Source of the DNA: a virus
Lineage: Duplodnaviria > Caudoviricetes
Strand: one strand, 5' to 3'
Length of the DNA stretch: 35,542 nt
Virus record (IMG/VR): IMGVR_UViG_3300032255_000171
Location: 1-35,542 of that record
Of this stretch, positions 1 through 35,542 are shown piece after piece. The notes under the pieces were generated by a model. It did no database searches. It saw nothing but the letters and a program-made list of their open reading frames with translations, and was not told the origin of the DNA. Each line of letters starts with the position of its first letter. The first letter of the stretch is position 1. Both the position numbers and the translations under genes were made by a program.

Positions 1-276
1 ATGGAGCCTAACATGTTCGGTAGCGGCCTCGGAATTGTAATATTCTTATTTTTAATTGTACTCGCCATATTGTGGTTTCTTCTCCCATTTGCTGTTTTTG
101 GCATCAAAGATAGGCTTGATAACTTTGTTACAGAAGCCAAATCAACCAATAAACATTTGGATAATCTGAGAGCTGAAATAGATGAATTACGTGATTCTTT
201 GGAGGCTGCTTTAGCCCAAAATAAAGCCGAGATTGATGCTGATGAATCACCATTATCCAGCCCCCAAAGCTCTTAA
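1..276 (+). CDS. Hypothetical membrane-anchored coiled-coil protein
   Basis: Long N-terminal hydrophobic segment (GLGIVIFLFLIVLAILWFLLPFAVFGI) then a heptad-rich tail. Convergent with the methyltransferase stop; could be prophage cargo or host. Confidence 0.7.
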   Translation: MEPNMFGSGLGIVIFLFLIVLAILWFLLPFAVFGIKDRLDNFVTEAKSTNKHLDNLRAEIDELRDSLEAALAQNKAEIDADESPLSSPQSS

Positions 277-307
277 TATAACCCTGCTAACGTTCACCAG
301 TTTCTAA

Positions 308-583
308 TTATACAGCTAAACTCTGTAAAATTCGTCGTGCTCACAATTTGGACAAACGTTATCCTTTCCTTTAACCCCTAATTTTTTTAGCGATAAAGAA
401 GGTATTTTTTTCATAGTATTTTCATCACCGATCCAGCCGCATAAGCAGTACTCAATCTGCTGTATAACAATACGTTCGTTCTAACCGCCTAAATTGTCGC
501 GGCTTTTTTGTTCAGTTGCTTCGTTTAAATTATTCATAATTTAATATCCTTGGTCTCGTTACCGGCGGCAGCACAACTCGGCG
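308..583 (+). mobile_element. Integron-type gene cassette (276 bp) inserted in the methyltransferase gene
   Basis: Begins TTATACAGC (308-316), the exact reverse complement of GCTGTATAA (459-467) at its own R'' box, and ends at the G of GTT (583). Deleting 308-583 rejoins GAG CTG ATA ATT AGA AAC TGG TGA. Confidence 0.88.
316..537 (-). pseudogene. Cassette ORF: small CxC/CxxC Zn-ribbon-like protein with an internal amber codon
   Basis: AAGGA RBS then ATG 537. Manual translation: MNNLNEATEQKSRDNLGG*NERIVIQQIEYCLCGWIGDENTMKKIPSLSLKKLGVKGKDNVCPNCEHDEFYRV*. The final TAG lies at the cassette edge. Confidence 0.7.
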
Positions 584-589
584 TTATCA
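462..589 (+). other. attC: attC recombination site (128 bp)
   Basis: R'' GTATAAC 462-468; 5-bp spacer; L'' GTTCGTTC 474-481 pairs with L' GCACAAC 571-577 leaving C477 extrahelical; second extrahelical A484; CCGCC/GGCGG stem; 5-bp spacer; R' GTTATCA 583-589; AT-rich terminal loop. Confidence 0.88.
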
Positions 590-1212
590 GCTCTTTTTTT
601 GGGCTTCTGCCTTGTACCCTACCTACGGTGTAGGTGATGGGCACAGCCTTCATTTTCAGTCCTTTAAATACCTCTCTCATCTTGCTGCAATCATTGACGC
701 TGATGATCATATTTCCTTTGATTGACCTGGCAAGGTCAGCCATTTTACGATATTCACCCAGGCCAAATTCGTTGCCATAGCCTGCTGTATCCCAGTAGGG
801 TGGATCAAGATAGAATAGGGTGTGTGGACGGTCGTAGCGCTTTATACAAGCTAACCAATCGAGATTCTCTATAAAGGGCTGTACTGAGATCATGTTCAAT
901 TCGTAATAGGTTGATGCCATGCGTTCGATCAGTACCAGTGCCAAAGCTTTGGCCATCTACTTTGCCACCAAATGCATGTTTTTGAAGGTAGTAGAATCTG
1001 GCAGCTCTTTGGATATCAGTTAGGGTTTCAAGGCGTTTCATCTTTTCCCACTCAAACACCTTCCGGCTGGTAATGGCCCATTTAAACTGGCGTATAAACT
1101 CTTCTGTGGTCAGGAAATAATGGTAAGATTTTGTCTGCTAAGCGGCTTTTGCCACCCATCCAGGGTATAAAAGGTTTAGACATCGTGAGCCTCTTTTATT
1201 GTTAATCTGTAC

Positions 1213-1317
1213 TAGGCTCCTTATTGTCACGTCGACATGGCGGGAGGCCTTAGCTAGCTCACCGTGTGTTGGCGACTGTTTGTATCTGAACATACAACCA
1301 GTCGCTTCTCTTTTTTT
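1213..1317 (+). ncRNA. Candidate structured small RNA upstream of, and opposite to, the methyltransferase
   Basis: Extended -10-like TGtTAATCT at 1200-1208; AGGCTCC...GGAGGCCT pairing around TGTC-ACGTC-GACA; closing hairpin and T-run. Confidence 0.4.
1272..1317 (+). terminator. Intrinsic terminator-like hairpin, plus strand
   Basis: GCGACTG-t-TTGTAT-ctgaac-ATACAA-c-CAGTCGC followed by TTCTCTTTTTTT. Confidence 0.65.
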
Positions 1318-1375
1318 AATTCCTATCCAAAATTTATTTGCAGTACAATTTCAGAAGATGATTTTCAAATTACAG

Positions 1376-2191
1376 CTATAAACCCCTTGCTGTCATATAA
1401 GTTTGAATTGCATCTCGTAAATTAGATAACTCAATTGAAGTTAATCCGCCACCAACGCCCCAGGCTGCAAAATCCTGACTTCCCACAGACTGTAACGGTA
1501 ATCCATTCAGATTCAGTCCGCCAACAAATATATCAGCATCTGCTGGGCCCGCGTCTGATAATAAAGCGTCCGTTACTGTCTCTGCATCATGTCGTAACTC
1601 AACGGCATTGTTGGCTGTTCGTGTTCCTCCATAAAAACCAACACCAGCACTCGTTGCCAGAACTGGGCTCACCGTAGTATCTTGACCAGCGAGCATTGCT
1701 GATTGAATGTCGCTCGCTATCTGAATGGACAGTATATTTCCGCTTACCGTTGTCCATGCTCCCATTGCGCCAAGCACACCAACAGCCAAATTCACTCTCG
1801 CTGTTCTATAGAAGAATTGCGACATGTTATCCAGTGACATGTTTTCAATACCAGTGTCTTTAATTTGAGTGTTAATGTATGCTATATTTCCGCTACCGTT
1901 ATTATTAGTATTTAATCCTAATGCAGCATTGTATGTCACTGTTGAGGTGCCTGCATCAACAGCAACAGAATCCTTAAAGCCTTTCAAACCTAAAAGGCTA
2001 TCTGCTTTATTTTTGTGAATAACATAAAGATCATCTAATTTTGTCCACACACCATCGGTTTTAAGCTTAACAATTAAATTATTAATATCTTTTTTAAGCT
2101 TTAAATCAACATTAGACAATCGGGCAAAATGCGGCCTTGCATCTATGTCATACGAAGGTTCTGATGTATGAATTAATGCTGTATTAAACAT
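1376..2191 (-). CDS. Putative receptor-binding / fibre-tip protein, beta-rich
   Basis: Directly after the short fibre gene; AGAGGT RBS before ATG 2191 (MFNTAL...). INNLIVKLKTDGVWTKLDDLY segment, then a G/N/T/S-rich beta-type body. Confidence 0.65.
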   Translation of the reverse strand: MFNTALIHTSEPSYDIDARPHFARLSNVDLKLKKDINNLIVKLKTDGVWTKLDDLYVIHKNKADSLLGLKGFKDSVAVDAGTSTVTYNAALGLNTNNNGSGNIAYINTQIKDTGIENMSLDNMSQFFYRTARVNLAVGVLGAMGAWTTVSGNILSIQIASDIQSAMLAGQDTTVSPVLATSAGVGFYGGTRTANNAVELRHDAETVTDALLSDAGPADADIFVGGLNLNGLPLQSVGSQDFAAWGVGGGLTSIELSNLRDAIQTYMTARGL

Positions 2192-2201
2192 TTCAATACC
2201 T

Positions 2202-2753
2202 CTATGGTGCGAAGTTAAAACTGGCTGATGCAAGAAATATTGTACCTGTGTAATACATCGTAACCAGATCTATATAACCAGGCGTTGTAGTCAGTATAGG
2301 CGCACTACCACTTTGCCAGTGTACATTGGCTGGCCAGGTGATCGTCCAGCCACCTGTGCTATCTTGCACGGGTCGTAATACATATACAGCACCAGGTTTT
2401 GGATTACTGATTGCATCAATAGTCATATCACCCGTTAATGTTATAACCGCATTTTGAGCCAGATTCAAATTCCATGTCAGATTTGCTGTATAGCTTAATG
2501 TCTTTTCAGAAATGTGCTGGTTATCAATCCAGTTATGGGCCGTATTGAAAATGGCGGCCAGCAGTTGTGTTCTGTCAGTTTTACTAAGTGCTATGCCCAT
2601 AGCTTCAATTAAAGTTGCCAGTTCTTCCTGCATAGCATTTAAATGATCCGGTTCAACAACAGTTGAGTTTGCATAATAACTGTTAGGATTCGGCCCAACA
2701 GCTTGTGGTGTAGGTAATACCTGTTGAGATGATGAGTTGTCTACGCGATACAT
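2202..2753 (-). CDS. Short tail fibre / adaptor protein
   Basis: Follows gp48. Mu-like fibre N-terminus (LNAMQEELATLIEAMGIALSKTDRTQLLAAI) plus a compact C-terminal domain (VQDSTGGWTITWP...IDLVTMYY). Confidence 0.8.
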   Translation of the reverse strand: MYRVDNSSSQQVLPTPQAVGPNPNSYYANSTVVEPDHLNAMQEELATLIEAMGIALSKTDRTQLLAAIFNTAHNWIDNQHISEKTLSYTANLTWNLNLAQNAVITLTGDMTIDAISNPKPGAVYVLRPVQDSTGGWTITWPANVHWQSGSAPILTTTPGYIDLVTMYYTGTIFLASASFNFAP

Positions 2754-2763
2754 GTTAAGTCCC

Positions 2764-3348
2764 CTACGTGTAATTAAATGTTACTTTTGTGTGCGCCGGT
2801 TTTAGTGCATTCATGGCGCACTCAAGTAATTGGTTGTTAGAAATTTGCAATGGGTCACCCGCAGATGATTGGCCAGCACGAAAATAAATAATCGTAGTGC
2901 CTGGTGCATTAACCTGCCATGTCATTATCGCATTTGTGTAATACAGGGCATCTCCCGTAAGTGAGCTTCCTGCTCGGAATGGTAAAAATTCAGTAATTGT
3001 GATGATATAACCCAGGCGAACTGCTACATCTATATAAAACTGCCGTGATAGACCGCGCTGTATACTTAACACACCAAGCAGTGAATTCCGGCGTTCCTGT
3101 AATAACGTAAGTTGGCCAACACATATGTCCGGCAATCCAGCGATTCTCTCCCAATCAGGTAGTAATTTGACTGTAGTGTCTGGGAATATCTCATTTAGTA
3201 ATTCATTTGCACGTGCATCTACTCTTGCAAGTTCTTCAGCTAAAGCAAGTAATAGACGAGTGAGATTGTTACTCGTTTGCCTTTCTGGCCATAGTGAACC
3301 CTGGGGAAGAAGTGCAATGAGTTGTTGTTTGTAATCTTCGCTGTTCAC
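2764..3348 (-). CDS. Baseplate wedge protein, Mu gp48 / YmfQ (DUF2313)-like
   Basis: LIALLPQG-LW, LLPDWERIAGLPD and KPAHT motifs; likely GTG start at 3348 after GGAG. Confidence 0.9.
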   Translation of the reverse strand: MNSEDYKQQLIALLPQGSLWPERQTSNNLTRLLLALAEELARVDARANELLNEIFPDTTVKLLPDWERIAGLPDICVGQLTLLQERRNSLLGVLSIQRGLSRQFYIDVAVRLGYIITITEFLPFRAGSSLTGDALYYTNAIMTWQVNAPGTTIIYFRAGQSSAGDPLQISNNQLLECAMNALKPAHTKVTFNYT

Positions 3349-3349
3349 A

Positions 3350-4405
3350 TCAACTCCACGTAATATTACCCATAACAGGTATATTACCGGATACATAATT
3401 AATGTCTGCGGCGGGGGTATTCAAAACGTGATCAGTTTCACCAGCCGCGAGACTAATTGCTTCATTGATGCGACTCACGCGCAATACACCACCTGGTGAC
3501 ACATCCCGTAAGAGCAGGTCTTTCAGCTCGGCTTGAACAGCAGACTGAACAGTTGCATTGCCTGGTGTTAATATAATGTCAAAATTTTGAGTAACTGGTA
3601 TTGGTGCAACAACAAATAACTGCGTAGTAACAGGGCGGAGTAGATCAATATAATTCTGAACAGTAGTAACGTCAGTAGGCTGCGGAATACCATCACCGTA
3701 TATATCGTCCATCATAAATCTAACAGCGATTGAGTTATCACCGTTCTCGAGCGGAAAAGACCACGCACGTGTAACACCTGCAACCTCTAGCGCCCAACTT
3801 ATATAATCATTGGCATTACCGCCCTGAGGTGGTTTTTGTATTCGATTTAATAATCGTGTACGCAAATCAGTATCATTTTCCTGATCTACGCCGCCGATGA
3901 TTCCATTAACATCAACTGTGGCTATATTGTTAACACCTGATACTGGTACAACGAAACTTAAAGCACTGCTGGCGACAGTATTTCCATCTTTACTACCCTG
4001 TTTTGCAGTGGCAGCGACTGTTGCCGTTCCAGAAGCAATTGTCGCATCCATATCGGTCACAAATTCGGTTAAATCAGATCGTTGTAATAGAGTACCAGCC
4101 TGAATGAGACTGCCATCATTACCTGTAAGCGTTATATTGCCTTGTGCTTTTACAGAGATTTTGCGAATAATGCCCCAGATATTAGCCCAACGTTCCAAAT
4201 ACTCAGCCTCAGCTGTATCTATAATTGCCTGTTTAGACATCCAGTCGAGATATCCATATAAGCCGTGGATGGCACCTGATAATGTGCGCGCAATGATATT
4301 CAGAATCGTTCTGCGTAACTTCGGATCTGTACCCGGTAACCGACTTTGAATGTCGTTTTCAATTCGGCTAATCAGGTCTTTTAAAGTTGGTCTTATAAAT
4401 GGCAT
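3350..4405 (-). CDS. Baseplate J-like protein (Mu gp47)
   Basis: MPFIRPTL, GGVDQEND.DLR.RLL.RIQ.PPQGGN..DY..WA motifs; synteny. Confidence 0.93.
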   Translation of the reverse strand: MPFIRPTLKDLISRIENDIQSRLPGTDPKLRRTILNIIARTLSGAIHGLYGYLDWMSKQAIIDTAEAEYLERWANIWGIIRKISVKAQGNITLTGNDGSLIQAGTLLQRSDLTEFVTDMDATIASGTATVAATAKQGSKDGNTVASSALSFVVPVSGVNNIATVDVNGIIGGVDQENDTDLRTRLLNRIQKPPQGGNANDYISWALEVAGVTRAWSFPLENGDNSIAVRFMMDDIYGDGIPQPTDVTTVQNYIDLLRPVTTQLFVVAPIPVTQNFDIILTPGNATVQSAVQAELKDLLLRDVSPGGVLRVSRINEAISLAAGETDHVLNTPAADINYVSGNIPVMGNITWS

Positions 4406-4852
4406 TTAAACTGGCTCCAATGAATATTCAAACATCTGCTCAAATGGTTGGCCGGTGGCTTTGTAAACTCGCACCAATATTCCTAGCGTATTTTTTTTAA
4501 CCCACTCAGCTTCCACTTCGAGTTGACTGGCGACCTTGTCATTTAATAACCATTGAAGTGCAGACAATGCATACTCGCGCCCTCTCCTTAATACCTGGTC
4601 AGTTTGCTTTTCGCGATTCAACAACCACAATAGTGAGCCAATCATGTCACCCTGAATCGATGAAAATTCATCCGCCCACCACCCACAGCGGTTATCTGTG
4701 CCGTCTGGCAGATTATTATCGCTATCAAAAAAACGGTCTGTAAATAAAGAAATAATAATTGCTATGCGTAAACCACTATCACTTTGCAGATCAGGGCCGT
4801 TAATTAATACATCAAAGCCTAGGGTTTCATCTTGTTTAAGTGCTATATCCAT
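4406..4852 (-). CDS. Baseplate protein Mu gp46-like
   Basis: AIIISLFTDR, GWWAD, IGSLLWLL.REK motifs. Confidence 0.92.
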   Translation of the reverse strand: MDIALKQDETLGFDVLINGPDLQSDSGLRIAIIISLFTDRFFDSDNNLPDGTDNRCGWWADEFSSIQGDMIGSLLWLLNREKQTDQVLRRGREYALSALQWLLNDKVASQLEVEAEWVKKNTLGILVRVYKATGQPFEQMFEYSLEPV

Positions 4853-5445
4853 TACATCGAACTGCTGGGCGTTGCTGTTGTCATGGCTGCACCATCATCT
4901 GTATAGGCATGATCATGGGTATTATAGGTATCACGCATTGCCTGCATTGTGCCTGTTGAATCATTAACATCACCACCAACTTTTAAGTTTCCTGTAATCT
5001 CACAATCGGGTGTTACTATGGTGACTTTTGTACTGGCATTAATATTTACATCCGGTGCTATCGCATTAATGGTTTTTGCTGAATTAATCTCAATAACATT
5101 ATTGCGTTTGAAGTGAATGACATCACCTTCATCGGTGTACATTGCAACTTCACCTTCCTGTAAATTTTTTAACCGAAAACGACGATCACCTACGCATACA
5201 GCTACCGTGTGGCCACGACGTCCACCCAAACTTGCCAACAATACTTCAGCTTCAGGGTGTGGGTGAGAGGTATAGCCATATTGTTCAAAGTGTTCAACAT
5301 TATCGAGTACAGTGCCTAACACCTGTACCTGTAATTCCTGCATCATTAAGCTGGGATCAATCAACTTCACTACGCCACGGGTAATTAGCAATTGAATGCG
5401 GCGCTTCATAGGTGACATTAGTTTTGCGATAGCTCTTAAGGTCAT
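4852..5445 (-). CDS. Baseplate central spike (Mu gp45)
   Basis: VEHFEQYGYTSHP, GEVAMY, C-terminal metal-binding HxH (YNTHDH). Confidence 0.92.
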   Translation of the reverse strand: MTLRAIAKLMSPMKRRIQLLITRGVVKLIDPSLMMQELQVQVLGTVLDNVEHFEQYGYTSHPHPEAEVLLASLGGRRGHTVAVCVGDRRFRLKNLQEGEVAMYTDEGDVIHFKRNNVIEINSAKTINAIAPDVNINASTKVTIVTPDCEITGNLKVGGDVNDSTGTMQAMRDTYNTHDHAYTDDGAAMTTATPSSSM

Positions 5446-6485
5446 AACACAAAGCCTGCATCGTCATCTTTGGGTTCGGGCAACTCGATTAGATCAAACG
5501 CTTCCTTTGGCATCACCTGAATCTCAACACGCTCACCATCATCATCTAATAAAAAATCGACGGAAACTATTAGCCGATCACCTTTAATTTTTGAAAAAAC
5601 ATCGTTCACAGGTACTACTTTATTAGGTGCCCATAAGCCACCATCATGATGCCAGCCAAGAACGGTATAAATAATCGAGCGGCTACGTCCAAAAGATGTA
5701 TTGCGTTGCCATTCACCGCGGCTTTTACAATCGGCAATATCAGCTGCACCATCAATCAATAATAATGTTGGACGAAATCGTTCTACATACTTACTTTCAA
5801 CAGTGCTGGTTGTGAGCGCAGTTGCATCACCAAACAGATTGTCGTTGCCTTTTTGCTGTCCACTTATCACATATTGGCTAAACAACTCGCTAGAACTAAA
5901 CTCACCGCTCGCACTTTTAATATTCTCACCTAACGTCAGAGAGGTATTGATACGCTCTGTCCCTGCGCGAACAAACTCAATATTGCCATCCATATCGCTT
6001 ACAATGCGAACCGCTCTAACCCGTGCCAAAGTTTCAATAAATTCAAATATTGGCTGCCCTTCTTCGAGCGTCTGCTTATTAACAAACGGCCCACCGATAT
6101 CTGCTTTTGCAGTAACATTAATATCAAATGGCGAACAAAGCTCAGTTGCAATTTGTAGTAGAGTTCGATTATTAAATTCTTTACCTGGTAAAGAACAATC
6201 AACTAAGTCACCGGCTTTGCTGCGTCCAGAAACGCTAAGGCTATGTTCGGTTGCATTATATTCAGGGGTTATATTATCTATATAACCTGTGATGATTTTT
6301 TCACCGTCAATCGATATCTCACATTTATCGCCGGTTTTTATTTCACGTGGCGGCTCATCATTGCCCCAGCTATCAGTAAGGCTTAGCGAGAAGCTATCTG
6401 CAATTGATTCTAATGAGCGGCGAATTCTTACTGATGTCCAGCCACGATGAATATCACCATTAACTTTTAATATAAGATCAGACAT
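5442..6485 (-). CDS. Baseplate hub protein (Mu gpP/gp44)
   Basis: GWTSVRIRRS, VSGRSKAGDLVDCS, LW.PN..V.V.D motifs. Confidence 0.92.
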   Translation of the reverse strand: MSDLILKVNGDIHRGWTSVRIRRSLESIADSFSLSLTDSWGNDEPPREIKTGDKCEISIDGEKIITGYIDNITPEYNATEHSLSVSGRSKAGDLVDCSLPGKEFNNRTLLQIATELCSPFDINVTAKADIGGPFVNKQTLEEGQPIFEFIETLARVRAVRIVSDMDGNIEFVRAGTERINTSLTLGENIKSASGEFSSSELFSQYVISGQQKGNDNLFGDATALTTSTVESKYVERFRPTLLLIDGAADIADCKSRGEWQRNTSFGRSRSIIYTVLGWHHDGGLWAPNKVVPVNDVFSKIKGDRLIVSVDFLLDDDGERVEIQVMPKEAFDLIELPEPKDDDAGFVL

Positions 6486-7656
6486 GGATTAACACCTCTA
6501 ATTCCTGGCCACCAGTAACAAAACCCGGATGATGTACATGATTGCGACTGATTATCTCGGCATCACGATTGGCATCTTGATGAATACGATGCGCTAATAC
6601 CAGGGCAGGCAACGACGCTTTGTTTTCAAAATAAGTTACGCGAGGTAATTTAGCTGCCTCAACACGAATATACTCAACCAATGTAGATCTTAATTGTTGA
6701 AGTGCATCATAAACAGTATTTGAAATCACAATAGTGGATGATTGCACCGCGGGTTCTTCTATCTGCGCATCAATAGCAGCAAGTAATTTGTCACGCACAA
6801 CAATGGCATCACTTATAGAGGCAAAGTCAATTGTGGTAGTTAATAAGCAGGCTTCAGAAATGGCGGCCTGTTGCACTAACTGGTGCATAGCCGCTGTATT
6901 GTCAATCTGTTGAATGCGGTTTGAGGTAGTCTGCGGAATTTGTGGGCTGCTAGATCCAGAATCAAATAATCCACTGTATAAGTTCAGCGCACGAAATGGA
7001 TCTTTAAGTGAATTCTTAACATTATTAAACGTACCCATAATGGCCGAACCTAAATTAAAGGGGGCGCGGATCAGTGCTGTAATCGGGCCTGTAATACCAT
7101 CAACCACATCTTCGATAGTCTGCAATGCGCTTTCAATTTCACTCTGCACTTCATCAACAAATTGCTGGGCCTGATTTAAAGTATCGAAAACATCAGCAAA
7201 GGCATTGGTGGCCGCTTCCTGAAACTCAAGAACGGCACCGACTAATCCAGATAGATTATCAACCTCAACCAGTTCTTCTGGCTCATCGGGTACACGAATA
7301 AAGTTAATAGTAAAACTGGCCTTGCCACCTTCACGAGTAGTTTGGCGCACCCGAGGCTTACCGAGTACTTGAACGGTCACTGTACCGAAATATGGATGTT
7401 CGAGTACGCCTGGGCCTTTCTCGTCTAGTGCCGCAATTAATTTGTCTCGGTCTGCAAAATAGTCAGAGCCGATTACAAATACATCTATGCTGAATTCGCG
7501 AGTACCCGCGCCCAGGTCTTCTATATAGGGTTTATCACGCAGTGGAAACTCATGAGTTTGTTTGCGGCGGCCAAAAGTCGAATCATCAGTGCTTATAATA
7601 AATTCTGCATTACGAAACTTACCAATGCCTTCATTAAACTCTGTGCGCCACTTCAT
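6478..7656 (-). CDS. DNA circularisation protein (Mu gpN/gp43)
   Basis: GRR.Q.HEFP.RD.PY.EDLG, GPG.L.HPYFG, C-terminal PALVLAH...HPGFV. Confidence 0.92.
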   Translation of the reverse strand: MKWRTEFNEGIGKFRNAEFIISTDDSTFGRRKQTHEFPLRDKPYIEDLGAGTREFSIDVFVIGSDYFADRDKLIAALDEKGPGVLEHPYFGTVTVQVLGKPRVRQTTREGGKASFTINFIRVPDEPEELVEVDNLSGLVGAVLEFQEAATNAFADVFDTLNQAQQFVDEVQSEIESALQTIEDVVDGITGPITALIRAPFNLGSAIMGTFNNVKNSLKDPFRALNLYSGLFDSGSSSPQIPQTTSNRIQQIDNTAAMHQLVQQAAISEACLLTTTIDFASISDAIVVRDKLLAAIDAQIEEPAVQSSTIVISNTVYDALQQLRSTLVEYIRVEAAKLPRVTYFENKASLPALVLAHRIHQDANRDAEIISRNHVHHPGFVTGGQELEVLIHV

Positions 7657-9023
7657 GGCATCACCATTTGAACGCCGTTATCGACTTCAATATCGAGGCT
7701 GGGTTTGTTTGATTTAATCTTAGTTATTTCTGTTCGCGTATCAGATTTGATTTGAATATCTAACTGTCCTTTCCATGGGCCACCAAATTCATTTATGTTT
7801 CTTATCTGCAGTCGTTGTTTGGCATCTTTACTGCCTAAATTAGACAATAATGTATCGATGCTTCTTCCTTCCAGAAACTTATTTGTTTTTACAGTTAGCC
7901 TTTTTACAGGGCCAGATAATATTTCATCTACCGCACGAGATAATATCGATGATGTGTTAGCTATAGCAGCTTTTGATATTTTAGCGGCACGAGCAGAATC
8001 ACGCCCTGTATCTCCATCTGCTTTTACATTTATAAATTTTTGAATAGAATCAATTTTACCTGTACGTTGAAATTCACCTGAAACAGCGTTAAACCCGCGA
8101 ATTGCTTCAGCATCGAACACCCTTCCTAACAGAGTTTTTCTACCCTTAGTTTTAGTAACAATTTCAGTTATAATTTCATTAATAGGTTTAAGTATCTCAT
8201 TGCCTTTTTTTAATTCTTCTGGGTCAAAAACTTTAATACCACTGTTGTTTAATATTTTTAATTTTGATGCATCAGAAAAAGTTCGTAACATTGCCTCAAA
8301 TGCTGTTGCTGCCTGTTCAGATGAGCCTGTACCTTGTCTTATTATTTGAAGTGCAGCCCCCATTTCACGTAGTGCAGGAACGCCCGTTCTTCCAAGTGAT
8401 GTGTATGCTGTTACTACTCTTGGGCCAAGTGCGGCGAGATTTTGTAATGTAAATGCACCTTCTTTGCCTTGTGCATTTAATATATCAAGAGCCTTTATAA
8501 CTTCTGTTGGATCTTTAATTCCTATTTTTTGGAATTCAGCTAGTATTCCACCTATACTATTACCATCAGCCCCTATTGCCTGTAATGCCAATCCTATATT
8601 ACGAATATTTCTTTCAGCAAAATCAAGGTCACCTGTTTTTTCAACAATTTCTGCAATAGCAGATGTGATTTTATCCGGGTTAATACGAATGTCAGGTTGT
8701 TGTGAAATTTCAAAAATCTGCTTTTTTAAGTCATTCATTCTGCTTTCAGATGCTTTAGCCTGAATTCCTAAACGGACAAAACGCTCTTCTAAATTTAAAA
8801 CTTTATTAACAGCAAAGCCTGTTGCTACTCCTGTTGCAAGAGCAGTATATCTATTACCCATGCGCTTAATTGCTTTGCCAGTTTTTTTTAATGAACGACG
8901 AAGAAGCCTATTAGCACGAGTACTTCTCCGACTAAAGTTAACCATGCTACTCGTATAGCGTTTAGCACGGCGAACTAAGTTTCCCGTTAAATCAATAACT
9001 ACTGATGTTTTTAATTCACCCAT
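7653..9023 (-). CDS. Tape measure protein (short, 456 aa)
   Basis: Between chaperone and gpN; helical; QGKEGAFTLQNLAALGPR and SEQAATAFEA motifs. Confidence 0.85.
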   Translation of the reverse strand: MGELKTSVVIDLTGNLVRRAKRYTSSMVNFSRRSTRANRLLRRSLKKTGKAIKRMGNRYTALATGVATGFAVNKVLNLEERFVRLGIQAKASESRMNDLKKQIFEISQQPDIRINPDKITSAIAEIVEKTGDLDFAERNIRNIGLALQAIGADGNSIGGILAEFQKIGIKDPTEVIKALDILNAQGKEGAFTLQNLAALGPRVVTAYTSLGRTGVPALREMGAALQIIRQGTGSSEQAATAFEAMLRTFSDASKLKILNNSGIKVFDPEELKKGNEILKPINEIITEIVTKTKGRKTLLGRVFDAEAIRGFNAVSGEFQRTGKIDSIQKFINVKADGDTGRDSARAAKISKAAIANTSSILSRAVDEILSGPVKRLTVKTNKFLEGRSIDTLLSNLGSKDAKQRLQIRNINEFGGPWKGQLDIQIKSDTRTEITKIKSNKPSLDIEVDNGVQMVMP

Positions 9024-9127
9024 CTTTATCCAATAAATTCAAATATGTAAATAAACGTTGTAAAGATAACTTGTGTAAATCGTACTCTGACCATCCAGTG
9101 TTAATAGCCAGGGAAAGAACAGCGCTA

Positions 9128-9508
9128 TTAATCGGCTGACTCGCCCTGATGATTTCGCCCCCGTTGAACACTTTCCTCCGCAATAAGTTTTTTTGTACTA
9201 GCCGATTCTAATTCCTCTGCCTTAACCTGAAGTAAATTAAAATCAACAGGGTCGAGGCGCTTTATTTCTTCAATACTTAATGGGCCTTTAACAGACCCTA
9301 TAGAAAGTATTTGTCGGCGTAACATATGTACACCTGCTAATGTTGGACTTGTTACTAATTCAGGGCCATCTTCTGTTTGCATGAGACGTTCAGCTTCAAC
9401 CTGTGAATCAATAATGTCACCAGCGGTAATACTACGAATAACAGCATTTTTAAACACTTCATCAGAAATTTTATAACCTTTAACTAATAACACTGAGACT
9501 TTATTCAT
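9128..9508 (-). CDS. Tail assembly chaperone (Mu gp41-like); frameshift-extended form ends at 9016
   Basis: Position after tube; LRRQI.SIG...GPLS; CGG GGG CGA near the 3' end. Confidence 0.85.
   Translation of the reverse strand: MNKVSVLLVKGYKISDEVFKNAVIRSITAGDIIDSQVEAERLMQTEDGPELVTSPTLAGVHMLRRQILSIGSVKGPLSIEEIKRLDPVDFNLLQVKAEELESASTKKLIAEESVQRGRNHQGESAD
9155..9163 (-). promoter_or_regulatory. Programmed -2 ribosomal frameshift site (Mu type)
   Basis: CGG GGG CGA as in Mu gp41; shifted frame is open to TGA 9016 (EIIRASQPINSAVLSLAINTGWSEYDLHKLSLQRLFTYLNLLDKDG). Confidence 0.8.
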
Positions 9509-9510
9509 AA

Positions 9511-9864
9511 CTAAACCTTATCCACTGTTTCGCCTGACATCTTCAAGGCCGACTTGCCTGAATTAGTATCTACAGGCACAGGCTCAGTAGTAAATGCATC
9601 ACGCATTACATAGGTCTGACCAGTATCAGCTTCAAACATAACAGTAGCACCAGTTATGCCGCTTAAAAAAATGGCGTCCATATCTTTATCGTGCAATACA
9701 TTGCATTCGAGCACGGGCACAACGTCTTCTTCTGTAAAATAAGTATTTCCGCCGTGTGCCTCTGGGTTGCGATTAATGCCACCAGGACTAAGCTTTGCAC
9801 CGTTTTCGGTTTTAAGCTCAACACCGTCAACTCTGATGGTGGCCTTACCTGATATTTTTGCCAT
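9511..9864 (-). CDS. Tail tube protein (Mu gpM)
   Basis: ISGKATIRVDG, PGGINR, FEADTGQTYV; follows the sheath. Confidence 0.9.
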   Translation of the reverse strand: MAKISGKATIRVDGVELKTENGAKLSPGGINRNPEAHGGNTYFTEEDVVPVLECNVLHDKDMDAIFLSGITGATVMFEADTGQTYVMRDAFTTEPVPVDTNSGKSALKMSGETVDKV

Positions 9865-9905
9865 GGTTATTATCTCCAGTTATTTAATTAATTAGCGCCA
9901 TCTAT

Positions 9906-11375
9906 TTAACGACGAAATTGAACCTTCTGTGCATGCACACGATACTGGCTAACCAGTTGTGGTGAATCCTGTACATTTAAACGAGTTGGATCGCCAGCAT
10001 CTATCTGAACAACCAGGCTTGCCTTGTACCCATCGTAGTCCTGCACCCAGCCATCACTCTCCATTTGCGAATACAAACCGAGCAGCTCGGCCACTGCAAT
10101 CTTAGGTTTCATAATGGGTTGGCCTGCGCCGGTTCGTGCTGCATCATTGGCGAGTTTGTGGCGTGGGTATTTCAATGAAAATAATGAGCGCTGCTCAAAT
10201 CGAATACGCTCCAGAGCTTCAGGCGTATTAATGTCGAGATAAGAATCATCGCCCACACCCGCACCGTTGGTTTGGTACATAGTAATTTGACGCTCAATGG
10301 AAACTGAGCCATCAGTGGCGGCTTTATGTGTCGCCATGCCATCGTATAAAAGAGTATTGCGTTCTGTGTTTGACCAGCGATCTTGAATGGCCGGTGCCAG
10401 AACGCCACGCAATGTTAGAGTTTGCACAGGCCGTGCAGGATCAATAGCCAACGAAGCGCCAGCCACAACAGCATTTACCGCTGCCCAAATATAAGGCGGT
10501 GTGGGAGACGTGTTTGTTGCCATGCATGTAACATGTGGATTGTTGCGACCATTACCAAATGTCGAGCTATTAGCCAGGGTATCGCTGAATGCACAAAACG
10601 CACGGCCACCGATTTGTTGCAGTGGCCCCCATCGAGTATCTAACTCTGTTTCAATCGCTGTTAAATTAGCCGCGTCAGTGAAAGGCATAACTATCCAGTT
10701 ATACCATTCACTGGCCATAGCAACGATGGCTGTAGCCATACCAGGATTAGTTGTACCACCGGCCATTGCAGCAAAAGTAATTACCGTACCTGCTGGGGTT
10801 TGTTCGCCATAATAGTTTTCGCGCACATCAATGTCGTTGCCAGTTTCACCTTTCCATTTACAGGTTAAGTCAACCTGGTTAGTGGTTACACCGTTTACAA
10901 CAGCATTAACTGGCAGAGTTGTATCTGCGGTTATGGCCGCAGCAATAGCCGTTGCAATAGCATCTTGCGAATCATTATTACTTACAGCAACCGAAACTTT
11001 TTTACCCGCAATATATAACTGCACACTGCCATTTGATGTGGCTGCACCGGTAGCGGTAATAGTGCCTGCTGCAGCTGCACCGCCTGCGGCTTCATCCAGA
11101 GCAATAGCCCAGGTTTCCATAAACTGATTGGCGTTTTTCAATGCCTTTATTTGTTCGGCTAACATAGAACCGCGACCGAAATACTTTTCTGCGTCTTCAA
11201 CATTGGTCACTAATGTAGGTATGCCTTCAGCAACGGTGCCATTTGCCAGTCGTTGACCAATCACCAGCACTTTAAAATTGACAACTGAGTTACCAGCCAG
11301 TGAATTATCAAACTCGATATATACACCAGGTATGCGCAAGTTTGATGGAATGTTATTAAATGAAATGCCGGGCAT
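9906..11375 (-). CDS. Tail sheath protein (Mu gpL)
   Basis: ISFNNIP..LRIPGVYIEFDNS, FGRGSML, DPARP.QTL, KYPRHKLA. Confidence 0.96.
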   Translation of the reverse strand: MPGISFNNIPSNLRIPGVYIEFDNSLAGNSVVNFKVLVIGQRLANGTVAEGIPTLVTNVEDAEKYFGRGSMLAEQIKALKNANQFMETWAIALDEAAGGAAAAGTITATGAATSNGSVQLYIAGKKVSVAVSNNDSQDAIATAIAAAITADTTLPVNAVVNGVTTNQVDLTCKWKGETGNDIDVRENYYGEQTPAGTVITFAAMAGGTTNPGMATAIVAMASEWYNWIVMPFTDAANLTAIETELDTRWGPLQQIGGRAFCAFSDTLANSSTFGNGRNNPHVTCMATNTSPTPPYIWAAVNAVVAGASLAIDPARPVQTLTLRGVLAPAIQDRWSNTERNTLLYDGMATHKAATDGSVSIERQITMYQTNGAGVGDDSYLDINTPEALERIRFEQRSLFSLKYPRHKLANDAARTGAGQPIMKPKIAVAELLGLYSQMESDGWVQDYDGYKASLVVQIDAGDPTRLNVQDSPQLVSQYRVHAQKVQFRR

Positions 11376-11378
11376 GGT

Positions 11379-11588
11379 CTATTTCTCCTGGTTAGTATTA
11401 GATTGGATAGCTGTAGTGGTTGGCTTTCTGGTTTTGTTAACCAGCTCAATATCGCCATCTTTTAAACGACGACGCCAGTAACTGTTGTCCGGAACCACTT
11501 CACCATTTTTTGCCAAACGCTTATTATCTTTTTCTGGCATACGAACAATCGTGTCTTTGTCTTTTGGTTTTACTTTTAATATATTCAT
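11379..11588 (-). CDS. Mu gp38-like (DUF2635) protein
   Basis: GE.VP...YW.RRLKDGDI motif immediately upstream of the sheath. Confidence 0.9.
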   Translation of the reverse strand: MNILKVKPKDKDTIVRMPEKDNKRLAKNGEVVPDNSYWRRRLKDGDIELVNKTRKPTTTAIQSNTNQEK

Positions 11589-11600
11589 AATTAAATCCCG

Positions 11601-12173
11601 TTACTGTGGAAGTGTTACCTGGTCTTGTGCTACCGGCTCATCATTTCCAGGTGCCATTGAATGGTCTGCGTTATAAGTGGCAAAATCATTTAATGTAGCA
11701 AGGTCAGCTTCAAATGGAAAAGCCATATTTTCAATCGTGAATGATGCTGAATATACGGTACCGCCTAAGTCAAACATCGCCTCACCGAATAAATTATCTA
11801 CACCAACAAGATTTAATATACCAATGTCTTGAATATCATGACCATTTATTTGAGGTAGAATAAAGCCAAGAATGTCATAACAACCAATAACCCGTGCATT
11901 GCCACGACGTCGTATTTCTTCATTGGGTAGTTTGGTCACTGCGTAGACATCGAACTTTCCATCGATCATTGCGTCACTGGATTTTGTTTTTCCAGTTCCA
12001 CCAAGAAATGAAACATAAACACCAGGAGCCTTTTGTAACAAACGTTTTAACAGGTCATAACTCCATGCGCCTGGTAATGTTTCTACTTCTCTCAGTTTTT
12101 CATCTCCGGGCTTCATTAGAACAGATTTAACCTGGGAAATTATTTCATCTTCGACTGTACTTATAATGCTCAT
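11601..12173 (-). CDS. Tail terminator / completion protein (Mu gp37-like)
   Basis: VETLPGAW, PGVYVSFLGG, NLF; synteny. Confidence 0.85.
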   Translation of the reverse strand: MSIISTVEDEIISQVKSVLMKPGDEKLREVETLPGAWSYDLLKRLLQKAPGVYVSFLGGTGKTKSSDAMIDGKFDVYAVTKLPNEEIRRRGNARVIGCYDILGFILPQINGHDIQDIGILNLVGVDNLFGEAMFDLGGTVYSASFTIENMAFPFEADLATLNDFATYNADHSMAPGNDEPVAQDQVTLPQ

Positions 12174-12598
12174 TACATAAACCCATTATCTTTGCGCCCA
12201 AATACTCGGCCATTGGATTCCATATTCGCAGAATTACTTGTTTGTGGTGCTGCGCCTGCATTATCAACGCCAAGGTTAACGGTTCCTTTTGCTGCGCGGC
12301 CTAGAAACTTAACAGCTTCGTCGTAGTTTTTTTCAACGTGATCAGAAACTGCATCGTCATAAAGATAGTAACGAGAAATATCACAAGCAATTCGAATTAA
12401 TGCTGGCGGAATAGTTACAAGTGGAATGGTATAACGACCTGAAAGATAACCATCGATTAGGCCAGACGCATCATCAATTGCCTGGGTTAACACTGTGACA
12501 TTAATTGCACTTGCACCTAAATCATCCTGGTTGGTTACTTCGGTAAGCTCTTCATTACCAAAGCGATCAATCATGTCTTGTTGAGTACAGTAAGGCAT
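12173..12598 (-). CDS. Head-to-tail connector (Mu gp36, DUF1320)
   Basis: MPYCT..DM..RFG, IDGYL..RY..PL, IACDISRY.LY. Confidence 0.92.
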   Translation of the reverse strand: MPYCTQQDMIDRFGNEELTEVTNQDDLGASAINVTVLTQAIDDASGLIDGYLSGRYTIPLVTIPPALIRIACDISRYYLYDDAVSDHVEKNYDEAVKFLGRAAKGTVNLGVDNAGAAPQTSNSANMESNGRVFGRKDNGFM

Positions 12599-12605
12599 CT
12601 ATTAT

Positions 12606-13157
12606 TTACACCGCATTTAGCTGTTCGACTGCGTCGTAACCAATTTGACTAATGTTTTTCCACTGGCTTTTATCAGTAATTCCAGAAGCGCTCTGTTTTG
12701 CAGATTGCCGTATTTGTTCAATCGCTGCTGCCAGTTGCATCCACTGATTTGCTGTAGCCAAAATATAATCACAGGCAACAGTTGTAGATGATGCCATTGC
12801 ATTAGCTTCAGCTTGAATTAATAAATATTTTGTGGTGTCAACAGGATAACCTTCTGCTTTATAGGATTCTGCTTGTTCTTTTTTCAGCGCATAAACTGCA
12901 TCTTGACCAGGTGCAACAGTTATATAACGGGCACGGGCTTCACCGGCTGCATTATCAATTCTTGCATGGGCATCAGCAATACAACCAGGGAGCGGATCGA
13001 ATGCCGCAATGATATCAAGCACATCTTGCTCAATAACATCATCTGGAACCTCGGCATACATTTCCAAATTATTTTGATAAATACTCCAACCCTTTGCAGA
13101 TAACATATCAATAATTGGCTGCGGCATAGTTGGGTCTGTTGAAATTTTTATTTCCAT
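12606..13157 (-). CDS. Hypothetical protein resembling tail-fibre assembly chaperones
   Basis: IDNAAGEARARYIT..PGQ..VY..K..QA and W.QLAAAIEQIR segments, typical of genes following fibres; TAATG-coupled start at 13157. Confidence 0.65.
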   Translation of the reverse strand: MEIKISTDPTMPQPIIDMLSAKGWSIYQNNLEMYAEVPDDVIEQDVLDIIAAFDPLPGCIADAHARIDNAAGEARARYITVAPGQDAVYALKKEQAESYKAEGYPVDTTKYLLIQAEANAMASSTTVACDYILATANQWMQLAAAIEQIRQSAKQSASGITDKSQWKNISQIGYDAVEQLNAV

Positions 13158-13783
13158 TAGATGGGCCTCCATTTGCTATAGAGCGCAGACACATTCAATG
13201 CAGTAACAATATTTGAACCTGTTACAGGCGGGGTTACTCCAATACTTATAGCAGAGGCTGCGACGACAGATAAGTTATTTGCACCTCCTAAACCTGCCAT
13301 GCCTGGTATCGGCCCAGCACTATCGCGTACTTGTAAATTAAAATTGGCATCGCTGCCCACACCAAACCAAACCATATTATTGCCGGGTTTAACCGAGAGA
13401 CCTGATGCAACTTGTATCGCACCATTAGAATTATCTGTTGTCGCCGCTACTCCTGATGCAAGCTCAGCACCCAATTTTCCTGAATTAGTTGCGGCAGGTG
13501 TATCTGGCAACCATAATCCCCAACCTAAATTTACAGCAGCGCCTGCACCTACATTATTTTGACCAAACACAAATAGATCTGTAATCTCTCCAGCATTTCT
13601 TGCAAAAACAAGCGGGATAAACTGCCAAACAAAACCGTTGAGCAAAACTTCTTTTGTTAAGTCGGCTTTGCCCTGAGTTGGCCCCCAATAAATAACAGAG
13701 GCTAAGGTCAAATAATTCCATTTGCCACGGTATGAATCGATACCCAATTCTTCGTGTTCTAAAACGTGATTAGGAAGACTCAT
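13157..13783 (-). CDS. Hypothetical G/A-rich beta-structured protein
   Basis: 208-aa ORF overlapping both neighbours by one base. Confidence 0.65.
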   Translation of the reverse strand: MSLPNHVLEHEELGIDSYRGKWNYLTLASVIYWGPTQGKADLTKEVLLNGFVWQFIPLVFARNAGEITDLFVFGQNNVGAGAAVNLGWGLWLPDTPAATNSGKLGAELASGVAATTDNSNGAIQVASGLSVKPGNNMVWFGVGSDANFNLQVRDSAGPIPGMAGLGGANNLSVVAASAISIGVTPPVTGSNIVTALNVSALYSKWRPI

Positions 13784-13968
13784 TATTGTTTAACCCAACC
13801 ACTTACATTAGTTAGTTTGCCATTTGTATACGTCATAGTCTGACGCCAGGTGTCGACACCACTGGTTGCCTCAACATAATTGAGCGTACCGTCTGCGTTC
13901 CAATCCAGGGTTTGTGGCCATGATTCTGGATCGATAGGTTTACCTTTGGTGTCTAATACCTGACTCAT
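13783..13968 (-). CDS. Hypothetical 61-aa beta-hairpin protein
   Basis: WNADGTLNYVEAT...TWRQTMTYTNGKLTNVSGW; tight operon spacing. Confidence 0.7.
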   Translation of the reverse strand: MSQVLDTKGKPIDPESWPQTLDWNADGTLNYVEATSGVDTWRQTMTYTNGKLTNVSGWVKQ

Positions 13969-13971
13969 GAC

Positions 13972-14190
13972 TTAGTCTTCCTTGTCGGCCACTTTTGGCG
14001 CATCCATTTGAATTTCCTGTACCACTAACATGCGACCCGCTTCATCCATAAGTTGCTTAAGCTGCTCTTTATCAAGCTCACTTGCAGCAACATCGATTGT
14101 GCCAGTCCACTCACGACCAGCACGACGAAAGCCATCGCGTTTTGTAGTGATGCGAAAACCTTTTACTTTTTTAGGGGCTTTATCAGCCAT
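13972..14190 (-). CDS. HI1506-like / Mu gp35-position protein
   Basis: RDGFRRAG..W and L..EQL..L motifs; GGAG RBS; follows the capsid gene. Confidence 0.85.
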   Translation of the reverse strand: MADKAPKKVKGFRITTKRDGFRRAGREWTGTIDVAASELDKEQLKQLMDEAGRMLVVQEIQMDAPKVADKED

Positions 14191-14277
14191 AATATTTCTC
14201 CAGAAATTTTAAACACGACTTTTAAATATTTTTAAAACTTACACATCCTTGTGCATTACAACTCAGGTGTTAGTTAC

Positions 14278-15303
14278 TTATGCCAACCAGGGCACGACCA
14301 TAACTTCAACTGCTTTGTAGTTGGTGTTGTCTTCGCCACCGGCCAATTTTTCTTTATCGATTACTGCCTTAGCAGCAGCTCGATTACCTGGGCCAACAAC
14401 CAGTATTGATGGTTTTACACCGAGGGGACGACCTTCGTCTGACTTGAAACCCATCATGGCTTCAACTGCACTGTCGAAGTTGGCGGCGCTCAATGCTGCC
14501 TTGGATCCAAGAGCTAGTTGCCACAAGCCAAAGCCACCATTAACACGAGCATCAACACCGTAGCGAAACTCTTCACGCATAAAGACTTTTTCATCATCAT
14601 CATCGGTCATGGCTTTAAAGTCATAATCACGACGGCGCTGGAAAATCAAAGGTTTTAATGGGCGACTGGCGTCCAGTAGGAACCAGGGAGTTCCAGCACC
14701 AGCCTGCATGTTGGATACAGAGGCACCATTTACAGGATGATCGGTATCGAAAAAGAACTGACCGTCATAACAGGTTTCTGTAAAACCTTTTGCTAAGAGA
14801 TCAAACATCAACTCATCAGGATGCGTTTGTGCGGCATAACCCATCTCACTCATTAGCGGTGTTAGCACGCCATAGCTATCGTCGTCGATATCATCTTTCG
14901 GTACACCAACAGTCGATTCGAATTTTTTATTCTTAATTGAATAATCATGAAGCGAGAGGCTTTTAACCTGTCGATCACCCAGCCATTCACGTAAGCGTGG
15001 GAACTGACCTAGCCATGCATATTTTTCTTCTTTTGAGGATGAAGGAACTAGTGTGGCTATTTTGTCCCATTGGCGATCTGCACCGGCAAAAGCATTATTA
15101 AATGCCGTTTTAAATGCCTGGAAAATGATATTTAAATTCGCTTTATTAACAACCAATCCAGCGAAGGCCAGTGGCATTATTTCCATATCGGTGAATGGAT
15201 TGGCCGCGACCGACTCAGGTGTGGTGCCAAGGGTAAATGCAAAAGCACTGATTATAAGTGCAAGTGCAAAGAGTGGTGTGTGATTTAACAAGGTGCGCTT
15301 CAT
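14278..15303 (-). CDS. Major capsid protein (Mu gpT family) with an N-terminal hydrophobic extension
   Basis: YAWLGQFPRLREWLGDR, CYDGQFFFDTDHPV, RPLKPLIFQ, YGVDAR.N.GFG.WQLA; AGAGGA RBS before ATG 15303. Confidence 0.96.
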   Translation of the reverse strand: MKRTLLNHTPLFALALIISAFAFTLGTTPESVAANPFTDMEIMPLAFAGLVVNKANLNIIFQAFKTAFNNAFAGADRQWDKIATLVPSSSKEEKYAWLGQFPRLREWLGDRQVKSLSLHDYSIKNKKFESTVGVPKDDIDDDSYGVLTPLMSEMGYAAQTHPDELMFDLLAKGFTETCYDGQFFFDTDHPVNGASVSNMQAGAGTPWFLLDASRPLKPLIFQRRRDYDFKAMTDDDDEKVFMREEFRYGVDARVNGGFGLWQLALGSKAALSAANFDSAVEAMMGFKSDEGRPLGVKPSILVVGPGNRAAAKAVIDKEKLAGGEDNTNYKAVEVMVVPWLA

Positions 15304-15366
15304 AGCTTTTTCCTCTTGATTGAAAATTATTTTTTTCAGTTAATTGATTTGTGTTTTTGTATTTAA

Positions 15367-15768
15367 TTAACCGACTTGCACAAAGACACCATCACTGTCG
15401 ACATCTTTGATAACGCCTGCAATCGAACGTGTGGTGCCGCCATCATTGTCAGCAACGGTCTGGTCATCTACGATGTATGCGTTACTGCCAATATCAACAC
15501 GAGCAATGGTGCCGTCGTTAGCAAAATGGAACCGACCTGATTTGCTAGGTGCATTGAGATCGCCATCGGCCCCGGCACTGTTGTCTACGTTTTCCTGGGC
15601 AACTCCACGTGCCGTGAGTCCTACTGCAGTTGTACCTGGTTGCGCATAACCAATGGCATCTAACACCACTAATGCACCCGCGAAAATCTGAGCGCCTGCA
15701 GCAACCGGATCTGAATAATCCACGCCTGCGCGTTCATTCGTTTTTTTGTCTTTGGATAATGCGACCAT
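15367..15768 (-). CDS. Capsid decoration / cement protein (DUF2190-like)
   Basis: PVAAG..IFAGALV, VDNS.GADGD, YIVDDQTV; between protease and capsid. Confidence 0.8.
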   Translation of the reverse strand: MVALSKDKKTNERAGVDYSDPVAAGAQIFAGALVVLDAIGYAQPGTTAVGLTARGVAQENVDNSAGADGDLNAPSKSGRFHFANDGTIARVDIGSNAYIVDDQTVADNDGGTTRSIAGVIKDVDSDGVFVQVG

Positions 15769-15839
15769 GTCGGTTGCTCCTTACGTTTTAATAGATTGCT
15801 GTTAGTGCAGCGGTTAAGTTAAATTCAAGACAGCTTTAG

Positions 15840-16370
15840 TTAAGCTACTTTTGTTTTTTTGTATTCTTCAGGATCAATGCCTGTGGATTTGCAGACAGCT
15901 ATCTCTTCTGCGGATAATTCACCATCGCCACCTTCGCCATTTGGGCCTTCACCTTTTGTTTGGCTGCCTTTAAGGGCTGCGATGGGTTGAGCGCTTTCAA
16001 GATAGGCTTTCAGTTCTGCCGCATCTTTTTCGCCCAGCTTGCGTGCCCACCCTTCCTGGGCAGGTAATAACTTGCCATCGGATAGAGCAACATCAACCAG
16101 GTCGCCAACTTCGTTTGCATTCAAACGTGTTGAAAGTTCAGCCACCTGAGTTTTTAAGTCAGTCATCATTTCAACCGGCACAAACTTGGCGGGGTCTGGC
16201 TTGCCTGCTGCAGCTGTAAGCGTTTCGACATTTGCTTTAAGAGTCGTAATGGTCTCTTCTGACTTTTCAGCCGCATCAAGTTTTGTTTTTAATGCAGTGA
16301 CTGCTTTATTAATGTCATCTTCACTGGCACCTTCTTTAAGGCACAATAATTTAAGTAGTGCTTCGCTCAT
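15840..16370 (-). CDS. Scaffold protein Z, internal in-frame start within I
   Basis: GAGGA RBS before in-frame ATG 16370 (MSEALLKLL), as in Mu I/Z. Confidence 0.65.
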   Translation of the reverse strand: MSEALLKLLCLKEGASEDDINKAVTALKTKLDAAEKSEETITTLKANVETLTAAAGKPDPAKFVPVEMMTDLKTQVAELSTRLNANEVGDLVDVALSDGKLLPAQEGWARKLGEKDAAELKAYLESAQPIAALKGSQTKGEGPNGEGGDGELSAEEIAVCKSTGIDPEEYKKTKVA

Positions 16371-16931
16371 TGAATCATCCTCTTGGTTGGATTGTTCTAT
16401 TGAAAATTTTGCTGCTGCCATTTGTTCCAGATCGGCCATACCATCAATGGCGGCATAATTAGTAAGGGCCGCCATTAATATGCCGAGTACTTCACCGGTG
16501 ACTTTGTCGTAGATAATGACTGGTGAGATATACAGGTATTCTTTGTTTTCAATGGCCTGTTTTGCAGCTGCTGTCCATTCGACGTCCGTTGCAAATAATC
16601 CCTGGCCATCGCGCCATTCAAGCTGGGTGTACCAACCACCTGCAGGTGCAGGCTTTCCATTGTCTTTTGTATAAAGTGTTTGATGTTCGTAGTCGACAAC
16701 AAACTTATCGGCATTGGCTGCAGCGCGTGTAATGACACGCTGGGCAATATCGTTATCGATAAACCAACCAGATAAACCATTAGGTCGTCCATCACGAGCC
16801 TTAAATAGACCGGCAGGGGTCAACTGGATTTCTCCAGGAGCAGATGCACTTAATTCAAAAGTACAGACTGCGATGCCGACTGCTGATTTTTTGCTCAAAT
16901 GTGGTCGCCTCATGCCAGGGTGTAAGTACAT
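15840..16931 (-). CDS. Prohead protease I (Mu gp32)
   Basis: P.G.F.ARDGRP, VVDYEHQTL, PAPA.GW, EY.YISPV, ALTN. Confidence 0.95.
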   Translation of the reverse strand: MYLHPGMRRPHLSKKSAVGIAVCTFELSASAPGEIQLTPAGLFKARDGRPNGLSGWFIDNDIAQRVITRAAANADKFVVDYEHQTLYTKDNGKPAPAGGWYTQLEWRDGQGLFATDVEWTAAAKQAIENKEYLYISPVIIYDKVTGEVLGILMAALTNYAAIDGMADLEQMAAAKFSIEQSNQEDDSMSEALLKLLCLKEGASEDDINKAVTALKTKLDAAEKSEETITTLKANVETLTAAAGKPDPAKFVPVEMMTDLKTQVAELSTRLNANEVGDLVDVALSDGKLLPAQEGWARKLGEKDAAELKAYLESAQPIAALKGSQTKGEGPNGEGGDGELSAEEIAVCKSTGIDPEEYKKTKVA

Positions 16932-16986
16932 GGGACGATTATGTATGAAGTGGGATAGTTAAATTAGTATGAAGTACTTCAGTGGG
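16931..16986 (-). promoter_or_regulatory. Late promoter (P-I equivalent) with activator-binding palindrome
   Basis: TGAAGTACTTCA at 16970-16981; -10 CATAAT 6 nt before ATG 16931; near-identical copy upstream of the lysin. Confidence 0.75.
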
Positions 16987-17171
16987 GCGGTAATTACAGG
17001 AAATGCTCAATACAAGCTACCAAAGGGTAGACAATAGAGCAAGACCCGATTTAAAAGTGATTTAAATCGCCGTATTTCGAATTTAGTGGGATGACCAGGT
17101 ATGACGGTGGCTAGATCATGGTGCCAACGGCACACGGAGGCTTGTGTGCGGTTTACGGTTTTTCAACCTGG

Positions 17172-17699
17172 TTAGGCGGCGAGTGCTCTTCTGTAATGCT
17201 TATGGACAATAGCCAGAATCTCAGTCCGGTCTCGTGAGGACACCCCCAAATAGGGCCGTGCAGGAATTTGTGAACCAGGGTGTTGCACCACCTTAATCGG
17301 GTTACTGGATCCAGCCCAGAACAGGGCCTTTTTATTCTTGGCGCGAATCTCATGGGCACGGGTTTTACCGCCAAACTGGTGGATGGCGGCATACTTAACA
17401 TTGGTGCCCACTTCAAGCTTCCTGGATGAGGCCCTGTAGATTATTGATCCACGTAGCCGGTTTGATTCAGTGAGGATTTTACGATTTCGCTTTTTGGCAC
17501 GGGTGCTATCCAGAATTTCTGGCCAGGCAAACCCGCTGGGGGCAACCTCATTATCGAAGCGTTCCTCTGTGGCTATTAGCATGTATTCGCCAATATCACT
17601 GAGCATGGTTTCACTATCGCCACCGGCACGCGCCAGATTGTGCATGGCCCTGGTAATGACCTTATCTTTAAATTTCCAGCTGACCTTGAGTACAGGCAT
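17172..17699 (-). CDS. Virion morphogenesis protein (Mu gpG/gp31)
   Basis: IL..S.RL..SI, VGTNVKYAAIHQFGG, IPARPYLG. Confidence 0.92.
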   Translation of the reverse strand: MPVLKVSWKFKDKVITRAMHNLARAGGDSETMLSDIGEYMLIATEERFDNEVAPSGFAWPEILDSTRAKKRNRKILTESNRLRGSIIYRASSRKLEVGTNVKYAAIHQFGGKTRAHEIRAKNKKALFWAGSSNPIKVVQHPGSQIPARPYLGVSSRDRTEILAIVHKHYRRALAA

Positions 17700-17791
17700 G
17701 GTTATAAGTTATTATCTCGTTGTAGGTTGATGTTTGGGCCGCGCCCCTATAAATATTTATCTGTCGACTTCAGCCGGTGAAGTTAGATCCC

Positions 17792-19015
17792 TTATCTTCC
17801 CCACAGTAAAAAACCTCTGCGTTGCTTCTCTAAATAACCTGTTTGTCTTACGGGTATAAATGTCCAGGCTGCTAACATGCCTTTAGCCACGTTCGCAACA
17901 ACCAGTGTGCCCCGGTCTTTGTCATCCAGTTTTACTCTTTTCATGTAACGACTACGCAAAACCACTTTGCCTGTGCCTTTATGTTTTTCGAATGTCATCC
18001 AGACTTCGAAGGGATCTTCTAATGTCTCCTGTAACAGTGGCAGATATTGTGAGCGTTTTACATCGACATGCTTTGCCAGTGCTTCTGCATTCACTAACAC
18101 GTTTTGTTTTTTTGATTGAATGACTTTTTCTTCTGCGCCTAATAATTTTTGTAACGCTTTTGTTACAGCTGCCTGGTCTTTTAACTTGGGGCCTAGTTTG
18201 TTTTTTGGTTTATCGAGTGGAATCCTACCTGGTCGATTGTAAGTTTCAGGGCTACCTTGTGTGAGTGGCTCCCATGCATCACGCCCCTGGGCCCTCCATG
18301 AACTCATTGCATCATCACTGAGTTGTTTGCCCCAGGCGGCATTGCCTGGATTATATGCAAAGCCTGGATCAATTCCTTTTGGCACTTTAACAGTGCGAGG
18401 ATTTGGCCCACGTTTACCGACTGTTTTTTCCTCATACTCAATAGGTGGTGCTTGTTTTGATACCTTCAGGCCCATGCGTTTTACATCACGATCTGAGGCC
18501 ATGAATTTTTTGCACTGACAACCCCAGCCATTTGAAGGCGTCCATGTGTCCCACCAGGGATCATCTAAAGGAAGTACTACGTTATTATTTGCCAGGTGTT
18601 CCGGGCGGGGTACTGCTGAGTCACCATGTTTATATATACCATAGGGTCTAAATTTACGTAACTTTGGATCCTTCATTTGTTTTTCACGACCCGCATTATA
18701 TGCCTGGCGAATGTTAGTATCGTAAATAACTCGTGTGCGCCAACCACGTCCACCTTTGTATGGCCAGCCATGTTTTTTTACAATGCCATCGAAGTCATTG
18801 CGGAAGTCTTCTAGCGTTGTGCCTTCACTAATAGCTTTATCAATTGATTCACGAAAGTCTTTTAATAAATCTTGTTTTGTGGCACCGGCAATTGTAAATG
18901 CGCGGGCATGCATGCCTTCCCAGATGTCTGTCCATGATTGTGTGGGCAGGTTTATTTTTTGACGGAAGAATTTAATTCCTTCATTGAAGGGAAGTGATTG
19001 ATAATTAACTGACAT
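17792..19015 (-). CDS. MuF (gp30) minor head protein with C-terminal PBECR2-like nuclease-fold domain
   Basis: LPF.E.I.FFRQK, AFTIAGA, R.R.IYDTN, PRPEH, P.NGWGC.C, GIDPGFAYNPG; C-terminal DPFEVW...RY...WTFIP...YLEKQRRG.LLW. Confidence 0.88.
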   Translation of the reverse strand: MSVNYQSLPFNEGIKFFRQKINLPTQSWTDIWEGMHARAFTIAGATKQDLLKDFRESIDKAISEGTTLEDFRNDFDGIVKKHGWPYKGGRGWRTRVIYDTNIRQAYNAGREKQMKDPKLRKFRPYGIYKHGDSAVPRPEHLANNNVVLPLDDPWWDTWTPSNGWGCQCKKFMASDRDVKRMGLKVSKQAPPIEYEEKTVGKRGPNPRTVKVPKGIDPGFAYNPGNAAWGKQLSDDAMSSWRAQGRDAWEPLTQGSPETYNRPGRIPLDKPKNKLGPKLKDQAAVTKALQKLLGAEEKVIQSKKQNVLVNAEALAKHVDVKRSQYLPLLQETLEDPFEVWMTFEKHKGTGKVVLRSRYMKRVKLDDKDRGTLVVANVAKGMLAAWTFIPVRQTGYLEKQRRGFLLWGR

Positions 19016-19029
19016 TTTGTGATTCCATG

Positions 19030-19143
19030 TTATCTACTAAAAGCTCTCAGTCCTATAAACCCAATTACAGCTAAAATTATAATCACAAGCGCCACCACAC
19101 TGCCACCTATCCATAAAACCCATTCGGGTATAGTCACTGTCAT
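19030..19143 (-). CDS. 37-aa single-pass membrane microprotein (not in the ORF track)
   Basis: MTVTIPEWVLWIGGSVVALVIIILAVIGFIGLRAFSR*; ATG immediately follows the portal stop, GAAGGT RBS. Confidence 0.6.
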   Translation of the reverse strand: MTVTIPEWVLWIGGSVVALVIIILAVIGFIGLRAFSR

Positions 19144-20709
19144 TTAATTACCTTCGTTAACTTCATAACGCCCAGACAGTTCAGCGGCTGTTAATGCTTT
19201 TTGTAAAATATCAGCCTGGGTGGTTTCATCCATATCCTCAAATATATCGAGTAGACCATCACGAATTGCCGTAAGACTTTCAGCTTGCATCACTAATTCA
19301 CGCACGGGTTCAATTAAAGCATTCATACTTTCAATTGTTGCTTCATCTAATTGGCTTGCGTAATGATCGGCCACATCTTTTTGCTGTTCAGTTTTTAATG
19401 CAGCTGTTGCACAGTGTTGACAATGATGTTGTGTGGATAATGCAGCAGGCGTAGCGGATGTTCGTTCGAGTACTTCTTCACCGTCTACGGCTTCTGGTAT
19501 GCGCAGTTTTTTATGCACATAACGTGTTGGTATTTTCATGCCAGCATTAACCAGCTCGGGGATGGATTCAGAATATAATTTAAGATCTTCTGCTTCATAG
19601 GCGTCAAATACAAAACGTGGACAGCGACGAATTGATTCAATGCCCTTGGCATTAAGCGCAAGTAATGGATAAACCAGATCGCGAGTTAATGAAGATCCAA
19701 TTTGTACGGCATCGGATTTCATCAGGTCGTGTCGCACTTCATTGTGCACATCACCAAGGTTAGATCCAAGGCCAGTTGATTCTGCAGTACTTGTTAGCGT
19801 GCCGCCAAGAATGGCTTTGCTTTGTGTGCGCTCACACCAGTCGATCATGGCCTCGTATGGATCCTTGCTGCCTTTTGCAGCTTCCTTAAAGTCGATGGCC
19901 ATTCCCTGGGGAATAATACCTGCAGCAGCATGACCAATGTTAACGACCGCACGAAGTAGTGTTGCCTTTTCCTGTTCGGATGCTCCGGTTGGATATTCAC
20001 CCAGGCGCATAGGCAGCCCATAGATTTCAAGGAACTCGGCCAGATCACGCACGCTGTAATTCTTAAACAGGAACGGCCAACACAATACGCGATGCAGACC
20101 GGCACGGCTTATATAACCTGATTTTGATTTGTGTACATGCGAGATCCATGTAAAGGGTTGTAAGTCTTCATCTTTGCCCTGGTTACGTAGTTGCAGTTTA
20201 TTTCTGGTTTCTTTGTCTACAGTAAACCAGGAGGCAGGCCGATGAATAATATCTTTAGGCGACCAGTAACCTTCAACACGATGCCAGCCATCAAATTCTA
20301 AATTGGAATAGCCTTTACCAATGGCATCGCCCATATCCAGAATGACATCTTCAAAGTTAGGGATGTCCTGGATAAGTTCTTTTGCCAGAGCTGCAGCGTT
20401 TTCTTCTTCCTTGCTGGCATTACGTGGTGGAACAATATCCCAATCTAACCCTAATAAAGCACGCTTACGTTTTCCCAGCTCGGCATGAATGTGGCCGTCT
20501 TTTTCTTCCATGTCTTCGAACAGTTCATTTTGAGCAATGAGATCACCTTGTTCAGCCCGTTCTAAAATACTGGCCAGGCGTGCGGGTGTTAAGCCACGCG
20601 ATGGGTGATTTGCAAATTCCTGGTGAAGGCTGGCAACCTTGGCTGTTTGCGGTTCGTCGAGCTGCTCACGGTTTATAAGAGCACCATGTTGATCGAGTAT
20701 GGCTACCAT
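19144..20709 (-). CDS. Portal protein (Mu gp29, DUF935)
   Basis: HPSRGLTPARL, LFEDMEEKDGH, AEFLEIYGLP.RLG, SKAILGGTLT, VHNEVRHD. Confidence 0.96.
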   Translation of the reverse strand: MVAILDQHGALINREQLDEPQTAKVASLHQEFANHPSRGLTPARLASILERAEQGDLIAQNELFEDMEEKDGHIHAELGKRKRALLGLDWDIVPPRNASKEEENAAALAKELIQDIPNFEDVILDMGDAIGKGYSNLEFDGWHRVEGYWSPKDIIHRPASWFTVDKETRNKLQLRNQGKDEDLQPFTWISHVHKSKSGYISRAGLHRVLCWPFLFKNYSVRDLAEFLEIYGLPMRLGEYPTGASEQEKATLLRAVVNIGHAAAGIIPQGMAIDFKEAAKGSKDPYEAMIDWCERTQSKAILGGTLTSTAESTGLGSNLGDVHNEVRHDLMKSDAVQIGSSLTRDLVYPLLALNAKGIESIRRCPRFVFDAYEAEDLKLYSESIPELVNAGMKIPTRYVHKKLRIPEAVDGEEVLERTSATPAALSTQHHCQHCATAALKTEQQKDVADHYASQLDEATIESMNALIEPVRELVMQAESLTAIRDGLLDIFEDMDETTQADILQKALTAAELSGRYEVNEGN

Positions 20710-22340
20710 GCGACTTTACCTCCTGGGGCATAATCATTGTCATCATCAGGATCAGCATCCCAACGACTGGATTTATTGGGTGCCGCTGTGAATTCAATCG
20801 GCACAACATCTGAAATGCTGGCAATGTATGCTAGTGCAATTGCGATTGCACTATCACCATGACGTTTGAATTCTGAATTTTTCGTGTCTTTGGTTCTGAG
20901 TTTTGGCAGTTTAATAATGCCGTCGATTAATTGCAGGGCACGAATATCATTTTTAATATCGGCATCTTTTGGCAGATCAAGCTGCTGATCTTCAAACGCG
21001 CCCTGAAACTTAACCATATTGGTTCGATACCAGGCATCGTTTAATTTGATCTGGTCAATTAAGTTATGACCAAATTTATCAGCCGTGTATTCGGCCAGGG
21101 TTTCACCATTACCCGTCGCATCCATTGCACCGGCATAAAACTTTGGCAGGTTCTCAATAATGTGGTAAAGGATTTGTTCCTGTTGTTTGGTGGGCACGTT
21201 TTTTAATTCAACTATAAAAGGCACTTTGCGCATTAGATTCCTTTCAATCGACATGGGTGCGATCACAGAGAAGTCGCCATGCCTGGCAAAGTCTTCGCCA
21301 TATACGTGCTGTAAATCTGGATTAAGAGTCTTTAAAACAGGATCTAAATTGACTTTAATCCAGGCATCACACCACGACTCACGATCCTCAACGGATCGCA
21401 ATGCAAACTCATCATCTAGCGATAAACGAATGACAGGGCGCTCTTCATGCATACAGTTTTCAATCAGCATGCCAGGTATGGCTACGCCGTTGCCTTCCAT
21501 TGGTACGCCATCCAGTTCCTGTTTCATGGCGGCCTTACGCGCACCATAAGCACCACGCACTTTTTTATACCAGGCTTCTTTACCTTCAGCTGTGGCGTCC
21601 CAGCCTTTTACAAAACACACACGCTCATATAAACCATTGGCCACGGCATCATCAAAGAACACCTGGTAAACCTTAAAGTCATACAATCCTTTTAATGAAT
21701 CTTTTACTAATTCATTGAATGCATTATTGGCACCGTTGTGGGTAGAGATAATGCGGATCTTGCCGCCCCAGATTATCAGTGCCAGGCAAGCTTCGATGAC
21801 TGTGCCCACGTTTTGATGGAAAGCGGCCTCATCAATAACCACAATACCCTGCAGGCCACGAATGTTTGCAGGGTTACTGGACAGCACCACAATTTGAAAA
21901 CCGGACGCATAACGAATGCGATATCCGGTAATGTGTTTACTGCTGCCATCTTCCTGTTGATCTTCAAATAAAAAGACTTCGATGCCACTCCAGCCATCGG
22001 CCATTGCCATTGCCATCACTTTGGCCATGTGGGCACAGTAACCAATAAACTCTAAACCTTTGTCTTTGGTGTCACCTACATAATAAACATTGTCACCACC
22101 GGCTTCTTTCTTACTGGCAGCGGTTATGGATGAATCCAGGGCAGTGGCATAAGTGACACCGGTACGCCTGCCTTTTTCGGCAATGGTTAAATCTTCCTTT
22201 GCACATAAAGCCAGCCATTCTTTTTGGTGTTTCATTAACACGCCATCGGCTAATGGATTTTGTGTGTCGGGAATTTCCCGAACAGAGGCGGGTAGCTCTG
22301 CCCAGGAGAGGACGCGAATTACATCGCCTAGCGTACTCAT
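20703..22340 (-). CDS. Terminase large subunit (Mu gp28)
   Basis: EKGRRTGVT, LSSNPANIRGLQG.VVIDEAAFH, ISTHNG, DFARHGD, DATGNG, HGDSAIA. Confidence 0.96.
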   Translation of the reverse strand: MSTLGDVIRVLSWAELPASVREIPDTQNPLADGVLMKHQKEWLALCAKEDLTIAEKGRRTGVTYATALDSSITAASKKEAGGDNVYYVGDTKDKGLEFIGYCAHMAKVMAMAMADGWSGIEVFLFEDQQEDGSSKHITGYRIRYASGFQIVVLSSNPANIRGLQGIVVIDEAAFHQNVGTVIEACLALIIWGGKIRIISTHNGANNAFNELVKDSLKGLYDFKVYQVFFDDAVANGLYERVCFVKGWDATAEGKEAWYKKVRGAYGARKAAMKQELDGVPMEGNGVAIPGMLIENCMHEERPVIRLSLDDEFALRSVEDRESWCDAWIKVNLDPVLKTLNPDLQHVYGEDFARHGDFSVIAPMSIERNLMRKVPFIVELKNVPTKQQEQILYHIIENLPKFYAGAMDATGNGETLAEYTADKFGHNLIDQIKLNDAWYRTNMVKFQGAFEDQQLDLPKDADIKNDIRALQLIDGIIKLPKLRTKDTKNSEFKRHGDSAIAIALAYIASISDVVPIEFTAAPNKSSRWDADPDDDNDYAPGGKVAW

Positions 22341-22471
22341 GACTTGCCCATGCAGTAATTAAAAAACAGCACAGCACCGATGCAATAAACCCATGACCAA
22401 AGTGGGCCACCTGTTGCAATAACAACAAGTGACCCAACCATAGAGATATTGAAACGTTCAACGTCATTCAT
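22337..22471 (-). CDS. 44-aa hydrophobic microprotein between terminase subunits (not in the ORF track)
   Basis: MNDVERFNISMVGSLVVIATGGPLWSWVYCIGAVLFFNYCMGKS*; TGATG overlap upstream and ATGA overlap with the large terminase. Confidence 0.65.
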   Translation of the reverse strand: MNDVERFNISMVGSLVVIATGGPLWSWVYCIGAVLFFNYCMGKS

Positions 22472-23337
22472 CACTTAATGCCTAGCACCTGCTCACGCCA
22501 GAACTGCGCCTGTTCTTTTGTTAAACCTTTTTGCTCTATCGCTGCTTTCTCTACAACATCGGCAGCTTCACTTAATGCAGCCATCCGTGCTTCCTGCACA
22601 AGCTTAAACTTACGGGTGTTGATGTCTGAACGATTGAGTGAGGCAATTGAGCGAACTAACTCAGGCAGTTTTATATCCTCGTTGTATTTCGCCTCACGCA
22701 TAACGGTCATTAACTCTTGCTGAGCCAATGCAGTCAGTGTGGTGTTCATGGCAGCACCATCATCACCCACCACTTCAGCAAAAGCTTTTGCCATTTCAAT
22801 GGACTGCCTTAGTTCTTTCTGTTCTTCTTTAAACTTTTTGCCATAGCGACCGAGCGCTGATTTTGAAACTTCATAACCTTGTTGCTCAAGTAAGCTTTCA
22901 AGTTCAAGGTAGCCTGTGAACTGTCGGCGTACCAGCTCCTGATCCAGCCAGGCTTTAACTTCTGTGGGCAACCTGATGACAGATGAAACCCGTCCACCTG
23001 CTTTAAATTGATTGGCTGGCAATGGCTTATCGGCTGGGTGGTAAATTTCCAGATTGGCGCTGTCTGCGGACTGTGATTCTTCCTGTAAAAATGTAAGGCC
23101 AATATCAGTAATATTTCCCGCCATCCAGTCACTGCCATCAACCGTGATGATTTCAACAAGCCCATGCTCTCCTAAATACATTAAAGATTGACGTACACGT
23201 TCTATGGTGGGCGATAGCTCCGTATCCATTCGAACAGAATTGAGTATCGCTACTTCACCCATAGGGCTGGGTGTGACACGCTGAAGTGTTTGAAGCACTC
23301 GTAAACGGCGTAAATTATTTTTATCTTTCATTATCAT
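22471..23337 (-). CDS. Fusion of Mu gp26-like winged helix and gp27-like (DUF3486) small terminase
   Basis: N-terminal RRLRVLQTL...L.YL.EHGLV...ITDIG; C-terminal GRVSSV.RLP.EVK.WLD...GYEVSKSALGRYG...R.QVLGI. Confidence 0.8.
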   Translation of the reverse strand: MIMKDKNNLRRLRVLQTLQRVTPSPMGEVAILNSVRMDTELSPTIERVRQSLMYLGEHGLVEIITVDGSDWMAGNITDIGLTFLQEESQSADSANLEIYHPADKPLPANQFKAGGRVSSVIRLPTEVKAWLDQELVRRQFTGYLELESLLEQQGYEVSKSALGRYGKKFKEEQKELRQSIEMAKAFAEVVGDDGAAMNTTLTALAQQELMTVMREAKYNEDIKLPELVRSIASLNRSDINTRKFKLVQEARMAALSEAADVVEKAAIEQKGLTKEQAQFWREQVLGIK

Positions 23338-23704
23338 CCTCTTGATTTGTCACTCTTCCATTGTGGGCACCGATTAATTGATTCAGGTCTTTTGCCATTT
23401 GGTTGATGCTCTTATACATAGAAGTCAATATCGTTCCATGTTCGTCCATTTTCTTCTCGAGATGATCATGTCTTACAAAATCTCTCTGTATTTCTTCGCG
23501 TGTTTTTGAAAGTAATGTTCCATTTGTTTTTATATCATTGGCATTGATTTTTATTTTTTCAGCATGATCTTTAAATCTGCCATTAACTATTGACTGATGC
23601 TTGTCTAACAAATACTTAATAACCCCAGCAACGGCAACAACGATTACAACCACAAGGCCGATTAGTTTTAGAACATCTTCTGCACTCACCGTTTTTTCTC
23701 CCAC
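23321..23704 (-). CDS. Mu gp25-position membrane-anchored coiled-coil protein
   Basis: N-terminal TM helix, coiled coil with ..RDFVR.D; synteny. Confidence 0.7.
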   Translation of the reverse strand: MGEKTVSAEDVLKLIGLVVVIVVAVAGVIKYLLDKHQSIVNGRFKDHAEKIKINANDIKTNGTLLSKTREEIQRDFVRHDHLEKKMDEHGTILTSMYKSINQMAKDLNQLIGAHNGRVTNQEDDNER

Positions 23705-23913
23705 ACTTCCTTACAATCAACACACCTGCATGCATCCGGCTTTATTGCCAGGCGTTCTTTTGGAATTGGGTCGTAACAATCAATACAAACAATCTCATTA
23801 CTGACTGTTAGCTGTGACTCACCCCAGCCATGATCAGGTTCAGAAAGCGCGTTATCTATCGCACGTTGTCGTTGCTGCATTTCTAATTGCTTAGCGCGAT
23901 CTGCATCATCCAT
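23686..23913 (-). CDS. TraR/DksA C4 zinc-finger protein
   Basis: MDDADRA, CIDC.DPIP.ERL...P...RCVDC. Confidence 0.92.
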   Translation of the reverse strand: MDDADRAKQLEMQQRQRAIDNALSEPDHGWGESQLTVSNEIVCIDCYDPIPKERLAIKPDACRCVDCKEVWEKKR

Positions 23914-24165
23914 TTATTTACTCTTATGTGTATTCAATATTGTTGTTTCTAATTTTTCACAGTACTGGCGTCGTTCACGATCCCGCTCTTCAACACGAGC
24001 AAAGACATCTTTATCCAGGCAAGATAGTTCCTCATTATTTACAGCGGGAAGAAAAGGCCGTTCTGGTAAAGGTAGCGGCTCAGAAACATAGACTATGTCA
24101 GAACAACTACTACCAGTTGTTATCAAGATGATCGCGATTGCCGTCATCAATACTTTGTTTTGCAT
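23914..24165 (-). CDS. Putative o-spanin lipoprotein
   Basis: AGGA RBS; short hydrophobic signal ending at Cys, Pro-rich segment; overlaps the i-spanin candidate. Confidence 0.7.
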   Translation of the reverse strand: MQNKVLMTAIAIILITTGSSCSDIVYVSEPLPLPERPFLPAVNNEELSCLDKDVFARVEERDRERRQYCEKLETTILNTHKSK

Positions 24166-24358
24166 CTTTTGTTTCCTGATAATGTTTCTGTTGTAATTCA
24201 GCCTGCGCGTCATCAATACGATGCCGGGTATCGTTAACCGCTTGTGCCTGGTCGGCGCGTTGTTTATATTTTTCGACTTTGGCTTTTAATGACTTGCCTC
24301 TGAATATGAGTGCAATAAAACTGGCAGCAGTAAGTAGATAACCGAGTAATTTATTCAT
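24110..24358 (-). CDS. Putative i-spanin
   Basis: N-terminal TM, coiled coil, C-terminal RDHLDNNW; lysis cassette position. Confidence 0.7.
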   Translation of the reverse strand: MNKLLGYLLTAASFIALIFRGKSLKAKVEKYKQRADQAQAVNDTRHRIDDAQAELQQKHYQETKDAKQSIDDGNRDHLDNNW

Positions 24359-24584
24359 CTAATGATTTCGCTTTATGTTCGCGCGCAACCCAGATACCCA
24401 GCACACCAGTTATTGCGATACCAAAATCCATTACATTCATTGCAGGCATCTTGCCGAGAACGGGTAACTCAATTTCTGCAAAAAAGAATTTAAAGACGAT
24501 AGGGAAAAAAGCCGCACAAACAAAAAACAATGTTTTGCTTTCCTTGCCTCGACTGTCACAGATAGTTAGTTTTGGTAATTCCAT
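24351..24584 (-). CDS. Putative holin
   Basis: 77 aa, two hydrophobic segments, charged C-terminus, directly after the endolysin. Confidence 0.6.
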   Translation of the reverse strand: MELPKLTICDSRGKESKTLFFVCAAFFPIVFKFFFAEIELPVLGKMPAMNVMDFGIAITGVLGIWVAREHKAKSLDE

Positions 24585-25093
24585 CAGGCCGCCATCCTTT
24601 GCGCTTCATTTATATGCAATAACCCTTGTATATATATTGTTTTTTGTTTACGCATCCTTCGTTTAGGTGACTTGAATGCAGTCAGGCTTTGCTTTCTTGG
24701 TGTTTTATTGATCTGAGACAAACCAATATGAGTCCAACGACCAAACTCGTGGATAACCTGGTCATAATTTTTAATGAACATTTGAATCCATTTACAAACC
24801 TCCAGTGGCGTGTAACCGGCAACGGTAATATCTGCGGCCAAACCCAATACATGAGCAGACGTGTCGCTACCACCAATAAGCTTGTTTACATTGACTGGCC
24901 TATAGCCGCTTGAGATAGTGACAGAGCCAAGGGCATCCCGCAGGTGTTGCAGGACATCGACGCATAATCGTTTCAGGTTATAAAAAACTTCTGAGTCTGG
25001 AACAACCTCAATTTCAATGCCATGACGCGCTGCTGTTTGCGACAGCGTAAACTCATCGAGATAGAAGTTTTTGGATAATTGAATTCGGCTCAT
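24584..25093 (-). CDS. Endolysin, peptidase M15 family
   Basis: LSKNF.L.EF..S.TA, ISSGYR, SAH..GLAADI, DQVIHEF..W.HIG. Confidence 0.92.
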   Translation of the reverse strand: MSRIQLSKNFYLDEFTLSQTAARHGIEIEVVPDSEVFYNLKRLCVDVLQHLRDALGSVTISSGYRPVNVNKLIGGSDTSAHVLGLAADITVAGYTPLEVCKWIQMFIKNYDQVIHEFGRWTHIGLSQINKTPRKQSLTAFKSPKRRMRKQKTIYIQGLLHINEAQRMAA

Positions 25094-25148
25094 GCCGCCA
25101 TATTAGGCGGTAGGGCGCAACAGAATTAGACTGAAGTGCTTCAGTGGG
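25093..25148 (-). promoter_or_regulatory. Late promoter (P-lys equivalent) with activator-binding palindrome
   Basis: TGAAGTGCTTCA at 25132-25143; -10 TAATAT 6 nt before ATG 25093. Confidence 0.75.
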
Positions 25149-25226
25149 TTGGTATCTTGTAGATATTATTAGCTTATCCGTTTATTATTGGCTAGGCAAA
25201 TTTTGTTATTTATGGAGTAACAAGCT

Positions 25227-25745
25227 ATGGCGTTAGAAAAATGCAAAGAATGTGACCACGAAGTTAGTAAAAAAGCAAAAGAATGCCCTAATTGTGGCGC
25301 ACCTGTAGGTGCTAAACAATATAGCTTGGGTTCATTAATAATCTTAATTATATTTGGTTGGTTTATGTATTCGCTTTTATCAACCGATTACATATCAGAA
25401 TCTACAAATAGTAATAGTGTTGCATCAACAAAAGCATCTGAACCTCAGCTTGAGGTTTTGTCATGGAAATGCGATACCGAGCATAGTTATATTTTTGTTC
25501 GAGGAGAAGTAAAAAACATATCTAGCAAAAAGTTAAAAAATGTAGTTGCAGTTGGTGAGTTTAGGAATAAAGCTGGTGAGCTTGTAAAGACTGAAGATGC
25601 TCTTCTTGAATATAACCCAATAATGCCAGGTCAAACATCACCATTTAAAGCGGGTGGCACTAGCAATCCACAAATTGAAAATTGCAATATTTCTTTTAAG
25701 TATTTATTTGGTACTCCAGTTGCTTATATAGTTAAGAAAAAATGA
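25227..25745 (+). CDS. Moron: zinc-ribbon + TM + FxLYD-like exported domain
   Basis: CKEC...CPNCG, TM helix, V.GEVKN...F.NK.G..V...I.PGQTSPF; GGAG RBS; opposite strand and AT-rich. Confidence 0.8.
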   Translation: MALEKCKECDHEVSKKAKECPNCGAPVGAKQYSLGSLIILIIFGWFMYSLLSTDYISESTNSNSVASTKASEPQLEVLSWKCDTEHSYIFVRGEVKNISSKKLKNVVAVGEFRNKAGELVKTEDALLEYNPIMPGQTSPFKAGGTSNPQIENCNISFKYLFGTPVAYIVKKK

Positions 25746-25753
25746 ACTCTAAA

Positions 25754-26164
25754 TCAAAACAACTCAGCCTGCCGATCATCAATATCATCACTACGACCAA
25801 TAATTGTCCATACCTGCCTTTCAGTTAAACCATAGTCAGGAGCCAGTAGCCTGGCTGACTTACCGCGCATATGCCGCCCCCTAATTTCATCATCACGAAT
25901 AGCACGTAATGCATCTACGGCTCGGGGTACACAAATATATTCCCCGCCATAATGTTCAGATAACATCCTCGCTTCTTTAAACCCAAGCCTTTGGGCCAGC
26001 TGGTGTTCGGGCTTCATTTTCTCTGGAATATACAGTTGCTGAATGCCGCCCCAGAATTTAACTAAAATTAAGGCCTTATGCAGGCCAATCAACTCTACTT
26101 TTTCACGCAGTGATTCAGGCAAGTATTGCTCGTAGGCTGTGGCTTGTGTGATATCGATTGTCAT
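25754..26164 (-). CDS. Mor/C-family transcription activator
   Basis: LPESL...ELIG...L.LV..WGG..LYIP, RD.EI...LA..YGLTERQVW.I. Confidence 0.88.
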   Translation of the reverse strand: MTIDITQATAYEQYLPESLREKVELIGLHKALILVKFWGGIQQLYIPEKMKPEHQLAQRLGFKEARMLSEHYGGEYICVPRAVDALRAIRDDEIRGRHMRGKSARLLAPDYGLTERQVWTIIGRSDDIDDRQAELF

Positions 26165-26880
26165 ACCGTGGGGATCTGCCCTAACACAGCTTTGATTTGC
26201 GGCCAGCGGCCTTTTGATTCAGCCTCTGTAACAAAAGCATCATGCAAACGCCTGGCACCACGGAACCGACAATCCTGTTGCCATTGCCGCTTTGACCATA
26301 GGCCATTTAAAAACCGCTCAATGACCAGAGACAAGGTATCAAATGCCGGCACACCCTCCAGGCCCATTGTGAATAGTTCAGCCAGAGAACAGCAGACTGT
26401 GCGTGTAAACCATTCAGGGATACCATCTGGTGTTGGATAGGTTTTTAATAATTCAATGGCCTGTGCGGTTTTTGAAACAGGTTTTAAAGCGGGTGTAATG
26501 GCTGTTGAAATAGCTTTGTTTTCCATCGGCCTAAGTAATACTGTTTCTAATACACTGCCTAAGTAACGATGATTACTAAGGGGTTTAAAAACACCCTGAT
26601 CTTGTTTAACGCGCATGGCTTGCACTGTTTCGTTCAATGCAACAGTCAGTGCAAATTTATTTTCTTCTAATTCTATAACTTCTTTTGCCAGGCGTAGTGC
26701 TCGATCATTTGCAAGATCCCTGGTGGCTGGCCTGAATAATCCAAGGTATGAAACTAATGCTGTACTGACAACAGAATCAAGACTTGATAGTAGAACCAAT
26801 AGTGAACGGCCTGATTCATCCTGTATGAGCGCATCCAGATTTATTCGGCTGTGGCAAATTGGGCAGCGGCTTAATTGCAC
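26161..26880 (-). CDS. Conserved Mu-like hypothetical protein (N-terminal CPxC)
   Basis: RCPICH, YLGLFRP...L...RA, PL.NH.YL..V; between gemA and mor. Confidence 0.75.
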   Translation of the reverse strand: MQLSRCPICHSRINLDALIQDESGRSLLVLLSSLDSVVSTALVSYLGLFRPATRDLANDRALRLAKEVIELEENKFALTVALNETVQAMRVKQDQGVFKPLSNHRYLGSVLETVLLRPMENKAISTAITPALKPVSKTAQAIELLKTYPTPDGIPEWFTRTVCCSLAELFTMGLEGVPAFDTLSLVIERFLNGLWSKRQWQQDCRFRGARRLHDAFVTEAESKGRWPQIKAVLGQIPTV

Positions 26881-27284
26881 TATTGAGTTCTCCTGCCGTG
26901 TCGTTTAGCATCGTAAGTCAACGCTGCAATAATCTTTCTTAACTGTCCCCACTGAAGCCATTCATATCGTTCCACATGAAACATTCTTTTTGCCATGCCA
27001 TCGGCGTATTCATCAGGGCGTTTTGCTTCGGCCAACATAGCTTGAATTTTATTTATTAATGCCTGTTTGTCCTGTGCAGGTGTTGTTCTTTTCTTTCGCT
27101 TGAACTTCGCACCACAGCTTCTTAAATGATTCAGTATTTTTTTACGTCCATATTCATCAAGATCTTTAGATGAGCGTACACGCGCAACCGTCCACAACAT
27201 GTCTTTGTAAGTATCATCATCAAGCCCCAGCTGTTTCTTAGCGATATGAATTTTTGCCAGTTCTGTGTTGCGATCACTACTCAT
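26880..27284 (-). CDS. gemA: GemA / Mu gp16 family protein
   Basis: LAKIHIAKKQLGLDDDTY..ML......SSKDL; YADGMAKRMF.VER.EW. Confidence 0.92.
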   Translation of the reverse strand: MSSDRNTELAKIHIAKKQLGLDDDTYKDMLWTVARVRSSKDLDEYGRKKILNHLRSCGAKFKRKKRTTPAQDKQALINKIQAMLAEAKRPDEYADGMAKRMFHVERYEWLQWGQLRKIIAALTYDAKRHGRRTQ

Positions 27285-27765
27285 CTTTCATTGCCTCGAT
27301 GGCTGCTTTATAAGTTTTATAATCAATAATTTCTATATTCTGATTATGTTTTTTCAGGTGATTAATTAATGGTCGTGGACGGTTCCACATTGGGTCAGGC
27401 CACATTCTCTTTTTATACATACCTTTTTTTTTACATTCTCTTTTGCCATATATTTTTTCGTACAGTTTCAACTGTTTGGCCGTGAAACATGCACTAGTGC
27501 GTAGTCGCCAGAAGCGCCTGGCTTCTTCAGACATCTTGTCGCCAACACCAAACCATTCGCCTTTTATCCACCCATTGACATATACATTAATAACCAGTTT
27601 ACTTTTATTACGTACCAGGGCAAAACCAACATAGTATTCATCACACTTTAAATACACAGGACTAAACAGTGCATCAAGTTGTAATTCAATTTCTTTCCAT
27701 TGTTCTTTTGTTGGTTGACTCATTGTTTTTTTACCATCGCATTGTTCTTTTGTTGGTTGACTCAT
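27277..27765 (-). CDS. Hypothetical phage protein with duplicated N-terminus
   Basis: VYVNG.IKGEW motif; ATGA-coupled start at 27765 (alternative 27723). Confidence 0.75.
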   Translation of the reverse strand: MSQPTKEQCDGKKTMSQPTKEQWKEIELQLDALFSPVYLKCDEYYVGFALVRNKSKLVINVYVNGWIKGEWFGVGDKMSEEARRFWRLRTSACFTAKQLKLYEKIYGKRECKKKGMYKKRMWPDPMWNRPRPLINHLKKHNQNIEIIDYKTYKAAIEAMKDE

Positions 27766-27784
27766 TGTTTTTTTACCATCGCAT
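27698..27784. repeat. Perfect 42-bp tandem duplication
   Basis: CATTGTTCTTTTGTTGGTTGACTCATTGTTTTTTTACCATCG at 27698-27739 and 27740-27781, plus a trailing CAT. Confidence 0.95.
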
Positions 27785-27980
27785 CGTACTTTTCCCATGC
27801 CTTTTCTTTAACTCGATTAACCCTGTGATTTGGAATTAAAGAATTTATATGTTTCCATTCAGCTTTATTACTGGCATGAAATATTCCAATTGCCATAGCG
27901 TATGCAGTTGATAAGCTATGATCCGTTCCATTCTCAACCTCAAATTTGATAAGTCTTAAAATAGCCAGTTTCATATCCAT
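27762..27980 (-). CDS. Hypothetical protein
   Basis: TGATG-coupled start at 27980 and stop overlapping the next start. Confidence 0.6.
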   Translation of the reverse strand: MDMKLAILRLIKFEVENGTDHSLSTAYAMAIGIFHASNKAEWKHINSLIPNHRVNRVKEKAWEKYDAMVKKQ

Positions 27981-28588
27981 CACAGTACAGCTATATCTAA
28001 TGCGATGGGTTCCCATTGACCATCAGAATCAGTGCGTGTATAAAACCGTATGTATTCTTTACTGCCTATAATCTGAATTGAATCGGCAATGGCCTGCATT
28101 GCTCTGTCCCATCGCTCATCATCCATATCTAGTTTCCTTAAACCCAAAATATCAGCCGTAGATACCTGACCTTGTTTGTCTACTCGAAAGGCATGCTCAA
28201 CCAGAGCACGAATGCGATCATTGCTGCCATCTGACCAGTCGTGTATGCACTCGTCGATAAGTTGTTTAGCAACTTGCAGGCGTTCATCAAATTGAATATT
28301 GTCGGCAATGGCGATCTGTATTTTCTGTGTGCCGTCAAAACTGACCAGGCTGATGTTGCCTTTTTTACCGCCCATCTTTACGTCATAGTCCTGGGCTGAT
28401 AAATCAACAAAAGCTTTTACCTGTTCCATCATGCTACGCTTAAACTGCTTTATGATCTGTTGCTGGGTACTTGCCATCGCGGTTAATTTAACAACCAGCT
28501 CATCGCGCAATAAATCAAGTGGCTTAATTCTTTTAAGTGGCACAAGATTACCTTTTGCATCTTGTTTAAAACCTTCTGGAATAGACAT
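27980..28588 (-). CDS. DUF3164 family protein
   Basis: G...DAKG.LVP...IKP.D..RD, GGKKGN..L.SFDG, FDERLQ.AK.LID; AGGAGG RBS before ATG 28588. Confidence 0.88.
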   Translation of the reverse strand: MSIPEGFKQDAKGNLVPLKRIKPLDLLRDELVVKLTAMASTQQQIIKQFKRSMMEQVKAFVDLSAQDYDVKMGGKKGNISLVSFDGTQKIQIAIADNIQFDERLQVAKQLIDECIHDWSDGSNDRIRALVEHAFRVDKQGQVSTADILGLRKLDMDDERWDRAMQAIADSIQIIGSKEYIRFYTRTDSDGQWEPIALDIAVL

Positions 28589-28601
28589 TGTTAATTCCCT
28601 C

Positions 28602-28946
28602 CTAACCTGGTAAACGAAGCTGGCCACGCAAATCGGGCAGCGAGACTTTTTTCATTCTGGATATTTGTGTTAGCGACGCCATTGCCCGTTGATGTAAAAA
28701 AAGACAGGTGTCGTTTAATTCGTCTTCGGTCTCAGCAATGAAATAACCTGATGCTGGGTGGGCACAAATATGATGACCTTCAAGCCGTAATTCAGTAACC
28801 AGTTTTCGAACCTGCCTCTGCGCGGCATAGCTCGGCTCTCGCCAGGGCTTGTGATTTATTTCTGATACCAGGGCATCACATTTCACGCCATTGGTTTTGC
28901 CGATATGATTTTGTAATGCTTTAAGAACATCGCTTTTACTAAACAT
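28602..28946 (-). CDS. Putative winged-helix DNA-binding protein
   Basis: HIG..NG, R.VRKLV.ELR.EG.HIC.HP..GYF.A; C-terminal GQLRL. Confidence 0.75.
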   Translation of the reverse strand: MFSKSDVLKALQNHIGKTNGVKCDALVSEINHKPWREPSYAAQRQVRKLVTELRLEGHHICAHPASGYFIAETEDELNDTCLFLHQRAMASLTQISRMKKVSLPDLRGQLRLPG

Positions 28947-28947
28947 T

Positions 28948-29064
28948 TCAAATTCTCCCCGTAACCATTAAACCGAATGTAAAAACAGCTTTTAAAAAAC
29001 CGACAACATATCGCTTAATAAAAACACCAATCACAACGCCCACCATTACTGAGATAATATCCAT
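28948..29064 (-). CDS. 38-aa hydrophobic microprotein (not in the ORF track)
   Basis: MDIISVMVGVVIGVFIKRYVVGFLKAVFTFGLMVTGRI*; GAGG RBS; fills the gap between neighbours. Confidence 0.55.
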   Translation of the reverse strand: MDIISVMVGVVIGVFIKRYVVGFLKAVFTFGLMVTGRI

Positions 29065-29068
29065 TGGG

Positions 29069-29359
29069 CTAAACCCTCTCTATCCACTTAACTTTGCAGT
29101 TCTGTACAGTAGCGATGTACTCACGCTCTCGGCCATTGCGCCCATTACGTAATGCCATTGACACGCCTTCCAGGGTTTCACATTTTTTACAATGTTGAAT
29201 CCATATCTCTGGCGTTGATGCTTCAATTTTGACTGATAGCACTATGAATCCCTGGCCCACCAATATCCGCACACACTTATTCGATGCAACCGACTGGGTA
29301 ATGATGTTGAAATTTTGCTGGTCACGTTTATTTCTAATTAACTGTGTAACATTACTCAT
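29069..29359 (-). CDS. Hypothetical early protein
   Basis: GAGGT RBS, operonic, ends ...NCKVKW.E. Confidence 0.7.
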   Translation of the reverse strand: MSNVTQLIRNKRDQQNFNIITQSVASNKCVRILVGQGFIVLSVKIEASTPEIWIQHCKKCETLEGVSMALRNGRNGREREYIATVQNCKVKWIERV

Positions 29360-29362
29360 GAC

Positions 29363-29722
29363 TTACCTCGCAATTCGACTATGAGAACAACCGCCATGAC
29401 AGGCCTTAAAAAGCTGTACCCGCATAGAATTGGTGGCTGCGTATTTTCGACGTTGGTTTTCCATGCACTTGTTAGCCTTAAGTTCACCCATAACCGGGCA
29501 TTGAACTATGGCTGAAAGCAATGCGCCTTCTACGGCTTGTTTAACAGCGATTAAATCGCCTTTGTAACTGTTGTTTAAAACCGTATTAACCACCGCTGGT
29601 GAGTAACACATTTCAGCGGCTATTTTTTTCTGATTGCTGTTATCACAGGCTTCCGCCATGACCATTACCCAATCAGGAAGCTGATCTCCCCATGCTTTTT
29701 TAGCTTTGCTTATGGCGCTCAT
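29363..29722 (-). CDS. Putative HTH regulator with C-terminal Cys cluster
   Basis: AWG..LPDWV, Q..IA....YSPAVV..VL...Y.GD, CPVMG...C. Confidence 0.78.
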   Translation of the reverse strand: MSAISKAKKAWGDQLPDWVMVMAEACDNSNQKKIAAEMCYSPAVVNTVLNNSYKGDLIAVKQAVEGALLSAIVQCPVMGELKANKCMENQRRKYAATNSMRVQLFKACHGGCSHSRIAR

Positions 29723-30378
29723 GATTCGTTCCCTTTAGGCCAGACCACTTCACCAAGATTAGGATCGAATACTTGCTTCACACGCTGCACCATTGGCGGC
29801 AGCGGCCCAGTGTTACGTGCAGGAATAAAACGAAAGCGTGATGGCTCGACTTTATTGCCTGGTTTAACTAATCGAATGTAACCCGCTTTTTTAAGATGTT
29901 TGATATAGTCCTTTACATCCAGCTCTTTAATTATTGTGCTGCCGGTTGCAGCCGTCGCAACCAGATCGTGCCAGTTAAACTCTTTTAGAATTTTCATGGC
30001 ATTCCATAACTGTTTACGCACTTCACCCTGTTTGCTCTCGTTGCCTTCTTTATCAAGCCGTGGCGCATCAATGCCGATATCATTAATCAAATGCCAGCGT
30101 TTTCGAATGTAGCGACTGTGTATATCTGTGTCGCTTTTTTCACCCTTTATTAACTCCAGATATTTACCGAGTGTTAAGCGTTTGACATAAGTGCGGATAG
30201 TGTCAGTCGAGACAAGATCCTGTTTTACATCTGTTCGAACATTTACTTTCTGCTCGATATCTAAATAAGTGAACTTCTTTAATGCACGAATCGCTGCCCA
30301 GATCGCATCACGGTGAGTTAAAAAACCGTGACGGTGCTGCATTGTTATTGGTTTTCTTTTGGTTTTTGTTGCCGCCAT
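29719..30378 (-). CDS. Conserved protein downstream of B with two winged-helix-like repeats
   Basis: R.AIW.AIR.L / R.QLW.AMK.L repeats; NTGP.PP.VQR...VFDPN. Confidence 0.78.
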   Translation of the reverse strand: MAATKTKRKPITMQHRHGFLTHRDAIWAAIRALKKFTYLDIEQKVNVRTDVKQDLVSTDTIRTYVKRLTLGKYLELIKGEKSDTDIHSRYIRKRWHLINDIGIDAPRLDKEGNESKQGEVRKQLWNAMKILKEFNWHDLVATAATGSTIIKELDVKDYIKHLKKAGYIRLVKPGNKVEPSRFRFIPARNTGPLPPMVQRVKQVFDPNLGEVVWPKGNES

Positions 30379-30380
30379 TT

Positions 30381-31115
30381 CTACACTCTCCGCTTTGGAG
30401 CTTTGCCGGTGTAAAAAGGCTGGTTACCCCATTCAGCTAATGAGATCTGACTCATGCCATTTTCAAGTGCAAATTCCTGGACGTTATAAAGGTTTACACA
30501 GATCCGGCGCACACAGCCTTTTGTGACTTCCATTAATTTATTCAGAATGTCGTCTTCGACAATAACCTTCTGGCAATAAAGTTTGCGAAGTAGACCGGCA
30601 TCATCGGCACTGGCTGGCTGTGCCGGCACCCACTTTAATATGCGGTTATGAAATCGCTCCCAGTGAGTCAGGTTATCTTCCAGGCGTTCTTCGCCAATAA
30701 GCAAGATGGGTGCGTTTGAGCCTTCATAAATATCACGCACAACCTCAACCGCTTTTTTATCTACCATGTGATCAAACTCATCTATGATCAAAGGCCGCCC
30801 CGATAAAGCGAGTTGTTCCGCTATTTGATCTGTCATTTCAGGTATGGTTTTGGCTTGTGCCATGCCCATTTCTTTTAAAACATTTGAGAGAAATGCTTTT
30901 TTAGTCCATGTTGATTTACACTCAACGTAATAAGCATTGAACTTGTTGGCAGCAAATGCTGCACCATTAGATTTGCCATAACCCGATGGGCCATAATAAG
31001 AGACCATGCCAGGCAAATGTGCTGGACGGCTTATTGCAAGTTCAAGAGCCGACACGCATAACGACACATTCGTGAGTGGTGCTATCGTGTTGACAGTTGC
31101 TGTTTCATTTGTCAT
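30381..31115 (-). CDS. Transposition AAA+ ATPase (MuB-like)
   Basis: Walker A GPSGYGKS, Walker B LIIDEFD, LIGEE, ERFHNRI. Confidence 0.93.
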   Translation of the reverse strand: MTNETATVNTIAPLTNVSLCVSALELAISRPAHLPGMVSYYGPSGYGKSNGAAFAANKFNAYYVECKSTWTKKAFLSNVLKEMGMAQAKTIPEMTDQIAEQLALSGRPLIIDEFDHMVDKKAVEVVRDIYEGSNAPILLIGEERLEDNLTHWERFHNRILKWVPAQPASADDAGLLRKLYCQKVIVEDDILNKLMEVTKGCVRRICVNLYNVQEFALENGMSQISLAEWGNQPFYTGKAPKRRV

Positions 31116-31195
31116 ATTGTTATTTCCCCATAAGTTCCGCTATTGGCGTAGCGGGTTTAAAATTGGTCTCTTGATATTCAAGAGGCCTGATTTTT
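31090..31195 (+). ncRNA. Candidate antisense sRNA unit (promoter to terminator) over the B leader
   Basis: TTGACA 31090-31095, 17 bp, TGt-CATATT 31113-31118; hairpin 31137-31154; terminator-like hairpin 31165-31187 plus TGATTTTT. Confidence 0.55.
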
Positions 31196-31197
31196 AA

Positions 31198-33360
31198 TTA
31201 GTTTTCACGCGCATAGTCATCAATAGAAAGACCAAAATCTTCAAACATATCCTTCATTGTTTTGTATTCATTGCCTAACATGTATTGCTCAAGCTTTTGT
31301 TTTATTTCTATATTTACCGGTTCACCGTTCTCAATCTGTCGTTCTATACGTGCCCAACGTGAGTAGCGTTCTTTATCTGTTTCTTTTTTGTGAATATTGA
31401 CTATTGATGCCTCTTGGATTTCTTTAGCAATTTGTTGCTGATGTTGTTTTTCTTTATCAGTCAATTCACGAGGCTGCAGAAGGTGAGGCCGATAATTTTC
31501 ATGCCGCATGATCTGTACAGCACCTGCATTAGGTGTTTGGGGTGATGTTGTGGTAGGCAATAACTCGGTAGCCTCAATAAGATCCATTTTATCTTCGGCT
31601 TTGGCAGCTTCTTTACTTGAACGAACAAAGTGTTTACGTGCCCGATTAAACTCTCGCGCAGCTTGCGTGTCACCAAACCCAGTGACTTCAATGCACTCAG
31701 CTTCTGTTATGTAGCGGCCATCTAGTGTATAAACATGCACTTCATCATGCAGGCTATCTGGATCAAAGCGAGCAACAATTTTCGTGCCTACATGATCATA
31801 AAGTGATTCTGAGTAATAGCGATTTTTACCTATGCCTACACCGCTGCCCGCTTCAAGCAGGAAGGTACCGTCTTTTTTAACTTTTACGCCTTCAGCGGAT
31901 AATAACCATAAGCGACGTTGCTCTGTTGTGGCTTTACGGATGGTTGCGTTTTTATATGATTCATTAAACACCTGGTCAAAACTTAACTTGCCATAGGCCA
32001 TTTCAGTTTTGCGGCCTTCTCGTGCATTCCAGGCATTCACTTCCTGATCTAGAATTTCTAAAAATTGTGCAAGCGGTATTGCTTTGGATCCATAATTTTC
32101 TGGCTTGGCCATTGGGCTGTTGCCGGTAAAGGCTCCAGCAAATGCAGGATGCTTATCAACCACTTCACCAATGCCGCCTACACCAAATGAGCGTTCTATT
32201 GGTTTAGCCTGGCCGTGGCCTTTTCCTTTATAAACACTTGTCCAATGCACATCGACGTTAAGCATTGGAAATAAACCGAGCGGATCATCATCTTTTACTT
32301 TAAAGCGATAACGATTAGGTACGCCACCTGTCATCCATTTATTTGCAGCTGCTCGTGTATTATCAATAGTGGCGTGATCGGGTATGCCATATTTTTCAAC
32401 TAGATCACCGAACGATAAGCGAATAACATCGGTATGCTCGGTTTGGTCAGTTCGCCATGCAAGATGTTTACGGCTTTGAATATCCTGCCAGAACCATGTC
32501 TTGGGTCGTGCAATTTCACCATTTGGCCAGAGAACAAAAACATTGTGCTGATAGCCATCGCCATTAATCCATTCCAGTGCATGCAGGTCTTTAACAGTAC
32601 GCTGCTGTGCAGGATACAAACTCATAAGAGCATGCTCACCTTCACGCATTAATATGCGGACGGTGAAAGGGACTTCACTTTCTATTCGACGTTCCAATGT
32701 GCGCTGACAGGGTATTTCCCACCCGTGTTCTTTAGCTGCACGTTTTAATCTGTCGTAACAGGCACCGCCGCTGGGTTGTTCCTGGCGAAGGAAATCCACT
32801 TTAAAAAATTGCCAGGCTTCAGGAGTACATGCAGATGTTTTTTTATTACCTGCGTGATGAGGCACCAATGCAGCAAGCCAGTCTGATTTTTCATATTGCT
32901 TACAATCTTTATACCAGCGATATAAAGACGAACGATTAAAGCCTGCTGTTAATGCAGCCTGGTTAAATGCCTGAGATCGTTTAACGCCATTTTTAACCAT
33001 TACTAAAGCTGCATTAATAGCTGTTAGTTTATTCTTTGCAGTGTCTTTTTGTTTGGTGGTTTTTGAATCATAAGAAGCCCATAGTGATTCTCTGTCATAA
33101 GTAAATGATGCTGTACTAACTGGCTTGTCATTAGTAGCTACTTCAAAGTGTTCTGAGAATTTTTTAAGTAACGCTGACTGGATTTCAGTAGGTAGTATGG
33201 CCAGCATATAGAGGCGGCGACATTTACCACCGGCTGATTTTTCTTCTGTGTAAATCCAGCTTTCATTTTTAGCTCTTTTTTGTACGGCCTGTCGAGATAC
33301 GCCAAGCGCCTCAGCAATTTGTTTAATCGTATAGGTGCAGTTATTACTTATTTCACCCAT
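31198..33360 (-). CDS. MuA-like DDE transposase
   Basis: N-terminal HTH; INGDGYQHNVFV, IDNTRAAANKW, AKPIERSF; C-terminal RFDP..LH..V.VY.LDGRY. Confidence 0.96.
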   Translation of the reverse strand: MGEISNNCTYTIKQIAEALGVSRQAVQKRAKNESWIYTEEKSAGGKCRRLYMLAILPTEIQSALLKKFSEHFEVATNDKPVSTASFTYDRESLWASYDSKTTKQKDTAKNKLTAINAALVMVKNGVKRSQAFNQAALTAGFNRSSLYRWYKDCKQYEKSDWLAALVPHHAGNKKTSACTPEAWQFFKVDFLRQEQPSGGACYDRLKRAAKEHGWEIPCQRTLERRIESEVPFTVRILMREGEHALMSLYPAQQRTVKDLHALEWINGDGYQHNVFVLWPNGEIARPKTWFWQDIQSRKHLAWRTDQTEHTDVIRLSFGDLVEKYGIPDHATIDNTRAAANKWMTGGVPNRYRFKVKDDDPLGLFPMLNVDVHWTSVYKGKGHGQAKPIERSFGVGGIGEVVDKHPAFAGAFTGNSPMAKPENYGSKAIPLAQFLEILDQEVNAWNAREGRKTEMAYGKLSFDQVFNESYKNATIRKATTEQRRLWLLSAEGVKVKKDGTFLLEAGSGVGIGKNRYYSESLYDHVGTKIVARFDPDSLHDEVHVYTLDGRYITEAECIEVTGFGDTQAAREFNRARKHFVRSSKEAAKAEDKMDLIEATELLPTTTSPQTPNAGAVQIMRHENYRPHLLQPRELTDKEKQHQQQIAKEIQEASIVNIHKKETDKERYSRWARIERQIENGEPVNIEIKQKLEQYMLGNEYKTMKDMFEDFGLSIDDYAREN

Positions 33361-33571
33361 TAAAATTTACCTTTTTATTACGTAACACATTTGCAGCATG
33401 AAAAAGGCAATACCAGTCTTGTTCTTCAAAATTTTCAGCTTCTGCGTAGCGAAAGAAACATTCTTTAAATCGCCCATTAATAATATTATTAGCTACTTCT
33501 AAATCCACATTTAATAATTTAGAAATACCGATTGCTCTACTGTCATTCAATGGCAAAGTGGTTTTACTCAT
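33353..33571 (-). CDS. Hypothetical protein
   Basis: Overlaps both neighbours; AT-rich. Confidence 0.6.
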   Translation of the reverse strand: MSKTTLPLNDSRAIGISKLLNVDLEVANNIINGRFKECFFRYAEAENFEEQDWYCLFHAANVLRNKKVNFNG

Positions 33572-34008
33572 TCCATTTCACCCATTACTTTTTTAAGTTC
33601 ACGAATCTTGCGAGCGGCTTCTTCTTTCAATCGTTCTAGCTTGCCCAGTTCAGCACACAAGGTTTCTTTACCAATCAACAAGCGGCCACCACGTTTATCA
33701 GCTAACCAGTTAGTAAATAAATGAGTTTTACAGGCTGTTTCAAGAACTGCAGTCTGGTAAAAAGGCATGTTATAAGCATCACGACTTTCACTGGCCCAGG
33801 CATCAATCATGTACTTGGAAACTTCCTGACCAGATAGCTTGCTCATCTCTGCAGCTACTTCATATCGATCAAGATCACACTCTTTAAGTGCAATCCCAAC
33901 CAGACCAGAAATCTCAGCTCGATAATCCATACTGGAAGGTAAAGAGCTGGCAGGTTGAGGTACTTCAAATAAATCCAGTGTGCGGATATCAGACTTGCAC
34001 TGGCTCAT
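33568..34008 (-). CDS. Conserved Mu-like early regulatory protein
   Basis: D.RTLDLF, R..VAA.MS.L.G..VSKYM.DAW.SESR; C-terminal coiled coil. Confidence 0.75.
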   Translation of the reverse strand: MSQCKSDIRTLDLFEVPQPASSLPSSMDYRAEISGLVGIALKECDLDRYEVAAEMSKLSGQEVSKYMIDAWASESRDAYNMPFYQTAVLETACKTHLFTNWLADKRGGRLLIGKETLCAELGKLERLKEEAARKIRELKKVMGEME

Positions 34009-34376
34009 GCAGCATCCTCATGTTTATCTGATCTACGAGATTGAACATTGCGTCCAGTTTTTTTGCTGTTATTATTTGCACCCTTGACAGTAGACTTAAC
34101 AACAGGCCGACCCATACGATAAATAGGTAAACCGTCTTTGTCGTAACGCTCGGGCCACAGGTCAGCCGGTGCTATATCAAGCGCATTTGCAATCACCATT
34201 TCCATGCGGGGATAGGTTTTGAAAAATGCTGAATAAAGTGTTTGTCGGTTAACCCCGGCCTTATCGGCAACCTGTGCCATTGACATGCCTAGTAAATGCG
34301 TCTGGTACTTAATCCATGCGCGTCGTTTAGTGGGGTCTTTAAGAAGTTGCTTGGTTGTGCTGTCTAGTTTTCTCAT
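34005..34376 (-). CDS. ner: Ner-like repressor
   Basis: YPR.E.VIA.AL.....DLWPERY motif; divergent from c; ATG 34376 preferred because ATG 34388 lies inside the -10 element. Confidence 0.88.
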   Translation of the reverse strand: MRKLDSTTKQLLKDPTKRRAWIKYQTHLLGMSMAQVADKAGVNRQTLYSAFFKTYPRMEMVIANALDIAPADLWPERYDKDGLPIYRMGRPVVKSTVKGANNNSKKTGRNVQSRRSDKHEDAA

Positions 34377-34384
34377 GGTTTTAA

Positions 34385-34413
34385 ACATTAGACCATATAA
34401 GGAACCCTGTAAA
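34385..34413 (-). promoter_or_regulatory. Early promoter Pe
   Basis: -35 TTTACA (34413-34408), 17 bp, -10 TAATGT (34390-34385). Confidence 0.65.
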
Positions 34414-34623
34414 CCCTTATATGGAACTTAATTTTATTGATCTGTCCTTGGTTGCATTATTAGAAAACAATAATATTTATTATAAAATTTTGTAACATAT
34501 TGATTTATTTGTTTATTTCTAATAATGCAACCGAGAAAAAGATGTGCAACCGCAGATTGCATTATTGGAACTAAAGATGACAACCAAAACAAAGACAGAA
34601 ACTATTGGTTCCAGAATTGGAAC
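34390..34623. promoter_or_regulatory. Operator array (six GTTSC-N6-GGAAC-like sites) with IHF site
   Basis: Sites at 34390, 34412, 34451, 34516, 34556 and 34608; AATCAATATGTTA (34505-34493) matches WATCAANNNNTTR. Confidence 0.75.
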
Positions 34624-35029
34624 TTATAGACGAGAAGAGCGATTATCCATATCAGAATTTGGCAAAATTACCGATATCCCTGTTAGTTCTTTGAAAAAAT
34701 ACGAAAGTAATATCAGTATGCCTGGAGGCGAAGCCATCCAGTCTATTGCGAAAGCCGGTATTAATGCTCACTGGCTGTTAACCGGTAAAGGCCAAATGCT
34801 AATCAAAGACATTGAAGATAGCGACATAGCCCAGCGCAGAGGGGATACGCTAACCACTGAGGATATGGAAAACCGTAAGAACATGATCGATATGCTGGCT
34901 GAGACGACAAACAATCCAGACCAGGTATGGGCTGCACTTCTAACAGAGCTTATGGCTGATTATGATCTTGGGGACAATGCGAACAAACGAATTATGGAAA
35001 CAATGAAAACATTGAAAAATATGAAGTAA
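34577..35029 (+). CDS. Immunity repressor, XRE-type HTH (c)
   Basis: IG.RI...R....LS..EF...T.IP.SSLKKYE.....PG, GIN.HWLLTG.G.M; no S24 peptidase motif visible; start could also be GTG 34544. Confidence 0.85.
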   Translation: MTTKTKTETIGSRIGTYRREERLSISEFGKITDIPVSSLKKYESNISMPGGEAIQSIAKAGINAHWLLTGKGQMLIKDIEDSDIAQRRGDTLTTEDMENRKNMIDMLAETTNNPDQVWAALLTELMADYDLGDNANKRIMETMKTLKNMK

Positions 35030-35075
35030 GTTATGTTTAAAAGCCGATTAAACACCAGGTAATCAGCATTTAACC

Positions 35076-35147
35076 TTGTCGCAATTCATGTGTCGTATTT
35101 TTCCGATATCCTCAAAATTCCTGAATATCGGCATTTTGTCGCAATTC
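35076..35147 (+). repeat. Candidate transposase-binding end repeats
   Basis: TTGTCGCAATTC at 35076 and 35136 (60 bp apart), partial TGTCGTATTT at 35091, downstream of c where the Mu left end lies. Confidence 0.6.
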
Positions 35148-35206
35148 TGGAAATATCTATTTAAAAGCTCTATCGCTACCAAATAGATACTTAAATCCCG
35201 TTGTTT

Positions 35207-35542
35207 TCATCCCGCTATACCAAGCGCATTCAATTTATTGATTATTGCAGATTCCTTCACTTTTAATGCTCCCAGTTCCAGTAGCAACTCAAGCACATCC
35301 TTTTTATCTAAAGATACATCATCACTTGTTCCTAATGCGCCTGATAGATTGGCAATCACATCATCCTTGCCTTTTAAACGCTTTATATAGCGGTGTACGG
35401 ACGATTTAGAGGTGTCTATACCTTTTGAGCCAAGCCACTCCGCTGTCTCAATACATTCGCTATATCCGGTATTTCTAATTTTATTGTCCAGCTCATTTTT
35501 AAGATCACTTGGTAATTTGTCGAATTTAGATACAGTGCCCAT
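35207..35542 (-). CDS. Stand-alone DUF3486 / gp27-like HTH protein
   Basis: MG.VSK.DKLP.DLK.ELD..I...GYS......WL...G...SKSSVHRY aligns by eye with the gp27 part of 22471-23337. Confidence 0.78.
   Translation of the reverse strand: MGTVSKFDKLPSDLKNELDNKIRNTGYSECIETAEWLGSKGIDTSKSSVHRYIKRLKGKDDVIANLSGALGTSDDVSLDKKDVLELLLELGALKVKESAIINKLNALGIAG

Follow-up and report, generated by a model that had tools for sequence, protein, structure and literature searches.

A decayed, reverse-oriented attC-type cassette at a target site lacking G in a Mu-like prophage

Introduction

Cassette insertion by the integrase IntI is not confined to attI. Loot et al. (bioRxiv 10.1101/2022.09.11.507474) describe widespread insertion outside attI, at attG sites with the consensus GWT, and SALINs (a single attC site with a coding sequence and no other att site or integrase nearby), which arise by attC × attG recombination and number 3,400 in RefSeq. 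The use of secondary non-attI sites by IntI, on which a sequence-only reading of the present locus had relied, is therefore already published in that preprint. The same authors cite the aadB cassette as a natural secondary-site insertion in the plasmids RSF1010 (pIE723) and pRAY, and a secondary-site origin of CALINs (two or more attC sites) is mentioned by Cury et al. (PMC4889954). Phage-borne attC sites and CALINs without an integrase were reported by Qi et al. (2023; PMC9892861); five of six tested phage attC sites recombined with IntI1, and illegitimate or off-target homologous recombination was proposed as the entry route. The requirements of IntI1 for its partner were measured in PMC2811028: identity is required at the first position, where a mismatch costs two to four orders of magnitude, and recombination of a wild-type GTT attC with an ATT attI1 proceeded at 3.4e-3 of the wild-type rate (about 300-fold less), the mildest of three substitutions (Table 4 of that paper).

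Here we describe an insert in a stretch of prophage DNA of 35,542 nt, which was analysed as a whole and is called the window. The adjacent intI and attI of a complete integron are absent from it. One attC match was found in the 35.5 kb where a CALIN has at least two, and the arrangement of a SALIN, a single attC with a coding sequence and no other att site or integrase nearby, is present within the 35.5-kb window. The insert departs from the described systems in its target, in the orientation and type of its gene and in its state of decay.

Materials and methods

Sites related to that of the window were collected by pattern searches. A 16-mer from the 3' arm had at least 121 matching loci among metagenome contigs and 20 among viral contigs, and two gapped patterns gave 8 and 11 additional loci, partly overlapping. 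An upstream R''/L''-like motif was present at 11 of the 121 metagenome matches obtained, and eight of these were attC-like by eye. A structural filter over all pattern loci retained 27 distinct sites, from which a home-built covariance model (R1) was prepared with the window's own site excluded. Methyltransferase endings were compared in the best 80 of 590 confirmed phage homologues. The crossover was placed at the G|TT of attC by convention. Genome G149 (locus L251) was excluded throughout.

Results

Prophage context

The 35,542-nt record is a provirus, 94% complete by CheckV, with a Mu-like gene set comprising Mu transposase (MuA), a MuB-type ATPase, Mor, GemA and Mu head, portal, sheath, baseplate and tail proteins. 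Named relatives of the MuB-type protein (61–64% identical) come from gammaproteobacteria, and the database places the protein on a 401,576-bp contig. The host is likely to be a gammaproteobacterium, as judged from such sequence relationships; similar attC sites and IntI occur in this group. The insert is located where the late region ends, inside a D12-class adenine methyltransferase gene (Table 1).

Other features of the window were recorded alongside. Positions 1–276 (+) encode a predicted membrane protein of 91 aa, convergent with the methyltransferase end and with weak PHROG matches that include a moron-class membrane protein; the gene is likely an accessory gene at the phage end. A second cassette around it, suggested by a TAAC after its stop, was rejected because R1 gave no match. 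No Mu-end motif was seen in 1–293, so that the phage end probably lies to the left of the window. Repeats of TGTCGCAATTC at 35070–35185 resemble the terminal repeats after the methyltransferase in locus L004 (3370–3420) and are likely a Mu-type left end. Beyond the repressor and the presumed phage end, 35207–35542 (−) holds a second, short Mu Gp27-family gene (111 aa, E = 5e-9), which may belong to a neighbouring prophage remnant. At 17792–19015 (−), a head protein of the Mu F type is encoded in fusion with a PBECR2 nuclease-like domain. Promoter and terminator scans returned chance-level hits only. Shewanella prophage M16-3 was considered as a Mu-like precedent and dropped, as it is described as near P2-like phages (PMC8541194).

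Table 1. Features of the insert and of the interrupted gene (positions in the window)
Feature	Position	Strand	Remarks
Displaced last methyltransferase codons and stop	294–307	−	Beyond the left junction
Inserted cassette	308–583	+	276 bp; crossover slides over shared TTAT (308–311/584–587)
Cassette start (original R' arm)	308–316	+	Exact 9-nt complement of 459–467; preceding base A, not G
Cargo gene	316–537	−	73 codons; start inside attC loop; in-frame stop at 483–481
attC-type site	462–589	+	R'' 462–468 (GTATAAC), spacer 469–473, L'' 474–481, variable terminal loop, L' 571–577, spacer 578–582, R' 583–589
ATGA overlap	534–537	−	Methyltransferase frame enters attC and stops on cargo start codon
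Shine–Dalgarno-like AAGGA	547–551	−	9 nt before cargo ATG, inside attC loop
Hybrid R'	583–589	+	G from cassette, remaining bases from target
D12-class adenine methyltransferase pseudogene (5' part)	584–1183	−	Deletions of 128 bp (~1105/1106) and 20 bp (~875/876)

The attC-type site

The element at the right end of the insert is an attC-type site by its sequence and predicted fold, and recombination by IntI is putative. The sequence-only reading had placed a complete set of attC elements here, and each of its coordinates was borne out. The R''/R' and L''/L' boxes are inverted, with 5-bp spacers and one L-box mismatch, at 480, and a G–T wobble lies in the stem at 483. When folded, the bottom strand adopts the canonical attC hairpin as its minimum-energy structure, in which the bases opposite C477 and A484 are unpaired and form the extrahelical G and T; the top strand of the integrated form does not give that hairpin. 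R-box pairs mostly reach 0.9–1.0 in the circular form versus 0.4–0.8 in the integrated form. The folding energy was no better than that of shuffled sequences (z = −0.25 for the integrated form and z = −1.1 for the circular form). The complementarity that had been claimed between the cassette start and R'' is exact over nine nucleotides, and the 9-mer is unique on its strand in the 35.5 kb, with about 0.003 copies expected in 400 nt.

With R1, 459–591 scored 34.5 bits (E = 1.4e-6) against 10.6 bits for the next best match in the 35.5 kb, a test that is partly circular because the training sites were gathered with patterns from the window's site; the scan gave no second attC in the 35.5 kb. In an outside check, R1 matched in 15 of 151 sampled genomes of the class, with bacterial attC sites at 31–43 bits. 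IntI scored above the TIGR02249 cut-off in four of five tested genomes with R1 sites, and one IntI lay about 4 kb from its site. L-box covariation among the 27 sister sites amounted to 19 cells changed on both sides, as high a value being reached in 0 of 500 shuffles; the figure can be inflated by related sequences. An Rfam search of 1–1500 gave four chance-level matches, none of them relevant.

Insert boundaries

Removal of 308–583 had been said to restore the end of the methyltransferase, and the resulting ending does match the homologue family. Homologue-type endings were produced by six of 11,752 trial deletions, all of them one 276-bp event slid across TTAT. The sequence-only reading implied that homologues should end in an ELIIRNW-like manner; LIIRNW ends were found in 10 of the 80 phage homologues, and the distance from E to the stop is identical in 54 of the 80. 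The GC content of the cassette is 38%, versus 44% for the methyltransferase and 42% for the window.

No near-identical empty-site allele was found among the homologues, the closest of which are about 80% identical in protein. The contigs of one sequencing run that contains the stretch, and may be its source, also yielded none, with nothing else over 300–590 at 85% likeness, a level at which the scan is no proof of absence. No second copy of the insert was detected in the following searches. The cassette DNA gave seven short chance matches to plasmids, and in phages it matched 42 records, the 20 matches listed all covering the methyltransferase part only. The attC DNA gave only 13 short weak matches in 400 sampled and scored genomes of the class. 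A 23-mer from attC had no match in viral contigs, a 20-mer had three in 185,579 genomes (none attC-like by eye) and R1 had none at 21 methyltransferase loci of other phages.

The reversed cargo gene

The cassette carries a small zinc-finger-type gene in reverse orientation that starts inside the attC loop, a feature overlooked in the sequence-only reading. On the top strand there is no ORF of 25 aa or more within 308–461, and the sole ORF with homologues lies on the opposite strand; the top-strand ORF ending near R'' that defines a canonical gene cassette is absent. The AAGGA stands where long sister sites have GGAG and ATG: this ribosome site and start codon occur at the same offset in six of seven such sites, four of which begin MQE(L/V)NE..EQ, as does the cargo N-terminus.

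The last 50 residues of the cargo are 84% identical to an uninterrupted protein (P0001). A full-library search with the cargo returned 19 matches, of which three long repetitive proteins were ignored. The family shares a CxxC...CxxC motif in a 14-sequence alignment, from which we infer that it is metal-binding, and the window copy alone is without the first cysteine, which is replaced by tyrosine. The predicted structure is a small β-rich domain (pLDDT 87). Fold searches with this model gave no match at E ≤ 0.001, the only similarities being weak ones to rubredoxin or zinc-ribbon folds and to small phage proteins, and no family was assigned by Pfam or PHROGs. The cargo is likely a pseudogene of a small metal-binding phage protein. 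Distant relatives in seven viral loci are ordinary genes among small phage genes, with an attC match at none of the seven; two of these loci lie in Mu-like early regions, as judged from their neighbours. By these sequence relatives the cargo family is phage-like. A search for P0001 in viral contigs gave 20 candidates, none of which was confirmed. The N-termini of P0001–P0003, read from the peptides alone, look like translated attC arms.

Orientation in sister cassettes

The main ORF was reversed in 44 viral sister cassettes, forward in three and tied in three (50 scored), as called from the longest ORF in loci that are partly non-independent, some viral loci sharing cassettes. This tally kept 52 of 78 R1 matches (15 loci on 14 contigs), the matches dropped being 13 from metagenomes, two duplicates and 11 with E > 0.001; two of the 52 lay too near an edge. 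In 37 of the 50 scored viral sites the reversed ORF stops at most 40 bases from the called cassette start. Bacterial sites called in the same way were forward in 15 cases, reversed in one and tied in five (21 scored, from 24 matches with the three weakest dropped).

The viral contigs L214, L216, L208, L223 and L210/L211 contain five to nine attC sites per 4–6 kb, almost all with small reversed genes, and many genes in these arrays terminate on a TAA made by the cassette's own start. In L216, the site at 4570–4654 and the cassette upstream of it form an apparently forward cassette (a 163-aa ORF ending near R'') within an otherwise reversed phage array, which may be a captured bacterial-type cassette. 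At about 440–1190 of L208, a reversed ORF of 233 aa, DNA methyltransferase-like by eye (DPPY motif), fills a whole cassette of the phage array. No tyrosine recombinase (PF00589) was found in the five sister phage records L210, L214, L216, L219 and L223, of which a single one reaches 90% completeness.

The target site

With A at 307, immediately before the cassette start, the target reads A|TT and differs from attG as defined by Loot et al., which has GWT from −1 to +2 around the cut. A G at 307 would need a threonine codon; the corresponding C occurs at that codon position in none of the 80 methyltransferase homologues, and 69 of the 80 have isoleucine, the residue that the present A encodes. 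In sister phages G precedes 44 of 48 called cassette starts, 23 of the 44 being G by construction because each is the end of another attC; among starts not tied to another scored attC the count is 21 of 25. The 3' (right) arm of the target matches the R' arm of the cassette at eight of nine bases with one gap, so that most of the R box remains paired after integration. CAGC occupies positions 5–8 in the target and 6–9 in the cassette's own arm; the published CRGM motif (6–9) describes hotspots only. Because an ATT partner is tolerated at the reduced rate given in PMC2811028, insertion here would be rare but allowed. Since the target is without the G that IntI normally needs, catalysis by IntI is likely but not certain.

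Decay of the insert and of its target

What remains is a relic. A stop codon interrupts the cargo, which has also lost a cysteine, and the methyltransferase has two deletions, both frameshifting relative to five homologues. Two related contigs in the run containing this DNA have exactly 128 and 20 extra letters at the deletion points. In run X1, two other contigs of the same sample (records 2 and 3) contain related methyltransferase genes that have neither deletion, one contig being at about 27 times the depth of the prophage contig. The insertion swaps the last four methyltransferase residues for 16 new ones that end on the ATGA overlap, an arrangement that is now inactive and suggests coupled translation when the insertion occurred. 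A single transition would explain both the cargo stop and the G–T wobble of the attC stem, which coincide. Re-excision needs a partner without G, and this copy is therefore likely stuck.

Discussion

Origin of the insert

In our judgement the insert is probably a backwards phage-type cassette that was excised from the reverse array of another phage, inserted in trans by a host IntI at a site without G and has since decayed. The enzyme would have acted in trans because a single attC cassette sits precisely at a non-attI site in a prophage with no integrase: a search of the record for PF00589 at E ≤ 10 gave no match, and no tyrosine recombinase was found. The statement of the sequence-only reading that no intI or attI lies in the 35 kb agrees with this result and with a left junction that consists of methyltransferase coding sequence. 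A different phage or prophage with a reverse-cassette array would have supplied the cassette, released by attC × attC recombination. IntI would then have cut the folded bottom strand of attC at AA|C and joined it to the double-stranded target, the junction being fixed by replication; the R-arm match of the target to the cassette may have favoured the site despite the missing G. Its reverse orientation with respect to attC would have placed the gene co-directional with the phage genes and, given its own ribosome site and the ATGA overlap, it would have been read from the phage transcript. Loss of its conserved last residues would have inactivated the methyltransferase, unless that gene was already defective, and deletions and point changes would have accumulated.

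Two other histories concern the left junction. An attC circle made by an integron-type system may have entered by microhomology recombination, through TTAT and the near-matching R' arm, or by a tyrosine recombinase other than IntI that does not require the G. Such an entry would suit a target without G, its exact TTAT match and near match (eight of nine bases, one gap) to the cassette start, and the high cost of a first-position mismatch to IntI1 (PMC2811028). We nevertheless regard it as unlikely. The circle could have opened at any of 276 positions, and the break lies at most four bases from where attC is cleaved; among the three substitutions measured in PMC2811028, ATT is tolerated best; and no tyrosine recombinase was found in this record or in five sister records. 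Alternatively, IntI may have used a canonical G|TT site whose G at 307 later became A; the region is decaying, and two other lesions of the cassette (the stop at 483–481 and the change of Cys to Tyr) could each stem from one GC-to-AT transition. This sequence of events is highly improbable in view of the homologues, among which the codon change that it implies, threonine in place of the isoleucine found in 69 of 80, has no example (C in 0 of 80).

The remaining alternatives concern the nature of the insert itself. The sequence-only reading had an integrase acting in trans load a host-integron cassette into a transposable phage, which thereby became a vehicle for cassettes. The trans-acting integrase accords with a precise single-attC insertion without an integrase of its own; the typical host cassette does not stand, the present one being reversed, phage-type and not empty. 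That an ordinary cassette, gene-less or forward, was loaded on a transposable phage that now delivers it draws on a real attC, a precise insertion, a Mu-like prophage that is apparently near-complete (94% by CheckV) and a likely gammaproteobacterial host from a group with similar attC sites and IntI. However, the gene is reversed and starts inside attC, like phage sites and unlike most bacterial sites, and its relatives are phage genes. The orientation and cargo largely refute this version, which we hold to be quite improbable. The notion of the phage as a vehicle is weak for this copy, whose cargo is broken, whose recipient gene is a pseudogene and whose left junction, lacking G, would hinder clean excision. 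The TTAT at both junctions could also be the 4-bp target duplication of a small transposon or MITE, or the arrangement could be due to chance; there are no terminal inverted repeats, the TTAT repeat is fully explained by the R box, and a MITE would not be expected to score on the attC model, to have such sister sites or to contain the 9-nt internal complement, so that this explanation is almost certainly wrong.

Significance

The insertion of a reversed cassette in trans, as preferred here, would have left a clean natural footprint from which both junctions and the ancestral gene end can be recovered. A reverse-oriented phage cassette would have moved as a discrete attC unit into an integron-free phage, which would support integron recombination as a route of phage accessory-gene exchange, and the window offers a testable natural example of insertion at a site without G. 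The weight of the case is limited in that solo cassettes and phage attC sites have already been published and this copy is decayed. A broader proposal, for which we see the balance as even, is that phages run a mirror-image cassette pool of their own. Small early-type genes would be reversed on attC sites that supply the ribosome site and start codon, would be moved by borrowed host IntI and would spread between unrelated phages, including to sites at gene ends that put them straight into a phage transcript. The insert in the window would then be the footprint of array seeding in a transposable phage, its G-less target chosen by mimicry of the R arm.

Comparison with known systems

In openly accessible abstracts and papers on phage attC sites, solo cassettes and inverted ORFs, our search gave no description of reversed phage cassettes with a start inside attC. 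The closest category is the SALIN of Loot et al. (bioRxiv 10.1101/2022.09.11.507474), with which the insert shares one attC with a coding sequence, integrase-free surroundings, a precise insertion within a gene at a non-att site and a junction at the R' cleavage point. It differs from the SALINs described there in having A|TT rather than GWT, a reversed gene that starts inside attC and a prophage gene as recipient, and, unlike the assay products of that work, it is a natural and decayed event. Like the phage attC sites of Qi et al. (PMC9892861), the present site is phage-borne and integrase-free; their minimum of two attC sites excluded solo sites, and the text consulted describes neither reversed genes nor an empty-site junction. 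The aadB insertions in RSF1010 (pIE723) and pRAY are likewise complete single cassettes placed precisely outside an integron in a mobile element. In those cases, as cited by Loot et al., the recipient is a plasmid and the cassette has a forward resistance gene and a resident promoter, whereas here the recipient is a phage and the gene is reversed, phage-type and now broken. The pairing of a GTT attC with an ATT partner corresponds to that measured in PMC2811028, where the partner was a mutant attI1; the window would be a natural genomic case. The insert thus works like an attC × attG insertion, but without a canonical attG target or a canonical cassette.
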